A DNA stretch of 64,000 nt, taken from IMG/VR virus record IMGVR_UViG_2875555210_000001. One strand, given 5' to 3'. Made by a program: the position numbers and the translations under genes. Source of the stretch: a virus. Taxonomy: Duplodnaviria; Caudoviricetes. Below the pieces are notes generated by a model. It saw only the letters and a list, made by a program, of their open reading frames with translations. It did not search any database and was not told the origin of the DNA. Shown piece after piece: positions 1 through 64,000 of the stretch (position 1 is the first letter of the stretch; each line of letters starts with the position of its first letter).

Positions 1-1017
1 CTGGTAATACTCGTCCGGATGCAGAGTCGAGTCCTCCCCGACCTGGTTAAACACGTCCTCAACGAACCCGCCGCCATACGTGATCAGGGACCGCGCGAAA
101 CCGTCAATGACCGTCCCCGATAGGAACGTGCCGTCGAAAGCGTGCGCGTTAGAGTTATCGACAACCTCGAATACAAGCGCGCCATTCTTAACGCGCGTGC
201 CGTCCGCAATGCCCATCAGGCCGTCTGCGACCTCGCCATCGTCCGTTAGGACTCGGCGGTAATTCATCGTGAGCTGGCAATCGTCCAGCGCATCAGCGAT
301 AACCGCGTCCACCGGATTCATACGTGCAGACAGGAACGTCCACATAGACGAGTCGTCCACCAGCCACGGCGAACCCTTGATATGAACCTGCCAATCGGAC
401 CAATCAAGAATCTGGTCCCACTCCTCAGGATCAAACGGGTCGTCTGGCAATTCCCAAAGGTTCCCCTCGACCCTTAGCAGGTTAAGGAGAATAAGCATCG
501 AGATAGCCCACTTACTAGGGCCAGCCAGCATGAACATGCGTGGAAACTGAAATACCGGAATCGGCAGGAACGGATTAGGAGGACACAGCAGGTATTGCAA
601 ATACGTCAGGTCATCCTGGAACGTCATTTCAAAATACTTTGCGCCGTCCTCAGTGGTCTTAATGTTCCACTTATCCAGCAACCCAGACCAGCGCTTAGCG
701 CCACCGTAAAAATCAACCGTGATCATTACGTTCTTCTGGTAACGCTCATCCTGCGGCAACCGCTTAAGGAACAGAGCGATGTAATGATCGTCTCGAATTT
801 GCAACACGCCCTGCGTGGCCGTGTTGTTCTTAAATGGGAACGAACCCTTAATGGTGTCCGTAAAGTCGACCCGCCCGACACAGACAGCGCCATGACTATT
901 CTCAGGATCGTTAATCCAAATACGGATTAGCGGGTGCGCCTTCCGCATCGACTCGTGCCGACCACGGTAGTAATCGCAAGACTTGTCAATATCCCAAAGG
1001 TCACTGTCCTGCCACAT
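1..1017 (-). CDS. Minor tail protein (L5 gp28-like), truncated by window edge
   Basis: ATG at 1017 abuts the Dit stop; reads MWQDSDLWDIDKSCDYYRGRHESMRKAHPLIRIW...; follows Dit; absent from ORF track because no stop lies in the window. Confidence 0.8.
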   Translation of the reverse strand, partial: MWQDSDLWDIDKSCDYYRGRHESMRKAHPLIRIWINDPENSHGAVCVGRVDFTDTIKGSFPFKNNTATQGVLQIRDDHYIALFLKRLPQDERYQKNVMITVDFYGGAKRWSGLLDKWNIKTTEDGAKYFEMTFQDDLTYLQYLLCPPNPFLPIPVFQFPRMFMLAGPSKWAISMLILLNLLRVEGNLWELPDDPFDPEEWDQILDWSDWQVHIKGSPWLVDDSSMWTFLSARMNPVDAVIADALDDCQLTMNYRRVLTDDGEVADGLMGIADGTRVKNGALVFEVVDNSNAHAFDGTFLSGTVIDGFARSLITYGGGFVEDVFNQVGEDSTLHPDEYYQ

Positions 1018-1932
1018 TTAGTACCCCGTCCGAATCACATGCGGACGCGACCACGGACGCGAATACCACTTAGGGACAGTTAGCTTGAAAGCGCCGCCGT
1101 TCTCAGAACCCGGCTCAGTCGGCTTAGCCTTGAACCCGACCGGCAGCTCTCCGCTCTTACCCGGCATCAGCGGGTACAGCAGATCGTTGCCCTTCCACCT
1201 GTGCTGAACAGGCGCGTCGTTAGCGGCCACAATCGTCTGGACGCGCGGGTCTGAATCAACCGTGATGCTCTCGCCCTGCTTAAGCTCAGGCAGCACCAGC
1301 GTTCGGCCACGGTCCATTTCGCCGCGCGCAAACATGTCGTTTTCCCACGAGAAGTCAGGAATGGTCCACGTACCAGGCGCAGTGAACGTCCACCGCAGCC
1401 ACACCGGCACATCGCCGTTATTGGCGACAAACACCGTCGTGCGGTCCGCAAGGTTCGGCGTTTTCCAAATGAAAACGTCCGGCTCGCTCACCCAATACGG
1501 GAACTCAGCGACCGTCGTCATCATCACTTCGCAGTCGCCCGTAAGGAACGGGTCTTTCGCGCCGTACGCCTTAGGTTCCTCTAGAAGCCGAAGCTTAAGG
1601 TTCCTAATGCCATCGGAAGTTTCGACAGTTAGCGTGCATTCCTGGTCGTAATCCCATGCCCATCGCCAACGGGAATCGACCGTGGCCCACGTATCGGGGT
1701 CCCATCCCTCATGCCCAACCTGGACAGAGAAAATGACCTCGCGCCGACGCACACGCTTACCGGCGTACTGCTCACCAAAAGGGCCGGGCGTCCACAAAGT
1801 CTTAACCGGCGCATCAATAAGATTCTGGACATTCGGGGAAAGGGTTACGCCCTCTCGACCCGCGCCAGCGCCCGACAAGCACCAGGTAGAACCATCCCGA
1901 CCCGTCAAAGTAATCTTGACGTAATCGCTCAC
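1018..1932 (-). CDS. Distal tail (Dit)-type minor tail protein (L5 gp27-like)
   Basis: 304 aa directly after tape measure; ITLTGRDGSTWCL and NNGDVPVWLRW motifs typical of mycobacteriophage minor tails. Confidence 0.8.
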   Translation of the reverse strand: MSDYVKITLTGRDGSTWCLSGAGAGREGVTLSPNVQNLIDAPVKTLWTPGPFGEQYAGKRVRRREVIFSVQVGHEGWDPDTWATVDSRWRWAWDYDQECTLTVETSDGIRNLKLRLLEEPKAYGAKDPFLTGDCEVMMTTVAEFPYWVSEPDVFIWKTPNLADRTTVFVANNGDVPVWLRWTFTAPGTWTIPDFSWENDMFARGEMDRGRTLVLPELKQGESITVDSDPRVQTIVAANDAPVQHRWKGNDLLYPLMPGKSGELPVGFKAKPTEPGSENGGAFKLTVPKWYSRPWSRPHVIRTGY

Positions 1933-2020
1933 TATTCAGTTGTCTTTCTAACGGGAAAGCCCCGCCCGGCCACCGGAGTAGTACCGGCATTCGAGCGGGG
2001 CTAACCCGTCGTTAGAGTGT

Positions 2021-5000
2021 TTACTTCATCGGCAGGAATGGAGCCTGCGTCTGAGCTTCACGCCTCTGCTGACCCTGATAGAACTGGTCATAAGAAGCCG
2101 TGTGGATATCGCCGTAGTTGTTAACCACAGCCGGTCCCCCTAGACCGCCACCCTGAGGCTGCTGAGGAAGCACCGGAGCGCCATACGCGTTAGGTGACGA
2201 ACCACCAGACAGCGTGCCCACCAGCAAGCTCGACAGAATGTTGACAGCGCCGCTAGCGACCTGCCCCGCAATCTGCGCGCCAGCCTGAATACCGGCACCA
2301 GCCGCACCACCGGCAGCACCAGCTCCCGGCGCAGCCGCACCCGCCGCGCCAGCGCCCATAGACGCTGCCGTGGCAATCAAGCTGCCCACATGCGTAAACC
2401 CTGACTGAATACCCTTGCTCAAGGCAGGGTTGTTGTGGTCAAGGTTCGTCGGCGCAGCCCCCGCAACAGAACGCGGATCAACGCCCGGCGTAGCACCCTC
2501 CGGCGCAGCCGCACCCGGCAACTGCCCGCTCGGCCCGGCGTTAGTGCCAGACAGCGCGCTACCAAGCCCACCAAGCGCCTGCTCTGCCGTCTCCGTAGGG
2601 ACAACAGGCTCAACCGGTGGAGGAGGCACAGCCGGATCGGCAGGCGCACCATTCGGCGCAGCCGTCGCAACTGGCGGCGGTGGAGCTGGCTGAGGCGTCG
2701 GCAACGGCGTCACCGGAGGCAACGGCATACCACCCGGCGCGAAGCCCGGCAGCATCGACGGATCAATCCGCCCCGAGTTAATAGCCTCAAAGAAGCCCCG
2801 ACCGTACTTAGCGACCGAATCCGCACGCGTGATGAACTCGCCGTTACTAACTCGCGCAAGCATCGAATCTGAGCGGCCCGTACCGGCACCACTCAGGAAC
2901 CCTCCACTAGCGAAGCCAGGCAACGGGAAGTACGCCCAGTTCGTGAACTGCGGATCGTTGTAACCCGAAGCCCCCGACCCAACCGCAATCGGCTTCCCAT
3001 ACGTGCTCGACTCAATGTTCCGGCCATCAGGCAGCGTTGCCGCCGTATGCGAAGCATTCCAGCCAATCCGGTAAGTTCCCGGTGGAGCCTGCGACGGATC
3101 AGCGATAAGCACGCCACCCTTAGCTGGAATGGCCTGCGCGAACCCGCCAGTACCACCCGTACGACCCGCGAACGGCTTACCGTTAAGCGCGTCGGCAACG
3201 TACATCACCAGACCTGAACAGTCCGTGCCGTCAAGACCCGAACCACCCCACACGTAAGGCTTACCCGCCATCAACTCAGCCATATTCGACGCACGCTGAG
3301 CAGCCGGAGATACCGACCCACTATTGAGCGTTCCGACAAATGGATTCTGAGCCTGCAAATCGGTCGGGTAACCGTCAATGATCTGCTGAACCTGAGGATC
3401 AGCATCACGAGGCTTATTCTGATCGTCCTTACTTCCGGTTAGCCCCGTAAAGATGCGCTTACCGATATTGAAGTACGTCGGATCAATGCCAAAGAAGCCC
3501 AGCACCGCGCTAAGCAGAATCTCACCGATCTGCTCCAAGATGCCTACCGGCTGCAACTCCTTAGGTAGACCGGCCAATCCCATCGGGTCATTAGCACTAG
3601 GCGTCAGACCTGGATTCGGGACACTGCCCGGCATACCCGCCTGAGGCGTAAGCCCCGGCAGAGCCAAACCAGCAACAGTCGGCGTCGACCCCGGCGCAGC
3701 ACCCGTCAAATGCGGGATGCCGTTGCCCGGCCCCGGCGAACCGCCCAGGCCGTGAGCCGGATACGCAGGCGAACGCGGATCAGTCGGCGGCACATTAGGC
3801 CCGCTCGACTCCCCCTTGTCGCCATCGACACCCGGCTTAAGTGGACGCTGAGTCGCTGACGCTGGCGCAGCACCATACTTGCCGGTAGACGGATCGAAGA
3901 GACCAGGATTCGCAAGGTCCGGAATCGGAATGACCGGCTTAGGCAGCATGTCCAACGGCGTCGGCGCGTCAAACGCACCAGGCGGCGCAGGCGGAACCGG
4001 AGCCAACGGCTTAGGCGCAAACCCACTGATCGGCAACGGAACTGGATCAAACGGGCTGCCGACCAGACCGCCACCGTCGAAACCGGGCAGCATGGACGGA
4101 TCAATCTCGCCCTTGTTGAGAGCGTGAAAGAACTCCTGTCCGTACTTGGCCACCGAATCGGCCCGAGTGATGAACTCGCCGTTAGACACCCGCGCCAGAA
4201 TCGAGTCACTACGACCCGTGCCCGGCCCGCTTAGCATTCCACCCGTAGCCGCCGTAGGCGCAGGCTGCAAGTACATGCCCGCGCGGTCAGCGTCAAGGTG
4301 AATCACCGTGCCGTCAGCCAGCTCCTCGAACCGGCCACCGTTCTTACGAATGTTCTCAACTAGGTCCGGATGGTTGCGCTGGATATCGCCGAAGCGCATA
4401 TCGACGCGCACGCCCGCCGCGCCCTGGCCCCCAGGCTCGTAGTACGGCGAAGGGCTGCCAAGACCCGCGAACGGGTTAGGCGTGCCCGGCTTGAACTGCG
4501 CCCGGCCCGTAACCGCCTCGTTGTTCGACCGCACTTCCGCGCCAACCTGCAACGCATGGTTGGTGTCGTCCATGACGAACCGGCTGATATTCGCGCCCGC
4601 ACGAGCACGCTGAGACAGACCCGGCGTGTCATCGTTACGCGACCCCGGCAGCCACGACAACGGATTGTTGTAGCCATACAGCAGATCGCTAAGCGAGAAC
4701 GAAGCCCCCGACTTCTCAAACAGCTCCCGAGCCTGATTATCACCCGTAAGCGCCCGAGCCAGAACATCATTGTTGATCTGAGCTTCCGGCTTACGCTGCT
4801 TATTCAGCAGGTTAAGGAAATTCGCGTCATCCTCACCAACGAACGAAGCCAAAGGCTTAGAGTTCAGCTCGTCAAGGATCGCCTTACGCGCCGTCCCGAT
4901 AACCTGGTCACGTGCAGCCTGATTCGTCGGCGTCAACGCCTGCCCGAACAGCTCCCGGTTAATGTTGAACTCACTCTGAGCCAACCCCGGCAGATCACGC

Positions 5001-7126
5001 GGCTTAGCATCCGACTCGTTAGGATCAACGAAACCACCAGCCCGGCCCAACTTCTCAGCCAAACCCTGCTGCGTCAACGACCCCGACAGCGCATCCATTT
5101 CGCCGCGCAACCGCGCAACCATGTCCGCGTGGTAAGCAGTCGACTCAGCGGCCTCCTGCTGCGCATTCACGTACTGGTTGAGCAACAGTGCAGCCACCGC
5201 GCTCACGCCCACAGCGATAGGCCCACCAACAGCCATCAAGCTACTGAAACGCGAAGCCTTACCGTTAGCGCCGGAACTACCGTTACCAAACGCGTTCGAC
5301 ACCAGGTCAAGCGCCTTCGTGAGGCCGTCTATCCCAGTCTTAACGCCCGTTAGGATCGGCTGGATAGTCCGCCAGCCAAGCCACGCATACAGGATCGTCT
5401 GAATTAGCGCCGGATGGTTCTTAAGTAGAGTCGCCGCCGTATTTAGGAACGGCAACAGCATGTTGGCCCACCGCTGAGCCGCATCCTGAACATTCTTGAG
5501 AATGCCCGGAATCTGCTCCAACGTCGGACGCCACTTCTGGAACTCAGCACGCGCCTCGTAGAAAAAGTCCTTAAGCTTCTTTTGCCCCTCGGCACTCTTA
5601 AGGAAATCCGCCAGACGCTTAGTGCCATCGCTAAGCAAGTCAAGTAGGCCGCGGCCTCCCGTACCGGTGAACGCCTCACTGACAGAGTTCATGATCGAAC
5701 CGATATTCAGCAGAGTGTTACCCAGATCGGTTAGCGCCTTAAGGCCCGAGTCGATCCACTTATCAAGACGGCCATCGTCGTCAGCCGCAGACACGAAGTT
5801 CTCAAACCGCGTCATCACGTCACCAAAGGCGTCCGCTAGACGTGGCAGCGAATCAGAGCTAGCCGCCGTTAGGCGCAGCACCCCACCCACCAACGGATCA
5901 ATAGCCCGAGTGAGTAGGTTCTGCGCGTCCTCCGTGTTACCGAACAGGCGCTCTAGGAATCCCTGATTCTTGCTATCGCCTAGTGAGGAGATAGCCGCGC
6001 GCAGGTTGCCGTTAATGGCCCCTGCAATGCCCGTCAAGCCACGTTCAAGCAACGGCAGGCCCGTACCCGCCAAGCCCTGGATATCGGACCCCAGATTGGC
6101 GAATAGTCGATCCTGCACAGCCATACGTAGGTCCAGCCACGCACCACTGAGCGACCGCACCCGATTAACAAAGTCCTGAGCATTCGGAGACAGGTTGCCC
6201 ATAGCGTCCACGAGCTTTTTGACCGCAGTAGAGCCGTCCGCAGCCTGCTCAAGCGCCGAAGTCAAACGCTCCGTCGCCGCGACCACCGCGTCACTGCCCT
6301 GGACGCCCTTAGCGTTAGCCTCGGCTACGTCCTCTTGTAGTCGCAGATTCCGCCGACGAGTCTCCGTAAGCTGGCCCTCAGCCCTGCGAATACCAAGCTG
6401 ATCCTTCTGCATCTGCCACGCCGACTTGCCAACCTTGTCGTTAGCCTCGGCCATCGCCTCTTGCAGGTTCATCATCGCTTCGGCTTCATCCAGCGGAGCG
6501 TCACGCATCTGCGCGTTCAAATCCTCAAGATTCCGGCGAGCATCCCGAATGGCGTTATTAAGATCGCGCGTCGAATCCCGCACCGCGCGGTTAGCGTCAC
6601 GCTGCTGACGCGCAGACTCCACCGCGCTCTGCTGAGCCTGAGACTGCGCCTTGAACGCGTCCGCCAGGCCACGAGAGCCGACCATCGCCGCCCCGAAAGA
6701 CGACGCCAAACCGCCAACAATGCCCGGCAGAACCAAAGACGACTGCGCCAACTGCACGATTGACGTATTCAGCGACCCCAGAATCAAACCGAGCTGCGAA
6801 AGCTGCGCCATCCCGGCCACCGCAATGTTCAGGGTCAAACCACGCCGCGTCTGATCCTTTAGGTCAGTGACCTTCCGCTTAATCGACGTGATCTGGTGCG
6901 TAACCTGCTGTTCCTCAATCCGAAGTCGGATCGGGTCACGTTCGGCAGCCTGCTTAGCCGACTCAATCTCAGCCAGCATTTCAGCGGTCTTTGCCTCAAC
7001 CTTGACCTCGACAGACTCGCGCACCGTCTGTAGTTGTGTCCGTAGCTTCTGGTGGAAACTATTGGCACCCTTCCCAAGCGTGGGCACCATAAGTACCCCC
7101 GCTTGGGCGGCAATATATTCAGCCAC
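2021..7126 (-). CDS. Tape measure protein with NlpC/P60-like peptidoglycan hydrolase motif
   Basis: 1701 aa, Ala/Gly-rich with coiled coils, after chaperones; GKPYVWGG...DCSGLV...SHTA motif. Confidence 0.93.
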   Translation of the reverse strand: MAEYIAAQAGVLMVPTLGKGANSFHQKLRTQLQTVRESVEVKVEAKTAEMLAEIESAKQAAERDPIRLRIEEQQVTHQITSIKRKVTDLKDQTRRGLTLNIAVAGMAQLSQLGLILGSLNTSIVQLAQSSLVLPGIVGGLASSFGAAMVGSRGLADAFKAQSQAQQSAVESARQQRDANRAVRDSTRDLNNAIRDARRNLEDLNAQMRDAPLDEAEAMMNLQEAMAEANDKVGKSAWQMQKDQLGIRRAEGQLTETRRRNLRLQEDVAEANAKGVQGSDAVVAATERLTSALEQAADGSTAVKKLVDAMGNLSPNAQDFVNRVRSLSGAWLDLRMAVQDRLFANLGSDIQGLAGTGLPLLERGLTGIAGAINGNLRAAISSLGDSKNQGFLERLFGNTEDAQNLLTRAIDPLVGGVLRLTAASSDSLPRLADAFGDVMTRFENFVSAADDDGRLDKWIDSGLKALTDLGNTLLNIGSIMNSVSEAFTGTGGRGLLDLLSDGTKRLADFLKSAEGQKKLKDFFYEARAEFQKWRPTLEQIPGILKNVQDAAQRWANMLLPFLNTAATLLKNHPALIQTILYAWLGWRTIQPILTGVKTGIDGLTKALDLVSNAFGNGSSGANGKASRFSSLMAVGGPIAVGVSAVAALLLNQYVNAQQEAAESTAYHADMVARLRGEMDALSGSLTQQGLAEKLGRAGGFVDPNESDAKPRDLPGLAQSEFNINRELFGQALTPTNQAARDQVIGTARKAILDELNSKPLASFVGEDDANFLNLLNKQRKPEAQINNDVLARALTGDNQARELFEKSGASFSLSDLLYGYNNPLSWLPGSRNDDTPGLSQRARAGANISRFVMDDTNHALQVGAEVRSNNEAVTGRAQFKPGTPNPFAGLGSPSPYYEPGGQGAAGVRVDMRFGDIQRNHPDLVENIRKNGGRFEELADGTVIHLDADRAGMYLQPAPTAATGGMLSGPGTGRSDSILARVSNGEFITRADSVAKYGQEFFHALNKGEIDPSMLPGFDGGGLVGSPFDPVPLPISGFAPKPLAPVPPAPPGAFDAPTPLDMLPKPVIPIPDLANPGLFDPSTGKYGAAPASATQRPLKPGVDGDKGESSGPNVPPTDPRSPAYPAHGLGGSPGPGNGIPHLTGAAPGSTPTVAGLALPGLTPQAGMPGSVPNPGLTPSANDPMGLAGLPKELQPVGILEQIGEILLSAVLGFFGIDPTYFNIGKRIFTGLTGSKDDQNKPRDADPQVQQIIDGYPTDLQAQNPFVGTLNSGSVSPAAQRASNMAELMAGKPYVWGGSGLDGTDCSGLVMYVADALNGKPFAGRTGGTGGFAQAIPAKGGVLIADPSQAPPGTYRIGWNASHTAATLPDGRNIESSTYGKPIAVGSGASGYNDPQFTNWAYFPLPGFASGGFLSGAGTGRSDSMLARVSNGEFITRADSVAKYGRGFFEAINSGRIDPSMLPGFAPGGMPLPPVTPLPTPQPAPPPPVATAAPNGAPADPAVPPPPVEPVVPTETAEQALGGLGSALSGTNAGPSGQLPGAAAPEGATPGVDPRSVAGAAPTNLDHNNPALSKGIQSGFTHVGSLIATAASMGAGAAGAAAPGAGAAGGAAGAGIQAGAQIAGQVASGAVNILSSLLVGTLSGGSSPNAYGAPVLPQQPQGGGLGGPAVVNNYGDIHTASYDQFYQGQQRREAQTQAPFLPMK

Positions 7127-7155
7127 AGTGCCCCCTCTATTAAGTTGTTATTCAG

Positions 7156-7695
7156 TTATAATTTGACCCACTTAGCCTTAGCCGACTCAACGCCACGCGC
7201 CATAGCCGCCTCTAGCCCAGTGTTAACCTTCTGCTCCTTACGGCGCTTCCGTTCCTTTTCAGCCGGAAGCTCAGGACGCGGATAAGGCTTAAAGTCGTCC
7301 GCATTGCGCACCCGACCGGCCTGCACCTGATCGGCGATGTAGAACAAAGCGTCCAGCTCAGCCGTCCAACCAAACAGCGGCGGCTTACTAGCCTTCCAAT
7401 CTTCATCCTTAGCGCTAGCTTGCAGCTCAATTACGTCAGGGTCTTGCAAGTACATTGCCTGCGTGTAAGAGCCACGGATTTGCAGCAGAGTTTCGTAGAA
7501 CATGATGAACTGATCCCAGTTCCGACGTGACGCATAACGAGCGCCCATATCGCTCCCGTACCGCTCCTGGCAATACCCGCACCGGCACGGCGCTGCGAAG
7601 TAGTCAAGGGCATTGACGTGCAAGATCGTTTGGAAATCCCAACAGATCGCACGCCAATACCGCTCAACAATGTCCGCAGCGTAGATTACTTTCCC
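7156..7695 (-). CDS. Tail assembly chaperone, -1 frameshift extension (gpGT-like)
   Basis: The -1 frame is open from the GGGAAAG slippery site (VIYAADIVERYW...) into ORF 7156-7623. Confidence 0.85.
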   Translation of the reverse strand, partial: GKVIYAADIVERYWRAICWDFQTILHVNALDYFAAPCRCGYCQERYGSDMGARYASRRNWDQFIMFYETLLQIRGSYTQAMYLQDPDVIELQASAKDEDWKASKPPLFGWTAELDALFYIADQVQAGRVRNADDFKPYPRPELPAEKERKRRKEQKVNTGLEAAMARGVESAKAKWVKL

Positions 7696-7985
7696 GAGTC
7701 CTTATCCCCGAAAAAGTGCTCGTTGTACTTAGCCATAAACGCGTTCCACACCTGCACAGGCTGAGGATCGAACAGCTCCATAGCGCGGTCATAGTCATCG
7801 CCGAAGATGATGCGCTGAGCCTCTTCCTCGGTCGTGGCCTTGATCAGCGCATTCGCCTGCTTCTTAGTCGGGTTCTTAACAACCAGACCAGGCGCAACAG
7901 GCAGCGGATCAGGCACCCGCACCGACGCAATCAGATCAGCAAACACAGTCCCGACCAGCTCGTCCAGCACCTTGTTTTCTTCCAT
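7686..7985 (-). CDS. Tail assembly chaperone (gpG-like)
   Basis: 99 aa between major tail and TMP; ends G GGA AAG TAA. Confidence 0.85.
   Translation of the reverse strand: MEENKVLDELVGTVFADLIASVRVPDPLPVAPGLVVKNPTKKQANALIKATTEEEAQRIIFGDDYDRAMELFDPQPVQVWNAFMAKYNEHFFGDKDSGK
7689..7695 (-). other. Programmed -1 ribosomal frameshift slippery site GGGAAAG
   Basis: X XXY YYZ heptamer just before the gpG stop; -1 frame continues. Confidence 0.85.
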
Positions 7986-8073
7986 AAGATTCTTTCCCCC
8001 TTAGATAATTCAGACAACAAAGGGAGAGGGGAGCGAACCTAAGCCCGCTCCCCTCATTCCCCCCAAACTGCGA

Positions 8074-8976
8074 CTAAGCAGTAATGGTCACCGTGGCCGT
8101 AGCCGTCAGAGACCCCTTCTTAGCCGTGATCGTCGCGGTACCAGCCGCAACACCGGTCACCAGACCGTTAGCCGAAACGCTCGCCTTAAGCGGATCGCTC
8201 GACTCAAAGGTGCAATCCGGCGTGTAGTTAATGCCGTTGTCACCCTCAACCAGAAGCTGAGCCGTATGGCTCGCGCCCGTAGCCACCGTGACAGTCGGAG
8301 CGTTAGGCGTAATCGTCAGAGCGGTCAGCGCCCGGCCAAAGCCAGCCGTAGCCACAATGTCGCGCCAGCCCGGCCCCGCGAAGCCCTGAGCCACCGAGTA
8401 GCCCACAACATCGTCACGGAACGCCTTAAGCGTCGGCTTGTACTCAATAACGTTGTCGTCGTTGAGCGTCTGGTTATCAACCCGATCCAGCTTCACCTTC
8501 GGCATCAGCCAGTAGACCCAAACCTCACGGTCGTTACGGTCATCCAGGCCAACCAGGATCGCCCGGTAGTAGATGTTCTTCGGCACCTTAGGCGCTTCCA
8601 GAACAATGCCGCCGAACTCAGAAGGCTCGATGTCCGTGAAGTCCTGAGTCCAGATCAGCTCAAGCACGTTGCGCTGGTTCTGGTACATCGAGAAATCGAA
8701 CGTCGTGGTCCGCTTGTTGATAATCGTGCGGATAGGCTCAGGCTCGCCGTAAGCCTCAATATCCTTCGAGTCGAACTCGTTACCGAGCGTAAGACCCGCC
8801 TGCTTCTGGAAATGGCCCACAGACTTGTAGCCAGCAGGAATTTCCAGCGACCCGTCAACGGCAGACTCAAGCGTTAGCGCAGGAGTAGCCGAATACGGAG
8901 CCAGAAGCACGGTAAGGTTCAGAGGCGCAATCGCTAGGTCGGCCTGCGCGTCCTTAATCGTGTAAAAATCCGTCAT
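8074..8976 (-). CDS. Major tail tube protein with C-terminal Ig-like (Big2) domain
   Basis: 300 aa; position; C-terminal ASVSANGLVTGVAAGTATITA. Confidence 0.9.
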   Translation of the reverse strand: MTDFYTIKDAQADLAIAPLNLTVLLAPYSATPALTLESAVDGSLEIPAGYKSVGHFQKQAGLTLGNEFDSKDIEAYGEPEPIRTIINKRTTTFDFSMYQNQRNVLELIWTQDFTDIEPSEFGGIVLEAPKVPKNIYYRAILVGLDDRNDREVWVYWLMPKVKLDRVDNQTLNDDNVIEYKPTLKAFRDDVVGYSVAQGFAGPGWRDIVATAGFGRALTALTITPNAPTVTVATGASHTAQLLVEGDNGINYTPDCTFESSDPLKASVSANGLVTGVAAGTATITAKKGSLTATATVTITA

Positions 8977-9003
8977 ATTAAGTTGTCCTTATTCAATTAT
9001 TCG

Positions 9004-9507
9004 CTAAGGGCTACCCGTCAGCCCATGCCACAAGGCATAAAGAAACTGCTTGTAGTTCTTAGCGGTTTTCATCGACACAGAAACTTGGAACGTCGCCGTG
9101 ACAACGCGGTTGTCGATCCTCTGATTCGGTGTTAGCAATTGCGGCCCGGCCACTTCTTTATCGCAGCGAATCTGCGCCGTGTACCCGTCAGCCATCTTGA
9201 ACTTGTCCCCCTGCATCGGCAGCAGGATCGAACGGACAAAGTTCATAAGCTCCCACGAATCATCGCGCGAGCCAGTAACGGCCATGACCTGCAACTGGCA
9301 CTCATCCTTACGGGCGTCCCAGTCGACCTGGCCCCCCGGCATCCGGAAGAACCACAACGTAGGGTCAGGGTCCGCATTATCAAGCCAGTCGTCAGGCAAC
9401 CAACACCCCGACTCATAATTCGGCAGTAGTTTCGTGAAAATGTCGATAAACAGGTTCTCGATGTTTACGAAATTATTTTCGTACCAATCCGGCAGAACCA
9501 AAGACAT
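9004..9507 (-). CDS. Tail terminator protein
   Basis: 167 aa immediately upstream of major tail; synteny. Confidence 0.7.
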   Translation of the reverse strand: MSLVLPDWYENNFVNIENLFIDIFTKLLPNYESGCWLPDDWLDNADPDPTLWFFRMPGGQVDWDARKDECQLQVMAVTGSRDDSWELMNFVRSILLPMQGDKFKMADGYTAQIRCDKEVAGPQLLTPNQRIDNRVVTATFQVSVSMKTAKNYKQFLYALWHGLTGSP

Positions 9508-9516
9508 AAGCCCCCC

Positions 9517-9948
9517 TTAAGCGCCGTTCTTCGCCTTAACGACAGCCACGGCTTTCTTCAAATCCTTATGCGCAGGGAAGTCCCAACCCGAAGGCGGATT
9601 ACCACCGTCGCCGTGCTCATGAAGAACGCCGTAAAAGAACAGGTCGCCAGGATTAGGGTTACGTGGACTGTGCCAAGTCGACACAGCCGTCTCGCCGCCA
9701 ACAGTGACGTGCGAAACCCAGCGGTCATTCTTCTTACCGCCAATGATCGTTTCAGCACCGGCAGACGACATAAGCTTTCCGGACCGCTTAGCAACACCCG
9801 CCCGATAGGCAAGCACGACCTCCTGGCCGATAATGCCCATGAGCAGTTCCATCTCTGGACCAAGCAGCAGTTTCGCCAAACCAGGGTTAGGGACCGGAAT
9901 GTGAATGTCAGTAAGCCTGTGACCAATCGTTGTGCCAGCCGCAGGCAT
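9517..9948 (-). CDS. Neck/tail completion protein (HK97 gp10-like position)
   Basis: 143 aa; KRSGKL...YGVLHEHG pattern; synteny. Confidence 0.6.
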   Translation of the reverse strand: MPAAGTTIGHRLTDIHIPVPNPGLAKLLLGPEMELLMGIIGQEVVLAYRAGVAKRSGKLMSSAGAETIIGGKKNDRWVSHVTVGGETAVSTWHSPRNPNPGDLFFYGVLHEHGDGGNPPSGWDFPAHKDLKKAVAVVKAKNGA

Positions 9949-10286
9949 TACCCATTCACCGCCTCCACCTGAAACACCACATAGCCGAAGTCGTACCCAT
10001 CAAAGGCGTGCCCCTGATCCCACATCGAATGACCAACGACGGTGTAAACCTCGCCGTTGCCACGCTCGATGCGATCCCGAGCCTTAACGTCCGCGCCCCG
10101 CTTCACATACAGCTCCGCAGTCAGGCTCGAACTCTCCCCCTTGAAATTCTGCTTCCGGCCAAACTTATTGGTGCTGGTCCCCGGCCCCCACGCAAAAATG
10201 CCCTTAACCGTGCCGTGAACCTCTTTGTTCGGATTGCCGTACTTATCCGTATCGCCCCGGCGAACGGTTAAAGTCTCCTCGTTCAC
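9948..10286 (-). CDS. Head-to-tail stopper
   Basis: 112 aa; DKYGNP and DRI...YTVVG pattern; synteny. Confidence 0.7.
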   Translation of the reverse strand: MNEETLTVRRGDTDKYGNPNKEVHGTVKGIFAWGPGTSTNKFGRKQNFKGESSSLTAELYVKRGADVKARDRIERGNGEVYTVVGHSMWDQGHAFDGYDFGYVVFQVEAVNG

Positions 10287-10747
10287 CAGGGCACCACGTC
10301 TCCGTAACCGTCGTCCTCGCTACAGAACGGGAACATGCTGCCCCCGTATCGGATAAAGGCCGTCTTACCGGCCCAAGGCCGTCCTTCCTCGCCGCGAGAA
10401 GTGCTCACCGTCTGTAGACCCCCCGACCGCTTAAAGCGCTTAAGGATCGCCATTTCAGCCGGGTAAAAGAACCCGTCCGGTGGCTGGGAATACTGGACGC
10501 TGAACGGACCCATCTGCCGCGAAATCACGCGGTCAGGGTTCTTAAGCTCCCGGCGGGACGCCTGCAACACAACAGCCCGCACATCATCAGGAACGTCGGC
10601 GGGGGCGTCGGGCCACGCTCGACCCGACACCACCCGCGCCCACGAAGAAACGATGTCTAGAACAAGCTTGGCCTGCTCTAGCTCATCGCCTTCAAACGTC
10701 TGAGACATGAGGGTCTGCAAGTCCTCAATGGACGCTAGACCCGCCAT
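10283..10747 (-). CDS. Head-to-tail adaptor
   Basis: 154 aa after capsid; LASIEDL...NPDRV..QMGPFSVQY typical of actinophage adaptors. Confidence 0.75.
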   Translation of the reverse strand: MAGLASIEDLQTLMSQTFEGDELEQAKLVLDIVSSWARVVSGRAWPDAPADVPDDVRAVVLQASRRELKNPDRVISRQMGPFSVQYSQPPDGFFYPAEMAILKRFKRSGGLQTVSTSRGEEGRPWAGKTAFIRYGGSMFPFCSEDDGYGDVVPW

Positions 10748-10758
10748 AAGAGCCTCGA

Positions 10759-11907
10759 CTAAGGAACGGTGACCGTAGCGGTAGCCGTCTTAGCCGCACC
10801 ACCCTGAGGCGGAACGTAAGAGGCCGTGATCACCGACGTACCAGCCGCAACACCCGTCACCAGGCCAGAAGCCGAAACGGTCGCGTTGCTGGCCGTGGCC
10901 GACTGGAACGTGCAGCGAGCCGTCACGTCCGTGCCGTTGTCGTCACGCACCTTGAGCTTCCGCGTACCCGTCCGAGTCGCAAGCGCGAAGTCGCCACCCA
11001 CAATCGAGATACCCGAAGCGGTTAGCTGTAGCTCCACAGCGCGGACGAACGACCCGTCGACCTCAGTCACAACCTTGCGGCCAGTGAACACGTCAAGCAG
11101 GGTCCGGTCCCCAAGCTGGCTGTAGTCGTAGTCAGCCAGCCAACGCAGAGCCACGTTGTTAGCCGAGAACGAAGCACCAGCCTTAGCGCCCTCAGGCACA
11201 ACCGGAGTCCGGTAAGCCAGGATGAAGGCCGTACGGTGCCACAGATAAGCCTTATCCGGAGCGATAGCCAGCGAACGAACCACGTTCATGCCAGCCAGAC
11301 GACCCACATGGGCCTCACGCAGAGCCGAGTTGGCCTGATCGCCAGACCAATCAGCATGACGGAACTGCTTATCCTTAGCCAGAGCCGCAGCCACAGCAGA
11401 CCCGACCACCAGGACACGGCCATCGGTAGGCACGAATGCCTCACCCATGCGCTGGTCAGCCGTGATGAACGACGGAACCGTATCCGACGGATCAATCAGA
11501 ATCGTCTCCTCATACGGAGCGCCCTCGATCAGCTCAGCAATGTAATCCTCAAGCTCGAAAGCAACAGCCGAGACCTGCGGCACAAGCACCTGCGACGTGT
11601 AGTCGCGGATATCCAACGTGCGCTGCTCGTCCGTGAACTTAAGCGCGGCGTAGATGTGCTTATCCAGCGTCACGCCGAATGAATGCTCAACCAGCTCAGA
11701 AGCGACGACCGTACGGTCCGTATCGCGCAGGTCTCGCCGGTTAGCCGTGGTGATGGCAGGAACGCGCACGGTAATCGTGTCATTCTTAGAACCACCGAAA
11801 TTGGTCAGCGGGTTAGTCCACACCAGGCCAGGTAGAACGATCTCGCGCTGTAGCTGCTTAACGCCAATCTCAGCGACGAGTTCCGGCTTCACGAAAATGT
11901 GTGCCAT
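10759..11907 (-). CDS. Major capsid protein (P22 coat-like) with C-terminal Ig-like domain
   Basis: 382 aa after scaffold; DTITVRVP motif; C-terminal TVSASGLVTGVAAGTSVITA. Confidence 0.9.
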   Translation of the reverse strand: MAHIFVKPELVAEIGVKQLQREIVLPGLVWTNPLTNFGGSKNDTITVRVPAITTANRRDLRDTDRTVVASELVEHSFGVTLDKHIYAALKFTDEQRTLDIRDYTSQVLVPQVSAVAFELEDYIAELIEGAPYEETILIDPSDTVPSFITADQRMGEAFVPTDGRVLVVGSAVAAALAKDKQFRHADWSGDQANSALREAHVGRLAGMNVVRSLAIAPDKAYLWHRTAFILAYRTPVVPEGAKAGASFSANNVALRWLADYDYSQLGDRTLLDVFTGRKVVTEVDGSFVRAVELQLTASGISIVGGDFALATRTGTRKLKVRDDNGTDVTARCTFQSATASNATVSASGLVTGVAAGTSVITASYVPPQGGAAKTATATVTVP

Positions 11908-11949
11908 ATGTTTCTCCTATTAATTTGTTATTAAGTTATTGACTGCTAA

Positions 11950-12549
11950 TTAAGCGCTGCCGCGAGGAATATCCTTAAGAATGTCGTCGGCACTAAGCTC
12001 CAAACCATCGTCCGACTGATCACCAGTCGACGTGAAAGTCATGCGAGCCTTAGGGGACTGAGTAGGCGGCTTCTTCTTATCGCCGTCCTCGTCCTTCTCG
12101 ACCTTCTGTTCGCTCTTTGGCAAGCCCTCTAGAAGATCCTCAATGTCTGCGCGAATATCTTCCTCAGAATCTCCCTGAACCCGCTTAGCGAGCTTCTTAG
12201 GCAGACCCATTTCATCCGCAATATCGCGTACCAACTCATTCCGTTCAGCCTTAGTCAGCTTCTCGGTCAGCTTGGTTAGCTCACCCTCGGCCTTCTCGGC
12301 ACGGCGAGTCAGCTTCTCGATATCCGACCCCTTCTCAGCCTCAAGCTTGTCGAACTGCTCGGCCTTGGTCTTAAAGTCCTCAAAGCCTTCGTACTTCTTC
12401 CGCTCACGCGCCACCCGGCGCGCAACAGCCTTATCGAACTCATCCTGAGAGGTAATCGCCTTAAACGTGCTCTCAGACTTCTCAACGGGATCGCCGCCAG
12501 TAGGATCGGTCTCGACAGGATCATTGTTGTCAGGGTCAATATCAGACAT
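11950..12549 (-). CDS. Capsid scaffolding protein
   Basis: Acidic coiled coil; TSQDEFDKAVARRVARER motif; upstream of capsid. Confidence 0.85.
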   Translation of the reverse strand: MSDIDPDNNDPVETDPTGGDPVEKSESTFKAITSQDEFDKAVARRVARERKKYEGFEDFKTKAEQFDKLEAEKGSDIEKLTRRAEKAEGELTKLTEKLTKAERNELVRDIADEMGLPKKLAKRVQGDSEEDIRADIEDLLEGLPKSEQKVEKDEDGDKKKPPTQSPKARMTFTSTGDQSDDGLELSADDILKDIPRGSA

Positions 12550-12599
12550 AGAAAATTCCTCAAAAAGCCAGTCAATAAAACGCGTGACTGTTCCGCGTC

Positions 12600-13655
12600 C
12601 TAAGCGATGCTTAGTCTCTTAATCGAATCGTCAATGAACTTGACGTTTGGCGAATCCGCCTTAAACCCGCGAGCTAGAAGTCGCTCACGGTTCTTTTGAA
12701 CGTCGGCAATAATCTTCCGGCGCTCGCTTAAATCCAGCACATCTGCGCTGTAAGGTGGGGGCGGCGTATAGTTCCGGCGAAAGTTCGCCTCAGGCGACAA
12801 ATACTTGCCGTCCACGTAATTGCCGTGACCATACTGTTCCCACAAATCAAGGAAATACTTAGCGCGCTCATCCCATTTGTCTTTTTCACTAAAGACCGGT
12901 CGCATCGTGCATTGACAGTTGTCATGCACCTTCGCCGGTCCATCACCGATGAACGCGCGCCTCGTGCCCTTGTCACTATTGGAGGACCACTTAACCTCCC
13001 GAACCTTGCGATTCGAGACAGCGAAAGCGTCCTCTTTGTAGAAAACCGCACCCTGTGACGCCAAGATGGCGCAGAAGTAGCACGGATTGTTGTCGGTCTT
13101 ACGCGCGTACCCGATAGCCTTACCCTGCTTTAAACGCCGGGGGGCCTCTCGCTGCACGAACTGCAAAACCTCGGAGCGACCGCCGTCAGTCGCCTTAGTG
13201 GCACCCGTCCCTTCGGACTTAGCCTTACCGGCTTCCATCGCTTCCGCCTCAGGCTTAGCGCGCGCAACTTGGCGCTTAACCTCAACCGGACCACGAACCC
13301 GCATCGCAGTTTGAATGTCCTGCACGGGAAAATTAACCGCCGCCTTCACAGGTGGCGTAGCGTCTGGCTCACTCGCAAACAAAGCCCGCTGCACATACTC
13401 AAACGCCGCTTCGCTGGATTCATCCCAGCCCATTTTGATTTGTAGCGTGGTGGCGTGCAGCCAAGACGGAGTTGACCCGTCCAGATCGCCAAAGTTAATG
13501 ATCGGCCACAGCAGGGCCAGGCCCGCCGCAGTCGTCGCCGCGATCTGCTCCTGGCGCTCGACATGCTGAGTCGCATACCAAGCGGCCAGGGCAGGAACCG
13601 CGATCAACGGAAGAGTGGCCTTGTCGTCCCTATCGTCCTGGTCGTCCTCGGCCAC
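12600..13655 (-). CDS. Capsid maturation/MuF-like protein (L5 gp15-like)
   Basis: PCYFCAILAS...HDNCQC motif between portal and scaffold. Confidence 0.8.
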   Translation of the reverse strand: MAEDDQDDRDDKATLPLIAVPALAAWYATQHVERQEQIAATTAAGLALLWPIINFGDLDGSTPSWLHATTLQIKMGWDESSEAAFEYVQRALFASEPDATPPVKAAVNFPVQDIQTAMRVRGPVEVKRQVARAKPEAEAMEAGKAKSEGTGATKATDGGRSEVLQFVQREAPRRLKQGKAIGYARKTDNNPCYFCAILASQGAVFYKEDAFAVSNRKVREVKWSSNSDKGTRRAFIGDGPAKVHDNCQCTMRPVFSEKDKWDERAKYFLDLWEQYGHGNYVDGKYLSPEANFRRNYTPPPPYSADVLDLSERRKIIADVQKNRERLLARGFKADSPNVKFIDDSIKRLSIA

Positions 13656-13672
13656 CCATCCCCCTTATTCAG

Positions 13673-15328
13673 TTATGCAGCCCTACTCGACGGGTCGTTA
13701 CCGTTCACCCCGCCGGACTTCTTAGGCGTCCGCTTGGACGTAGAGCTGGTCTTGCGCGCAGCCGGAGCCGCCCCACCGGCAGGCTGAGCCGGAGCCGCCT
13801 TAGCGACCTCCACAGCCTGCTTCCGCTGAGCCTCCGCATTCTGCTTAGCCAAATCCTTCTGAGCCTTAGCCTGCGCATCCTGCAACGCCTTCTGGACATC
13901 GCCCTGCGCCTCAATGACCTGCTTCTGCGTATCAACCTCAATCTCGGCTGCGAACTCGCCGCCAGGACCATTAGCCGTCCACCACAAGAGCATCTGCGTC
14001 ATCTCGTCGTCGTCGTTGAAGTGCTCGCGCATCGTCTCAACGTCCGTCTTAGTAATGCCCGGAATCAGACCCCATAGGAACTCCTTAGGCATACCCAGCA
14101 TCGTCGCGGCCTTGCCATAAGCGTCCACAGCCTGAGCCAGCGACCGCACCGACGTGTCCTGCCACGACACACTGGCCGTGAAGTCACGCGCGCCCGCCGC
14201 ATCACCCTCGACATGCGCCGCAAGCCGAAGCAACTGGTTATGCGCCGACCCAAACGTCACCTGACGCTCATAAAGCTTCTGGATCGTGCCCTTAGTGGCC
14301 GCTGTAAGCGCATCTGCCGAAAGATTGGCAAGCTGCCCATTAAGAATCCACACCGGCACCTGAGCGTTGTTAGCGAGGATTTCAACGTCCTGCGTATGCG
14401 CCGCGATAAAGCCATCAAGGCTCGTCTCCGGCAGCGTGTAGAACTTCGCCTCATGATTGCCGTGCATCAGAATGTCGTCCTGAGCCAGGATCAACTTCGC
14501 GCGCTGCTGCTCCTCCGGCGTAGCGTCCTCAGACAGGTCGTCAATGCCAGTAGCAACCTTGACCTTCCAAGAGTTGTAATGCTGAGCCAACAGACGGTCG
14601 TAATCGGTCTTGTCGATCTTCGACGCCACCGGCACCAGATACTCGACCTCACCCATAGTGAAGCCGTCCAGGTCCATCATGTTCACGTACCGCACAAACG
14701 GGCACACGCCCACGCCGTGACGTACCTTCTTAATCGTCTGCTCGTTAGGGAAGCTCCCCGGCGACGGCATCTTAAGCTCGTAATAGAACTCGTCCGTATA
14801 CAGCCGCACATACTTACCGTTAGCGGCAAGCTCTAGCGCATACCGTGGGTACTCGTCATTGATCTGATCCTCATAAAGGGCCAGCAGACGACGCGGAGAC
14901 ACACCACGAATCTCAGCCTGATTCTTACCGTCCCACGCCTCACCCGGCAGCACGCGCGCATACGCATACCCATAGGTCAGCGCGGCCCGGTGAATCGCAA
15001 TCTGACGAGACTGCATATTGTTCGCGTTCCACGTCTGCCAAGGCCCCTTAGTGTTCTCCTTAGAACCCTCAGCCCGGTAGCCGTCCACAAACAACGCCTG
15101 AGTGAAATGAGTGACCACCAACCCCAACCACGGAGTCTTAGCGAGCTTAAGTAGCGCCCGCTTCTCAGGGTTAGCGTTCTGAATCAAATAATCTGGCTGT
15201 TCGCCGCGCGCCCAGTTAGCAATCTTGTCCAACTTGTCGCGCCGACGCACAAACTCCGGCCACAACGTATTCTCAACGAACTTCCGGACGTCACCGTCCG
15301 AGATTTCCTCGGGAAGTTCAATAGCCAT
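13673..15328 (-). CDS. Portal protein (SPP1 gp6-like)
   Basis: 551 aa after TerL; HGVGVCPFVRY and NLSADAL motifs. Confidence 0.9.
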   Translation of the reverse strand: MAIELPEEISDGDVRKFVENTLWPEFVRRRDKLDKIANWARGEQPDYLIQNANPEKRALLKLAKTPWLGLVVTHFTQALFVDGYRAEGSKENTKGPWQTWNANNMQSRQIAIHRAALTYGYAYARVLPGEAWDGKNQAEIRGVSPRRLLALYEDQINDEYPRYALELAANGKYVRLYTDEFYYELKMPSPGSFPNEQTIKKVRHGVGVCPFVRYVNMMDLDGFTMGEVEYLVPVASKIDKTDYDRLLAQHYNSWKVKVATGIDDLSEDATPEEQQRAKLILAQDDILMHGNHEAKFYTLPETSLDGFIAAHTQDVEILANNAQVPVWILNGQLANLSADALTAATKGTIQKLYERQVTFGSAHNQLLRLAAHVEGDAAGARDFTASVSWQDTSVRSLAQAVDAYGKAATMLGMPKEFLWGLIPGITKTDVETMREHFNDDDEMTQMLLWWTANGPGGEFAAEIEVDTQKQVIEAQGDVQKALQDAQAKAQKDLAKQNAEAQRKQAVEVAKAAPAQPAGGAAPAARKTSSTSKRTPKKSGGVNGNDPSSRAA

Positions 15329-16897
15329 TTACACCATCCTGTACCGCTTCTTCTTAGTCATGGATTCCTCAGCCGATTCCAGGGTCAGAATCCGGTTGGC
15401 GTAAGAACACGCGACAATGCCAGTGATATCGACGTTCGTCCCTTTACGAAGCCAGCCCCAGCCGCCGTGCTCAATCTTTCCGATTGGATACTTAGTAGCC
15501 CCGGCCAAACCAGACACAAGCGTGTCGTCGTCCAAGTGAGTCAGCTTCTCGCTAACCACATCGTCGTAAAACTTCGCAGTAGCCGCCGCAACCTCTTGAG
15601 GCGTCAGCATGTGGACCTTGTAGCCGATCTGTTCAAGCTCGGCGTAATACGCGCCAGCTTGCGCACCAGCCTGCAAAGCGACCGCCCTAGGGGGCGTGCT
15701 TGAGCTGATAAGCCGCTGCATCGTCGGGATAATCCAGTTAGTGCCCTCGTCGGCCACCAGAACCTCAACATGAGACCGGCCATCCGGACGCTTACCCGCC
15801 AGCGCAATAGAACCCCAAGCGCGGTCCGGAGCCACGTCCACACAGGCGACCGTCCACTCGACTTCCACCGAAGGCTGTTCACCGTTAGGCAGATCGTCAA
15901 TCTTGCAGGCTTCCCAACTGTCCATCGGGATCACGGAGTTAACGCGGGGGTCATCCCACATGCCCATGTGCTCGCGGGCGAACTCAACAAAGTCCATTCC
16001 CATGAACTCGGCCTCAAGGTTGCGAAGCGAGCAGAACGGAGCACCCAACGACGCCTGAGCTACAGGCCACAGCGCGCGGTCAGTCGGATCAGCACCCTCA
16101 GGTAGCGACCACTCCGCAAAAAGCAAGTTCGGGTCAGCCTTAGCGATACCAACGTCCCGAAGCTTCGTGAGCATTTCGGAATCCTCGGTACCCGCCGAAC
16201 TGGTAAACCACGTCTGCGGATTGCGGTTAGCACGCTGAGTCGGACCCAACGAGCCCCACTCGGCATGGGACAGGGCGTAAGCCTCGTCGCACACAACCAA
16301 GTCAATGTCACGGAAGCCACGGCCAGAATCGGGAGACCGGGCAATGTAGCGGACGAACCGCTCACCATCCAGATAGCCCTTACCGGCCTTAAGCCGGATA
16401 GACGTTTCCTCGCCACCATTCTTAGGCCGCATACACATGTCGGCCAGGTCTTGGTAGTTCTCAATCCGGTTCCGGAGCGTCTGCCAAGACAGGGTTGCCG
16501 TCTTAGCCTGCTGCGCCGTGTGGAAAATCTTCTCGTTCAGCTCGAATAGGCCGAACAGCTCCCGCGCCTCAAGCAGCTCGGTCTTGCCCTGCTGCCTCAC
16601 AACGATCAGGCCGACGCGCCGCGCCGACCACAGGCCATCAATCGTCTCGCCCAGCGAGTGCCTAAACAGCGCCTCTTGCCAGGGCAATAGGTTGTAGCCG
16701 AAGTTCTCGACAAAATCGACACCATCGTCGGCCATCGACGTAAAGAACGTCGGATAGTTGCTTAGACGAGGCTTCTGATTACCGGAAAGCTCCGGCCACT
16801 TCTCGGAAGGGTCCGCAATATCGGCGAATACTTGCGCCTCAAGCCGCGCCTGGTCGACCTCTTCCTCCGACAACGGCTCTGCGACCGTCATAGGCAT
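15329..16897 (-). CDS. Terminase large subunit
   Basis: LLPWQ Q-motif, Walker A-like RQQGKT, Walker B VVCDEA, TSSAG, C-terminal nuclease VD. Confidence 0.95.
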   Translation of the reverse strand: MPMTVAEPLSEEEVDQARLEAQVFADIADPSEKWPELSGNQKPRLSNYPTFFTSMADDGVDFVENFGYNLLPWQEALFRHSLGETIDGLWSARRVGLIVVRQQGKTELLEARELFGLFELNEKIFHTAQQAKTATLSWQTLRNRIENYQDLADMCMRPKNGGEETSIRLKAGKGYLDGERFVRYIARSPDSGRGFRDIDLVVCDEAYALSHAEWGSLGPTQRANRNPQTWFTSSAGTEDSEMLTKLRDVGIAKADPNLLFAEWSLPEGADPTDRALWPVAQASLGAPFCSLRNLEAEFMGMDFVEFAREHMGMWDDPRVNSVIPMDSWEACKIDDLPNGEQPSVEVEWTVACVDVAPDRAWGSIALAGKRPDGRSHVEVLVADEGTNWIIPTMQRLISSSTPPRAVALQAGAQAGAYYAELEQIGYKVHMLTPQEVAAATAKFYDDVVSEKLTHLDDDTLVSGLAGATKYPIGKIEHGGWGWLRKGTNVDITGIVACSYANRILTLESAEESMTKKKRYRMV

Positions 16898-17100
16898 TAG
16901 TCATCACCAAATCCAATCTCTAGAGAATCAATAACGTCAGCCACAGCCGCACGCTTAAGCATGTATTCGTATTCGACGCGCTCACCGTCGGCCTCACGTG
17001 CCCATTGGCGCTTCTCAGCCGCCCTAGTGCCCGTCCACTCGTCGCAGCAGGGACAAACAACCCCGCGCCCAGACCGAATGGACTGCATCATCCCCGGCAC
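16897..17100 (-). CDS. Hypothetical protein (CPCC motif)
   Basis: 67 aa, translationally coupled between TerS and TerL. Confidence 0.6.
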   Translation of the reverse strand: MPGMMQSIRSGRGVVCPCCDEWTGTRAAEKRQWAREADGERVEYEYMLKRAAVADVIDSLEIGFGDD

Positions 17101-17489
17101 TAGCTCGCCTTCTCAGCGGCCTTCGCGGCACGCTCCGCACGCCTCTTCGCCAGCTCATCCCACTTCGACTCACCGACCTTCGGCTTAGGCAACTCGCCCA
17201 GCCCCATCTTGCCCAGAATGTTCGCCAAAGCCGTGTACTGCTGACGATGCTCAGAGATAAGTGGGTTAATCACTTCATCGCCCCGCTGGTTATACGAAAG
17301 CAGCCGACCGCCAATCTCGGTATCAAGCTGATCCAGCCTGTCCGCAATACGGCAAGCATTGACCAGAAGCACCCGAGTGGCAGCGTCAAGTTCCCTATCA
17401 GCAGTAATGCTGACCCACAGCGTTTCCCCAGCCTCCATAAGGCCCGCCGGAACAGCGCTTTTAGCCGGTGCCCGCTTACGTGGTGGCAT
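17100..17489 (-). CDS. Terminase small subunit
   Basis: AGETLW...ACRIADRLDQL...INPLISEHRQQ P27-like motif. Confidence 0.85.
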   Translation of the reverse strand: MPPRKRAPAKSAVPAGLMEAGETLWVSITADRELDAATRVLLVNACRIADRLDQLDTEIGGRLLSYNQRGDEVINPLISEHRQQYTALANILGKMGLGELPKPKVGESKWDELAKRRAERAAKAAEKAS

Positions 17490-17497
17490 AAATCCCC

Positions 17498-17875
17498 CTA
17501 CCCGTACTTCTTAAAGAGTTCCTTCATCGCTTTACGCTTATTCTTGCTGGCAGTGCCGAAATAATCGCTCGTGTGCATACCGTTCTTGCGGACAGCCGCA
17601 TCAGCAATCCGGCCCTTAGTGCGCGGCCTATCCGTGTACTGCACGCCGATAGACACATCACCCTTCGTGAACGTCCCGTACATGTGCCGAGTAGCGCCCG
17701 AAGGGCTGCTAGTCATCAGCTTTTCCGAGTATTCCCAGCCCTCTTTAGCGCCCAACTGCTGCGCATACTCCATCGCGTTGCGCGGTTTCGCCTGGTAGAC
17801 GTCCCTAGAGGCTTTCCTAGACGAACGATCACGCCCGCCGTAGTTCCGAGCGTGCGGAGCGCCACGACCGCCCAT
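17498..17875 (-). CDS. Basic hypothetical protein with MGGRG N-terminus (first gene after cos)
   Basis: 125 aa; RBS AGGAGG upstream. Confidence 0.75.
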   Translation of the reverse strand: MGGRGAPHARNYGGRDRSSRKASRDVYQAKPRNAMEYAQQLGAKEGWEYSEKLMTSSPSGATRHMYGTFTKGDVSIGVQYTDRPRTKGRIADAAVRKNGMHTSDYFGTASKNKRKAMKELFKKYG

Positions 17876-17965
17876 AGTGACCTCCTAAGTGGGTGCGACC
17901 TGCTGTTTTGTCGCACTTTCCAGGGCTTTTAACGGTTCTTAATCGCCAGAGAGAGAAGAAACGCT

Positions 17966-17975
17966 GGCTGATCGA
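17966..17975 (-). other. Putative cos site (10-nt 3' overhang TCGATCAGCC)
   Basis: Non-coding gap just upstream of gene 1/TerS; matches the end sequence I recall for Cluster L mycobacteriophages (recalled, unverified). Confidence 0.65.
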
Positions 17976-18203
17976 GGAGGGGACCGCGACTCGAAAATCG
18001 ACACCCCCCAGGGGGGTCAAGTCTCTGACCTGCGGTTTCTCTGTTAGCTGGCAGAGGCCGGCTCAGGCTAAGGTCACCCTTAGTCACACGCTTTGGCCTT
18101 AGCTCGTACCCTCTGACCTGCGCATATGTCGCTATGATCGAAACAATGGCTTAGGCTGGGCCAGCAAACATGTGCTGATCGTTTGCTACGTCGAGGGTCG
18201 GGC

Positions 18204-18233
18204 ATGGTACACCCTGTGTACGGTCCATGTCAA
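18204..18233 (-). promoter_or_regulatory. SigA-like promoter TTGACA-N18-TACCAT with GTAC-N7-GTAC motif, facing cos and the virion genes
   Basis: Reverse complement of atggtacaccctgtgtacggtccatgtcaa. Confidence 0.65.
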
Positions 18234-18239
18234 CACTAT

Positions 18240-18655
18240 TGGTGTGTCGTGTTTGTGCATGTCGCCCTGTGGCTAACGTGTCCTTAGGCGTGGCCTTAGT
18301 CATGCGTTAGCGCTGTGCCCTGTGGGCTGTGTAGCGCTGTGCGTAGTGCTGCCCTGTGCGATGGCTTAGGTATGTGCCTTGGGTGTGGCTGTGTGCCCTG
18401 TGGGCTAGCGCTTAGGGCGTGCCCTGTGTGTTGGGCGCTCTGGCCGCTGTGTGTGTGGCCGTGCCCTGTGTGTGGGAATGGCGCTGTGTGGCGCTGTGCG
18501 CTGTGCTGTGCCGTGTGCCCTAGCGGCTTGTGTGTCCGCACTGTGTTAGTGGCTGTGTGTGGCTGTGAGGCTGTGTTGTGCGTGCCCTGGCCGCGTGGCT
18601 GTGTGGGCTGTGCGCTGTGTGGTGCGGCTGGCGCTGTGCGTATGGCCGCTGTGTT
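18240..18655 (+). repeat. Strand-biased low-complexity CTGTG/GCCCTGTG repeat tract near genome end
   Basis: Dozens of ctgtg units; nearly devoid of A on the + strand. Confidence 0.8.
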
Positions 18656-18768
18656 CTGAAAAGCTGCTCGGTTCTAACCCTCACCTACGCGCATGTTGCG
18701 CCTTACGTACACGGCGCGTACTGTGTCGCTTGTCAGTCACCACAACCACCTACCGAAGGGTCACCACA

Positions 18769-19140
18769 ATGAGCACCTACATTGATCAGCTTCTGGACAC
18801 TGTTACCGATATCGAAGCTGAGCGCGCTAGCCAGTACGCAGAGCACGACGTAGACGACACCAGCGCCGACGACATTGCAGACATGCACGATTGGGCAGCT
18901 AAGGCAGAAGCTGAGCGCGCGTTTGCAAGGCTTATGCAGCGTGCCCACGGCTTGATTGACCGCGCTTACATGTCCAGCAAGGTTGGCTATGCGCAGAGCG
19001 CCATTGCTACGGCTCAGCGTGCCCTCACGGTCACTACCGACGCTTACGCAGTGGGTGAGGCTAACCACTTGATCGGCGAAGCAACACGGTTGATTGACCG
19101 TCTCAACAACAACTATGCAGCGGCTAAGGGCCGGTACTAA
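18769..19140 (+). CDS. Hypothetical protein
   Basis: MSTYIDQLLD...; GAAGGG RBS and promoter TTGCGC-N17-TACTGT upstream. Confidence 0.75.
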   Translation: MSTYIDQLLDTVTDIEAERASQYAEHDVDDTSADDIADMHDWAAKAEAERAFARLMQRAHGLIDRAYMSSKVGYAQSAIATAQRALTVTTDAYAVGEANHLIGEATRLIDRLNNNYAAAKGRY

Positions 19141-19223
19141 GCCAGCGTTGCCCGGCCCGGTATGGCTCACAGCCTGCCTGGCCGGTCCCTTACCAGCACT
19201 TACCTACAAAAGGAGACACAACA

Positions 19224-19382
19224 ATGGACCCGAACGCGACATTGCGGGAATTGCGCGAAATGATTGGCGACAGTGACCCGCATAGCGCAGCACGTTCGCG
19301 CCGATACGCGGAATTGATCGAATCGCTAGACGATTGGCTCTCAAGTGGTGGCTTTCTGCCGAGCGACTGGAATAGGGGATAG
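19224..19382 (+). CDS. Small actinophage-type hypothetical protein (MDPNATL...LDDWLSSGGFLPSDW)
   Basis: AAGGAG RBS; 52 aa, below ORF-track cutoff. Confidence 0.7.
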   Translation: MDPNATLRELREMIGDSDPHSAARSRRYAELIESLDDWLSSGGFLPSDWNRG

Positions 19383-19388
19383 CGCACC

Positions 19389-19628
19389 ATGAACACGCAA
19401 ACGATCAACGTCACCACAGAACGCAGCATGACGCGGGCCGGAGTAATGCGCCTGGCCGCGCTGGTCACGTTTGGCGCTGGCCTGGCCGCGCTGGCGCTGT
19501 ACTGGCCGCACGCGGACACGCTGAGCGCTCCCGTACTGCGCTGCACAGTGACCAATGTGGACGGTCACGTGTACCTAGACGATTGCGACACGTACAGCGA
19601 CAACGTGACGGGGGAACGCCATGCGTAG
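19389..19628 (+). CDS. Hypothetical membrane-anchored protein
   Basis: 79 aa with one hydrophobic helix. Confidence 0.55.
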   Translation: MNTQTINVTTERSMTRAGVMRLAALVTFGAGLAALALYWPHADTLSAPVLRCTVTNVDGHVYLDDCDTYSDNVTGERHA

Positions 19629-20023
19629 TTTCATCCCGGTTTGGCACGGTTGCATGACACATAACGCCAACCATTGCGCAGACTGCCGCACGTGCGACTG
19701 TCTCAGGGACAAACCGCGCTAGCCGCGCTCCCCTGGCTTAGGACCCGTTACCCGGTTGGGTAGCGGGTTCTTTACGTTGTGGCCTGGCCGCTGAGCGCCA
19801 GGCGTAGCCGGACACGAACCAAGCAGCTCCGTCGTGGCTGCCCTGGCCGCTGGCCTAGTGCCACCTAAGGCCACGTAGTGACACACAGGGACACACAGCC
19901 TGATCAGGCACTTTATGCGCGTTGTACTTAATCGTTTGCAAACATCGTATGTGCTGTGTAACTTGTCTCTTGTCACCACAACCTAGCCGGACCAACCAAC
20001 CGGCCCGCGAAAGGACTACCGAT

Positions 20024-21265
20024 ATGACTGCCACCCTGACCAAGCTTTCACAGCGGACGCTGCGCACAGGCTGCCCCAAGTGCAAAAACGAGGGACCGTT
20101 CTACCTTGCTTCTGACGAGAACGGCGCAGAGCACTTGGTTATCAAGAATGCTTTGACCAAAGCTGCCGCACAGGGCGAAACCATTGCCGCACAGTTCCAG
20201 CACGTGTGCGTCGAAACGTTCGGCACTAACGAGGGCAACGGTGACGCTACCGGCGGTAGCACTACCGAGACCGGGCGCAACATTCTTACCGACACTCAGG
20301 GGAGCGTGCCGACGCAGGGGACCGCTACCGAGACTGTGCCCACGACTGGCGCTAACGGTGCCGACGCTGGCGAAATGGACGCGTTGCGCGAACTGCTGCT
20401 TAAGGTGCTCGGTAAGCAGCAGCTTGACGAGACCCAGATTGAGGCGATCATTTCGCGCAAGATGGAAGAGTTCGTTTACCCGACGCGGACGTATGTCCAG
20501 ACCGAGACCGAGACCCGCGAGATTGAGGGTGTCACTCATAAGCAGTTCGGCGACATTCTCGATGCCATCGCTAGCGGTGAAAACGTGCAGTTGGTCGGCG
20601 GCCCCGGTGTCGGTAAGACTCACGTGTGTGAGCAGGTGGCAGAAGCGCTTAGCCGTGAGTTCTACGTGGTCAACTTTCACTTGCAGAGCACGGCGTCGGA
20701 ACTCAAGGGCTACATGTCCGCTACGGGCGAGTACGTGCCCACGGCGGTTTACGATTGGGCGACTAACCCTGAGGGTGGCGTGCTGCTCTGCGATGAAGTG
20801 GACCGGGCGCACGCGGGTATCCTGGCTGGCCTCAACTCCATCCTGTCTAACCGTTTCCTTGCGCTCCCCAACCGTGAGATTGTCCGTCTCAATGACAACC
20901 ACGTGATTCTGGCCGCTACCAACACTTGGGGTATGGGTCCCACGTGGGAATACCCGGCAGCTCAGAAATTCAGCGCTGAGTTCATGGACCGGTTCATCGC
21001 AATGGAAATTGAGATTGATACCGATATCGAAATGGCAGCCGCTATGGCTAAGGGCGCTCCGGTTGACGTGACCAAGCGTGCAGTTGCCTACGTGCAGCGC
21101 GTTCGGGAGAACGTTAAGCGTGAGGCTGTGACCGGGGTGGTTATCTCGCCTCGTGCGTCTCAGAAGATGGCCGCGCTTCTGGCGCGTAACGTCGATTGGG
21201 ATAAGGCAGTCGCTTGGTCGCTGCGTAAGGGCATGGATGAAGCTACGTGGCGTAAGGTGGCCTAG
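20024..21265 (+). CDS. MoxR/CbbQ-type AAA+ ATPase with N-terminal CxxC region
   Basis: Walker A GGPGVGKT, Walker B LLCDEVD, sensor AATN, arginine finger MDRF, SPR; AAGGA RBS before ATG 20024. Confidence 0.9.
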   Translation: MTATLTKLSQRTLRTGCPKCKNEGPFYLASDENGAEHLVIKNALTKAAAQGETIAAQFQHVCVETFGTNEGNGDATGGSTTETGRNILTDTQGSVPTQGTATETVPTTGANGADAGEMDALRELLLKVLGKQQLDETQIEAIISRKMEEFVYPTRTYVQTETETREIEGVTHKQFGDILDAIASGENVQLVGGPGVGKTHVCEQVAEALSREFYVVNFHLQSTASELKGYMSATGEYVPTAVYDWATNPEGGVLLCDEVDRAHAGILAGLNSILSNRFLALPNREIVRLNDNHVILAATNTWGMGPTWEYPAAQKFSAEFMDRFIAMEIEIDTDIEMAAAMAKGAPVDVTKRAVAYVQRVRENVKREAVTGVVISPRASQKMAALLARNVDWDKAVAWSLRKGMDEATWRKVA

Positions 21266-21279
21266 CCACTAGCCCACAG

Positions 21280-21318
21280 GGGACCGGTTACCGCTCTGGT
21301 AGCCGGTCCCTTTGCTTT
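21280..21318 (+). terminator. Intrinsic terminator
   Basis: gggaccggttacc/ggtagccggtccc stem followed by tttgcttt. Confidence 0.7.
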
Positions 21319-21467
21319 GCGCCTAAGCACGCCTTAGCGCGTGCCAGCCAGCATGACGGAGCTGCTTGGTTCCGGCCCCTGGCCGCGTACGCGGTTGCGT
21401 CACCACGTACACGTGCTGTACCTTGACCCGTAGCAGGTCACCACGGCCCAAACGGGAGGATTGAAAA

Positions 21468-22316
21468 ATGCAGGTCACCAAACCGGGCAACATTATCCAA
21501 CACAGCTACGCCAGCCTTGCAGAGTTCGCCGAATACCAGCGCTCCCACAAGCACTACAACATGGGCAAGCGCAGCGCAGCGGCTAACCGTGAGTTCTCCG
21601 GCGTGGCCAGCATTAACGAGGCGTGCGACAAAGCACTAGCCGGACTGCCAGAAGATGGCGTTAAGGTTCTGGACACGTCACGGTCCCTTACCGATAGCGC
21701 CATGCGGCAAGTGTCCGCGTACGACATGGAAAGCACGTACGACGTAGCCGGTTCATACGTCGATATGGGACGGTTCGTTACCGGTGAACCTGAGTGCATG
21801 ATTCAAACCACGTTCGATGAAGTGCCCGTTACCCGTCCCGTCGTGACCATCGTTAGCAATATCAACGCGTCCGGCGGTATCGGCAAGGACGAACTACGGG
21901 ACCGTGGTCGGTTGATCGTGGCACTGATCAAGGCAGTTGAAACGTCGGGCCGGTCCACTGAGCTTTGGACGGACTCAACCAACCAAGCGCGTAAGGGCTA
22001 CGAGACGATTGACGAGTATTACCGGATCAGCGTCAAGATCAAGGCTGCCAGCCAGCCGCTAGACATGGGCGCTGTGATGTACGCGTTTACAGACCCGTCC
22101 ATGCTGCGTGTTCTCAAGTTCAACGCCATGCACGCGCTACCCGCGTCGGAGCAACGTAAGTACAACGTCGGTAGCGGCTACGGGTACGTGGTTAAGGAAT
22201 CTGTGTGCGTCCCTGAGACCTACGGTGACGGGGCGGTTTACTTGCCAGCCGTGCGCTTGGGCGACAACGCAGAAGAGACCGTTAAGCAGGTTCTACGGGA
22301 CTTAGGTATCGGCTAG
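21468..22316 (+). CDS. vWA-like partner of MoxR ATPase (paralogue 1)
   Basis: YDVAGSYVDMGRFVTGEPECM, NINASGG and GSGYG motifs; follows AAA+ gene. Confidence 0.7.
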   Translation: MQVTKPGNIIQHSYASLAEFAEYQRSHKHYNMGKRSAAANREFSGVASINEACDKALAGLPEDGVKVLDTSRSLTDSAMRQVSAYDMESTYDVAGSYVDMGRFVTGEPECMIQTTFDEVPVTRPVVTIVSNINASGGIGKDELRDRGRLIVALIKAVETSGRSTELWTDSTNQARKGYETIDEYYRISVKIKAASQPLDMGAVMYAFTDPSMLRVLKFNAMHALPASEQRKYNVGSGYGYVVKESVCVPETYGDGAVYLPAVRLGDNAEETVKQVLRDLGIG

Positions 22317-22332
22317 CCGGTACCGGTCCACT

Positions 22333-22367
22333 AAGCGCCAGGGGAGCAAGTGCCCTGGCGCTTTTTT
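22333..22367 (+). terminator. Intrinsic terminator
   Basis: aagcgccaggg/ccctggcgctt stem plus T run. Confidence 0.8.
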
Positions 22368-22945
22368 CGTGCCCTGGCTGGCGCGTCCCCTAAGCGCCCC
22401 TAGCGCGTTCTAGGGCACCCGTTACCCTAACCGGCCCCTAAAAGTCTGCCAGCGTTGAATCTAGCGGCCATTCTGGCGCGCTCCCGGCTGGCTTAGTTAT
22501 TCCCCGGCGCGGTACCCGTCCCCCGGCTGGCGCTGGCACGCTCCCCCGGTCCGTCGCCCTGGCCGCGTACCCGGCTGGCTTATCCGGTCCCCTGGCCGCT
22601 GGCGCTAAGCAACCTAAGCGCGCTTAGCCGTAAGGCACGTTCACCAGAGCTGGCACAAGTCGGACTAGCGGTTACCGCTAACTAGTTCGCAAGCCTAAGG
22701 GTTTGGCCGAAAAAAGTTTCGTTTGCCTAAGTAAATGGGCCGAACGGGTGTTCGATCGCTTAGCGGGCAAATCGCTCATCCGTTCGAGGCTGCTGCTCGG
22801 TTCCCACCCGGCCTAACCCCTGCTGCGTACCCGCTGACCAGGGCCGACCTAAGCCTAAGGCCGCCCCAGCCGTGGGGGCTGCTCGGTTCTCCACCGCCCC
22901 CGCCCGCCTGACCAGGCCAAACGCCCAGCCGGGGCCGGGGGGAAG

Positions 22946-22998
22946 AATTGGCATAATTGCAAAATTGGAAAATTGCGGAATTGAGAAAATTGGAAAAT
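22946..22998 (+). repeat. AT-rich tandem AATTG array
   Basis: Six AATTG units at about 8-9 nt spacing in an otherwise GC-rich genome. Confidence 0.75.
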
Positions 22999-23480
22999 CA
23001 GCGCTTCGCGCGATCCACCCAGTACGCAGTCAACATTGCCGCATTCACAGCCGCCAACGCGGGAGCACTACCCGCCTGCGTCACCGTGGACGACACAGCC
23101 ATAGCCGTCTTGATAAACCGCACCAGAGACCAGTACGCACCACGTGAGTACGCCTGAGCCGCACCGCGCCCGTACTTGCGCTCATACGCGATCACAGCCG
23201 CCTTATGTGCCGCGAGCAACTTAGCCGCATCCGCTGGCTTAATGACCTTGCTCTCATCGCGCCCAATGCGCGGTATCCGCTTGCCCTCAGCGTTAGCGCC
23301 GTTCACAAAGTGTTCCTTGTCGGACCCCGTAAGGCCCAGAGCATCAGCCGCCGCGTTCGGGTCACTGTGCTTCTCGGCAGAAGCATCCACAGCAGGCCGC
23401 TTATCGACAGTTAGATCACTGTCACCGCCCTTACTGCCACCCTTACCACCGCCGGTACCGCCGCCACCGCGACCACCCAT
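22998..23480 (-). CDS. Hypothetical protein with MGGRG Gly-rich N-terminus
   Basis: AAGGGGG RBS before ATG 23480; MGGRGGGGTGGGKGG. Confidence 0.7.
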   Translation of the reverse strand: MGGRGGGGTGGGKGGSKGGDSDLTVDKRPAVDASAEKHSDPNAAADALGLTGSDKEHFVNGANAEGKRIPRIGRDESKVIKPADAAKLLAAHKAAVIAYERKYGRGAAQAYSRGAYWSLVRFIKTAMAVSSTVTQAGSAPALAAVNAAMLTAYWVDRAKR

Positions 23481-23504
23481 GCTTAACCCCCTTAGTAAGA
23501 ACAT

Positions 23505-23539
23505 TTGACACTCGGTACAGGGCATGTATTGTGAGGTCC
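23505..23539 (+). promoter_or_regulatory. SigA-like promoter TTGACA-N16-TATTGT, probably leaderless transcript
   Basis: ATG 7 nt after -10; carries GTAC-N7-GTAT. Confidence 0.65.
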
Positions 23540-23755
23540 ATGAGCAACAGCCGAGTGAAGTGGGTCAGCCCCACCGGATTCACTGTCATGTACGAACACG
23601 AGGACGGCAGCGTGAGCTACGACTTCCCGACCGAGCGTCACCCGCAGCTCCCCCGCGAGGACACGTCCAACAAGGGCAAGTTCGGCCTCAAGGGCGCGGT
23701 CCAGGCCGTGATGGCTGACGAGGACGCCGCCGACGCACTAGCGATGGCGAGCTGA
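23540..23755 (+). CDS. Hypothetical protein
   Basis: MSNSRVKW...; directly after promoter. Confidence 0.7.
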   Translation: MSNSRVKWVSPTGFTVMYEHEDGSVSYDFPTERHPQLPREDTSNKGKFGLKGAVQAVMADEDAADALAMAS

Positions 23756-23756
23756 C

Positions 23757-24035
23757 ATGCCCACACAGACCCGACACACCTACGACATAGGCGACCTGGT
23801 ACGCGAGCGTGCCACCGCTAAGGACTGGGAACTGATCTTTGACAACGGCAAGGTCGTTGTCTACGAGAAGCCCGGCAGATACGGCGGCATGTTCGAGCTG
23901 GAAGTCCGATTCGACCGCGATGGCCGCATCGAGTGGGCAGAGAAACGTAAGGACGGCGAGTGGACCAGCCGTATGCACGTAATGGACGACTTCGGCACCA
24001 CTGACGTGCAGATCGAAACTCTGCGACTGTTCTAA
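23757..24035 (+). CDS. Hypothetical protein
   Basis: 92 aa; tight operon spacing. Confidence 0.7.
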   Translation: MPTQTRHTYDIGDLVRERATAKDWELIFDNGKVVVYEKPGRYGGMFELEVRFDRDGRIEWAEKRKDGEWTSRMHVMDDFGTTDVQIETLRLF

Positions 24036-24047
24036 GGACACGTAAAC

Positions 24048-24311
24048 ATGAGCGCATTCACAAAATGGATTGACACGTTCCTAGACGAGAAGGACGTGAA
24101 CCTTGACCACACGTTCGTCATCGAAACACCCGGCCACCAGTGGGAATCGCACCTGATCCCCGTAGCCGTCGTGGTAGAGGTAGCCAAGAGCGTGTCCGCG
24201 TCCGAGCAGCTACAGATCAAGAACACGCTGGTCAGGCTCGACGCGTGCAACCAGCCGGTGCTCCCCTACTTCGAGCACCTAGCTAAAGCTCTCGCAGAAG
24301 CCGTGGACTAG
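24048..24311 (+). CDS. Hypothetical protein
   Basis: 87 aa; AAGGA RBS. Confidence 0.75.
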   Translation: MSAFTKWIDTFLDEKDVNLDHTFVIETPGHQWESHLIPVAVVVEVAKSVSASEQLQIKNTLVRLDACNQPVLPYFEHLAKALAEAVD

Positions 24312-24398
24312 CGTCTACCGGTGTAACTTGGTGGGCGGGTCTGGTTATCACATAACCGGGTCCGCCCACACGCATTTCAAGCTAAGGAATGAATAAGG

Positions 24399-24593
24399 GT
24401 GCCTAGCTTTCTCCCAGACATACCCGACAGCGCCGCAGCACTCATGCTCCGACAGGAACGACAACGCTTGACGCAAGAGCGCATTCGCCTAGTGCGCGAG
24501 ATTGAGCACAACCAGCACCGCATCGACGCAATCGACGCGCGTCTAAGGGAGGTTAACGATGGAGAGCGTGTACTCTCCGAGCATGGTTTCTGA
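24399..24593 (+). CDS. Small coiled-coil hypothetical protein
   Basis: 64 aa; operonic. Confidence 0.55.
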   Translation: MPSFLPDIPDSAAALMLRQERQRLTQERIRLVREIEHNQHRIDAIDARLREVNDGERVLSEHGF

Positions 24594-24792
24594 CGCCACA
24601 CTAATTGCCATCGCTGCCCGCACCGAGGCGATAGTTGCTGAGACCGTGGCACTTTACGACGCCATACGGGACGCTAAAGAAACGGGCTATTCATATAACG
24701 AGCTAGAAGCGGCGACTAAGTTTACGCGTGGCACATTGCAAAACATTGCAGCAGGTAAAAACCCGCGACTTTCAGTAGAAGATCGGTGTTGA
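24559..24792 (+). CDS. Helix-turn-helix DNA-binding protein
   Basis: GYSYNELEAATKFTRGTLQNI HTH pattern. Confidence 0.7.
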   Translation: MESVYSPSMVSDATLIAIAARTEAIVAETVALYDAIRDAKETGYSYNELEAATKFTRGTLQNIAAGKNPRLSVEDRC

Positions 24793-24824
24793 CACAGCCG
24801 TACTAGCCGTGTACCGTGAGTGAC
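24789..24824 (+). promoter_or_regulatory. SigA-like promoter TTGACA-N17-TACCGT with GTAC-N7-GTAC
   Basis: ATG 24825 lies 7 nt after -10. Confidence 0.7.
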
Positions 24825-25199
24825 ATGAGCAACGACAGCAGCCCACGCGCCCTGGTCCTCCATCCCCACGGAGCGCATTGGTTCATGGAAGCGCCACACG
24901 CCCATGAGCTGACAGCCATGCAGAACGCAGTGGGCGGCAACATCGAAGCCGTGTACGGGTGGAGTAGCCCCGACGCGGAAGTGTTCGACGTGACGTTCTT
25001 TTGCCACGACGAAGGTAGAATCTTGAATCAGCCGGTGAACTGGCAGGCAACGACGCTGTGGTGGCGCACGAACCCTGCTATGCCCGGCGTCGACCACCTG
25101 CGCGGAGTGGTTGTGGTGACCGGTGGCGCAGACGAGGACGGGAACACCCTGCCCGTCCCCGATACGGTGGTCGAAATGTTGGAGCGGGCGGGGGAGTAA
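24825..25199 (+). CDS. DUF3846-like protein
   Basis: MQNAVGGNIEAV...HDEGR...PVN..AT...LRGVVVVTG motif. Confidence 0.75.
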   Translation: MSNDSSPRALVLHPHGAHWFMEAPHAHELTAMQNAVGGNIEAVYGWSSPDAEVFDVTFFCHDEGRILNQPVNWQATTLWWRTNPAMPGVDHLRGVVVVTGGADEDGNTLPVPDTVVEMLERAGE

Positions 25200-25295
25200 T
25201 CCCCCGCCCGTCTCCCATTCATCAAACTTCTCTGTCTTTAGCCTCTTTCGCTAAAGCATCCTAAATTTACTAAACCTCAAAGGGGTGGCTTAATC

Positions 25296-26147
25296 ATGCG
25301 TATGCAACGTTACGAGGACAAGGAACGTAGCCTCAAGCGGAGCGTTATCACGTTCGATTCGTTCGATGAGCTGCTAACCCATAACCGCGAAGGTACAGAC
25401 CACCGGTCTAAGCACATGGACGACCCGTCGTTCTACGGCGTTAAGGACATGAAGGAAGCTGACCAGCTCGGCCAGAAGGGTTTGCCCAAAGCTGGTATCG
25501 AGGCGATCAACATTGCAGAGCACAAAGTGGCCCTGCTAGCGGGCGATCTGTACCGGCCCGCGTACAACGAGTACCACGACACTGCCGGGGCATTCGTGGA
25601 CATGGGGCGCTACATGGAAGGTGAGCCGGAGTGCATGGTCGACTTCACGCCGACCGAGGAACCCGGCCAGAATAAGATTGTCGCGCTCATCCTTAACATC
25701 ACCTACAACTGGGCGATTAGCGCTAAGGCGATTAAGGAGAACGGCCAGGCAATGTTTGCTCTGGTTGAAGCTATCGAAACCGCTGGGATGCAGGCCGAAA
25801 TCTGGGTCGACATGTACGTGCGTGGTTTCGGTAGCGAATACCGTGCCCGTACCGCTGTGCGGCTTAAGAAAGCGGGTGAGGCATTCGACGTGTCCATGTT
25901 CATGTACGCGCTGACCCACAACTCATTCCTTCGCGCTCACCTGTTCAACGCGATGCACTCCCACGATTCCGACGTGCGCGATGCCTGCGGTATCCACCCG
26001 TCCGGCGGGTACGGCTCGTGCATCAACAACGCACAGGACATGGAGGACTTTCCTCCGTACTCGATTTACATTCCTTGCATTTCCAGCGACTCGCAGGCCG
26101 GTAAGTTCGTACCTGCCGTGCTGCGCCAGCTCGGCCTCATGAAGTAG
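25296..26147 (+). CDS. vWA-like MoxR partner (paralogue 2)
   Basis: DTAGAFVDMGRYMEGEPECM and GGYG; alignable by eye with 21468-22316. Confidence 0.75.
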   Translation: MRMQRYEDKERSLKRSVITFDSFDELLTHNREGTDHRSKHMDDPSFYGVKDMKEADQLGQKGLPKAGIEAINIAEHKVALLAGDLYRPAYNEYHDTAGAFVDMGRYMEGEPECMVDFTPTEEPGQNKIVALILNITYNWAISAKAIKENGQAMFALVEAIETAGMQAEIWVDMYVRGFGSEYRARTAVRLKKAGEAFDVSMFMYALTHNSFLRAHLFNAMHSHDSDVRDACGIHPSGGYGSCINNAQDMEDFPPYSIYIPCISSDSQAGKFVPAVLRQLGLMK

Positions 26148-26175
26148 AAATGTCACAGTGACGGAAGGTGTCGCA

Positions 26176-26421
26176 ATGCCTGAGTGTGTAGATCACAACC
26201 ACGTTGACGAACTGGGAGCCTGCGAGGGTGCAGTGAGCCTCTACGCGTCCCTCTCCGGATCGGGAGAGTCGTACCCGCGCTGTGAGCGCCACTACCGGCT
26301 GTACGTCGAACGTCTGCAACCGCAGATTGACGCTATCCGCCGGAACTACCCCGACACCGACCAGCCGCCAAGCTGGTTTGACCCGACCTATGCCGGAGAA
26401 CGCTGGAATGAAGATGATTAA
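26176..26421 (+). CDS. Hypothetical Cys/His-containing protein
   Basis: CEGAV...YPRCERH...PSWFDPTYAGERWNED. Confidence 0.7.
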   Translation: MPECVDHNHVDELGACEGAVSLYASLSGSGESYPRCERHYRLYVERLQPQIDAIRRNYPDTDQPPSWFDPTYAGERWNEDD

Positions 26422-26565
26422 CAAGTGGCGTCCGCGCCTCGTTAAGGCGACCTTGGGGCAGTTCTTTACCGCCATGTCCCAAGCGTCTAACACTCAGTCA
26501 GACGAGAAGCTGTTTATGGTGACAATGGGGCCGTTTATGTTCGTAGGCCCCGGCGAGAGGCGTGC

Positions 26566-27135
26566 ATGGAAATGAGCGACGACAACGTTGACATTCGCAT
26601 TGAACTGCCGCTGCCTATCGACATTACCGGCACGCTCATAAACGTTATCGGGCTAACCTGGCCGCACGCCGTCATCAAGGACGACGGCAACGATAAAGGC
26701 TGGCGTTCCGATAACCGGCTAGTCCTCAGCATTCCACCGGAGGACCGGCATAAGAGCGCTAAGAAGGCCGAGAAGTACGCCAAGGTCAAGGCACACCTGA
26801 AAGCCGAAACCGACGCGATGATTAGCGAGCTGGACCCCAACGCATTCAGCTTGGGCCTGCCAGCTTGGCTAGCCGATCAGTTCGTGGCAATCGCTAAGGT
26901 CTGGCACGCCCAGTACCCCGAGGGCACCAACTACCTGGAATCCACGCTGCGCGAGAAGGACACTAACCAAGAGTGGGTGTTCTACGTCGCCAAGGCTAAG
27001 GACCGGACCCCACACGCGCTCCGTCAGGTCGCAGAGAATAAGCTAGAGAAACTTAAAGCGTTAGCGCTTGACGCTAAGGCAGAGAATGAGCGGCTTACCC
27101 CCGACGAAATTCTCGCCATTATAGGTGTTGACTAG
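26566..27135 (+). CDS. Hypothetical protein
   Basis: 189 aa; GAGG RBS. Confidence 0.7.
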   Translation: MEMSDDNVDIRIELPLPIDITGTLINVIGLTWPHAVIKDDGNDKGWRSDNRLVLSIPPEDRHKSAKKAEKYAKVKAHLKAETDAMISELDPNAFSLGLPAWLADQFVAIAKVWHAQYPEGTNYLESTLREKDTNQEWVFYVAKAKDRTPHALRQVAENKLEKLKALALDAKAENERLTPDEILAIIGVD

Positions 27136-27162
27136 TCAGTATACGGCCTGTACGGTAAACGC
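27128..27162 (+). promoter_or_regulatory. SigA-like promoter TTGACT-N17-TACGGT with GTAT-N7-GTAC
   Basis: ATG 27163 lies 6 nt after -10. Confidence 0.65.
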
Positions 27163-27597
27163 ATGAGCGATATCAACCGGCCCGCACCGAACCCCTGCGC
27201 CTCATGCCCATACCGGCGCGACGTGCCAAGCGGCATCTGGGCCGAACAGGAATACGTCAAGCTCCCCCAGTACGACGCTGACATGCCTTACCAGCCGACC
27301 GGACTGTTCCAGTGCCACCAGAACGAACGGAACGACCCGCACGCCCGGCTCTGCGCCGGTTGGGTCGGAACCCACGGCCCCGACAACCTGCTAGCACTGC
27401 GCCTGGCATCCGCGTTCGGGTCCATGTCGCACGAGGAGCTGGACGCGACATTCGACTACAGCAGCCCCGTCCCACTCTTCGCCAGCGGGCACGAAGCCGC
27501 AGAGCACGGCGTGCGTGATATCGACGCGCCTGACGAGGACGCAGAGCGAGCAATCGCCAAGATCGCTAAGCGCCGCAACGACGTAAGGATGAGCTAA
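27163..27597 (+). CDS. DUF6283-like Cys-rich protein
   Basis: PCASCPYRRD...FQCH...LCAGW motif. Confidence 0.7.
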   Translation: MSDINRPAPNPCASCPYRRDVPSGIWAEQEYVKLPQYDADMPYQPTGLFQCHQNERNDPHARLCAGWVGTHGPDNLLALRLASAFGSMSHEELDATFDYSSPVPLFASGHEAAEHGVRDIDAPDEDAERAIAKIAKRRNDVRMS

Positions 27598-27599
27598 CT

Positions 27600-27932
27600 A
27601 TGGCACCGATCTATGATCGACTCAATTCAGTCGCGCTATCTCTGCATTTCGGATGCGACGAAGAAAGCACCGCAGCGAAGAATCAGCAGGACATCGCCGA
27701 AATGGCATACGACGTGATCAGAGACTTATGGGGTTACGACGTAAGCGACGAACACGCCTTCATAAAGGCAATAATGGACACGTTCGACATGTATGGATAC
27801 CCCGACCTTGAGTCACTTAAGGGTATATCTGAAATGTCGGCGCTGGACATGGCCGATTACATCTTGCAACTGCTACCCACCGATGCGCTCACGCCGAAGC
27901 GGTCTGATACACTATGCGCCGCGCCCCTATAG
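27600..27932 (+). CDS. Hypothetical protein
   Basis: 110 aa; stop overlaps the tRNA-Lys 5' end. Confidence 0.6.
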   Translation: MAPIYDRLNSVALSLHFGCDEESTAAKNQQDIAEMAYDVIRDLWGYDVSDEHAFIKAIMDTFDMYGYPDLESLKGISEMSALDMADYILQLLPTDALTPKRSDTLCAAPL

Positions 27933-27995
27933 CTCAGTTGGTAGAGCAGGAGACTTTTAATCTTCGGGTCCTAGGTTCGATCCCTAGTGGGGGCA
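27923..27995 (+). tRNA. tRNA-Lys(TTT)
   Basis: GCCCCTA/TGGGGGC acceptor; anticodon loop CTTTTAA; GGTTCGATCC T arm. Confidence 0.92.
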
Positions 27996-27998
27996 CCC

Positions 27999-28190
27999 AT
28001 GCAGCGCCCTAGAGGCCAATTCCTCATTACCCTCGTCGTCACAACAGACCTGGACGAGTGGATAGAGGACTTTAAGCTAGTCGGCCCCTTATCCGCTAAG
28101 GCATTCATACGCGGACTCGCCGCCGAAGCGGTACAGCACGAAATCGAGAAGCACGGCTACAAGGCCACTATCGAACTTAAGCGGCCATAA
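27999..28190 (+). CDS. Hypothetical protein
   Basis: MQRPRGQFLITL..., 63 aa. Confidence 0.5.
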   Translation: MQRPRGQFLITLVVTTDLDEWIEDFKLVGPLSAKAFIRGLAAEAVQHEIEKHGYKATIELKRP

Positions 28191-28192
28191 AG

Positions 28193-28265
28193 CTCCAACG
28201 GGTGGACTCGAACCACCAACCACGCGATTAACAGTCGCGCGCTCTGCCAATTGAGCTACGGAGGA
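28193..28265 (-). tRNA. tRNA-Asn(GTT), two acceptor-stem mismatches
   Basis: CGCGA-CTGTTAA-TCGCG anticodon arm; canonical D and T arms. Confidence 0.88.
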
Positions 28266-28634
28266 ATAAACATGTGGACCGTCTGGATGAAAGACGCCAT
28301 AGACGACGACCGGATCGTGCTAAGCGACATAAGTCACTACCACGCGGACCGGCTCATGCACAACCTGTTGGGCATCATGCCTGACGCCAATGTATGGATG
28401 GAGGAAGAATGAGCAGCAACCACGACCACGACGACATCGAACCCGGCTGGGCTGGCCTAGGCCGTTTCCTGTGGCCCGTAGGCGTCTACTTCAAGCTCAA
28501 GGGCTGGCTCATGAGCAAGGGCATCATCAAGCCCAACAACTGGGACGATGGCCGCTAACTCATGGTGTCTTGCGATATGCCCTGCCTGCTTACGCACTTA
28601 CCTAGTGCTGCCGGTAGGGCATACCTGCGAAACG

Positions 28635-28706
28635 AGCCGCCACCCAGAATCGAACTGGGATAAGTCGGATTTGCAGTCCGACGCCTAACCACTCAGCCAT
28701 GACGGC
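28635..28706 (-). tRNA. tRNA-Cys(GCA)
   Basis: GCCGTCA/TGGCGGC acceptor, U73, loop CTGCAAA. Confidence 0.9.
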
Positions 28707-28707
28707 A

Positions 28708-29058
28708 CTACCGCTTCTTCCGGCGCTTACCCTCATAGTGCCGGAAGTTTGCGTTACTAAGCTCCTCCACCCTCACCCGAACATGACCCGACCACGGATC
28801 ACGCTCAACCGCAGACTTCGGAACCTCCACAGCCACAACATTCTGGCCGTAACCCTCCTGGCCCTTAGCCGTCTTACTAAAGAACCCATACTGCGAGTTC
28901 TCATCCCGATAAGACTTATCCATGCCAGGCCGGAACTGAGGACGAAACCCACCATCCACAATCGCGCGAGCCGCATCCGCAGAAGTCCGGTGATACAACG
29001 TCACCGTGGACGACCTGGCGCTCACCGGGCCACCGCCACCACCACCGCGACCGCCCAT
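28708..29058 (-). CDS. MGGRG-leader protein with putative ADP-ribosyltransferase-like fold
   Basis: AGGGGG RBS; TLYHRTS...AIVDGGF...GFFS...YG..VVAVEV resembles ART strand motifs. Confidence 0.6.
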   Translation of the reverse strand: MGGRGGGGGGPVSARSSTVTLYHRTSADAARAIVDGGFRPQFRPGMDKSYRDENSQYGFFSKTAKGQEGYGQNVVAVEVPKSAVERDPWSGHVRVRVEELSNANFRHYEGKRRKKR

Positions 29059-29068
29059 GTGGCACCCC

Positions 29069-29758
29069 CTAAGCGTTAACCGCCTTACGGCGCTCATCCC
29101 AGAACGTCGGGAACTCCCGCACAGGTGGCAGGTCCAAACCCTCCACATGCACAAGCCGCCCGTAGCTAAGCAAAATCGCCGGCTCAAGGCGCTCGACCAT
29201 CGCGGCCAGGCCCTCACGGAACAGCGCTTGATCCTCCGGCTTCGCCCGCACGCCGACCGCAGACACAGCCACAGGCCCGCCACGAGGCAGACCCTCGAAG
29301 CAGAAGTCGAACGTGTCTGAGCGTGCCCAGCAGGCCGTAGGAATGACGTTCACGCCGTGGCTCTGCCAGTACGCGCCACACCAACGGGACCGGTACACGT
29401 TCCACAACTGCGCTGCACGCGGCATATCGCGCCACAAACTGAAATCTGGCGTCAGGGCACCGCCGACCGCTGTAACTCGCCCCAGCGTCCTCTCAGGGCT
29501 CGTAAACGCCGTCTCAAAACGGTAGTCGTCCAAAAAAAAGTGGATCGCCCCGTTCTCCCGAGCTGCACGCTCCCGCTGACGCGGCAGATGCCACGCCCCC
29601 AGGTAATCGGGCACCCAATCGCAACGCTCAAGATCAGGGAAACCAAACGGATTGCTCGACGGGAAGATCGCACGCAGATTCAACGCGTCCATCTTCGCCG
29701 GAGCCTCCGACCAATACTTAGATGACCTCGTGCCGTAAAGGCTAAGCACCTTAGACAC
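29069..29758 (-). CDS. DUF4417 family protein
   Basis: IHFFLDDYRFE, TPDFSLWRDMP, WNVYRSRWCGAYWQ.HGVNVIPT motifs. Confidence 0.85.
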   Translation of the reverse strand: MSKVLSLYGTRSSKYWSEAPAKMDALNLRAIFPSSNPFGFPDLERCDWVPDYLGAWHLPRQRERAARENGAIHFFLDDYRFETAFTSPERTLGRVTAVGGALTPDFSLWRDMPRAAQLWNVYRSRWCGAYWQSHGVNVIPTACWARSDTFDFCFEGLPRGGPVAVSAVGVRAKPEDQALFREGLAAMVERLEPAILLSYGRLVHVEGLDLPPVREFPTFWDERRKAVNA

Positions 29759-29800
29759 GGACCACCCCCAAGTAAGTCAGCATGAGTACGTTTTCATGAG

Positions 29801-29889
29801 CGGAGAGCAGAGGGATCGAACCCCAAGCTCCATAACGGCTACCCGGCTTTCAAGGCCGGTCGCGGGCCACCCCCGCTGCATTACTCTCC
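29801..29889 (-). tRNA. tRNA-Ser(TGA), atypical 8/4-like cloverleaf
   Basis: CCGGC-CTTGAAA-GCCGG anticodon arm; long variable arm; G73. Confidence 0.8.
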
Positions 29890-29890
29890 G

Positions 29891-29966
29891 TGGTACCCCG
29901 TACAGGACTTGAACCTGTGACCCGCCGATTAAGAGTCGGCTGCTCTACCAACTGAGCTAACGAGGC
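29891..29966 (-). tRNA. tRNA-Lys(CTT)
   Basis: Canonical cloverleaf; loop CTCTTAA; encoded CCA. Confidence 0.95.
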
Positions 29967-30077
29967 AAGGCGTAGTCAATGCACCGCCACGCTTCCCCGT
30001 AGGGGGACAGGCCCGCCGCCTGGTCACCGACTACGCATAAGTGACCGCAGCTTTCAAAGTCCTAGCGATGCAAAGAG

Positions 30078-30151
30078 TGTGCTAGACAGGAATCGAACCC
30101 GCGAAATCCTGATTGGAAGTCAGGCACCCAGCCAACATGGGTTACTAGCAC
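30078..30151 (-). tRNA. tRNA-Gly(TCC)
   Basis: GTGCTAG/CTAGCAC acceptor; CCTGA-CTTCCAA-TCAGG. Confidence 0.85.
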
Positions 30152-30218
30152 GAGAGCTGGCAGTTGTTTAACGTCGCACCAGCAGACGAGTACAGCAGCT
30201 CCGTACGCGAGCCGCCCG

Positions 30219-30293
30219 CTGACCACCCCGGAATCGAACCTGGAACCTCCGGAGTCAGATTCCGGCGCAACTGCCTAATTGTGCTAGCGGTCA
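30219..30293 (-). tRNA. tRNA-Gln(CTG)
   Basis: TGACCGC/GTGGTCA acceptor; CCGGA-ATCTGAC-TCCGG. Confidence 0.85.
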
Positions 30294-30294
30294 A

Positions 30295-30368
30295 TGGCGA
30301 CAGGCCGGGACTTGCACCCGAATCACCCGAGTCACAGTCGGGGGCTTTGCTACTTAAGCTACCTCGCG
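30295..30368 (-). tRNA. tRNA-His(GTG), irregular acceptor stem and TGCAAGT T loop
   Basis: CCCGA-CTGTGAC-TCGGG anticodon arm; ends CCA. Confidence 0.7.
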
Positions 30369-30442
30369 TGGCCCCCGCGAGACTCGAACTCGCACTGACA
30401 GGTACCTAAAACCTGTGCCTCTGCCAATTGGGCTAGAGGGCC
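30369..30442 (-). tRNA. tRNA-Leu(TAG), short variable loop
   Basis: GGCCCTC/GGGGGCC acceptor; CAGGT-TTTAGGT-ACCTG. Confidence 0.88.
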
Positions 30443-30455
30443 GATAAAATCTGCC

Positions 30456-30647
30456 TTACGTCAACCTGACACGGATGCCCCACACCGCTAAGCAGTGCTT
30501 GGGACCGGGTGGGTAGATCGTCAGCACGCGATCCCATTGCTCGCGGGTTAGGTGCAGGTAGCCGTCGTGATACGCGGGGTGATCAGGTACCCATGTCCAC
30601 GGCTTCTCCAACTCGCCTGCGGCCACGATCTGGTCAACGATGTCCAT
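30456..30647 (-). CDS. Hypothetical protein
   Basis: MDIVDQIVAAG...; GGAGG RBS. Confidence 0.55.
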   Translation of the reverse strand: MDIVDQIVAAGELEKPWTWVPDHPAYHDGYLHLTREQWDRVLTIYPPGPKHCLAVWGIRVRLT

Positions 30648-30833
30648 TCGTTCCTCCACCGCTAATTTCGCGCTACGTAAGGTAGTCCAGCCAGCCAGCC
30701 GGGAACGTGAACTCATGTCCGCACTCAAGCGCAACGGTAACGAGCCAGTCCCTATCCTCACGCAAAGCCTGACTAGTCACAGCTTTCAGGTCGTCGTCAG
30801 GACAGTCTGGGCAATGCTGCGACGGAAGCGTGT

Positions 30834-31193
30834 TCATGGCTTTACCCCAACGTCCGACGCATGGCCCCCGCCCTCAGCGTTGCCATGCCACAGCCGACCA
30901 GGACGCACGTCCTCCTCGACATAAGGCGTGTCAGGGCTAATCAGCTCGCCACACACGCACTTAATCGGGTACTCGACCGGCTCAGGCTTCGTCGGAATCG
31001 CTGTAATCATCAATCCCTCATCAGCCAATGCGCTAAGGAGCGCCTGGCCTCGAGCAATGTTGTTCAGCCGATGAATGACCGCTACGACCTCCTGGTCGTA
31101 GATGCCGTACGCGGACTGGACCGGCGTCTCCCACGCGGCCATCATCGCAATGTGGCCGTACTTGGCTAGGGCGTCGTCTCTTGCTGCACTCAT
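30834..31193 (-). CDS. Hypothetical protein
   Basis: MSAARDDALAKYG...; starts just downstream of tRNA-Trp. Confidence 0.55.
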   Translation of the reverse strand: MSAARDDALAKYGHIAMMAAWETPVQSAYGIYDQEVVAVIHRLNNIARGQALLSALADEGLMITAIPTKPEPVEYPIKCVCGELISPDTPYVEEDVRPGRLWHGNAEGGGHASDVGVKP

Positions 31194-31226
31194 GAGCATC
31201 ACCGTACACGGCATGTATGCCATTTG

Positions 31227-31299
31227 CAACCCGACCCCGACTTGAACGGGGAACCTGCGGCTTTGGAGACCGCTGCTCTACCAATTGAGCTACCGAGCT
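31227..31299 (-). tRNA. tRNA-Trp(CCA)
   Basis: Loop CTCCAAA; canonical arms; G73. Confidence 0.92.
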
Positions 31300-31507
31300 A
31301 TAGGGCTATACCGGAGACAGCGCCCAACCTGTTCATCTACGTGCATCACCGCAACCAACACCAACCCCCATCGTGATGCCCGCTCTCCTAGCCGTTCAGT
31401 CGGTGGACTAACCGAAGGGGCCGCACGCCGTGAGGCGGGGTAATCCCTTTAAGCAGGTGCGGGACCGTATAATCTATCCCACCTTAAGCGGTTCGTAACC
31501 TGCATCG

Positions 31508-31581
31508 TCTGGCTGGCAGGATTTGAACCTGCAACCCCTGGCACCCAAAGCCAGCGCTCTACCAAATTGAGCTACAGCCAG
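31508..31581 (-). tRNA. tRNA-Pro(TGG)
   Basis: CTGGCTG/CAGCCAG acceptor; loop TTTGGGT. Confidence 0.93.
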
Positions 31582-31817
31582 ATCGCATTGCCGGTTTGAG
31601 GATGCTCAACCCAGAGAGCATAGCCTTGGCAATGACTGTTGAAACTTACGCGTTACCGACCTTCGCGGGCTTCTTAGCCTGCTCAGGAATTTCGGCCTTA
31701 GGCCACGCCTTGCGGTCCCGAAGTTCCTGCACCCAACCAAGCTCATCCCGGCCAACCTGAATCGGATCAACCTCAACCGGATCAGAAATCAAACCCACAA
31801 TAATCTCCTCTATTTAG

Positions 31818-32063
31818 TTATACACGCGGAGGCCAATTCCAAAACCCCGCCTGCGGAACAGGTGACCACGGCACCCACTCATCAAAGAACAGTCCAGTCG
31901 GACTCAACACCGCCAATGACACCACCGCCGCATTACTGGACTCAGGGTCCACGTCAACCGCAGTAATGATTGCCGCACGCGGCACCAACGGATACTCACC
32001 CTCAGGCGTGCTATACGCCTGATAATGCACTACACGCCCAACCGTGGGCTTCTGCTCACTCAC
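31818..32063 (-). CDS. Phage hypothetical protein (PTVGRVVHY...WNWPPRV)
   Basis: Recognisable small phage family motif. Confidence 0.75.
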   Translation of the reverse strand: MSEQKPTVGRVVHYQAYSTPEGEYPLVPRAAIITAVDVDPESSNAAVVSLAVLSPTGLFFDEWVPWSPVPQAGFWNWPPRV

Positions 32064-32064
32064 G

Positions 32065-32137
32065 AGCCACCTAGCGGAGTCGAACCGCTGACCTGCGCGT
32101 TACGAAGGCGCTGCTCTACCAACTGAGCTAAGGTGGC
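32065..32137 (-). tRNA. tRNA-Thr(CGT)
   Basis: GCCACCT/AGGTGGC acceptor; loop TTCGTAA. Confidence 0.9.
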
Positions 32138-32197
32138 CTTACTGCTACCCTTTCCAACGATTCTCAGTCGGCCAAGGATTGTTAATCTTCCGCTTTT

Positions 32198-32533
32198 TTA
32201 TCCGCGACGGAACCGGGTTAGACGGCGGCGCAAGATCAGGTCGCTCGTTAATGCCCTCCGGCTCCCCACACACGCAGCAAGGATCGCACCAGTCATGGCC
32301 CGACGCGCAGCACTTAGCTTTGAACTCCATGAAGTCCCCCTAGCCTCAAGGGCGGGCCAGCAGTAATGCACAAAGCCCATGTCGTCTCGTATAACGACCT
32401 CGCCGCCTTCGTCATACGACAGCAGCTCACCCACCGCCGTAGCCAGCGGCTCACGGTTTAGCACCACCACCACCTGCTCACCCAGCAGGGACCGCATGTG
32501 ATCAGTCCAGTTACTTTGGCGCACACTCGACAT
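32198..32533 (-). CDS. Hypothetical protein with Sm/LSm-like N-terminal motif
   Basis: MRSLLGEQVVVVL...GELLSYDEGGEVVIRD resembles Sm1. Confidence 0.45.
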   Translation of the reverse strand: MSSVRQSNWTDHMRSLLGEQVVVVLNREPLATAVGELLSYDEGGEVVIRDDMGFVHYCWPALEARGTSWSSKLSAARRAMTGAILAACVGSRRALTSDLILRRRLTRFRRG

Positions 32534-32622
32534 GAAACAGCTTCCCCCAACCACGCCCATACAGCTTATGGAAACGCTCAGTAGGAACGCTCTTGCCGCA
32601 CGCCACGCAAGGCCGCTTGACC

Positions 32623-32877
32623 TTAGGCACGGCGCGACCATCCATCAGCTTCCATCTGGGCACGATGCGAACGCGCGTCGGCGTCGTCAAAGTTCACCGA
32701 CACGCCCACTAGGTAGTGGCCCGGCTTAACCCACAGCTCAACATTCTCATTCGAGATATCAACACCAGCGTCATCGGCCACGAACTGCACAGACTCAAGC
32801 GACCGCTTCATGGCGCTGGGTGTCATATCGCTCTGGCAAGCGTGGTAAAAGAACTGCTTATCAGACGCACTCAGCAT
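32623..32877 (-). CDS. Hypothetical protein
   Basis: MLSASDKQFFY...; GGGGAG RBS. Confidence 0.55.
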   Translation of the reverse strand: MLSASDKQFFYHACQSDMTPSAMKRSLESVQFVADDAGVDISNENVELWVKPGHYLVGVSVNFDDADARSHRAQMEADGWSRRA

Positions 32878-32972
32878 GAAACAACTCCCCCGCGAACTCG
32901 ACAACCTCATCGCCCAGCCGGATCGAATCATCACACGCCACACAACGCGCGAAAACCTCCGACGTGTAAACC

Positions 32973-33203
32973 TCACTCATTAGCGAGAATCGCCGCAACC
33001 TTCGGAGCCAACGTGAACGCATGGCCCCAATCGAGCAACTGCGAATACGCCTCGTCCTCAAGCTCAGCGCCCCCCGGCCCCTGAGACAGGTCAACCGTAT
33101 TCAGGGTGCCGTCACCGTCAATGTACTGAACGATGCGCAGCTCCCCGACCATGATGTTGCCCTGGTCGTCGGGCGAAGAATTATCCGACACTATGCGAAC
33201 CAA
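32973..33203 (-). CDS. Hypothetical protein
   Basis: 76 aa; operonic. Confidence 0.55.
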   Translation of the reverse strand: MVRIVSDNSSPDDQGNIMVGELRIVQYIDGDGTLNTVDLSQGPGGAELEDEAYSQLLDWGHAFTLAPKVAAILANE

Positions 33204-33613
33204 TCTCTCGAAGTCTTATTTCGAGGCTTAGCGTTTTTGCCGTCGCCAAGCTCCTGATTGCACTTCAAGTGCATAGGCTCAAGGTTCTTAGCAGACGCCA
33301 ACAGTGGTGAATCCGGCGGCAACGACGCCACCGCGATCTTGTGGTTAGCGGACTTACCCCACGGATTGCTCTTGCGATAATGCTTAAGCTCCCGGCAATC
33401 AGGGCCACAGTCCAAAGGAATCAAGTGCGCCGTCTCCACCGTGTACTTGCTCGTATCCACGAACTGGCAGACCGGCTTAAGAGTTAGGTCAATCGCCTTA
33501 CGGCAACTTGGGAGTGCGCAAATCTGAGACTGCCTCAGCACGCGGTTACGCGCCCTAAGATAATCACGCTCAGTCTTGCCAGTCCCACCCTTCTTCCGCA
33601 GATTCCCCGGCAT
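33191..33613 (-). CDS. HNH-like endonuclease
   Basis: ICALPSC...SANHKIAV...NLEPMHLKCN pattern. Confidence 0.7.
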   Translation of the reverse strand: MPGNLRKKGGTGKTERDYLRARNRVLRQSQICALPSCRKAIDLTLKPVCQFVDTSKYTVETAHLIPLDCGPDCRELKHYRKSNPWGKSANHKIAVASLPPDSPLLASAKNLEPMHLKCNQELGDGKNAKPRNKTSRDWFA

Positions 33614-33777
33614 ACCGACATTCCCCCTTATCGTCGGGATCGCACCACGAACAGTGCAACCCCGGCATCAAGCGGGCATGACAATCACAGTCGGTCAAAC
33701 CCTCCGCTATGGCCTCCCCATGTCGACCCTTTCCACTCTTAAACTCCCGGTAACGGTTACGGTGCGGGACCGCCGCA

Positions 33778-33993
33778 TTAGACCGGCGTAGCTCCTGCCG
33801 ATACCTGGCTGCCGCCTTGCTCACGGTTCTTCTCCCAACACGAGTAATGACCCTGCGGGCCGGACGGCTTACCGCAGAACGCGCAGTGCATACCGACACA
33901 CTGCCAAGGCCCCTCCGGTGTCAGAGACATGACCCGGCAGCCGAAATGCTCGCCGCCGGGCATGAACTCCGCATGGTCCGCGACCACGGTCAC
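33778..33993 (-). CDS. Small Cys/His-rich hypothetical protein
   Basis: 71 aa; overlaps stop of upstream gene. Confidence 0.5.
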   Translation of the reverse strand: MTVVADHAEFMPGGEHFGCRVMSLTPEGPWQCVGMHCAFCGKPSGPQGHYSCWEKNREQGGSQVSAGATPV

Positions 33994-34172
33994 TTAAGCC
34001 ACCGCTTAGCCGCGCGATCCATATTCAGCTCCGACACGTTATTCGCCAACGTGCCCCGCCAATGACCGGGACCATCCACACCCTTAGGGGCAGGGACATA
34101 CACCTGCTTATTGTCCAGCAGAGCGCCCACAATCACTTGGTGCAGCATATTAGGCTGCGCTACAGGCTTCAT
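33990..34172 (-). CDS. Hypothetical protein
   Basis: 60 aa, coupled to exonuclease. Confidence 0.55.
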   Translation of the reverse strand: MKPVAQPNMLHQVIVGALLDNKQVYVPAPKGVDGPGHWRGTLANNVSELNMDRAAKRWLK

Positions 34173-34957
34173 TAAACCGGCCTCAATTCCGTCGTTCCCC
34201 GAATACGCTTACCGCGCGAAGTCGCCCCACAGTCCTTGCAGCGGTACATCTGATAGATACCCGCCGAAGTGACGTAAGCCTTCACGCCGTCTTTCTTCAA
34301 GTTTTCGCTATTGCACTTAACGCAACGCTCAATACCGTCATCAACCGTGTCCTCATACAAGGCCAGGTTCAGATCAGTCCGGTAAGGCAGGTGCGTCTCA
34401 AACAGACGGGCAGTCAGCTCTACGTCATGTTCGTTGTACTCGCGCATAATCTTCTGCGCTGCGCGCTTCTCAGCCCGCGTACCGTGCCTAATATCCCACC
34501 AGAGGTCACTCCCTCCGTGGTGAACCTTGCGGTCCTTAAGGATCATGCGGGACGACCAATCGAGCTTCATGCTCATCAGCCCGCCCTTGAACCAGCGGCG
34601 CACCGTCTTAATCAAGTCAACCGACTTGTACGGCAGCGGACGGCCCATGCCTAGGCGCAGGAACTCAGCCTCAAGCCATTGCAAGTCGAAGCGGTCCCCG
34701 TTCCACGTGACAACGATGTCGGCGCTATCCAGCGCATCCCACATCACCTGCATCATGGTTCGGTAAGCGGCCTCGTCGTTGTCGTCCCAAGCGGCCTTGA
34801 ACATCACGCGATCCTCACCGCGCCACTTAGCAGCCCAGCACAGGACACGTGTAGGCACTTGCACCTGGTCAATGCCAATGAACTGTTTGAACAGGCCGAA
34901 CGTCTCAACAATGGCGCGCTGCGTCTCAATGTCCAGGATTAGGACGCGGGCGCTCAC
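34172..34957 (-). CDS. DnaQ/RNase H-like 3'-5' exonuclease with C-terminal Zn ribbon
   Basis: ExoI LDIET, ExoII WNGDRFD, ExoIII YNEHDV; CVKC...CKDC. Confidence 0.88.
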   Translation of the reverse strand: MSARVLILDIETQRAIVETFGLFKQFIGIDQVQVPTRVLCWAAKWRGEDRVMFKAAWDDNDEAAYRTMMQVMWDALDSADIVVTWNGDRFDLQWLEAEFLRLGMGRPLPYKSVDLIKTVRRWFKGGLMSMKLDWSSRMILKDRKVHHGGSDLWWDIRHGTRAEKRAAQKIMREYNEHDVELTARLFETHLPYRTDLNLALYEDTVDDGIERCVKCNSENLKKDGVKAYVTSAGIYQMYRCKDCGATSRGKRIRGTTELRPV

Positions 34958-35367
34958 GCGAACGCCTTAGGATGCTTAGCCAAGCTTCTGTAGTACGCAT
35001 CCAGATCAACCGGATAGACAGGGTGATTAATCGTAACGTTGCGTACCTCGATAGGCTTAACCGGCATGGCGGTCTTGCTCCGGAGACGCTTAATCTCCCG
35101 GTCAAGGAACCACTTAGCCTTCTCTAGGTCCTCAATCCACTCAAGTGTGTTCTTACCCTTGTTCTTACTGGTGTCCAGCCGCGTCGACCGCGCAATGTAC
35201 TGCACAGCCTGCCCGCCCGAGCTGGTCAAGTTCTCTGTAATGCTGATCAGCTCTGCGCCGTCCGACCAGCCATCTTTGTAATGACTCGGATTGATAGCGT
35301 CACGCTTAACTGCCTTAGCGGCCTTCTCGGCGGCTAGATGCTCAAGCACTTCCTTTGGATCGGTCAA
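34954..35367 (-). CDS. DUF3310-like protein
   Basis: INPSHY...EDLEKAKWFLDREI motif; TTG start after GGGGG RBS. Confidence 0.8.
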   Translation of the reverse strand: MTDPKEVLEHLAAEKAAKAVKRDAINPSHYKDGWSDGAELISITENLTSSGGQAVQYIARSTRLDTSKNKGKNTLEWIEDLEKAKWFLDREIKRLRSKTAMPVKPIEVRNVTINHPVYPVDLDAYYRSLAKHPKAFA

Positions 35368-35602
35368 TTTTTCCCCCAAGCGCCGCGAACAGCACAGACA
35401 ACCGGTGAACCGGGTCATAGCGTTCAGGCAGCGCATTAATCACATGCAAGGTAAGCACCAACGGCAGCACACGCCCACCAATTGGAAACCTCTGCAAGTA
35501 GCGGTCCCAGCCTTCACTAAGAAGCTCGCCAGGCGGTGCCGCAATCTCATACCCGACAATCGCGCAAAGTAGCACCAACCACGCATAGTCAGATGGCTTC
35601 AC
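35342..35602 (-). CDS. Small membrane protein
   Basis: AWLVL...YEIAAP.GELLSE...DP motif. Confidence 0.65.
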   Translation of the reverse strand: MKPSDYAWLVLLCAIVGYEIAAPPGELLSEGWDRYLQRFPIGGRVLPLVLTLHVINALPERYDPVHRLSVLFAALGGKIDRSKGSA

Positions 35603-35698
35603 TGCACCCCCTTAAGAGAAAGGCGGGTGCCCCGACCCCTCGCCAGGACACCCGCCTCAGCGCAGCCAGAACCGTCACATTCGCGTGCGACGGGCGCG

Positions 35699-36112
35699 CT
35701 AAATCACTTCCGGAAGCTGAATCACCTTAGGGACGCCCTTCTCGCAATCAAGGCAAACCCGGTGACCCGAACCCCATACCTTTGTGTTTTCTCGTGAGTA
35801 CACGTGACCATTACGGCAACGGTTGACCCGCGTCAGAACTTCTGGCTCATCCTCGGTGTGCCATTTCAGATTCACCAGCCGGTTATCTGTGGGATCACCA
35901 TTAAGCCACCGTGGAGCACCCCCAGGTGGACGAGGGCCGACGAACGTCAGCAAGACCAGCATGTGTACCGCCCACGGCCTCCCAGCCGCTTTAACGCGCA
36001 TGCAGCCCCGCTCGTCTGCCCACTCGGACAGTTCCTTGCGAGGACCGCGAATCTTGCCCTGGTCGCTGGCCTCATACCCCTTAAGTTCTGGAATAGGAAT
36101 ATCAGCCCACAT
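35699..36112 (-). CDS. NUMOD4/HNH-like endonuclease
   Basis: W.DIP...YEASDQGKIR; VHMLVLLTFVG; NGDPTDNRLVNLKW; CRNGH; the usual HNH His appears to be W. Confidence 0.75.
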   Translation of the reverse strand: MWADIPIPELKGYEASDQGKIRGPRKELSEWADERGCMRVKAAGRPWAVHMLVLLTFVGPRPPGGAPRWLNGDPTDNRLVNLKWHTEDEPEVLTRVNRCRNGHVYSRENTKVWGSGHRVCLDCEKGVPKVIQLPEVI

Positions 36113-36159
36113 TTGGGTACAACTTTCCCCTCTTTAATTAAATCATGACCAAGAGTTCC

Positions 36160-36498
36160 CTAGCGGGTCGCATGGAAAGTGAGCACGTCCCCGACGCGAA
36201 ATAACGTCCGACCGTTAGCAGCTTTATGCCGCCTGATCTTGTCCGGATGACGCTTAGCCCAGTTCCTCACGTCCCACTCCGAAATGCCGAACCGCTCAGA
36301 CAGTTGCTTAGCGCTCAGCATTTCGTTCACGTCGATAATCGAGTTATCAGACACCCACGGCTGCCCGTACTCTGCCATCTTCTTATCGACTACCAGGCAC
36401 GCCTCTAGGTCAATATCCGCTAGGGCTGACCGGTAGTGGTCAATGATCCTGCGGTACCGGTCGTCCTTAGTGTCCGCAGGCCACGGCCACTTAGCCAC
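36160..36498 (-). CDS. HTH DNA-binding protein
   Basis: LSAKQLSERFGISEWDVRNWAKR...LFRVGDV. Confidence 0.7.
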   Translation of the reverse strand: MAKWPWPADTKDDRYRRIIDHYRSALADIDLEACLVVDKKMAEYGQPWVSDNSIIDVNEMLSAKQLSERFGISEWDVRNWAKRHPDKIRRHKAANGRTLFRVGDVLTFHATR

Positions 36499-36730
36499 CG
36501 CCCGTACGCTCGTAAGCCCACCAGACCCGCAGCTCATCGAGCTTGTCGAACTTGCGACCGTAGTAATCCCAGAGCAGATGCTCACCAGGACTGAACGCCT
36601 CCGCGTGGTCCGCGTTCTGGTAGAAGATGATGCCGTCCGGACGCCCAAAGTTGTAGCGGAACACCCCGCCGTCCGGATGGCTAACCAGGGCCAAGCCGTT
36701 AGCCGACCCCGCTAGCAATGTGTAGCTCAC
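36491..36730 (-). CDS. Hypothetical protein
   Basis: 79 aa; GAGGAGG RBS. Confidence 0.6.
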   Translation of the reverse strand: MSYTLLAGSANGLALVSHPDGGVFRYNFGRPDGIIFYQNADHAEAFSPGEHLLWDYYGRKFDKLDELRVWWAYERTGGG

Positions 36731-36836
36731 TAGTCCTCCTCGGGAGTGATTGAGAACTTGCCGCTGGCGAAGAGGTAGAGCGTGAGCGCGGCCCCAACGA
36801 CCGCGCCCACGAACAACCCCGACAGGTAATTGACCA

Positions 36837-37277
36837 CTAGCCGGAAACCACCAGCTCCCAAGAGTTCTGAATGGCCGCGTTATCGGCAGGCGTCTCCACC
36901 GACCGGTACGCAGGCTTATCCACGTCGATAAGCAGCCACTTCCCCGGCTCGAATGAGAACGCGTACACGCCCTTGCTGTTCTTACGCAGCGTCCCCACCG
37001 GATCGTGAGTCCGCACGTGGTTAATGGCGTCCAGCACGGCTTGCAGCTTCACGTCCATGTTGGCGTGGACCTGGCCGATGGCCTTACGCGCGGCCTTCGT
37101 CTCAGCGGCAGTGAGGGTCAGTACCTCACCGGTCCCCTGCTCGGTCGGCAACACCTGCGAGCGGGCCACCTCATGCGGCTGCACCGCGTGCCCAGCCTTA
37201 CGGCCATTCAGCGTCAACGTGGGAGCCTTAGCAGCGTCCCGGTATGCCGCGTCAGCCGCGCTCATCCCGTACTCCAC
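36837..37277 (-). CDS. Hypothetical protein
   Basis: 146 aa after ClpP. Confidence 0.65.
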   Translation of the reverse strand: MEYGMSAADAAYRDAAKAPTLTLNGRKAGHAVQPHEVARSQVLPTEQGTGEVLTLTAAETKAARKAIGQVHANMDVKLQAVLDAINHVRTHDPVGTLRKNSKGVYAFSFEPGKWLLIDVDKPAYRSVETPADNAAIQNSWELVVSG

Positions 37278-37967
37278 TTAGAACCACCCCTCAATCCGGT
37301 CGACAAAGCCCAGATTGAAAGCCTCCTGAGCGGTAAGCCACACGTCCTGGCGCGTCCACAGCGCCGCGAACTGCTCGGCAGAGCACTTGCCGCCGGACCG
37401 CTCGACGTAAATCTCACCGATACGCGTATTCAGCTTCCGGTAGAACGCCATCGTGTCCTCAAGCTCACCGATCTTGCCCGCCGTCTGGCCGGACAGCTCG
37501 TGAACCATGAAGAACGACTCAGGGCCGATAACCCGCTCGTCGGCAGCCTGCACCAGCACAGTCGCCATGCTCGCGGCCAGGCCACGGACAGTCATGGTCA
37601 CCTTGTGCTGCCCGCCGCCGCTCAAGCTGTAGCGCGTCAGGTTGTCAAACAAGCTCAGGCCCGCCAGCGCGGAACCGCCGCCGGAGTGAATCTCGATGTT
37701 CATGTCGCACGTCGGGTCCAGCCGGTGCCAGAACTCAAGGTGCTGCGCGCACTCAGCGACGTTCTTAGAGTCCACGCCGCCGATGAAATAGTGCTGGTGA
37801 ACCATATCGTCGGTCGCCTGGAAATGACGCTCTGCGCGCTTCGCCTGCGCCGTCTGCAACTCCGCAAGTTCAGCCTTAGCCTGCGCCTCGCGCAGCTTAG
37901 CCGCCTTGAACGGGGCCTTAAACGGGTCGGTGCTCTTAATCAGAACGTCGTCTGCACCAATGCTCAC
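37278..37967 (-). CDS. clpP: ClpP-like serine protease
   Basis: IHSGGG, GLAASMA (catalytic Ser), FMVHE, DVWLTAQEA..LGFVD. Confidence 0.9.
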   Translation of the reverse strand: MSIGADDVLIKSTDPFKAPFKAAKLREAQAKAELAELQTAQAKRAERHFQATDDMVHQHYFIGGVDSKNVAECAQHLEFWHRLDPTCDMNIEIHSGGGSALAGLSLFDNLTRYSLSGGGQHKVTMTVRGLAASMATVLVQAADERVIGPESFFMVHELSGQTAGKIGELEDTMAFYRKLNTRIGEIYVERSGGKCSAEQFAALWTRQDVWLTAQEAFNLGFVDRIEGWF

Positions 37968-38179
37968 TTAGTATTGCTCCAATCGCAACTCAGGCCCCGG
38001 TCGTAGAACACGCAGAACTTTTCGCCCTTGCGCGTCTTTAGGTAGCCATCCCAATACTGGGCACCAGACTCGGCATCACCGCCGTAGGTCTGCTTATCCT
38101 GAATGTTGGAGGCGCAGCCCGACAGCCCGAAAGCTGCCAGGACTGCGACCACCCCTGCGGCTTTACGCCACCGACTCAA
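37964..38179 (-). CDS. Small lipoprotein
   Basis: Lipobox LSGC after hydrophobic stretch; start uncertain. Confidence 0.6.
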   Translation of the reverse strand: MSRWRKAAGVVAVLAAFGLSGCASNIQDKQTYGGDAESGAQYWDGYLKTRKGEKFCVFYDRGLSCDWSNTK

Positions 38180-39461
38180 GGTCAACCTCTCCCTTATCCA
38201 ACTGCTTAGTCTCGTGCTCAAGGAACTTCGGCGACTTCGCCTTAAAGACGCGCGGAATCTGGCCCTCGATACGAACGCAGACACCCTCGTCAACCGTCTT
38301 ACGGTCACTCAACGGCACCGGAGACTCATCGAACTCGCCCGCATCCGGAGCCTCGGCCAACCGAATGTCTAGGTAGTTGTCGGAATACTCACGAATGGCG
38401 TATTCCTCACCCTCACCGCTCGGCACCCACCTAAAGCCGGACCACAACTGCGGCACCGTCTTAAGTTCCAGCGTCCGGCAGAAGTCCTTAACGCCTTCCC
38501 ATGACAGGTCCGCGATAACACCCTTAGGGTTCACGGTCGCCACGCGGTAGACGTAAAGCTCACACTGCCCCGGCGGCAGGTCGTAGGTGTAGCCCCGCTG
38601 GATCGGCTCATCCTCGCTAACCCAGCCGATAAGCTCGCCGTAGATCATGAAGTTCTCAGGAATCTTGCCCTCAAGCTTCTCGCCGAACTTCGCCCACAGG
38701 TCGGACTTGTAGAAGTGGTTGTTCTCCGACCGGCCCTTAACCACGTTCCGAGAGCCGTACCTGTGCTGGTACTCGGCGTCTGGCGTAGCGATGCGCAGCC
38801 ACTTGTTAACAACGACCCGCTCAAACCAACCCTTGTCGCGGTTGACCGGGATATTGCCGCCGCGCCAGCTCGTGCCGTGCAACTTCTGCGTCACTACTTC
38901 ATGCTTAGGGTCACGGAAGTAATGCAGGTTCCGGAACAGATGCTCCGTGTCCAGATGCTTCGGGAACAGCCGCTCATCAACCTGCTTACGCACCTTGGGC
39001 TGCCCCTGCGTGGCCTGCTTCTTACCCTTCGCCACATACTTGCGGCAGATCGTGTGGCCGTTCAGCTTGTCGAACGTATCGCCCGGCTTGAGCGTCGACA
39101 CGTCGTAGCCGGTGTAGGCCAGCGACGACAACGGCATCAGCAGCGCGTCTGACTGGTGCTTACGCAGCCGGAGCGCCTTCACGCGGGCATTCGGCTCTAG
39201 GTAGCCGGTCTCGCTGGCGTCCCGGTTCAGCGTGGCCTCACGGAACAGGTTGTTTTCCCGCGCATAGTCGGCGTCAAGCTGAGTCTCGGCCATGAACAAC
39301 ACACGCAGCGCGCCCAGCTCGTAGCCCTCTTTCTGGGTGAGCGCCTGGTAGCCGAACATGGGCACGCCCACCAGGTTGTCGAGACCTTCCAGGAGAAGCC
39401 CCTGTGGCAACTTAACGATTGTCGCCGCGTAGTTTGCGCTCTCTGGTGCATCAAAGCTCAT
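38163..39461 (-). CDS. RNA ligase (Rnl2/DRB0094-like)
   Basis: Motif I TQKLHGTS, motif III IYGELIG, motif IV DEGVCVR, motif V FKAKS. Confidence 0.88.
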   Translation of the reverse strand: MSFDAPESANYAATIVKLPQGLLLEGLDNLVGVPMFGYQALTQKEGYELGALRVLFMAETQLDADYARENNLFREATLNRDASETGYLEPNARVKALRLRKHQSDALLMPLSSLAYTGYDVSTLKPGDTFDKLNGHTICRKYVAKGKKQATQGQPKVRKQVDERLFPKHLDTEHLFRNLHYFRDPKHEVVTQKLHGTSWRGGNIPVNRDKGWFERVVVNKWLRIATPDAEYQHRYGSRNVVKGRSENNHFYKSDLWAKFGEKLEGKIPENFMIYGELIGWVSEDEPIQRGYTYDLPPGQCELYVYRVATVNPKGVIADLSWEGVKDFCRTLELKTVPQLWSGFRWVPSGEGEEYAIREYSDNYLDIRLAEAPDAGEFDESPVPLSDRKTVDEGVCVRIEGQIPRVFKAKSPKFLEHETKQLDKGEVDLESVA

Positions 39462-39763
39462 CAGTAACCCCGATCTAGCTTCTCGACCCACTTAGTGGCG
39501 ACAGCCGCCACCTGGATCAGTTCAACGCGAAGCTTTTCCTTGTCGCCTAAGCGAGCTTCATCAACGGCTTCTGCGACTTCCTCTAGGAGGATGTCGGTGT
39601 AGGTGCATTTCCCAACCGCAGAACGGCTCTCCGTGACCTGCTTACAGTAGTCGCCGCTTAGGATCGGATAGTCAAGATCGGCAGTGATATCAGGGTGGTT
39701 CTGCTCACCCCACTTAGCCTCCTGCCGGGCGCGCTCAGCGGCGATTTCGTCAAGCACACTCAC
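39461..39763 (-). CDS. MazG-like nucleotide pyrophosphohydrolase-fold protein
   Basis: ILLEEVAEA...ELIQVAAVA motif. Confidence 0.7.
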   Translation of the reverse strand: MSVLDEIAAERARQEAKWGEQNHPDITADLDYPILSGDYCKQVTESRSAVGKCTYTDILLEEVAEAVDEARLGDKEKLRVELIQVAAVATKWVEKLDRGY

Positions 39764-39827
39764 TTAACCCACCGCCCCTCAACACCCCACAAAATCCGGT
39801 CGATTACCTTAAGAACCTTGCGCCACG

Positions 39828-40046
39828 TCACTGCCGCCACCAGCCCTTTCCAAGTTTGTCCTGCAATTGCCGGTAAGTGGCCTCAACCCGCGTGACCTTA
39901 GTGCCATTAGGGATAGTGACCATCAAACCGTCTAAGTCGTAAATGGTGTGATTTCCGCCGGGCCGTCGAATCTCGAAATTAAGCCCTCGCACTCGCGCGG
40001 CCTTGTCGATCTTTCGCAGCACAACGGAAGTTTTCTCATGAGACAT
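39828..40046 (-). CDS. HicA-like protein
   Basis: RRPGGNHTIYDLDG..VTIP motif; 72 aa, basic. Confidence 0.65.
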   Translation of the reverse strand: MSHEKTSVVLRKIDKAARVRGLNFEIRRPGGNHTIYDLDGLMVTIPNGTKVTRVEATYRQLQDKLGKGWWRQ

Positions 40047-40109
40047 TTCGTATCCTTACGGGCCGGGAGGTAGGGCCAGGGTCACTAGCCCTACCTCCGG
40101 AAATTTCGC

Positions 40110-40499
40110 CTACCAGGCCGGAGCGTCGTTACTCGCGGCAGACTGATAGCCGCCGCCACCGTTCTCCCGACGCTTACGAACGTTCTTCCCGACGAACTCG
40201 CCGTCGATTTCAAACACGGACCGCTTCTCGCCCTCGCGGGTCTCAAACGACCGCTGCTTGAGCTTGCCGATCACCACGACCGAATCGCCCTTACGCAGAG
40301 CCTCAGCCGCACCCTCGGCCAGCTCGCGCCACACGGTGGCACGGAGGAACAGCGTCTCCCCGTCCACCCACTCATCGCCCTTCTTAACCCGAGGCGTAGA
40401 AGCCACCGAGAACTGAGCGACGGCCACGCCCGACTCAAGGAACCGCAATTCCGGATCAGCGGTAAGGTTGCCCTGAATCGTAATTTCAGCGTTTGGCAC
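40110..40499 (-). CDS. ssb: Single-stranded DNA-binding protein
   Basis: ITIQGNLTADPELRF...LKQRSFETREGEKRSVFE; C-terminal DAPAW. Confidence 0.95.
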   Translation of the reverse strand: MPNAEITIQGNLTADPELRFLESGVAVAQFSVASTPRVKKGDEWVDGETLFLRATVWRELAEGAAEALRKGDSVVVIGKLKQRSFETREGEKRSVFEIDGEFVGKNVRKRRENGGGGYQSAASNDAPAW

Positions 40500-41052
40500 G
40501 TTTCTCCTTTGATTTCATTTCGCAATAATCTTCGTACTGCGCTTTCGTTAAGACGTTCCCGCAATCCGCGTTAGTGCAGTAAATGCGGTCCTCGCCCACC
40601 CATCCCCCGAGAGTGGGTAAAGCGCACTCAGGACATGGGACGCGCCTCCGCTCCCACACCCTTTGCAGCCCGATAATCCCGTCAGCCTTTGAATGCACCG
40701 AACGGATATCGAGCGCCACGTCTAAGCCGTAGTTAAACGTGATTAGGTCACATACCTCGTACCCCTGCGCGCGCTGAATTACCGCGCGAATCTGGCCGAT
40801 CAGATCAACGACCGTCAGGTTTAACGGAGCCTTAGGCTCTGCCGACGAACTGACTTTCGACTGCCCCACCGAACCGGGCACGTAGCCCTTATATGTTTCG
40901 AGCAAGTCGGAATAAGTCGGGAGTTCATCTAGGCACTTCTGAATGTCCTTAACGCAGCCGTCGCACAGCGGACGGAGCGACACCAACGCCGGGCCGTCCG
41001 GAGTGCGACTGACACACCTGCGCCCTGCCCGGCAGCGTTCCGCTAGTCCCAT
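40486..41052 (-). CDS. Cys-rich (Zn-binding) hypothetical protein
   Basis: Several CxxC pairs. Confidence 0.65.
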   Translation of the reverse strand: MGLAERCRAGRRCVSRTPDGPALVSLRPLCDGCVKDIQKCLDELPTYSDLLETYKGYVPGSVGQSKVSSSAEPKAPLNLTVVDLIGQIRAVIQRAQGYEVCDLITFNYGLDVALDIRSVHSKADGIIGLQRVWERRRVPCPECALPTLGGWVGEDRIYCTNADCGNVLTKAQYEDYCEMKSKEKRAKR

Positions 41053-41130
41053 GCGTCGATCAACCCTTCTAGGAATCCATCGAATAGGTCAGCCAGGAAC
41101 CGCCGCCAGTTCCGGCGCGGCTTACGCCGC

Positions 41131-41367
41131 CTACGCATCGTGCGGAAACTGGGACAGCCAGCGGATCAGGTCTGCTACCTCAGGGGTATCGTCCCGGTAA
41201 GGCACCAAGACGTTAATAACCTCGCCCGGCGTCTCATGCAGCGAATACCAGACAGCATTTGAACAGCCCTGAGCGACCCTTACCGAGTGGTACTCGCCGC
41301 CGTTAGCGAACGTGAACGCGTAGTCCAACACGCCACACTTGAGCTTGATACTGGCCTTAAGCCGCAT
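41131..41367 (-). CDS. Hypothetical protein
   Basis: 78 aa; AAGGAGG RBS. Confidence 0.55.
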   Translation of the reverse strand: MRLKASIKLKCGVLDYAFTFANGGEYHSVRVAQGCSNAVWYSLHETPGEVINVLVPYRDDTPEVADLIRWLSQFPHDA

Positions 41368-41761
41368 TGCTTTCCTCCTTAAGGATTTCCCGGCGCTCCG
41401 CTTCCGTGGTTCCGCCCCAAACGCCTTGCGTGCGGTCGAAATAGTCAGGGTGTGCGCGGTCCCAATCGAGCGCCGCGTCTAGGCACTTCCGTTTAGCCGG
41501 GCAGCCGTTGCATACGACGCGGGCCTCCGCGACCTGCTTACGCCCGCCAGCCCCCGCCTTAGGAAAGAACGGGTCGTCGTCAGCGTCGATGACAGTCCCT
41601 TTGCAGGCCGCTCCCGGCAGATCAGGAATATCCAGTTCAGGGATAAGCTTGCTGCGCACACCGCTTACATTGGTGACGGGAATGCTGAACGCACTTCCGC
41701 GATTAATCGCATTAGCGTGGAACCGCATTTCAACACCTACACGCTGGTTGACTGAATACAC
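41357..41761 (-). CDS. whiB: WhiB-family transcription factor
   Basis: AAC...PFFP...VCNGCP...C...GVWGG.TEAER. Confidence 0.9.
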   Translation of the reverse strand: MYSVNQRVGVEMRFHANAINRGSAFSIPVTNVSGVRSKLIPELDIPDLPGAACKGTVIDADDDPFFPKAGAGGRKQVAEARVVCNGCPAKRKCLDAALDWDRAHPDYFDRTQGVWGGTTEAERREILKEESNAA

Positions 41762-42058
41762 TTACGCAGCCTCTCCGTGAATTTCCCACTCGCTCTTACC
41801 GACGAACTCGCCGCGCTCCACAGCCAGCGCGTACCGACTGTCCGGCACTAACCCGCCTCGGATTCCGAAGCGCAAGGTTTTGCACATGCCGTATTCCTCA
41901 CGCATCGCGGCCTCTAGGCACTGCTCCCGCACGTCGCACATGGTGTTGCAGACGCGCTTAGGCGCTTCTGTCGATCCACCCTTAAGCGGGAAGAACATTT
42001 CGGGGTCAATGAACTGGCAGGTCGCAAGCTCCCGCCAGTTCGATTCCGGTTTCGCCAA
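41762..42058 (-). CDS. whiB: WhiB-family transcription factor
   Basis: WRELATC...DPEMFFP...C...C.VREQCL...GIRGGL. Confidence 0.88.
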   Translation of the reverse strand: MAKPESNWRELATCQFIDPEMFFPLKGGSTEAPKRVCNTMCDVREQCLEAAMREEYGMCKTLRFGIRGGLVPDSRYALAVERGEFVGKSEWEIHGEAA

Positions 42059-42425
42059 CTTCCCAAATCCTTATCTCAATCCGTGGATTTTTCGTATCCG
42101 AGTCCGTTACTGCCATCCGTGTCTGTTTGACGTACTTAGAGTTGTCGTCAGGCCAAACGTCAGCCTTCACCAATCCGTCTAAGGCACCCTTAACAAAAGG
42201 GCCAAGCGAATCGGAATCGGTAGCGCGCCGAGTGGGCGTGTACCAGAGGAATGACACGACGGACGGACCTAAGTCCTTAATGCCCGCCCGCCGTGCCAGT
42301 AGGGCCACCACGTCCCCTACCTCTTGCTTAGCCTTTCGGACCACTGCCCAATGTGCGCGCCGCTGATCGTTGGCGGTCATTGGTGGCCGTTTGAAAGGCG
42401 CTACTAGCAGGTGCTCCAAAACCAT
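42006..42425 (-). CDS. rusA: RusA-like Holliday junction resolvase
   Basis: DSDSL..FVKGALDGL......DDN motif. Confidence 0.85.
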   Translation of the reverse strand: MVLEHLLVAPFKRPPMTANDQRRAHWAVVRKAKQEVGDVVALLARRAGIKDLGPSVVSFLWYTPTRRATDSDSLGPFVKGALDGLVKADVWPDDNSKYVKQTRMAVTDSDTKNPRIEIRIWEVGETGIELAGACDLPVH

Positions 42426-42875
42426 CCCCCGTTAGGGGAGGGGGAAAGTTAGTTAGATGGGTGCGCAGCACAGACCTCTCCGCTTCGATTCGGGTCTTGG
42501 GCCAGGCTTGGGGCGTCATGGGAACCATCCCGCCTTGGGATAGGGTCAACCACCCTTTAACGCACCCATCCAAGTCATTTACTGAAACTCGATGCGCAAT
42601 TCCTGCACTTCTGCGTTGCAGTCGCGGGTCTGAACAACCCTGTCTAGCCAGTCCAGCCCGGCAACCTCAAGCACACGCTTCTTTGCGTCGTACTTAACGA
42701 CTGCGTTAGTGCCCGGCACCGGGAACGTCGCCCCGGCTGGCGTGATGCTAATGGTCGCCATCAGGCCCCTCCTCGGAATAAAGCTCATCCACGTAGGTGT
42801 CCATCGCCTTGATTGCCCGCGCTAAGACAATGACCACTACGACTGCCACGAACCCGAAGATCACCAGGCCGAGCA

Positions 42876-43802
42876 TTAGAAGTCCCCCGGCTGCACTTGC
42901 AGGCACTTAAGGCCCAGCGACCGCCACAGGTTCACAACCTGGTCCCGGTCGTCCAGCACAAAGCGCACGTTGTACTTGCCGCGAATGTTCTGGTCGAACA
43001 GGTCGTACTTGACCAGGTAATCCGGCAGCTTGTTACCGTGCTCATCCTTAGCGCCGGTAGGCCGCATGTGCAGCTCGTCGTAAGGAATGGCGTTCTTCCA
43101 CAACCATTCCTGAGTCGCCACCCGGCACGAGTCGTCCCGGCCCGACACGATCAGCACGTGGACACCGTTCGGACCGCCGTAGTAGTCCACCAGGCCGACC
43201 AGCCACCGAATCTGCTCATCAACCACGTCGGTGTGGACCTGCGTGTAGTCGAACGGCGACCGGCCCGCCATGTGCGCCACCGTGCCGTCGATATCAACGA
43301 TGATGGCCTCCGGCAGACCCTCAATCCACTCGACCGGCTTAGGGTCGAACGACGGGGGAGCCTGAATATTCGGCCAGTTCTTAATCGGGTGACGCTTAGC
43401 CATCCGGTTAATCACTTCGGCACCCACCGAGCGCTCGCCAGCCTCGCCGCGCTTAAAGTCCCGCACGATGCAGTACGAAGCGGGAGTGAGCACGTCGACA
43501 CGCTCGAAATTCGCGCCGTACATGCTCGCCATCTTCGCCCACTTACGCAGATAAGACGGCTCCAAGTGGGTAGCGTCGACCACCACGGAGATACCGGCCT
43601 TAAGCAGTGCGCTAACCTGCGCACGCTCAACTACCGTTACCTCATCCTCGCGCTCTTTCACGCCCGAGAAATACGTGCCATGAAGCATGTAGCGCAGATC
43701 GTCGCGGCATACAACAACCGCGCCGTTCTCATCAGCGATTTCACGCGCCCTGGTGGACTTACCAGAGCCGGGGTAACCCCGCATCGCCCATAAGGTCGTC
43801 AT
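42876..43802 (-). CDS. Polynucleotide kinase / 3'-phosphatase (T4 PseT-like)
   Basis: GYPGSGKST P-loop, RDD, HAD DIDGT, SGR, LDDR. Confidence 0.93.
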   Translation of the reverse strand: MTTLWAMRGYPGSGKSTRAREIADENGAVVVCRDDLRYMLHGTYFSGVKEREDEVTVVERAQVSALLKAGISVVVDATHLEPSYLRKWAKMASMYGANFERVDVLTPASYCIVRDFKRGEAGERSVGAEVINRMAKRHPIKNWPNIQAPPSFDPKPVEWIEGLPEAIIVDIDGTVAHMAGRSPFDYTQVHTDVVDEQIRWLVGLVDYYGGPNGVHVLIVSGRDDSCRVATQEWLWKNAIPYDELHMRPTGAKDEHGNKLPDYLVKYDLFDQNIRGKYNVRFVLDDRDQVVNLWRSLGLKCLQVQPGDF

Positions 43803-43830
43803 TCCGACCCCCTCTCTTGCTCGCTTTCAA

Positions 43831-43881
43831 GTACAACACGTGTACTCCGGAAACATGCGAAAGTGTCCGAAAAGTCGGACA
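43831..43881. promoter_or_regulatory. Regulatory site with GTAC-N7-GTAC (43831-43845) and TGTCCGA-N4-TCGGACA (43864-43881) upstream of PNK
   Basis: Both motifs recur elsewhere in the window. Confidence 0.65.
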
Positions 43882-43888
43882 CCCTCAC

Positions 43889-45373
43889 CTACCTCTGACG
43901 CGCTAGAACGTCTCTGACCTGCGCAAACGACTGCCGGCCTAGGAACTTTCCGTTCTCCCACACAGGACGGAGCAAGCTCGCCTTCTCGTCCTCAATCGTG
44001 GCGTTCTGCTTGAGCGCCAGATCGCCCCAGATGTTCTCCAACACCGACAACCGGCCCGTAGCGGACTTCTTGGTCCCGTCGTCGGTCACCGGATTCTTGA
44101 GCAGGTTGTAACCCTTGCCGTCGACCTCAGCCCACGTCGCTTTCATCGCGGACCCGAACGTGTCGCGGGTGTTGTACTGGTACGTGTACGACCCGACGCC
44201 AAACACCACGTTGGACGACGCGTAGCCCAGCTTCTCCATACGCGCAGTGATGCTCGCAGCGCGCTCAACCGTGATTGAGTCGCCGTAAATCACACCGACG
44301 TGCGGATCAAGCTCAATGAACCCGGCAGCGTTTTTCTTGCCGCCGAAGTGCTCGTAGAGCAGCCCCAGCACGCCCATCCACTCGTTAGAGGAAACTGGCG
44401 CGTCTGTATCGCCACAAATGATCTTCTCTGGATCGCCAGAGTCGGGCCGGATCACCAGCTTGCCGTCCCGCGCCATGATTTCCTTGCGCAGGGTCGGCAA
44501 ATAAGTATTCAGCACGCGCCAAAGATCGAACGTGTCACTGACAACGCTAACGATGCCGGACGGGTACAGGTCCAGCAGCCGCTTAAACGTCTCAAGCTCC
44601 CCGACCGTCTCAATGCCGGTACACATAACCGAATGCTCGGTAGCCGGAACTGACCCCGCCACGTAATCGCCGCCGTAGTAGCGGTCGATCCAATCCAGCG
44701 ACACCAGCGAGTCCGTACCGGTAAAGCTCAGCAGATGAGCCGCGCCCGACGCCGCCGCGCTCTCATGCGACGACATGCCCCGGTATGAGAAGTCATGGCA
44801 CTGCCAGTCGACGCCCGCCAGGTCCGCACCGGTCCGCAGAGCCGCGCTCTCAAGCACCCGCCGGTACTGCTTAGCGATGGTCGCGCTCGTGCTGGCCTGC
44901 CACACCCCGGCGCTAAGGCCGGTCTCGATGTAGTTGGTCAGCCAGTAGAACGACTCGTGGGTGTTCTCCACCGTGAACGACGGCACCCCGATAGGCACTA
45001 GCGTCCCCTCAGGCACCGCGCAGAACCGCAGCGGCAGGAACCCCAGCCCATGCAACTGCCGAATATGGTCCGACCCAATCGAGTGGGCTACATCCGGCCC
45101 GAGAATCTGAGCAACGCGCTCCTCGTAAAGCGCTGCAACCTCATTCTCCTTAGCCGCGAAGAACGGTTCGAAAGCCTCCATCAGGTGCTTAGCGATGTAA
45201 GCCTGCAACCCGAAATGGACGACCTTATCGACGCCCGGCAGCCGAGACTTGCGGTTGGTGTAATTGGAGTAGACCCGCGTCACGTCGCCGCTAAGCGCGT
45301 ACTGGTCGACGTGGCCCAGCTTGTACGCGTCCGTCTCGAATAGCGCCGCGACCGGCGCAAATTTCGTGCTCAC
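43889..45373 (-). CDS. Nicotinamide phosphoribosyltransferase-like protein (NAMPT/Namat-like)
   Basis: TDAYKLGH, HDFSYRG, PATEHSVM, SVVSDTFD, VIRPDSGDP, KKSA motifs. Confidence 0.92.
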   Translation of the reverse strand: MSTKFAPVAALFETDAYKLGHVDQYALSGDVTRVYSNYTNRKSRLPGVDKVVHFGLQAYIAKHLMEAFEPFFAAKENEVAALYEERVAQILGPDVAHSIGSDHIRQLHGLGFLPLRFCAVPEGTLVPIGVPSFTVENTHESFYWLTNYIETGLSAGVWQASTSATIAKQYRRVLESAALRTGADLAGVDWQCHDFSYRGMSSHESAAASGAAHLLSFTGTDSLVSLDWIDRYYGGDYVAGSVPATEHSVMCTGIETVGELETFKRLLDLYPSGIVSVVSDTFDLWRVLNTYLPTLRKEIMARDGKLVIRPDSGDPEKIICGDTDAPVSSNEWMGVLGLLYEHFGGKKNAAGFIELDPHVGVIYGDSITVERAASITARMEKLGYASSNVVFGVGSYTYQYNTRDTFGSAMKATWAEVDGKGYNLLKNPVTDDGTKKSATGRLSVLENIWGDLALKQNATIEDEKASLLRPVWENGKFLGRQSFAQVRDVLARQR

Positions 45374-46233
45374 CCTATCCCCTTAAGGTCAACCATTGCC
45401 TGGTGCATGTAGGTAAATGTCGGCACAATCGACGTAGCGACACCCACTCGGTTATGGCCGGGGTGAGAGTCTGTCGTCATAATGCGCCCGTAGTAATTGC
45501 GCAGATTGGTAGCGGCCCCAGAGAAGATGCCGTGGGTAACCCACAGGTCGATATTCTCCTTAGGGAGGAACGTGTCATGCGACAGCATTAGGAAAGTGCT
45601 ACCGCCGTCGCAGATATCGTCAACTACCAGGTACTTCCCACTCTTGGGCAGGTTGGGCACCTTAATTTCGTAAATCTGGCCGGTGTCAAAGTCGCGGTCC
45701 TTCTCGGCCACATACAGGTCCAGCCCGTATTCCTTAGCGACCGCCTCGGCCCGATCCCTCGCGCCCTTATCTGGCGCGATGATGCCGTCATACCGCCAGT
45801 GCCCCTGGCTCTCTAACGCCCTATTCAGCAGGGGCAGAGGATCAAGCGGACAGATGTTCCTGACCAGCCGGTTAGCGACCGGCGAATGCGGGTCAATGAC
45901 AATGACGTGCTCCGCATACGCGCAGTTGTTGATCATGTCCGCATACACCCGCAGACCGAACGGCGTCCCCCGGTCCGCGCGGGCAGCCGGAAGGTACGGC
46001 AGGAACAACACGAACGCCTGGCCCTGTTGCGCAGCGTGGTCGGCCAGCAACAGCGCGGTTACCAGGTCGTCCGTACTCGCGCCCCGAACGTCCGCAATCC
46101 ACGTCACGCCCTCCAAGTCCAGAGGCGACAACATGTTCTTAAGGTGCAGCTCCCCGCCGGGGAACTTGAACGGCTCCGCAGCCGCGTTAATGGTGCCTAG
46201 TTTCTCCGCATAGACCTTTAGATGAACGGCCAC
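45370..46233 (-). CDS. Ribose-phosphate pyrophosphokinase-like protein (Prs/Adps-like)
   Basis: FPGGE, PYLPAARADR, DPHS, APDKGA, VVDDICDGGSTF, VTHGIFS. Confidence 0.92.
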   Translation of the reverse strand: MAVHLKVYAEKLGTINAAAEPFKFPGGELHLKNMLSPLDLEGVTWIADVRGASTDDLVTALLLADHAAQQGQAFVLFLPYLPAARADRGTPFGLRVYADMINNCAYAEHVIVIDPHSPVANRLVRNICPLDPLPLLNRALESQGHWRYDGIIAPDKGARDRAEAVAKEYGLDLYVAEKDRDFDTGQIYEIKVPNLPKSGKYLVVDDICDGGSTFLMLSHDTFLPKENIDLWVTHGIFSGAATNLRNYYGRIMTTDSHPGHNRVGVATSIVPTFTYMHQAMVDLKGIG

Positions 46234-46456
46234 TTGCCCCCCAGCCCTAGAAACTTGGAAATGTTGTAGACCAGGTGTGACTTAGCAAGCTCGTCCACGG
46301 TCTCGTCGTCCAGCACTTCCCCTATCGGGTTCTCGTAGTCCTCGTCAGAATTAGTCACGCGGGTAGTCCTCCTCGTCGTCGTAACCGCCCTCGCAGCGCT
46401 CACAAGCACCGTGGCGGCATCCATAAGTCGACTGGCCGCAACCTGAACAGCGGTCT

Positions 46457-46711
46457 CTAACTGGCGTAAACGTGCTCACTCGGGTACCTCCATTGCCCCG
46501 CCGCGAATACCTCGATTACCTGTTCACGCTCAGCCCACTTAGCGCACTCGTTAAACACCGGACACTTGTCACACAAGAGCCGCATTTCAACGTGGTCACG
46601 CCAGCTAAGCGTTTCGACCCGACCGGTAAAACGGTCGTCGTTATCGCAAACCGCCTCGTCTTGCCAACGCAGCGGCTTACCTTCCATCAGGGCCTTAATA
46701 TCAACGCTCAC
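46457..46711 (-). CDS. Divergent WhiB-like protein
   Basis: WQDEAVC...LCDKCPVFNECAKWA...VFAAG. Confidence 0.7.
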   Translation of the reverse strand: MSVDIKALMEGKPLRWQDEAVCDNDDRFTGRVETLSWRDHVEMRLLCDKCPVFNECAKWAEREQVIEVFAAGQWRYPSEHVYAS

Positions 46712-47973
46712 GTGATCCTCTGGTAGTGGCCCTCGAAATTCAGAGCCAGATCGCCCATTCGGCCATTCCGGTTCTTACCGATGATCATTTGGATAATGCC
46801 GGGATCGTCCTCGTCGTTATGCAACAGGAGAACCACGTCGCTATCCTGCTCAATCGCTCCCGACTCGCGGAGGTCCGCAATAGTCGGCGCACGCGGCTTA
46901 CCGTCCTTAACGGGACCGCGATTCAACTGCGCACACTGGACCATCGCCACGTTAAGCTCACGCGCCGCAATCTTTAGCGACCGCGACATGTGCGACACCT
47001 GCTGCTCGCGCGAAACCTTGCTATCGGACGGCTTAACCAATTGCAGGTAGTCAACGACTACGACGCCCAGGTTTCCGATTGCCCGACAGTGAGCCACGAT
47101 CTGCTCCGTGGTGATCGTTGCCCGGTCCACGACCTGTAGCGGAATGGCGTCGTTCAGCTTAATGAAATTGTCGATCTTCTCGCGGTCCGTAAGGTCCAAG
47201 TCCTTACGCATGATCTTTGAGAAGTCGACGCTCGACCCGGCAGCCATCAACCGCGAAGTAACCTCGTCGGTCGACATTTCCAGCGTGAAGAATGCGGACG
47301 GGAAACCCCAAAAGGCTGCATTGCTCGCTAGCTGCAATGCAGCGACACTCTTTCCGACGCCCGGCCTGGCGGCAATGGTGTAGAGCCTGCCGCGCTGTAG
47401 CCCACCGTTCAGGCGTGCATTGAGCGCTTCCCAAGGTGTCTTGATATAGCCCTCTGCGGTTGTCTGCCAGTGTTCCCAGGACGCGATCATTTGCCCGAAC
47501 TCGAGCGCCCGGTCGTCCGGCTCGTGTTCCTGGCGGAAGAACTTCTCACCCTCCCCCATCAGGCAGGCAACGTCGTCGGTCGTCGTGGTCTCGGCGTAGG
47601 CCAGTTGCTTAAGCCGGTTGCCCAGCTCAGCCATGCGCCGGAGCTTGGCCTTGTCGAGAACCATCCGCGCGTACGCCTCGGCGTTAGTAGCAGTAGGCGT
47701 GTTCTCCATGCAGGTCAGAAGGTACGGTGCCCCGCCGATCCTGCGGAGCTGGCCGCGCGTCTCTAGTTCCTTAGCGACGGTCATTGCGTCGACAGCCTCA
47801 CCGGCTGCCAGCAGGCCCATCGCCGCCGCAAAGATATCGGCGTGGATCGGACGGTAAAAGTCCTCGACCGTGATTAACGTCGAAAGCGTGTTAAGCGCCT
47901 TAGACGACAAGAGCAGCGACCCAATAACGCACTGCTCGGCAGTCTGATCATTAGGTGGCTGTGCCTCAGTCAA
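46708..47973 (-). CDS. dnaB: Replicative DNA helicase
   Basis: AARPGVGKS, LEMS, VVDYLQL, QLNR, DLRESGAIEQDSD, KNRNG. Confidence 0.95.
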   Translation of the reverse strand: MTEAQPPNDQTAEQCVIGSLLLSSKALNTLSTLITVEDFYRPIHADIFAAAMGLLAAGEAVDAMTVAKELETRGQLRRIGGAPYLLTCMENTPTATNAEAYARMVLDKAKLRRMAELGNRLKQLAYAETTTTDDVACLMGEGEKFFRQEHEPDDRALEFGQMIASWEHWQTTAEGYIKTPWEALNARLNGGLQRGRLYTIAARPGVGKSVAALQLASNAAFWGFPSAFFTLEMSTDEVTSRLMAAGSSVDFSKIMRKDLDLTDREKIDNFIKLNDAIPLQVVDRATITTEQIVAHCRAIGNLGVVVVDYLQLVKPSDSKVSREQQVSHMSRSLKIAARELNVAMVQCAQLNRGPVKDGKPRAPTIADLRESGAIEQDSDVVLLLHNDEDDPGIIQMIIGKNRNGRMGDLALNFEGHYQRIT

Positions 47974-48650
47974 GCTGCAACCCTTCCACGGAGTTCATTC
48001 AGCCAATCCCGTTTAGCGCGGTCCATCCAAACCCGACGCTCACTCACGTCAAGGCCATCCGGCGGAACGGGAGGCGAGAAGATATATCCGTAAGCCTTAA
48101 GCGGCGAAACCTGCCCCGTCTTAAGGCACTCAGTGATCGTGTTCCTAAGTGTGGCCGCGCGCTGCGCCTCTTTCTGCGCCTCACTAACCAAGCTGGGCAG
48201 AATGCCCGGCCCGAAGTCCTTAGCGAGCCAGAGGTTAAGCGCACGTTCCAAAATTTCTGGGTCGATACCCTCACGCAGCAGCTCAGCCGTCTTTTTGACT
48301 AGCTGTTGCCGGATAGCGAACGGGTGGGATTCCGGAATTACCTTCCGGACCAGCTTGCCCGCCTCGGTGTTCGGCTCAACGTCGTCGTTCCAGTGCTCGT
48401 AGTCGTTGAACTGAATGCCGATGAACTCGCCGTCCTTATCGACCCTGCGCCAAAGCCTGGCTTTCACCAGTGCGTTAGCCTCGTCGCGTGTTCCCAGCTC
48501 TAGGGCCACATCGCGCGGGACGAACCCGCCGGATCGGTTATCCCGAGTCCACGCGTTGGCTTTGACCCAAAGGCCAAGCGCAGCGTTACCGGCCTGCTTA
48601 GCCTTTGGGTGGTCCCAGAACTTCCGGTGGATTTTCCCGAAGTCGCTCAT
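47970..48650 (-). CDS. Putative replication initiator/helicase loader
   Basis: KFWDHPK...ALGLW...LVKARLW...FNDYEHWN N-terminus typical of actinophage rep-like proteins; upstream of DnaB. Confidence 0.6.
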   Translation of the reverse strand: MSDFGKIHRKFWDHPKAKQAGNAALGLWVKANAWTRDNRSGGFVPRDVALELGTRDEANALVKARLWRRVDKDGEFIGIQFNDYEHWNDDVEPNTEAGKLVRKVIPESHPFAIRQQLVKKTAELLREGIDPEILERALNLWLAKDFGPGILPSLVSEAQKEAQRAATLRNTITECLKTGQVSPLKAYGYIFSPPVPPDGLDVSERRVWMDRAKRDWLNELRGRVAA

Positions 48651-48880
48651 CCCAGCGGGAGGCCCCCGAAGCCGATGCCGCCGGTCGACGGGTCCAGGTG
48701 GATACCGCCGCCCAGGTCGATACCGATACCGCCCTTAGGGCTGATAACGAAGCCTGAGCCGGAGTCGCCGGAGCTGGTGCCAGAGTCGGTGCTGATCCCG
48801 TTCTCAGCGCTCGGCTGGCACGCGGTCATAGCTAAAGCCGTCCCGAATGCTGCCAGGAGCACCTTGAGGTTTCTCGACAT
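48647..48880 (-). CDS. Small Gly/Ser-rich lipoprotein
   Basis: Lipobox MTAC. Confidence 0.6.
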   Translation of the reverse strand: MSRNLKVLLAAFGTALAMTACQPSAENGISTDSGTSSGDSGSGFVISPKGGIGIDLGGGIHLDPSTGGIGFGGLPLG

Positions 48881-49190
48881 GCTGAATCCCTCCATCGTTG
48901 GTTAAGAGAACCCACGTCGACCCCCGCCAAAGCAGGGGAATCTCAGCAGGGTTTTGCCAAGGGCGCACATGCCAGCCCTGCGTTTCCGCTTGGGCTGGGT
49001 GGTGCTCAATCCATCCGTGGCAGCCGGTCGTACCGTGACCGCACACCAGGACGCAGTTTTCAGCCGTCCACAAGCCGCCCTGAGAGCGTTTGAGGCGATG
49101 GTGAAGGGTGAGGTTGCCCCACCGGGTACATCGCTCACAGAAGCCCTCAGAGCGGACCTTGAGTAGACGGCGGCATTTCGCCTCAGACAA
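48804..49190 (-). CDS. HNH endonuclease
   Basis: CERC...HHRLKRSQGG...N...CGHG..GCH. Confidence 0.8.
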   Translation of the reverse strand: MSEAKCRRLLKVRSEGFCERCTRWGNLTLHHRLKRSQGGLWTAENCVLVCGHGTTGCHGWIEHHPAQAETQGWHVRPWQNPAEIPLLWRGSTWVLLTNDGGIQHVEKPQGAPGSIRDGFSYDRVPAER

Positions 49191-49253
49191 GGGCTAGGAC
49201 GAACAGGATGAACACGACGGTCCAAACCACCGCCCACACTTGGGAGTCATCCA

Positions 49254-49613
49254 TTACCACTCACCCCTGCCTGCATTCGCATACGCCTGACGCACCGAAG
49301 CGCCCACCGAACGAATAGCGTCCAACTTCGAGCTAAGCGCCCGGTTGTTGTCCTTCGCGTACTCGTAAGCGACAGCCCACGCGTCCCGCTCATCTTCGGC
49401 GGTCATGACTTCATCAACGATGTTCGCCGCGACCTTTTTCTCAGTCTGCGGACCCTTATGGGCCATGAACGCCCGAGCGTAAGCACGCTTATATGCGCGC
49501 TCCGTTTCTAGCTTCTTCTCGTGAGAATCCCGCGCCGTGATAATCCCTGCCGAGATATCGTTAACGGTCGCTAAGATGTCCTGCTCTACGGAGACCGGAT
49601 TGTACTCACTCAA
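49254..49613 (-). CDS. Helical hypothetical protein
   Basis: 119 aa coiled coil. Confidence 0.65.
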   Translation of the reverse strand: MSEYNPVSVEQDILATVNDISAGIITARDSHEKKLETERAYKRAYARAFMAHKGPQTEKKVAANIVDEVMTAEDERDAWAVAYEYAKDNNRALSSKLDAIRSVGASVRQAYANAGRGEW

Positions 49614-49622
49614 CGTTCCCCC

Positions 49623-49895
49623 TTACTTGACGAACTCAACCGGCAAAGGAATGCGCAAAGCCAGCGCGATAGCTACGCGGTGGTGCCCATCCCAAACCCG
49701 CTTATCGGGGCCAACCGAAACCGGTTTAGTGATTCCACCCGACGAGACAACCTCGTCAAGCAGCGCCAAGGTACGTGCCTGGTCTGCCGTCCAGAGGTAT
49801 TGCAGCTCGTTAGGCCAGCCGTGGTCGCTATCGCCGGGCTGGTAAATGCCGATGAACGTGTCCGCATCGAACACCTGAGATTTGACATCGCTCAA
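49623..49895 (-). CDS. ParB/Srx-like domain protein
   Basis: GITKPVSV...VWDGHHRVAIA motif. Confidence 0.75.
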   Translation of the reverse strand: MSDVKSQVFDADTFIGIYQPGDSDHGWPNELQYLWTADQARTLALLDEVVSSGGITKPVSVGPDKRVWDGHHRVAIALALRIPLPVEFVK

Positions 49896-50092
49896 AGCGC
49901 CTGCCTCGGTTCCAGATTCCAGAACCGGCGCGAGTCCCCGTAATCAAGACAGCCCTCGCACACCAGCTTGTGATCGTGCGAACCGACCGCGAACTCAGCC
50001 TCCTTAACGAAGCAAAGCTCACACGGAACCACGATGCCCTGTGGAGCGTCGACCAGCTCCACAGGGATACCTGCAATCGTGTTGTTGAACAT
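49892..50092 (-). CDS. Small Zn-finger-like protein
   Basis: CELC...VCEGC. Confidence 0.5.
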   Translation of the reverse strand: MFNNTIAGIPVELVDAPQGIVVPCELCFVKEAEFAVGSHDHKLVCEGCLDYGDSRRFWNLEPRQAL

Positions 50093-50847
50093 TAGACGGT
50101 GACCGCCCCTGTCTCTAGAAGGTTCGTAAACGCCGTGACCTCTTCGGCAGTGGCGTCCTTAAGCTCCCGACCCTTGTTGTGCTCCGCGAACTTGTTAGCG
50201 ATGCCGTTCAAGTCCCAGCTCTTAGCGGTCGCCAGCTCACGCAGCTTCGCGCGGGCCGTAGCGGAATCCGCGTTCCCGACCGGCGCGGGAGGCTGCATCC
50301 GCGCGGCGGTAGCCGGAGTGGCCCGCTCATGCGACTCAGCGTCAGGGTCCGGATCGTCCGTAGGAATCATCAGCGATTGCAGCAGGAACGTCCGCAGCGC
50401 GACCGATTCGGCCTTAGTCATCGACTTATCGCCGGAGTCGGCAGCTTCGCCGTACGCCTTACCGTCGAAGTAGTCACCGGCAGGCCCATACACACGGAAA
50501 CCCATTTCCACGGTCCGGTTACACATCTGACCGCCCTTAGCGGTCTGGTAACGCTCCGCGTCATGAGCGCGCGCCTGAGGAACAACCGTCACGCCATGCG
50601 CGCGCAGCGCCGGGCCAACCGCATTCATTACCGCGTCGATGCCACGGAAATTGAACTTCTGGCCCTGGTTGTACGAATCCTTGCGAATGGACTGCACGTC
50701 CCGCATGACGAGGTTCCACGCCTCAAAGACGGTGGGGACCTCGGACTTGTCCCACTGGGGAGCGTTCTTAAGCTCCTCCTCAAGGGACTCGATCTTGGCG
50801 TCGGACTCCGCTAGCGCGGTCTCCAACTCAGCTTTGGTTGCGGTCAA
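50092..50847 (-). CDS. ERF-family ssDNA annealing protein
   Basis: FNFRGIDAV, DSGDKSMTKA...IPTDDPDPD motifs. Confidence 0.85.
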   Translation of the reverse strand: MTATKAELETALAESDAKIESLEEELKNAPQWDKSEVPTVFEAWNLVMRDVQSIRKDSYNQGQKFNFRGIDAVMNAVGPALRAHGVTVVPQARAHDAERYQTAKGGQMCNRTVEMGFRVYGPAGDYFDGKAYGEAADSGDKSMTKAESVALRTFLLQSLMIPTDDPDPDAESHERATPATAARMQPPAPVGNADSATARAKLRELATAKSWDLNGIANKFAEHNKGRELKDATAEEVTAFTNLLETGAVTV

Positions 50848-51162
50848 CTACGCCCCGTTCTTTGCCTTGGCCCACACCACGGACTGACGACCACTCGCCA
50901 GCCGCTTACGCGCGCCGGTATCCACCACAAGCCCCTGCCGCACCAGCTCAGACCGACGAGTCCGCAGACCCGAAGGCGACTGAGGCAGCACCGCGCCCCA
51001 CTTGGACCGGTTGTAAACCCGCGCGATATCCGTATCGGTACCGCCCTTACGCAACCGGCCCAGCGCCTTAAGCACTGCTTTCTGCGACTCCCGCAGATAG
51101 TCCTTATCCAGCGACGCGTACGCCGCCAAGCTGGTCTCCCGGCTACCACTGATAACGGTCAA
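50848..51162 (-). CDS. Winged-HTH-like protein
   Basis: ETSLAA...[18 protein letters not shown]...SGRQSVVW. Confidence 0.65.
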
Positions 51163-52075
51163 GGCTCAACTCCTTAAGCTCTGAATCCTTAGAATTGAAA
51201 ACGCGGCGCGTAGCCTCGACTTGCTTACCGAGCATCGCCGCCTGCAAACCCAGCTCAAGGTCAACCCAATAGAACTTGACCTGAGGGTTCTTAGTCATGA
51301 TTGGGAAATGAACCATCACTCCCCACTTGTCATTGATCTGGTTATGCAGCGGAGTCCGAGTGTTCGTCTCCTGGTCGTAACGCAGACCCGTCCCATAAGC
51401 CGCCAACTGGCACGTCACACCCATAGGGCGCTTAGCGTCCCAGCGGCCCGTCTTAAGGTCGCCCACGACGACAAGCTCTTGGTTGTGCTTAACGCCGTCC
51501 GGCGTGGTGATCCCCGGCGGCAACGCCATGAGGTAATCGACCGACCCGCACAGTTCCAGCTTGTCGTTAACGATCAGCATTTCCTGATCAATGAACTCGA
51601 TAGGCTCAACCGCTTTGTCGTACTGCGCGAGCGGGGCCTTAAGGTGCTCCTGAACTACGCGTGGCGTTTCGCCCTTATTGCGAAGCTCACCGAGCTTATG
51701 GAACTCAGTGCCAGCGCTAGCAGCAGTGTGCTGACCGGCAGTGTTACGCGCTTGCTCAACAGCAGCTTTAAGCCGCTCTTTGCCGGAGCGGGTGCCGCCG
51801 TCGTCTCCCTTGTACCAGGGGTCGGCGTCGTACTCGTTGATAAGCGTTGCGACCTCTGAGCGCGCGGAGGCGTCCAAGAGGATGCCAACGGCTGCCTGAC
51901 AGGCTGCCCAGTCGATAAGCCCATCTTTGGTGTCGAGACCTTTGCCCGCACCGGACGCCCGGCTATATCCCTTGGCGTCTTTGGAGTACCACCAGCGCTT
52001 TTGCTTTCCATCGCGCCCCCTGCCTTCGCGCCATTCCCCCGTTAGCGGACCCTGGAAGTCCGGTGGGTAAACCAT
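51143..52075 (-). CDS. PD-(D/E)XK (RecB/Cas4-like) exonuclease; true start may be 52117
   Basis: GTEFH, GSVD, VGDLKTG, QLAAY motifs; near ERF. Confidence 0.8.
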
Positions 52076-52116
52076 CGGACGGTCCCAGTAGTCGCGCTTT
52101 ACTTGATAATCAGTGA

Positions 52117-52332
52117 TTAATCCTCGCTAACCTTCGGCGGGAACCGGACAAACCCGGCAGCGCGCTTCCACGGCTTGCAGGCCGCGATTCCCTTAACGAT
52201 TCCCTGAGGGCCGTACTGGTCGACCAGAAGCCAACCATCCAGCGTCTTGACGTACATGTCGAAACATGGACCAGCGCCACAGCCGCAATCAGGTTCGTAA
52301 TCCTTGCGATAAACAGTGCCGACTTTAGCCAT
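52117..52332 (-). CDS. Hypothetical protein
   Basis: 71 aa; operonic overlap. Confidence 0.5.
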   Translation of the reverse strand: MAKVGTVYRKDYEPDCGCGAGPCFDMYVKTLDGWLLVDQYGPQGIVKGIAACKPWKRAAGFVRFPPKVSED

Positions 52333-52513
52333 CTTTGTGTTCCTTAACTCCGTAGCTAATCCAACGACCCGGCCCGTAACACAGGTACGAATCGGTAAGC
52401 ATGATGGTCAGCGACCCCGCCGCACTTTCCTGCGGCAGAGTCTTTGATACAAAGTCGAACTTCTGTCCATCGTTAAGTAGGACGCTGACAAGATTCTTTG
52501 ACGGCATCACCAT
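52325..52513 (-). CDS. Hypothetical protein
   Basis: 62 aa; operonic overlap. Confidence 0.5.
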   Translation of the reverse strand: MVMPSKNLVSVLLNDGQKFDFVSKTLPQESAAGSLTIMLTDSYLCYGPGRWISYGVKEHKDG

Positions 52514-52833
52514 GCGTCGATCTTCTGCGTCCAGCCAGTGACCTTGCCCCGGTCGGCGTCCGGACCATTTTCGAGGTAATCCTTAAACCCCCGCTTAACG
52601 ATCTGGCCACGCGGCTGGGGGCGCGACTTACCGCGCTGAATACGCGACCGGTACGGCCTCACCAGGACGAACGAATCGCCGCTGCCCAAGCCCTCACGGA
52701 ACCCGCCGAAACGGTGCGCGCGGATAGACCGGCGGTTAGGCACCCGGTAGAACTTCTCCGGCAGCGTCTCGCCCCGCTTCTTAGCCTGCGCCTCTTTGTA
52801 GCGAAGAATCGCCTCGCTAACGCTAACCGGCAT
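52507..52833 (-). CDS. Basic hypothetical protein
   Basis: MPVSVSEAIL...; GGAGG RBS. Confidence 0.55.
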   Translation of the reverse strand: MPVSVSEAILRYKEAQAKKRGETLPEKFYRVPNRRSIRAHRFGGFREGLGSGDSFVLVRPYRSRIQRGKSRPQPRGQIVKRGFKDYLENGPDADRGKVTGWTQKIDAW

Positions 52834-53158
52834 CCTTAACCTCCAAGACGGTCGGGAACATCGAGAAGAACCCGTTACGCAGCCCGCCAACCTTGAGGTC
52901 GTAGGACTTGCCCTCTTCGAGCTTGGCCCACAGGTCGTAGCTGTTCATGTGGCCGACCTCGATAGCGTCCTCAACGTCGAACGCCCCGCACGTGGTGCTA
53001 ATGCGCTTAGTGCGCTTAGTGGCACCCTCGCTGTCGCTGCCGTACAGCATGTCCTTTGACTGGACCTTGCAGCCGCGCTCCCAGTGCTGATTCTGGGTGG
53101 CACACCCGACCAGCGACAACGCGCCGACGAGCATTGCGGCGACGATTCCCTTACGCAT
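52823..53158 (-). CDS. Lipoprotein, OB-fold-like
   Basis: Lipobox LVGC; LEEGKSYDLKVGG.R...MFP. Confidence 0.7.
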   Translation of the reverse strand: MRKGIVAAMLVGALSLVGCATQNQHWERGCKVQSKDMLYGSDSEGATKRTKRISTTCGAFDVEDAIEVGHMNSYDLWAKLEEGKSYDLKVGGLRNGFFSMFPTVLEVKDAG

Positions 53159-53304
53159 TTTTCTTCTCCCCCTTACGGGCTTTCACAAGCTCCGTCTTGC
53201 CGGTCCGACCGGCTTTCTTGCGCGCCTCGGCGCTGTAGGTGATCAGCGCGTTTCCGTTGGGCGCGGACATTGGTCCAGGCATGTAAGTCCTCCCTCAAGG
53301 CAAC

Positions 53305-53349
53305 AAAAAACCGCCCCCGGTTAGTCAGCTAGACTGGACCGGGAGCGGT
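53305..53349 (-). terminator. Intrinsic terminator closing the DUF2828/ncRNA unit
   Basis: ACCGCTCCCGGT...ACCGGGGGCGGT stem followed by a T run on the minus strand. Confidence 0.8.
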
Positions 53350-53361
53350 ATTGCGCGGCGG

Positions 53362-53421
53362 AACTGGTCACATTTGTTATCTATTCAGTGGAAGATGTTT
53401 TAGTTGCTGTTAGTGACCACA
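53362..53421 (-). ncRNA. ACAGCAA hairpin RNA unit 3
   Basis: UGGUCAC/GUGACCA terminal stem; UAACAGCAACUAAAAC motif. Confidence 0.65.
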
Positions 53422-53428
53422 GCCGCTT

Positions 53429-53555
53429 AACTGGACTCCGTTTTTTGCATACGCGCTCTGCCCTTAAGCTACAGCGACACAGGGCCGCTACTGGGACTCG
53501 AACCCAGACCTCGCCATTAACAGTGGAAGCGTTGTAATTGCTGTAGGAGTCCACA
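53429..53555 (-). ncRNA. ACAGCAA hairpin RNA unit 2 with circularly permuted tRNA-like (YrlA-like) domain
   Basis: UGGACUCC/GGAGUCCA stem enclosing anticodon-like loop CUGUUAA, T arm CUGGG-UUCGAGU-CCCAG, looped acceptor UAGCGGC/GUCGCUG, then D arm. Confidence 0.8.
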
Positions 53556-53561
53556 CGTTTT

Positions 53562-53617
53562 AACTGGACGCATTTCTTTGTTATCCGCAACAGTTTTAAT
53601 TGCTGTTAGCGTCCACA
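53562..53617 (-). ncRNA. ACAGCAA hairpin RNA unit 1
   Basis: UGGACGC/GCGUCCA stem; UAACAGCAAUUAAAAC motif. Confidence 0.65.
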
Positions 53618-53656
53618 AGTTTTACGATACCGGGCGGCACCCGGCATTCGGAAACA

Positions 53657-55087
53657 TTAGGAACCGTAAACGTTGATCTGCGAGTACCGCTCGCTATTGA
53701 TCACGTCATTTACCAGCTCACGAGGCGTCTTACCCTCCACAGCCATGCCGAAAGTCGTAGCCGCCAAGCCAGACACCAGCGTCACGTTCCCGTCAAGGAT
53801 CGTGGCCGGGAGCTGATCATGGCGCGCGTTGACGTTCCAGAACACAACGTGCGGCAGCTCAAGGCCCGCCCTCTGGAAGTCCAGCTTGGCCGACTCAAAC
53901 ACGCTCAGGTCGGCGCGGTTGAGCGCCTGATTGAACTGCATGTCCGACACGACGTAGAGCGTGGCCGGGACGGTGCCCGACTGCTTACCGGCCCGCAGGA
54001 TCGCCTTGAACGCCGCCTCCAAGTCCGTCGACCCACACCAGCCAGTCGAGTGCTCGATAGCGTGAAGCTTCTGCTCCAACGTCTTACCGGTCACCTGCAC
54101 CAGCTCCGGCGTAGAGGCAAACGTCATGAAGTAGCCCTTATACGGCCCTGTGTTGCGCTCTGCGAAGTACAAAGCCAGCGACACAGACACGGACATAGGC
54201 CGACCCCACATGGACCCTGAAACGTCCGCCAGAACGATCGCGTCCTGGCCGGGGCGCGTGTAGTCCGGCAGGTTGTTCCAGAGCGTGTTAGCCGCAGCCG
54301 CATCGCCGCCCCGCACCATGTCGTACAGCTCGTACGGATACAGGGTCGACGTGTTCACCTTGGCCTCGCCACGGTCAACCGCGTCTAGGAACGCCTGGTA
54401 CCGCTCACCGTCGTTGCGCCGGAACGCCTTAACGTGCTTACGGTGCGCCTGCGCCGGGAGCTTGCTGTAGTCGACGTTCGCGTAAACGCCCTCCGACATA
54501 GCGTGCTCAAGCAGGTCGATACGACCCCGCAGCGCGCTAAGCGTCTGGCGGTACTCACGCTGAGTCAGACCCAGCATTTCGCGGACCTCGATAGCCAACT
54601 CCAAGTTGGACCGGCTCTTATCGGACGGCAGCCACTTAGCCAACAGTGACACCTTCTCGCCACGCTCGTAGGCCGCAACGTCGGCGGTCCACTGCGCAGT
54701 GATCAGGTCGCGGATCGGCCCCCAATTGACTGGCCCAGCGGCGAACAAGTCGTCCCAACGCCCGTACGTCGGAATGTGCTCAACGACGCGCGACAGCTTG
54801 GCTGCCGACAAGGCACCCAGCCGCTTAATGCCCGCGCGGAACACGTCACGCTCCCCCTGGCCCCCGCGCACATCACGCAGATAGAACAGGGTCCGCACCG
54901 CAGCCTGCGGGTCAACGCGGAACGCCTTCTCAAACAGATCAGCGCTCGCCTCGGCGCGGTCACGCATAGCGCCCGCCAAACCGAAGTAATCGACCACTGG
55001 ATCAAGCGACGACTTATGCGCCTTATCGCCGTTCTCCGTGCGAGTCGTGTTGAGCTGGCCGCTTAGGCTCTGCAAAAACGTCGTCAT
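53657..55087 (-). CDS. DUF2828 / TROVE(Ro60)-like protein with C-terminal vWA domain
   Basis: TENGD, LRDVRGGQGER, YGRWDDL, LLAKWLP, MIDAS ADVSGSM, STDL, VSDMQF, FWNV; AAGGAG RBS. Confidence 0.88.
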   Translation of the reverse strand: MTTFLQSLSGQLNTTRTENGDKAHKSSLDPVVDYFGLAGAMRDRAEASADLFEKAFRVDPQAAVRTLFYLRDVRGGQGERDVFRAGIKRLGALSAAKLSRVVEHIPTYGRWDDLFAAGPVNWGPIRDLITAQWTADVAAYERGEKVSLLAKWLPSDKSRSNLELAIEVREMLGLTQREYRQTLSALRGRIDLLEHAMSEGVYANVDYSKLPAQAHRKHVKAFRRNDGERYQAFLDAVDRGEAKVNTSTLYPYELYDMVRGGDAAAANTLWNNLPDYTRPGQDAIVLADVSGSMWGRPMSVSVSLALYFAERNTGPYKGYFMTFASTPELVQVTGKTLEQKLHAIEHSTGWCGSTDLEAAFKAILRAGKQSGTVPATLYVVSDMQFNQALNRADLSVFESAKLDFQRAGLELPHVVFWNVNARHDQLPATILDGNVTLVSGLAATTFGMAVEGKTPRELVNDVINSERYSQINVYGS

Positions 55088-55213
55088 TAGTTCTCCTTAA
55101 GGGCAAGTCGTAGTGTCATCGTGTTTCATCACGAATTTCAGCGAGGGTGGGAAACCTGCCGCGCTCCTTACGGAAGTAATGAAGCGCGGACAGGTTCCGC
55201 CAAACGAAATTGA

Positions 55214-55453
55214 TCATGCGTCGAGTAGCGCCCTAATGTTCCCGGCCACCTTGAGCGCCTTGTCGTGCTCTACCTCATGCTCCTTAGCGGCGTTCCGCGC
55301 CTGCGCCGCGAGCATGTTCTGAAACGAAACCTGCTCGGCCTGGTCGTTGGCGTGCGCCTCAAGCTCCGCGAGCGTGTCGCTCAGCCCCGCCGTGATAGAA
55401 GCCACGGACTTAGGGGCGACGAATACGGGCGCAGCCTTTTTGAACAGCGCCAT
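55214..55453 (-). CDS. Small coiled-coil hypothetical protein
   Basis: 79 aa, coupled to upstream gene. Confidence 0.65.
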   Translation of the reverse strand: MALFKKAAPVFVAPKSVASITAGLSDTLAELEAHANDQAEQVSFQNMLAAQARNAAKEHEVEHDKALKVAGNIRALLDA

Positions 55454-55878
55454 CAGAAGATATTCCCGAAGCTCGCCAGCATCCCATCCAGAATGGGCAG
55501 GCCGGTCAGGGTCGCGGGGCCAGCCTTAGCGAAGGCATCCCCGAGAGCGACGACGAGCGGCAGCACGGACTTGAGGGCCGCGTATTCCTGCGCGGTGCCG
55601 ATGACGATGGTCTCCCGGTCGTCGCTCAGCATCATGTAGTCGCCCGCCTTGATATCGACGGTGCCGTCCTCGTCAACCAGCCGGACGTGCGACAGCGAGC
55701 CGTCCGCCTCAAAGTAGGACTTGACGATGGTCCGCTTACCAAGCGTCTCGCCGCTCACCGACGCCAGCAGGGACACGGCGTGCATGTTGCGCCCGGTGAC
55801 CTTAACGCCGACCGGCAGGTCCGCGCCGGGGATCAATTGCTCGACACCCGGTTGCTTGAACAGGGACTTTTTGGACAT
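55453..55878 (-). CDS. Hypothetical protein
   Basis: 141 aa; AAGGA RBS. Confidence 0.7.
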   Translation of the reverse strand: MSKKSLFKQPGVEQLIPGADLPVGVKVTGRNMHAVSLLASVSGETLGKRTIVKSYFEADGSLSHVRLVDEDGTVDIKAGDYMMLSDDRETIVIGTAQEYAALKSVLPLVVALGDAFAKAGPATLTGLPILDGMLASFGNIF

Positions 55879-56059
55879 GTTTTTCCTTAGGTTTCATGAA
55901 AGGGTTTAGGTTGCGCGTGCGTTAATCACCCCTAGATATGCGCGCCCCATCTAGGGAGGGTTAGTTAGGCGAGGAACGCCAATCCGATCAGGACGCCGAT
56001 AATGACACCAACGCAGATCAGTAGAAAGCGCCTATCGCCCGGTGTAATGCGGCTAAGCA

Positions 56060-57019
56060 TTAGCGACCGGTCGCGCCAACGCCCGCCACAATGGGCGACG
56101 GGTACGGGTTCAGGCCACGCGCGATAGCCTCACGCTTGGCGGCGATTTCCTGCGCGTCAAGGTAAGCCTCAACGGACGGGTAACCGCGCACCTCAGCCTG
56201 ACGCTTAAGCGCCTCCTGCTCAGCCACCTTGGTCTGAGCCTCAGCGGCCTTAACATCCGCGTCAGCCTTAGCCTCCGCAGCCTCAGCGTCAGCAACGCCC
56301 TTCGCCTTAGTCGCGTTGGCCTGAGCGATGGCCTGCTGTTCCGCAATGATCGCGGACTTGAGGTTAGGGTCAACCGGGTCAGGCTTCATCACCGTCACCT
56401 GAAAGTTGGTGAAGTAGTCGACGCCGTTAGTACGGTCCCGCGACACCTTAGGCAGCGTCTCGCGCAGCGCGTTCTGGAACTCGACGCGCACGGCCTCGTC
56501 GTTCCAAATCTTGCGCCACTCATACTTCTGCGCAATCGACACCAACGTGTTCTGCAACGGCTGGCCGACGACGTAATTCAGCAGGTCTTTCCAGCCCTGC
56601 GAAGTGGTGCCGTCATCGTTAAGCCAGCCCTGGTACTTGGTACCGAAGTCCCGATGGAACTGCTTAAGCAGCTCACAGTCCGACGTGAGGTCGAACGTCA
56701 CCGTCACCGGCACCTTAAGCTCAGCCGGAGCCGCCGCATTGGACACGACGACGGTGGCCGGGGCCTCCGAACCTTGCGCGTCCAGAGCGTCGTAGCTGAT
56801 CTGCCGCGCCGGGTACATGTACGCCTTGAACCCGCCGATGGGATTAAACTCGTTCGTTTCCGGCTTCATGCAGCCCTCGACGGTCGGGTCGGTCGGAATG
56901 AACGCGTAGTCCTCCACCTTGACCGCAGTCACGCCAGCCGGGACGGAAGTAGAGCACGCAACAACGGGAAGAACGGCAGCCGCCGCCAGGGCGATAGCCG
57001 CCACTTTCTTACGATTCAA
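56060..57019 (-). CDS. SPFH/band-7 domain lipoprotein
   Basis: Lipobox VVAC, VPAG, C-terminal AEA-rich coiled coil. Confidence 0.8.
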   Translation of the reverse strand: MNRKKVAAIALAAAAVLPVVACSTSVPAGVTAVKVEDYAFIPTDPTVEGCMKPETNEFNPIGGFKAYMYPARQISYDALDAQGSEAPATVVVSNAAAPAELKVPVTVTFDLTSDCELLKQFHRDFGTKYQGWLNDDGTTSQGWKDLLNYVVGQPLQNTLVSIAQKYEWRKIWNDEAVRVEFQNALRETLPKVSRDRTNGVDYFTNFQVTVMKPDPVDPNLKSAIIAEQQAIAQANATKAKGVADAEAAEAKADADVKAAEAQTKVAEQEALKRQAEVRGYPSVEAYLDAQEIAAKREAIARGLNPYPSPIVAGVGATGR

Positions 57020-57110
57020 CGTAAGGGTTCCTTTCTAAAGGGATTTGTTTTTAAGGCACAACAAAGCCCCCACCAACCGGAGTCAGTGGGGGCTTAGTTG
57101 GGAAGTGCGG

Positions 57111-57239
57111 TTAGTAGGTCAGCGAGCCGTCCTCGATACCGGCCTTGAGCTGCGCCTGGTCGGTCTCGTCCAGCGCCTTCCACTCCTTCATGAAAGCGCC
57201 AGCCGACGTGAAACCGAAGAACTCCATGATCTTCTTCAT
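57111..57239 (-). CDS. Small hypothetical protein
   Basis: MKKIMEFFG...GSLTY; AAAGGT RBS. Confidence 0.55.
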   Translation of the reverse strand: MKKIMEFFGFTSAGAFMKEWKALDETDQAQLKAGIEDGSLTY

Positions 57240-57276
57240 TTTGGTGCGATTACCTTTCTTAGAGGGTGACCCTGAG

Positions 57277-57522
57277 TTACAGGATCGGGGTGACGCGAAG
57301 CATGTCGTTAAGGCGCTGGTAATACGCCTCGTCTTGCTCCGACAGGTGGCGCTTAGCGAGCGCCCGCGCATGTTCCCGGCGCTCCTGCCGGGTGAGGTAC
57401 TGCAACGGGTCGTTAGCTCGCCTGAGGCGACGGTCCAATACGGCGTTTCGCAACCACTGAATCGTCGCCACGATCACCAGGCCGATTACCGCCAGTAGCA
57501 GAACTGCTGCTAGTAACCTCAC
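57277..57522 (-). CDS. Small membrane protein
   Basis: N-terminal TM helix. Confidence 0.65.
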   Translation of the reverse strand: MRLLAAVLLLAVIGLVIVATIQWLRNAVLDRRLRRANDPLQYLTRQERREHARALAKRHLSEQDEAYYQRLNDMLRVTPIL

Positions 57523-57730
57523 GGTTCTTTAACCTCTCGTCAAGCTCAGGCGCTTTGAACCCGAGCGAGTTAAGTTCCGCCTCCAAACCCCGGCGGATAT
57601 CCAACTTTTCCCGCGCCTCCTGCGCCGCGCGGAAAGACCTAACGCCGATAAGCCCGGCCAACTCGGAATCAATCTCAGCGATGACTTCGAGAATGTCGTT
57701 ACGCTCCGCTAGCCGTTCACTCGCCTTCAT
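57413..57730 (-). CDS. Hypothetical protein
   Basis: MKASERLAERN...; AAGG RBS. Confidence 0.5.
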   Translation of the reverse strand: MKASERLAERNDILEVIAEIDSELAGLIGVRSFRAAQEAREKLDIRRGLEAELNSLGFKAPELDERLKNREVTSSSSATGGNRPGDRGDDSVVAKRRIGPSPQAS

Positions 57731-58049
57731 GGCGCGCCGCCTTAAGGAAGGCCACCCACCAGCGCTTATCGCGGCTGGACATGTCCCGATAGAGAACCTG
57801 ATTGCTGCGACCACACGCCTCGTTGGCCTTGCGGATAGCGAAGTCGATAGCACCGCCGTACTCCCGGTCCTCCTGTTCAAGGAGGTAGCGCTTAGCTTGG
57901 AAGATGTCTGCTAAGCGTTGCGCGCATACCTGACGCTCCCGCTCCAACTCGTCCGGATCGGATGGCAACCAAACGTTGGTCCCCTTGACCGACAAGTTGC
58001 CGTCGGGTGAAAGGACAACCTCCCGTGCAAGGTCAGTCATCGTCGTCAT
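57717..58049 (-). CDS. Hypothetical protein
   Basis: MTTMTDLAREVV...; GGAGG RBS. Confidence 0.6.
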   Translation of the reverse strand: MTTMTDLAREVVLSPDGNLSVKGTNVWLPSDPDELERERQVCAQRLADIFQAKRYLLEQEDREYGGAIDFAIRKANEACGRSNQVLYRDMSSRDKRWWVAFLKAARHEGE

Positions 58050-58866
58050 CCTGCGTCCCTCCGGTGATGAAATGGGTGTTCTTAGCCATCGTGGTTTCGT
58101 CCTTATCCAGGCCACGGCACAACGTGTAACCGCCGCCCTCGTGACGCGCCAAGGACTGATAAGCGCGGTGGTAATGGCCGTGGTAGAACTCCACCGGCTT
58201 AACCGTGTCCACGACCTGCTGGATGCGAGCGCGGTGCTCCTCGGCCTTAAGCAAGTCCACCTGCGGAACCCGGCGCTTAAGACCACCGATGTTCAGGTAA
58301 ATAGCCCTACCGGGCACGATGCCGGGAATGGTGACGTTCGTCGGCGCATCGTGGGCAACGATGATGTCGACCTTGCCGGGCCGCATGGCGTACTCAAGCT
58401 GGTCGTCCTGCAACCACTCGCCCGGCCACCAGGTTTCACCCTCCGTCGACCAGCTCCGGTCGACCGAATGAGCGCCACCCAGCGCCATCCACGTATCGCC
58501 CCACCACTTCCACCGGAAGCCACGCGGCAAGTGCGTGATGCTTGAGTAAGACATGGTGGTCAGCGGATACGACCCCGGCTTGTTGAACTGGTGCCAAAAG
58601 GCGTGGTCCTCGTGATTGCCGTCGACCCACAGAAGGTCAATGCCGGTCGTCTTAAGCTCTTTGTCGACCTCAGCGAGGAACTGGAACGTCCGCTCAATCG
58701 GTGCCCACCAGCCGAAGTCGCCAACGTGCAGAATCGTGTCTGCGCCGTTCGCCTTAGCGAAGTGGATCGCCTTGAACGCCCACGGCAGATTGCCGTGCCA
58801 GTCCCCGGCCAGCATTAGCTTCTCAGGCTGCCTCAAGTCCGATTGCAGCGTGATCGCCTCCGGCAT
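58033..58866 (-). CDS. Calcineurin-like metallophosphoesterase
   Basis: GDWHG, HVGDFG, DGNHE, AHD, HGHYH; likely start MPEAITL after AAAGG. Confidence 0.9.
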   Translation of the reverse strand: MPEAITLQSDLRQPEKLMLAGDWHGNLPWAFKAIHFAKANGADTILHVGDFGWWAPIERTFQFLAEVDKELKTTGIDLLWVDGNHEDHAFWHQFNKPGSYPLTTMSYSSITHLPRGFRWKWWGDTWMALGGAHSVDRSWSTEGETWWPGEWLQDDQLEYAMRPGKVDIIVAHDAPTNVTIPGIVPGRAIYLNIGGLKRRVPQVDLLKAEEHRARIQQVVDTVKPVEFYHGHYHRAYQSLARHEGGGYTLCRGLDKDETTMAKNTHFITGGTQDDDDD

Positions 58867-59056
58867 AGCGTGCCTTTCGTTCGGCCCCCCGACCACACGT
58901 CGGAAGGATGCCCTTTTCGGATGCGTATTCGTGAAGGTGAAGCTGGTACTCCTCGGAGTAGGAGGCTCCACATTCCAGCGGGCAAATAAACTGCTTCGCC
59001 ACTTTCTGAACTCCTCGCAGTCATCACGGTACAGCGCCTGTACCTTTGGTGTCAAC

Positions 59057-59413
59057 TCATTCACGCCAATCCCGCATATTCCAGGGTTCGACGCGCTGCC
59101 CATGTTTCGCAGCCTCTGCGCGTTCGTTGCCTGCCGTAATCTTTCGTTTCGACCCGCCAACACAGCCGGGCAAGTTCTTACCCAAAACCACTTCGCCCCG
59201 TACCCGCATACGGTCGGAGTTAAAGTGGAACTGGATTCCGCGCCGCTTAGCTAAGGCGCTTAGTGCTCGCGTGAAGTTGACGGGAATGTCGTGGTCGCGC
59301 GGACCGCCATGCTCAAGCGCGTCTGACAGCCATTCGTCAAGCTCGCGTTCTTTCTCCCGGCTCACGCTCCGCAGTCGTGGCCCGGTGGGTTCACCCAGAT
59401 AGATAACCGCCAT
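59057..59413 (-). CDS. Hypothetical protein
   Basis: MAVIYLGEP...; AAAGGG RBS. Confidence 0.55.
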   Translation of the reverse strand: MAVIYLGEPTGPRLRSVSREKERELDEWLSDALEHGGPRDHDIPVNFTRALSALAKRRGIQFHFNSDRMRVRGEVVLGKNLPGCVGGSKRKITAGNERAEAAKHGQRVEPWNMRDWRE

Positions 59414-59563
59414 AGCGCGCCCTTTCGTGGTGATGTGGTGATCGGTGGTTAAGAGAATGGCCGGGAGGGAGCGCAAACAAGGCAGCGCGAACGCCACACC
59501 CTTACGTCCCGCGCCCAAGCACTAATGCCCGTTAGTGCCGTGCGCCTCAACCTCCCGGCCCAG

Positions 59564-59669
59564 TGCGATACCCCAGAATCGAACTGGGATGCTCCGACCC
59601 GTAGATAAGGTCACGGACCCCGCCAGAGCGTTTTCATGCGGTCACCCTCAGGTGCCAACCGCGTATCGC
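59564..59669 (-). ncRNA. tRNA-like RNA (acceptor stem plus T arm, non-canonical core)
   Basis: GCGATAC/GTATCGC-A acceptor; CCCAG-TTCGATT-CTGGG T arm; two internal hairpins. Confidence 0.6.
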
Positions 59670-59889
59670 TACCCCGCACGTCTCCGGCTGCCTCATATAT
59701 AGAGGGGACCGGTTCATTGTGCGGACGTACTCATGCTGACTTACTTGCAGGCGAACCACTCTGCCGTCTGGACACTGAACACAGACGCTCCGGCAACGGA
59801 GTTACTTCGTATAGGTCAACAGATAGAACTAGGTACTTCTACAATGTGCAGCTGATTTGTTTAGTCAGCCTCAGGTGCTTAGCTGAAAT

Positions 59890-60303
59890 CTAAATGAGAG
59901 TCGCGTCGGCCATCGCAATAGCGATAATCCACGAATCCCCGTTATCGGCAGCAGCTTGGACCTTAGCGATCCATAGCCGCTGGTATTCGTTAGGTTCTGC
60001 GATGCCCCAATGTAGCCAGGGCAGTTCAGCAAGTGTGTAGGTGTTAAAGAGGGCAATTTCCCATTTGGCGACGGGAAGTCCGAGACGTTCCAAGACGTGA
60101 CCGAAGAAGCAGCAAGGCTCTCCGTACTCGTAGTAACCCTTACCGGTGTTACGTGCGAGTGGATTCAACATTGCGACCTTTCGCGCTTCGTTGATCACGT
60201 CTCGGAACTTTCTCATCCCCTCCCCCTCTACTAATAACTCTACGTAGTTTTCGGGGGATATGGAAACAATAGAACCGAGTTTCTGTACGGGCGCTGTACT
60301 CAT
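59890..60303 (-). CDS. Hypothetical protein
   Basis: EPCCFFGHVL...VQAAADNG..W. Confidence 0.6.
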   Translation of the reverse strand: MSTAPVQKLGSIVSISPENYVELLVEGEGMRKFRDVINEARKVAMLNPLARNTGKGYYEYGEPCCFFGHVLERLGLPVAKWEIALFNTYTLAELPWLHWGIAEPNEYQRLWIAKVQAAADNGDSWIIAIAMADATLI

Positions 60304-60390
60304 GCGTGCCACGCCGCGAACAGATCATTAAGGACGATGGCACCCAGCAGGATCAGCGCCGCCAGAGACAGCGCGGCCAGCAGGTTATCC

Positions 60391-60753
60391 CTAACGGCCT
60401 TCTCGGACATAGACGCCTTTACCCTCCGCGTAACGGATAGCGGCGAGGAATGCAGCCTCAACGTCCGCCCACTTTCGGCCATGTGCATCGTTGAAACGAA
60501 TGACGACGGACATATCGGGCATGTCTGCCGGGTATGGATGCCCACCTTTGCGGGTTCGGATTGCGTAGGCGAGGTACTTAACGCCGGGCGAGTCCGTGGG
60601 GAACGCATAGCCGAATGCCCCAAGAGCACAGCACTGGCCTGTTGTGACATCGTGAAACTTTCCACGGTTCCATCCGTCCTTTCTTAGCCGCTCTAACGCG
60701 GCCTTAAGTTCTTCGACAGCTTCGGTATCGGGTTCGATGCGGGTTCTAGTCAC
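60391..60753 (-). CDS. Hypothetical protein (DUF6197-like)
   Basis: GWNRG...CCALGA...RFND...VEAAF. Confidence 0.6.
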   Translation of the reverse strand: MTRTRIEPDTEAVEELKAALERLRKDGWNRGKFHDVTTGQCCALGAFGYAFPTDSPGVKYLAYAIRTRKGGHPYPADMPDMSVVIRFNDAHGRKWADVEAAFLAAIRYAEGKGVYVREGR

Positions 60754-60965
60754 TGGTCAAGCTCCCAAGGCAGGTCGTTAGCGAAACGCTCAAGCTCTTT
60801 CACCGGGAACAGCACCTTTGAGCCGTGCTTCTTCGCCAGCAGCTTTCCGGCCAAGCGCAGCCGGTCAATCTCAGGAACGGATAGGGACAGCATTCGTGCG
60901 GCTTCTGGGCGAGTGACAAGCAATCTGTCAGGTTCATCGGACAGAAGCGGTGTGGCGGCAGTCAT
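60750..60965 (-). CDS. Excisionase-like HTH protein
   Basis: LVTRPEAARMLSLS...GKL.AKK.G.KVLFP..EL..F. Confidence 0.75.
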   Translation of the reverse strand: MTAATPLLSDEPDRLLVTRPEAARMLSLSVPEIDRLRLAGKLLAKKHGSKVLFPVKELERFANDLPWELDQ

Positions 60966-61261
60966 CCGGCTAGCCGGACAGTTTTGCGCCGCCCGGTCCC
61001 GCTACCCGGCTCCGTGACAATGCGGTTCAACGGGACGCGGAAGTGTCCGGCCATCTTCGCCAGCATCGTCATACTCGGCTCACCGGACCAGTCGTCATCG
61101 AACGTGCGGTACACGGTGGAACGCGCTACACCCAGCGTGTTTGCAAGCTCGGTGCGCGTCAGAATGTCGTGGTTATGCAGGAGATTCTGCACGGCGTCGG
61201 GAATCCAGCGAATTGTGTGGGCTGAGGTTTGGGAGGTTGTCGGCGTCACGGTTTGAACCAT
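60962..61261 (-). CDS. Cro-like HTH regulator
   Basis: TRTELANTLGVARSTVYR; divergent from repressor. Confidence 0.75.
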   Translation of the reverse strand: MVQTVTPTTSQTSAHTIRWIPDAVQNLLHNHDILTRTELANTLGVARSTVYRTFDDDWSGEPSMTMLAKMAGHFRVPLNRIVTEPGSGTGRRKTVRLAG

Positions 61262-61290
61262 ACACAGTCCGGTCCGATCCGGAAGTGTTT

Positions 61291-61375
61291 TGTCCGACGA
61301 ATCGGACAAAATTACAGCCGTGTAAGACCGTCTTTGCTGGTCAGCCGGGTTGACACTTGTCCCGTAAGTCGGACA
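61291..61375. promoter_or_regulatory. Immunity switch: operators TGTCCGA-CGAA-TCGGACA (61291-61308) and TGTCCCG-TAAG-TCGGACA (61358-61375), plus TTGACA at 61350
   Basis: Palindromes between divergent HTH genes; the second lies between -35 and -10. Confidence 0.75.
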
Positions 61376-61386
61376 AGATGATCGGC

Positions 61387-61767
61387 ATGTCGGCCAGAGA
61401 TGAAGACAATGACCTGATCGTTGTAGTGAGCTACCTGCTTAAACGGCAGGTGCGTATGCAAGAGGCGCTGAGCGCGCTGGGCATGTCCCGTTCCACCTAT
61501 TACGAGCAGCGGGACAAGGGCGTGCTCAACAGCATTCCCAACCTCATGGCGGTCGCTGAGCACTTCGGCCTAGACAAGGTTGATCTGTTGGTGCGCTTCG
61601 GCCACCTGTCCAAGACGGACCTGATCGACTTTCTAGAGCGGGAGGGTGAAGTCATAGCCGACGTGAGCGATGCGACGTTGGACCCTCCGGTGCTAACGAC
61701 AGTGAGGAGACGGACCAGAAGCCGACTTAGCCGCCCCCAGGCACGCACCGATATTCCGCCTCTGTAA
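61387..61767 (+). CDS. Putative immunity repressor
   Basis: ALSALGMSRSTYYEQR HTH; ATG 7 nt after putative -10 (leaderless). Confidence 0.75.
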   Translation: MSARDEDNDLIVVVSYLLKRQVRMQEALSALGMSRSTYYEQRDKGVLNSIPNLMAVAEHFGLDKVDLLVRFGHLSKTDLIDFLEREGEVIADVSDATLDPPVLTTVRRRTRSRLSRPQARTDIPPL

Positions 61768-61916
61768 TGCGTGTTTTACGGGAGTTTGCCGGGAGGGAAA
61801 ACGGCCATTGACGGCCGGGTAACAGGGCAGTACATTCCCTGTAACGGCCTGAGCCACAAGCCGTTTCCACCCTCCCAAGGACGTGAGTCCAGGCCCTCCC
61901 GTAAAGGCACGACCCT

Positions 61917-62702
61917 ATGCTCGAACAGTTCCACCTTGCCAATGAACTGACCCCCCTCGTGGACCACGCGCTCATGTGGACTCTCGTAGGCGCAGGAATC
62001 GCCAACCAGGTATTACGACGACAAACCTGGCGAGTGCGCTGGGAGGTAGGCACAACTGCCAGCGCCGCACTCACGCTAACCGCGCTGATCTTGCTTTCCC
62101 CCTGGCTCGGGGTGCTTAATCCGTTGGCCCCCAACACATTTACGTATAGCTATCTCCCCGCACAGTTCCTCATCGGGCACATCGCCCTAATCTGCGCCCA
62201 CGCAGTCTTTTTGAGTGACCTCATTTCACGCATGACGTGGACCCGCCGCTACAAGGTCGCGCGACTCAATGCCCATGTCAGCCTGCCGCTCACGGTGGTC
62301 TTACCAACAGTCGTCGGACTATGGCTCACCGGCAGTCACGCAGTAATTACGCCGCTCGTGGCCGTGATCTACGTCTGGCTCCTCGCCAATACGTATTGGT
62401 TGTTCTGGTGCATCCGCACGAGCGACCCACGTACCCCGCTAATCGTGAACCTCTACCTGATCGCTACCGGCATCGCGCTCACTGCGCCCGTCCTGTCGAC
62501 CATCGGGTTAGCTGAGGGGCGTTGGCCGTGGCGAATCACCGTCGTTGCCGCGATTGTCGGATATGCCACCATGAGCCTTTCGTGGACCCGCAAGCAGCGT
62601 CACCTTAAGGCCCATGTGTGGAAGCGCATCCGCGCCCAGAAGCCGCTTAAGCGCAAGACCCGGAAGGCACCCGCGCCTAAGCAGCTCGACGGCGCAGTCT
62701 AA
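61917..62702 (+). CDS. Multi-pass membrane protein
   Basis: About 7 hydrophobic segments; basic C-tail; AAAGG RBS. Confidence 0.75.
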   Translation: MLEQFHLANELTPLVDHALMWTLVGAGIANQVLRRQTWRVRWEVGTTASAALTLTALILLSPWLGVLNPLAPNTFTYSYLPAQFLIGHIALICAHAVFLSDLISRMTWTRRYKVARLNAHVSLPLTVVLPTVVGLWLTGSHAVITPLVAVIYVWLLANTYWLFWCIRTSDPRTPLIVNLYLIATGIALTAPVLSTIGLAEGRWPWRITVVAAIVGYATMSLSWTRKQRHLKAHVWKRIRAQKPLKRKTRKAPAPKQLDGAV

Positions 62703-64000
62703 CCAGGCAGGAGGGCGTCGAAAGCATTGCTGACGGCGCTCTTACCCAGCTCCAAACTGACCCGCTGATACTCCCGCGTCTGCAAGATCGACGTGTGCCC
62801 CAAAATCTGCTGAATAACCCTAGCGTCGATACCCGACTCTAAGAGCATCGTCGCCGCCGTATTCCGCGCCTCATGCAGCACCACTTGCCGGGGCAACTTC
62901 TCAATCCCGGCGGCAGCCATCAACATGTTCCACTGCTCGTTGTCGTCCTCTTGGCTTAACGGCCTGCCGTCACGGTGATGCCACACCAGCCCATACGGGT
63001 TCGGGTCGGTATCTAGCCGGGAATGCACCTTAAGCGACTCAGCGAGCAGTGGTGCCATCGGCACAATCCGCTCCCCTGCGTACGTCTTAGGCCGCGTCCA
63101 GAACAGCGACCGGTGGCAGGGCCGGAACTCAAAGCCGGGCGGCGGAACAAACCTCCGCTCAGGGCAATACCCAACCCGCACCTTGCCGCACGGATACTCA
63201 CCGTCCTTAGGCTCCCCGCAGCCATGCTCATACGAAAGCCGCTGCAACTGCCACGAGATATCCAGCACGCCGTTCTTAATGTCGACCCGATCCCACTCCA
63301 AACCGATCAGCTCGGCCTGACGCGCGCCGGTCATGAACGCCGCCGCCCACCGGGACGCGAGCTTAGGTCGCTTCGGGGCGTCCTCGTCGTCCCGCTTAGC
63401 CGCCGTCCGCAGAATGTGGACCGCCGCGTTCTTCTCGAATGCGCCGCGCTGCTGCTTCCGGTGCTTCGGCTTCTTGATCGCATCGCACACGTTGCGCGGA
63501 ATCACGGACTCGTTGACCGCCTGCTTGAGTGCGTTGTTTAGCGCCTGATACGCCTTCTCAGCGTTCCGCGTCGAACCCTTGGCGTCTCCGGCCCCGTCCT
63601 GTAGCGCGGAGAGCGTAGAGCGGACCTGAGCGACCGTCAGCCGGTCCAGCCGGACATGGCCGATATGCGGCTTGAGGTACAGCCGAACAGTGCTCTCGTA
63701 ACTCGTGTACGACTTCGGGCGAACCTCACGCTTCTTAACGGTCAGCCAGTAGTCCAGCCACTCGCCCACCGTTCGCACCTTCCCCGGCGTGGTTCCGACC
63801 TTCCCGGCGAGCACGTCGGCGCGCAGTTTATTGAGCTTGGCAGCGGCCACCGCTTTGCTCTTGCTGGCTACTCGCTTCTGCTTCTTTTTGCCGTCAGGAC
63901 CGGTCACCCAGACGATGCCGACATGCAGCCCGTTGGCGTCCTCGTACAGCCCTCCATCGCCCTTCGCGCGCCTCTTATTTTTGGCTGGCTCGTCGGCCAT
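62699..64000 (-). CDS. int: Tyrosine integrase
   Basis: GDGGLY arm domain, TGARQAELIGL, PKT, LHEARNT, LGH, EY catalytic residues. Confidence 0.95.
   Translation of the reverse strand: MADEPAKNKRRAKGDGGLYEDANGLHVGIVWVTGPDGKKKQKRVASKSKAVAAAKLNKLRADVLAGKVGTTPGKVRTVGEWLDYWLTVKKREVRPKSYTSYESTVRLYLKPHIGHVRLDRLTVAQVRSTLSALQDGAGDAKGSTRNAEKAYQALNNALKQAVNESVIPRNVCDAIKKPKHRKQQRGAFEKNAAVHILRTAAKRDDEDAPKRPKLASRWAAAFMTGARQAELIGLEWDRVDIKNGVLDISWQLQRLSYEHGCGEPKDGEYPCGKVRVGYCPERRFVPPPGFEFRPCHRSLFWTRPKTYAGERIVPMAPLLAESLKVHSRLDTDPNPYGLVWHHRDGRPLSQEDDNEQWNMLMAAAGIEKLPRQVVLHEARNTAATMLLESGIDARVIQQILGHTSILQTREYQRVSLELGKSAVSNAFDALLPG

What the first reader, a model, noticed from the sequence alone, without database searches (positions are those of the whole stretch)
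53305..55087. DUF2828/Ro60-like protein followed by a tandem array of three covarying ACAGCAA hairpin ncRNAs: candidate undescribed ribonucleoprotein system
Seen: directly downstream of the TROVE-like/vWA gene and before a clean terminator are three units (53562-53617, 53429-53555, 53362-53421). On the minus strand each reads UGUGG-stem-UA(A)CAGCAA(U/C)UA(A/C)AAC...cargo...stem-GUU. The closing stems differ in sequence yet pair perfectly (GGACGC/GCGUCC, GGACUCC/GGAGUCC, GGUCAC/GUGACC), which is covariation. The single-stranded ACAGCAA is invariant. Units 1 and 3 share GAUAACAAA; units 2 and 3 share CUUCCACUG. Known: Ro60/TROVE proteins bind adjacently encoded Y RNAs through a conserved terminal helix with a GNCGA-type motif, which is not present here. 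Inference: the DUF2828 protein recognises a different ACAGCAA handle and loads modular RNAs with variable cargo, possibly for RNA repair/decay or as decoys against host anticodon nucleases.
Basis: partly seen in the sequence, partly recalled or inferred. Interest (0 to 1): 0.92.

Follow-up and report, generated by a model that had tools for sequence, protein, structure and literature searches.

The report
New RNA family beside Ro-like gene
Three small hairpin RNAs behind a Ro60-like prophage gene belong to a large RNA family absent from Rfam that travels with this gene in many phages and carries the same signature as an enigmatic RNA class of social amoebae.

Summary
On the minus strand, a DUF2828/DUF7788 gene (53657-55087) is followed by three units (53562-53618, 53429-53556, 53362-53422) and a strong terminator. 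Each unit is a 7-8 bp closing stem, 1-2 nt, single-stranded ACAGCAA, a variable A/U-rich body, the 3' stem half and an unpaired G. Unit 2 also carries a permuted tRNA-like domain (sub-threshold YrlA match). Covariance models built from other phages find only these three sites in the window and in the whole 6.9 Mb host genome. In 80 viral loci fetched through the protein, 161 of 161 model hits lie on the gene's strand, in 63 of 80 loci. Starting from the RNA instead, 17 of 18 near-complete viral contigs encode DUF2828. In 121 genomes of the host genus, RNA and protein occur in the same two. Best reading (0.6): these are Y-RNA-like partners of a Ro60-like protein, with a different handle. Binding is untested. 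The motif and architecture match Dictyostelium Class I RNA, but always below Rfam's threshold. Units also occur in giant-virus contigs. I found no description in the papers searched.

The parts
53657..55087 (-). Gene for a 476-aa DUF2828 + DUF7788 protein. Its vWA domain has a complete MIDAS signature. GenBank relatives are annotated 'Ro-like RNA binding protein'.
   Evidence: ORF. Pfam: PF11443 93.7 bits, PF25043 105.6 bits, weak vWA matches. PHROG 850 'RNA-binding protein', E 4e-163. 90.8% DNA identity to Mycobacterium phage Tourach gene 54. D288, S290, S292, T354 and D382 are invariant in 48 homologues.
53562..53618 (-). Unit 1: short stem-ACAGCAA RNA. Stem GGACGC/GCGUCC extends to 7 bp; core about 51 nt.
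   Evidence: R1 50.0 bits, E 6e-09. R2 49.5 bits.
53429..53556 (-). Unit 2: long stem-ACAGCAA RNA. Its body is a permuted tRNA-like domain: T arm CUGGGUUCGAGUCCCAG, a closed acceptor-like hairpin, and D arm UAGCUUAAGGGCAGAGC.
   Evidence: Rfam YrlA 23.8 bits, E 0.011, model positions 1-114. R2 29.6 bits, full length. Some related GenBank records annotate a tRNA at this place.
53362..53422 (-). Unit 3: short stem-ACAGCAA RNA. Stem GGUCAC/GUGACC extends to 7 bp; core about 55 nt.
   Evidence: R1 44.9 bits. R2 44.4 bits.
53305..53349 (-). Intrinsic terminator that closes the gene-plus-RNA transcription unit: a 12-bp G+C-rich stem with an inner hairpin, followed by a U6 tract.
   Evidence: Fold -32.7 kcal/mol, z -5.04, 0 of 200 shuffles as stable. 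The simple scan finds its inner part at 53322-53309. No sigma-70-like promoter was found between gene and units (0 found).

Best explanation
The three units are small non-coding RNAs co-transcribed with the DUF2828 gene and ended by the terminator. They belong to a widespread family of phage RNAs whose conserved module is a 7-8 bp helix (5' WRGRC.../...GYCYW 3'). On one side of the helix lies single-stranded (A)CAGCAA; on the other lie an A-rich strand and an unpaired G. I propose that this module is the handle bound by the DUF2828 protein, a Ro60-like protein with a helical N-terminal part and a vWA/MIDAS domain. The variable body would then recruit or mimic other partners: short A/U-rich loops in units 1 and 3, a tRNA-like domain in unit 2. 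This would work as Y RNAs do for Ro60, where YrlA's tRNA-like domain and Yrn1's tether to PNPase are the known cases. Shown here: the RNA family exists, its stem covaries, it is strand-specific, and it co-occurs tightly with the gene. Inferred: that the RNAs are made and processed, that the protein binds them, and any downstream role in RNA surveillance or tRNA quality control, or in the counter-defence activity reported for a probable relative.
For: Family and structure. In 80 viral loci fetched through the protein, ACAGCAA occurs 224 times on the gene strand and 48 times on the other. Of these, 148 of 224 against 13 of 48 have a closing stem of at least 7 bp. 104 permuted 7-mers average 57 occurrences and 17 with a stem, and the best controls are shifted copies of the same motif.
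On 57 short units the stem is 92.5% paired, against 65.6% in shuffles and 31-44% when the partners are slid. There are 127 double-change cells against 37 in shuffles.
Strand and place. R1 gives 113 of 113 hits on the gene strand, none inside the gene, and 81 of 113 within 500 nt of it. R2 gives 161 of 161 on the gene strand, in 63 of 80 loci (loci counted by hand).
Whole genomes. In four complete phage genomes (633 kb in all), all 11 R1 hits lie within about 2.7 kb of the gene. In the 6.9 Mb host genome the only hits are here.
Reverse direction. An RNA-only pattern fetched 80 loci. 32 hold DUF2828 in the stored part, all on the same strand, at a median distance of 113 nt. Of 46 further contigs searched whole, 30 hold it. 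Among contigs at least 90% complete the figure is 17 of 18. By comparison, the protein is found in 709 of 50,697 phage records.
In 121 genomes of the host genus, RNA and protein occur in the same 2, and 119 have neither.
No protein-coding neighbour is conserved beyond 11 of 80 loci. 21 loci have units but no tRNA, and the window's own tRNA array lies 21 kb away.
Parallel with Ro60 and Y RNA. One long unit per locus carries T and D arms, with YrlA matches of 23.8-39.8 bits. ACAGCAA sits where YrlA has its Ro60-binding GNCGAA (alignment).
A canonical phage Ro60 binds adjacently encoded Yrl RNAs (PMC12135203, passages read).
The vWA part aligns with the vWA of mycobacterial TROVE proteins (hhalign E 4e-4, probability 35%).
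Against: No binding, expression or structure data could be obtained.
The protein has no TROVE match and no sequence match to any solved Ro60, including the phage one. hhalign covers only the vWA domain, at low probability.
17 of 80 loci have no R2 hit, although some of these have variant units by pattern search.
Campylobacter, Vibrio, Sinorhizobium and Fusobacterium phages gave no model hit at E<=0.05. Three of them show motif-plus-stem candidates only.
A complete 75 kb contig (G044) has a unit with its own promoter and terminator but no DUF2828.
Giant-virus contigs carry units inside tRNA arrays, and no DUF2828 is found in their stored parts.
A preprint reports that Bas63 gp130, described there as Ro60-like and lying upstream of tRNAs, counters the ppl defence when expressed alone from a plasmid or from T7. 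So that activity seems not to need phage-encoded RNAs (PMC11482910, passages read). I did not verify that gp130 is a DUF2828 protein.
The units used for the pair counts were picked for having a stem, which inflates the percentage paired.
Confidence: 0.6

Rival explanations
1. The RNAs are real but serve tRNA biology rather than the DUF2828 protein. They could be processing scaffolds, or decoys or mimics for enzymes or nucleases that act on tRNA. Their linkage to DUF2828 would then reflect a shared 'translation/RNA' genome module.
For: In many loci the units are interleaved with tRNA genes: Bacillus phage Nate, E. coli phage EC6, cyanophage B3. 32 of 80 loci have both units and tRNAs. In cyanophage-like loci the module sits inside a tRNA-like molecule, in the anticodon-arm position. 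In giant-virus contigs the units alternate with tRNA-Leu, tRNA-Ile and tRNA-Arg genes, and no DUF2828 is found in the stored parts. G044 has a unit but no DUF2828.
Against: 21 of 80 loci have units and no tRNA within about 4 kb. In the window the units abut the gene, while the 12 tRNAs lie 21 kb away. 17 of 18 near-complete contigs that carry the RNA encode DUF2828. The genus census gives the same 2 of 121 genomes for both. All hits are on the gene's strand.
Confidence: 0.2
2. The units are cis-acting parts of the DUF2828 mRNA: stabilisers, processing sites, or autoregulatory operator sites for the protein. On this reading they are not free-standing trans-acting RNAs.
For: They lie on the same strand and in the same transcription unit as the gene. 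In the window there is no predicted promoter between gene and units, and one terminator follows them. They lie either just upstream (76 R1 hits, median 198 nt) or just downstream (37, median 141 nt) of the gene.
Against: Some units have their own promoter and terminator. L161 has TTGACA-17-TATAGAAT just before the stem and a terminator just after it; L003 has a promoter-like site before the array. Some units lie kilobases away within tRNA arrays or in genomes without the gene. Several divergent copies per locus, one of them with a tRNA-like body, fit trans-acting RNAs better.
Confidence: 0.12
3. The units are DNA-level repeats, such as miniature mobile elements, recombination sites or palindromic protein-binding sites, with no RNA function.
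For: There are several dispersed copies per locus, and the arms are inverted repeats.
Against: A DNA palindrome would show no strand preference. Yet the motif is 224 against 48 and the model hits are 161 against 0 in favour of the gene's strand. The arms differ between copies while pairing is kept, including G-U pairs, which pair only in RNA on that strand. The tRNA-like bodies match an RNA model.
Confidence: 0.03

Closest known systems
Ro60 (Rsr) with Y RNAs / YrlA (Rfam RF02553), including phage Ro60-Yrl1/2 of Thermus phage phiLo
   Same: A vWA-containing protein annotated as Ro-like is encoded next to several small RNAs on the same strand. Each RNA has a helix formed by its 5' and 3' ends, with a conserved single-stranded motif just 3' of the 5' arm. 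One RNA per locus carries a permuted tRNA-like domain with T and D arms. Some relatives lie near RNA-repair genes, for example an RtcB-type ligase about 1.3 kb downstream in Listeria phage P200.
   Different: The protein matches DUF2828/DUF7788, not TROVE. The handle is ACAGCAA, not GNCGAA/CGAA. YrlA scores are 23.8-39.8 bits against a gathering score of 69. Most units are much shorter (about 50-70 nt) and have no second helix.
Dictyostelium Class I RNAs (Rfam RF01414)
   Same: [quoted passage not shown] Both have a variable A/U-rich body, an A-run before the 3' arm, a conserved G-C pair in the stem and a short 3' tail (CUGU in Dictyostelium, C-Y-W-G-U here). Compare the consensus lines with the passages of PMC7919456. 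GC content is low even in a high-GC genome. The Rfam model, built from amoeba sequences only, ranks phage units first in whole phage genomes. 5 of its 10 hits at E<=0.1 in 35 viral contigs fall on units, plus 1 on a candidate.
   Different: All scores are 11-24 bits against a gathering score of 41.5. Most units are not found by that model, and the giant-virus units not at all. Only 7 of the 11 motif positions are shared. The hosts are phages and prophages, not amoebae. The known Class I partner is an RRM protein (Rnp1A). Whether Dictyostelia encode a DUF2828 protein could not be tested here.
Bas63 gp130, a 'Ro60-like' counter-defence protein (PhageMaP preprint, PMC11482910)
   Same: It is described as structurally similar to Ro60 and as lying directly upstream of a run of tRNA genes. 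That is the layout of the DUF2828 gene in the related-looking E. coli phage EC6. The authors guessed that some of the 'tRNAs' might be Y RNAs.
   Different: The preprint names no RNA motif or family. gp130 worked without phage RNAs when moved to a plasmid or to T7. I could not confirm that gp130 is a DUF2828 homologue: Bas63 was not among the 60 of 251 records listed. That Bas63 is a Felix O1-like phage is my recollection.

Membership tests
Rfam YrlA (RF02553) | Score at or above the curated gathering score (69 bits) | tested here: not met
   Unit 2 scores 23.8 bits, E 0.011. Equivalent units in phages Nicholas and Appletree2 score 37.9 and 39.8 bits. L042 scores 38.2 and L026 33.6. Nothing appears in the gathering-threshold scan of the window.
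Rfam YrlA (RF02553) | tRNA-like domain with T arm and D arm closed by the terminal helix | tested here: met
   Unit 2 aligns over model positions 1-114, with the T arm (CUGGGUUCGAGUCCCAG) and D arm (UAGCUUAAGGGCAGAGC) in register. The same holds for long units of other phages. Units 1 and 3 lack this domain.
Rfam YrlA (RF02553) | GNCGAA(N)G Ro60-binding motif near the 5' end (Chen et al. 2014, passages read) | tested here: not met
   Reading directly, the position after the 5' arm holds (U)ACAGCAA in all three units.
Rfam YrlA (RF02553) | Encoded within about 4 kb of a TROVE-domain Ro60 gene, on the same strand | tested here: not met
   The neighbour is DUF2828/DUF7788. There is no TROVE match at E<=10, and none in the whole genome at E<=1e-10.
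Rfam Dicty_Class_I_RNA (RF01414) | Score at or above the gathering score (41.5 bits) | tested here: not met
   Window units score 20.8 and 16.1 bits. The best anywhere is 24.1 bits. 0 of 5 and 0 of 35 records exceed the cut-off.
Rfam Dicty_Class_I_RNA (RF01414) | Short stem joining the 5' and 3' ends, total length about 42-65 nt | tested here: met
   Units 1 and 3 have 7-bp stems and are 51 and 55 nt long. 57 short units from other loci measure 50-66 nt.
Rfam Dicty_Class_I_RNA (RF01414) | Conserved 11-nt motif adjacent to the 5' half of the stem (model consensus CCUUACAGCAA) | tested here: inconclusive
   ACAGCAA is shared (7 of 11 positions) and sits at the same place. CAG is invariant in 107 distinct hits, and the following C, A and A are kept in 106, 105 and 103 of them. 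The four preceding bases are not conserved in phages.
Rfam Dicty_Class_I_RNA (RF01414) | Upstream DUSE promoter element and occurrence in Dictyostelia | not testable with these tools
   No amoeba genome is held, and the element is specific to eukaryotes. The units studied here are in phages, prophages and giant-virus contigs.
Ro60 / TROVE protein family | TROVE domain (Pfam PF05731) detectable by sequence | tested here: not met
   No match. The profile search of PDB sequences finds no Ro60.
Ro60 / TROVE protein family | C-terminal vWA domain with a MIDAS motif | tested here: met
   The D-x-S-x-S, T and D positions (D288, S290, S292, T354, D382) are invariant in 48 sequences. hhalign aligns residues 282-449 to the vWA of four mycobacterial TROVE proteins (E 4e-4, probability 35%).
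Ro60 / TROVE protein family | Ring of HEAT-like repeats with a central cavity | not testable with these tools
This feature rests on GenBank's 'Ro-like' annotation and on a preprint's statement about gp130.
Pfam DUF2828 (PF11443) / DUF7788 (PF25043) | Scores above the curated cut-offs | tested here: met
   93.7 bits against a cut-off of 29, and 105.6 bits against 27.1.

The most novel reading that the evidence does not exclude
The stem-ACAGCAA RNAs are the cognate ligands of DUF2828 proteins. Together they would form a second, unrecognised lineage of Ro60/Y-RNA-like particles, spread through phages of Actinomycetota, Bacillota, Pseudomonadota and Cyanobacteria and reaching giant viruses of eukaryotes. 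On this reading the Class I RNAs of Dictyostelium, held to be unique to social amoebae and of unknown mechanism, are eukaryotic members of the same RNA family. They would have been acquired from, or be recognised like, these viral RNAs. That would give Class I RNAs a candidate protein partner and a testable function.
Probability: 0.22. Interest if true: 0.95.

Novelty: new variant of a known kind. Interest (0 to 1): 0.85.

Why it matters
DUF2828 proteins occur in 709 of 50,697 deposited phage genomes. These include Felix O1-like coliphages, Listeria P100-like phages, and Staphylococcus, Enterococcus and Campylobacter phages, all groups of interest for therapy and biocontrol. Yet the family has no described function or ligand.

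This work gives it a defined, searchable RNA partner family with a precise, mutable handle. That makes the biochemistry directly testable by EMSA, CLIP and structure determination. It also gives a candidate mechanism for a reported counter-defence activity.

The finding widens the Ro60/Y-RNA principle (a protein ring, an RNA handle and a variable or tRNA-like module) to a protein family and an RNA motif with no detectable sequence relation to the known ones.

The match to Dictyostelium Class I RNA, and the presence of units in giant-virus contigs, raise a testable question about the origin of an abundant eukaryotic RNA class whose mechanism has stayed open since it was described in 2004.

Practically, the units are left unannotated or are mis-called as tRNAs in deposited genomes.

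Tried and rejected
Single-sequence folding. The closing stems appear, but the z-scores of the three units are unremarkable. Comparative evidence was needed.

Rfam at gathering thresholds finds only the 12-tRNA region in the window.

Sequence links from the protein to Ro60. There is no TROVE match and no PDB sequence match. hhalign covers the vWA domain only.

Structure prediction and fold search were not possible.

RNA-seq support: no RNA holder was listed. This says nothing about expression.

Search for a conserved protein partner gene. Clustering of 1632 ORFs from the 80 loci found none beyond 11 loci. The 39-locus cluster consists of antisense ORFs inside the gene.

Search for fused forms. 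There is one, DUF2828 fused to a RecQ-type helicase. No eukaryotic homologue surfaced. These list only the best hits, so this is no evidence of absence. Whether Dictyostelium encodes DUF2828 stays open.

The paper naming the four Class I RNA-binding proteins (Avesson 2011) is not held.

Confirming that Bas63 gp130 is a DUF2828 protein. Bas63 was not among the 60 of 251 records listed.

The neighbouring piece of the giant-virus contig and the second giant-virus-like contig could not be searched whole. tblastn on the stored pieces found no DUF2828.

None links DUF2828 to an RNA, or Class I RNA to phages, Y RNA or Ro60. Most subscription papers are not in the library. Supplements were closed, so Table S2 of Chen et al. 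2014 (22 phages with YrlA) could not be checked for cluster L phages.

Rows dropped. 11 of the 68 candidate short units were left out of the model seed, because by eye they were misaligned or looked like chance matches or atypical stems. They are L019:3866, L021:5709, L038:1171, L043:850, L043:3362, L047:3652, L049:403, L068:3861, L068:3925, L070:3851 and L084:5526. In one search I sent 47 of the 48 loci without a protein hit; L104 shares a contig with L096, and L093 was not held, so 46 were searched. In one search I sent 35 of the 80 loci. I picked them by hand among non-mycobacterial loci with model hits, so that call is not an unbiased sample.
Full report
WHAT IS IN THE WINDOW

The window lies at 3,632,971-3,696,970 of a single-contig 6.9 Mb bacterial genome. 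The region around the finding matches 95 Mycobacterium phage records, the best being phage Tourach at 90.8% identity. These records belong to the subfamily Lclasvirinae. So this is a prophage of that kind.

On the minus strand, an ATG-started ORF at 53657-55087 encodes 476 aa. The protein matches Pfam DUF2828 (93.7 bits) and DUF7788 (105.6 bits), has weak vWA matches, and matches PHROG 850 'RNA-binding protein'. GenBank relatives are annotated 'Ro-like RNA binding protein'.

The 378-nt gap that holds them is unannotated in Tourach. In three other records a tRNA is annotated under it.

CHECK OF THE OBSERVATION

The closing stems are 7, 8 and 7 bp. Single-sequence folds keep these stems but are not significant on their own (z -1.73, -0.53, -0.14). 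The terminator is significant (z -5.04).

Unit 2 gives a full-length but sub-threshold match to Rfam YrlA (23.8 bits, E 0.011, gathering score 69), with the T and D arms in register. Units 2 and 3 give sub-threshold matches to Rfam's Dictyostelium Class I RNA (20.8 and 16.1 bits, gathering score 41.5). The consensus of that model reads stem-CCUUACAGCAAUuaAAac.

IS IT A FAMILY?

tblastn finds the protein in 709 of 50,697 phage records. Hosts include Escherichia (120 records), Mycobacterium (95), Salmonella (77), Vibrio (56), Listeria (54), Staphylococcus (42), Campylobacter (39), Enterococcus (36) and Bacillus (28).

In the first six records I opened, the same architecture appeared beside the gene in five:
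- Mycobacterium phages Nicholas and Appletree2.
- Bacillus phage Nate, where the units lie among tRNAs upstream of the gene.
- Listeria phage P200, with three units just upstream.
- E. coli phage EC6, with units among tRNAs downstream.

The architecture is a 7-9 bp stem, 0-2 nt, ACAGCAA, a variable body and the 3' arm. Each locus has short units, and a long unit with tRNA-like arms stands beside them in four of the five; the long third unit of P200 shows no T loop. The sixth record, cyanophage B3, has units with variant motifs UCAGCAA and UCAGCCA.

STATISTICS ON 80 VIRAL LOCI FETCHED THROUGH THE PROTEIN

The loci come and total 705,072 nt.
- ACAGCAA occurs 224 times on the gene strand and 48 times on the opposite strand. 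About 43 per strand is expected by length (my arithmetic).
- A closing stem of at least 7 bp is present in 148 of 224 occurrences on the gene strand and 13 of 48 on the other. 104 permuted 7-mers average 57 occurrences, 30% of them with a stem. The highest controls are shifted versions of the motif itself.
- On 57 short units (11 of 68 candidates dropped; see Tried and rejected), seven stem pairs covary heavily. Pairing is 92.5%, against 65.6% in shuffles and 31-44% when the partners are slid. There are 127 double-change cells against 37 in shuffles. The eighth pair is paired in only about half of the units. Because the units were chosen for having a stem, the contrasts between strands and with controls are the cleaner evidence.
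- Model R1 (7 bp, 67 positions) gives 113 hits at E<=0.01. All 113 are on the gene strand and none is inside the gene. They fall in 53 of 80 loci: 76 upstream (median 198 nt) and 37 downstream (median 141 nt). 19 hits carry variant motifs such as GCAGCAA, UCAGCAA, CCAGCAA and ACAGCGA.
- Model R2, rebuilt from those hits, gives 161 hits, all 161 on the gene strand, in 63 of 80 loci (loci counted by hand).
- The 17 loci without R2 hits include truncated loci. Some of them have pattern-level variant units.

The consensus from 107 distinct hits is 5' W-R-G-R-C-N-C-(N)-N-N-A-CAGCAA-W-Y-W-W-A ... A-run ... G-N-G-Y-C-Y-W-G. The unpaired G after the 3' arm is present in 106 of 107.

SPECIFICITY AND CO-OCCURRENCE

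In four complete phage genomes (P200, EC6, Nate, B3; 633 kb in all), all 11 R1 hits at E<=0.1 lie within about 2.7 kb of the DUF2828 gene. In the 6.9 Mb host genome, only the window's units are hit.

I then worked from the RNA to the protein. An RNA-only pattern (one common stem type plus the motif) matched 108 stretches of IMG/VR, of which 80 loci were listed.
- 32 of the 80 hold DUF2828 in the stored part. All are on the same strand, at a median distance of 113 nt.
- Of 46 further contigs searched whole, 30 hold it. Among contigs at least 90% complete the figure is 17 of 18. Fourteen of the 16 negatives are fragments (2-51% complete); one is 70% complete and one, G044, is complete.

In 121 genomes of the host's genus, R2 (E<=1e-3) and the protein profile (E<=1e-10) hit the same two genomes, and 119 have neither. 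In the second genome the RNA lies about 1.1 kb downstream of the gene on the same strand, and three units are found there.

No protein-coding neighbour is conserved beyond 11 of 80 loci. The link is not simply to tRNA arrays. 21 loci have units and no tRNA, 32 have both, 15 have tRNA only and 12 have neither. In the window, the 12 tRNAs lie 21 kb away.

BREADTH AND LIMITS

Among named phages, R2 also hits Staphylococcus phage BE02 (three units just downstream of the gene) and Enterococcus phage EFDG1 (two upstream). It gives nothing at E<=0.05 in Campylobacter NCTC12673, Vibrio XZ1, Sinorhizobium phiM7 or Fusobacterium Fnu1.

A pattern search finds ACAGCAA with 8-10 bp stems of other sequence right upstream of the gene in the Campylobacter and Fusobacterium phages, and 2-2.7 kb upstream in phiM7. 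Nothing convincing appears in the Vibrio phage. These candidates are weaker evidence than model hits.

THREE TOPOLOGIES OF ONE MODULE

This part comes from direct reading and from the folds.
- (i) Short stand-alone units.
- (ii) The module closes a permuted tRNA-like domain (T arm, closed acceptor-like hairpin, D arm), as in YrlA. In some units the order is instead D arm, anticodon-like arm, T arm.
- (iii) In cyanophage-like loci (L003:3866-3975, annotated 'tRNA-Pseudo-GCA'; also L031, L034, L047, L051), a tRNA-like molecule has a normal acceptor stem but carries a permuted module in the anticodon-arm position. Its order is A-run, 3' arm, small loop, 5' arm, NN, then AC(A/U)GCAA.

So the conserved object is a helix end flanked by the ACAGCAA strand and an A-rich strand. 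Free ends are not required. That is what one expects of a protein-binding module.

EVIDENCE THAT THE UNITS ARE RNA GENES

- Strand asymmetry and compensatory changes, including G-U pairs.
- Low GC (0.38-0.40 for the two short units, 0.54 for unit 2) in a region of 0.57-0.69.
- In contig G044, a unit sits exactly between a TTGACA-17-TATAGAAT promoter-like site and an intrinsic terminator.
- In the window, gene and units share one terminator, and no promoter-like site lies between them.

No expression data could be obtained (see Tried and rejected).

HOW IT MOST LIKELY WORKS

The layout parallels Ro60 and its Y RNAs. Ro60 genes are flanked on the same strand by Y RNAs, whose terminal helix and adjacent conserved motif bind the protein, and at least one Y RNA per species has a tRNA-like domain (Chen et al. 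2014, PMC4201824, passages read). A phage Ro60 binds two adjacently encoded Yrl RNAs that carry a CGAA motif and assembles with host PNPase (PMC12135203, passages read).

In the YrlA alignment of unit 2, ACAGCAA occupies the place of the Ro60-binding motif.

I therefore read the units as the RNA partners of the DUF2828 protein. The helix/ACAGCAA junction would be the handle, and the bodies would be effector or mimic modules. This is inference from co-occurrence and analogy, and I put it at 0.6.

The protein's kinship to Ro60 is shown here only for the vWA/MIDAS domain. TROVE is not detected. The ring fold could not be tested.

What the particle does is open. Possibilities are quality control or protection of phage and host tRNAs, or counter-defence. 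A preprint reports that Bas63 gp130, described as Ro60-like and lying upstream of tRNAs, counters the ppl defence system. It does so when expressed alone, which argues that at least this activity does not need phage-encoded RNAs (PMC11482910, passages read). I did not verify that gp130 is homologous to DUF2828.

COMPARISON WITH DICTYOSTELIUM CLASS I RNA

Kjellin et al. 2021 (PMC7919456, passages read) describe Class I RNAs as follows. They are 42-65 nt long, with a short stem joining the ends and an 11-nt motif next to the 5' arm. A conserved 5' G pairs with the C of a 3' CUGU. The GC content is 32-41% and the body is variable. The RNAs bind Rnp1A and three other proteins, and the authors hold them to be unique to Dictyostelia.

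The phage units share the stem, the position and 7 nt of the motif, the bases that follow it, the A-run, a conserved G-C pair, a similar 3' tail, and the length and GC content.

Rfam's model, built from amoeba sequences, behaves as follows.
- It ranks the units first in the P200 and EC6 genomes (23.1, 19.1, 19.7, 16.9 and 14.8 bits). At E<=1, 6 of its 10 hits in five records are units.
- In 35 further contigs, 10 hits reach E<=0.1. Five fall on R2 units and one on an ACAGCAA-bearing candidate. Four are unrelated sequence, about the number expected by chance.
- No hit reaches the gathering score, most units are missed, and the giant-virus units are not detected. Control genomes 'ring' at these E-values in 3 to 8 of 14.

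So membership in RF01414 is not met. The resemblance in motif and architecture is real. Homology is possible but unproven.

GIANT VIRUSES

One locus from the RNA-first search, L093, is a contig that encodes an NCLDV major capsid protein (161 and 138.7 bits), Rpb5 and Rpb3/11-like RNA polymerase subunits, and an AP2-HNH endonuclease. It holds three units (R2 43.8-46.1 bits) that alternate with tRNA-Leu, tRNA-Arg and an intron-containing tRNA-Ile. A second contig (L219, L220) has the same array.

No DUF2828 is seen in the stored parts, and the rest could not be searched.

This places the RNA family in viruses of eukaryotes. It makes a route to amoebae conceivable, but it also shows units without a demonstrated DUF2828 neighbour.

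NOVELTY

No Rfam family covers the units at threshold. Eight searches of the paper library found no paper that links DUF2828 to an RNA, or Class I RNA to phages, Y RNA or Ro60. The nearest statement is the PhageMaP authors' guess that some tRNA genes next to gp130 might be Y RNAs. The library lacks most subscription journals, and supplements were closed.

I rate the finding a new variant of a known kind: the Ro60/Y-RNA logic with a different protein family and a different RNA handle.

VERDICT

Interest is 0.85.

Noticed in passing
L093:1-900 (minus strand) and L093:7715-9244; also L219, L220: A giant-virus (NCLDV) contig encodes a major capsid protein and eukaryote-type RNA polymerase subunits. 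It carries three stem-ACAGCAA units (R2 43.8-46.1 bits) that alternate with tRNA-Leu, tRNA-Arg and an intron-containing tRNA-Ile. A second contig has the same array. No DUF2828 is found in the stored parts.
   Followed up: partly
L161:960-1100 (contig G044, 75 kb, direct terminal repeats): A single unit sits between a TTGACA-17-TATAGAAT promoter-like site and an intrinsic terminator. The contig is rated complete and has no DUF2828 match. It is the one exception among 18 near-complete contigs.
   Followed up: partly
L003:3866-3975 (Synechococcus phage B3); similar in L031, L034, L047, L051: A 110-nt tRNA-like gene is annotated 'tRNA-Pseudo-GCA'. In its anticodon-arm position it holds a circularly permuted copy of the module: A-run, 3' arm, loop, 5' arm, then ACUGCAA or ACAGCAA.
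   Followed up: partly
L005:468-1019 (Listeria phage P200): A ROOL RNA match of 86 bits (E 3.7e-16, just under the gathering score of 99.1) lies between tRNA genes, about 650 nt upstream of the three units. An RtcB-type RNA ligase gene lies about 1.3 kb downstream of the DUF2828 gene.
   Followed up: no
P0121 (JGI contig of 3.5 kb): This is the only longer form found: a 1148-aa protein that joins DUF2828/DUF7788 to a RecQ-type helicase (DEAD, Helicase_C, RecQ zinc-binding and HRDC domains).
   Followed up: no
window 27923-32137: A cluster of 12 tRNA genes (Lys x2, Asn, Cys, Ser, Gly, Gln, His, Leu, Trp, Pro, Thr) lies in the prophage, 21 kb from the units.
   Followed up: no
L021, L024, L028, L031 (cyanophage-like loci): ARAGORN tRNA genes within 6.5-9.5 kb in each locus, interleaved with UCAGCAA-type units. 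These arrays are unusually dense and were not examined gene by gene.
   Followed up: no
L048:3531-3603 and 2349-2404: Sub-threshold matches to the HDV-like ribozyme family RF02682 (32.3 and 26.8 bits, gathering score 44) lie in the tRNA/unit region upstream of a DUF2828 gene.
   Followed up: no
GenBank records Zakai, Gardann and Wilder: The tRNA-like body of the long unit is annotated as tRNA-Thr or tRNA-Asn in some cluster L phage records and left unannotated in others. This is probably a mis-annotation.
   Followed up: no
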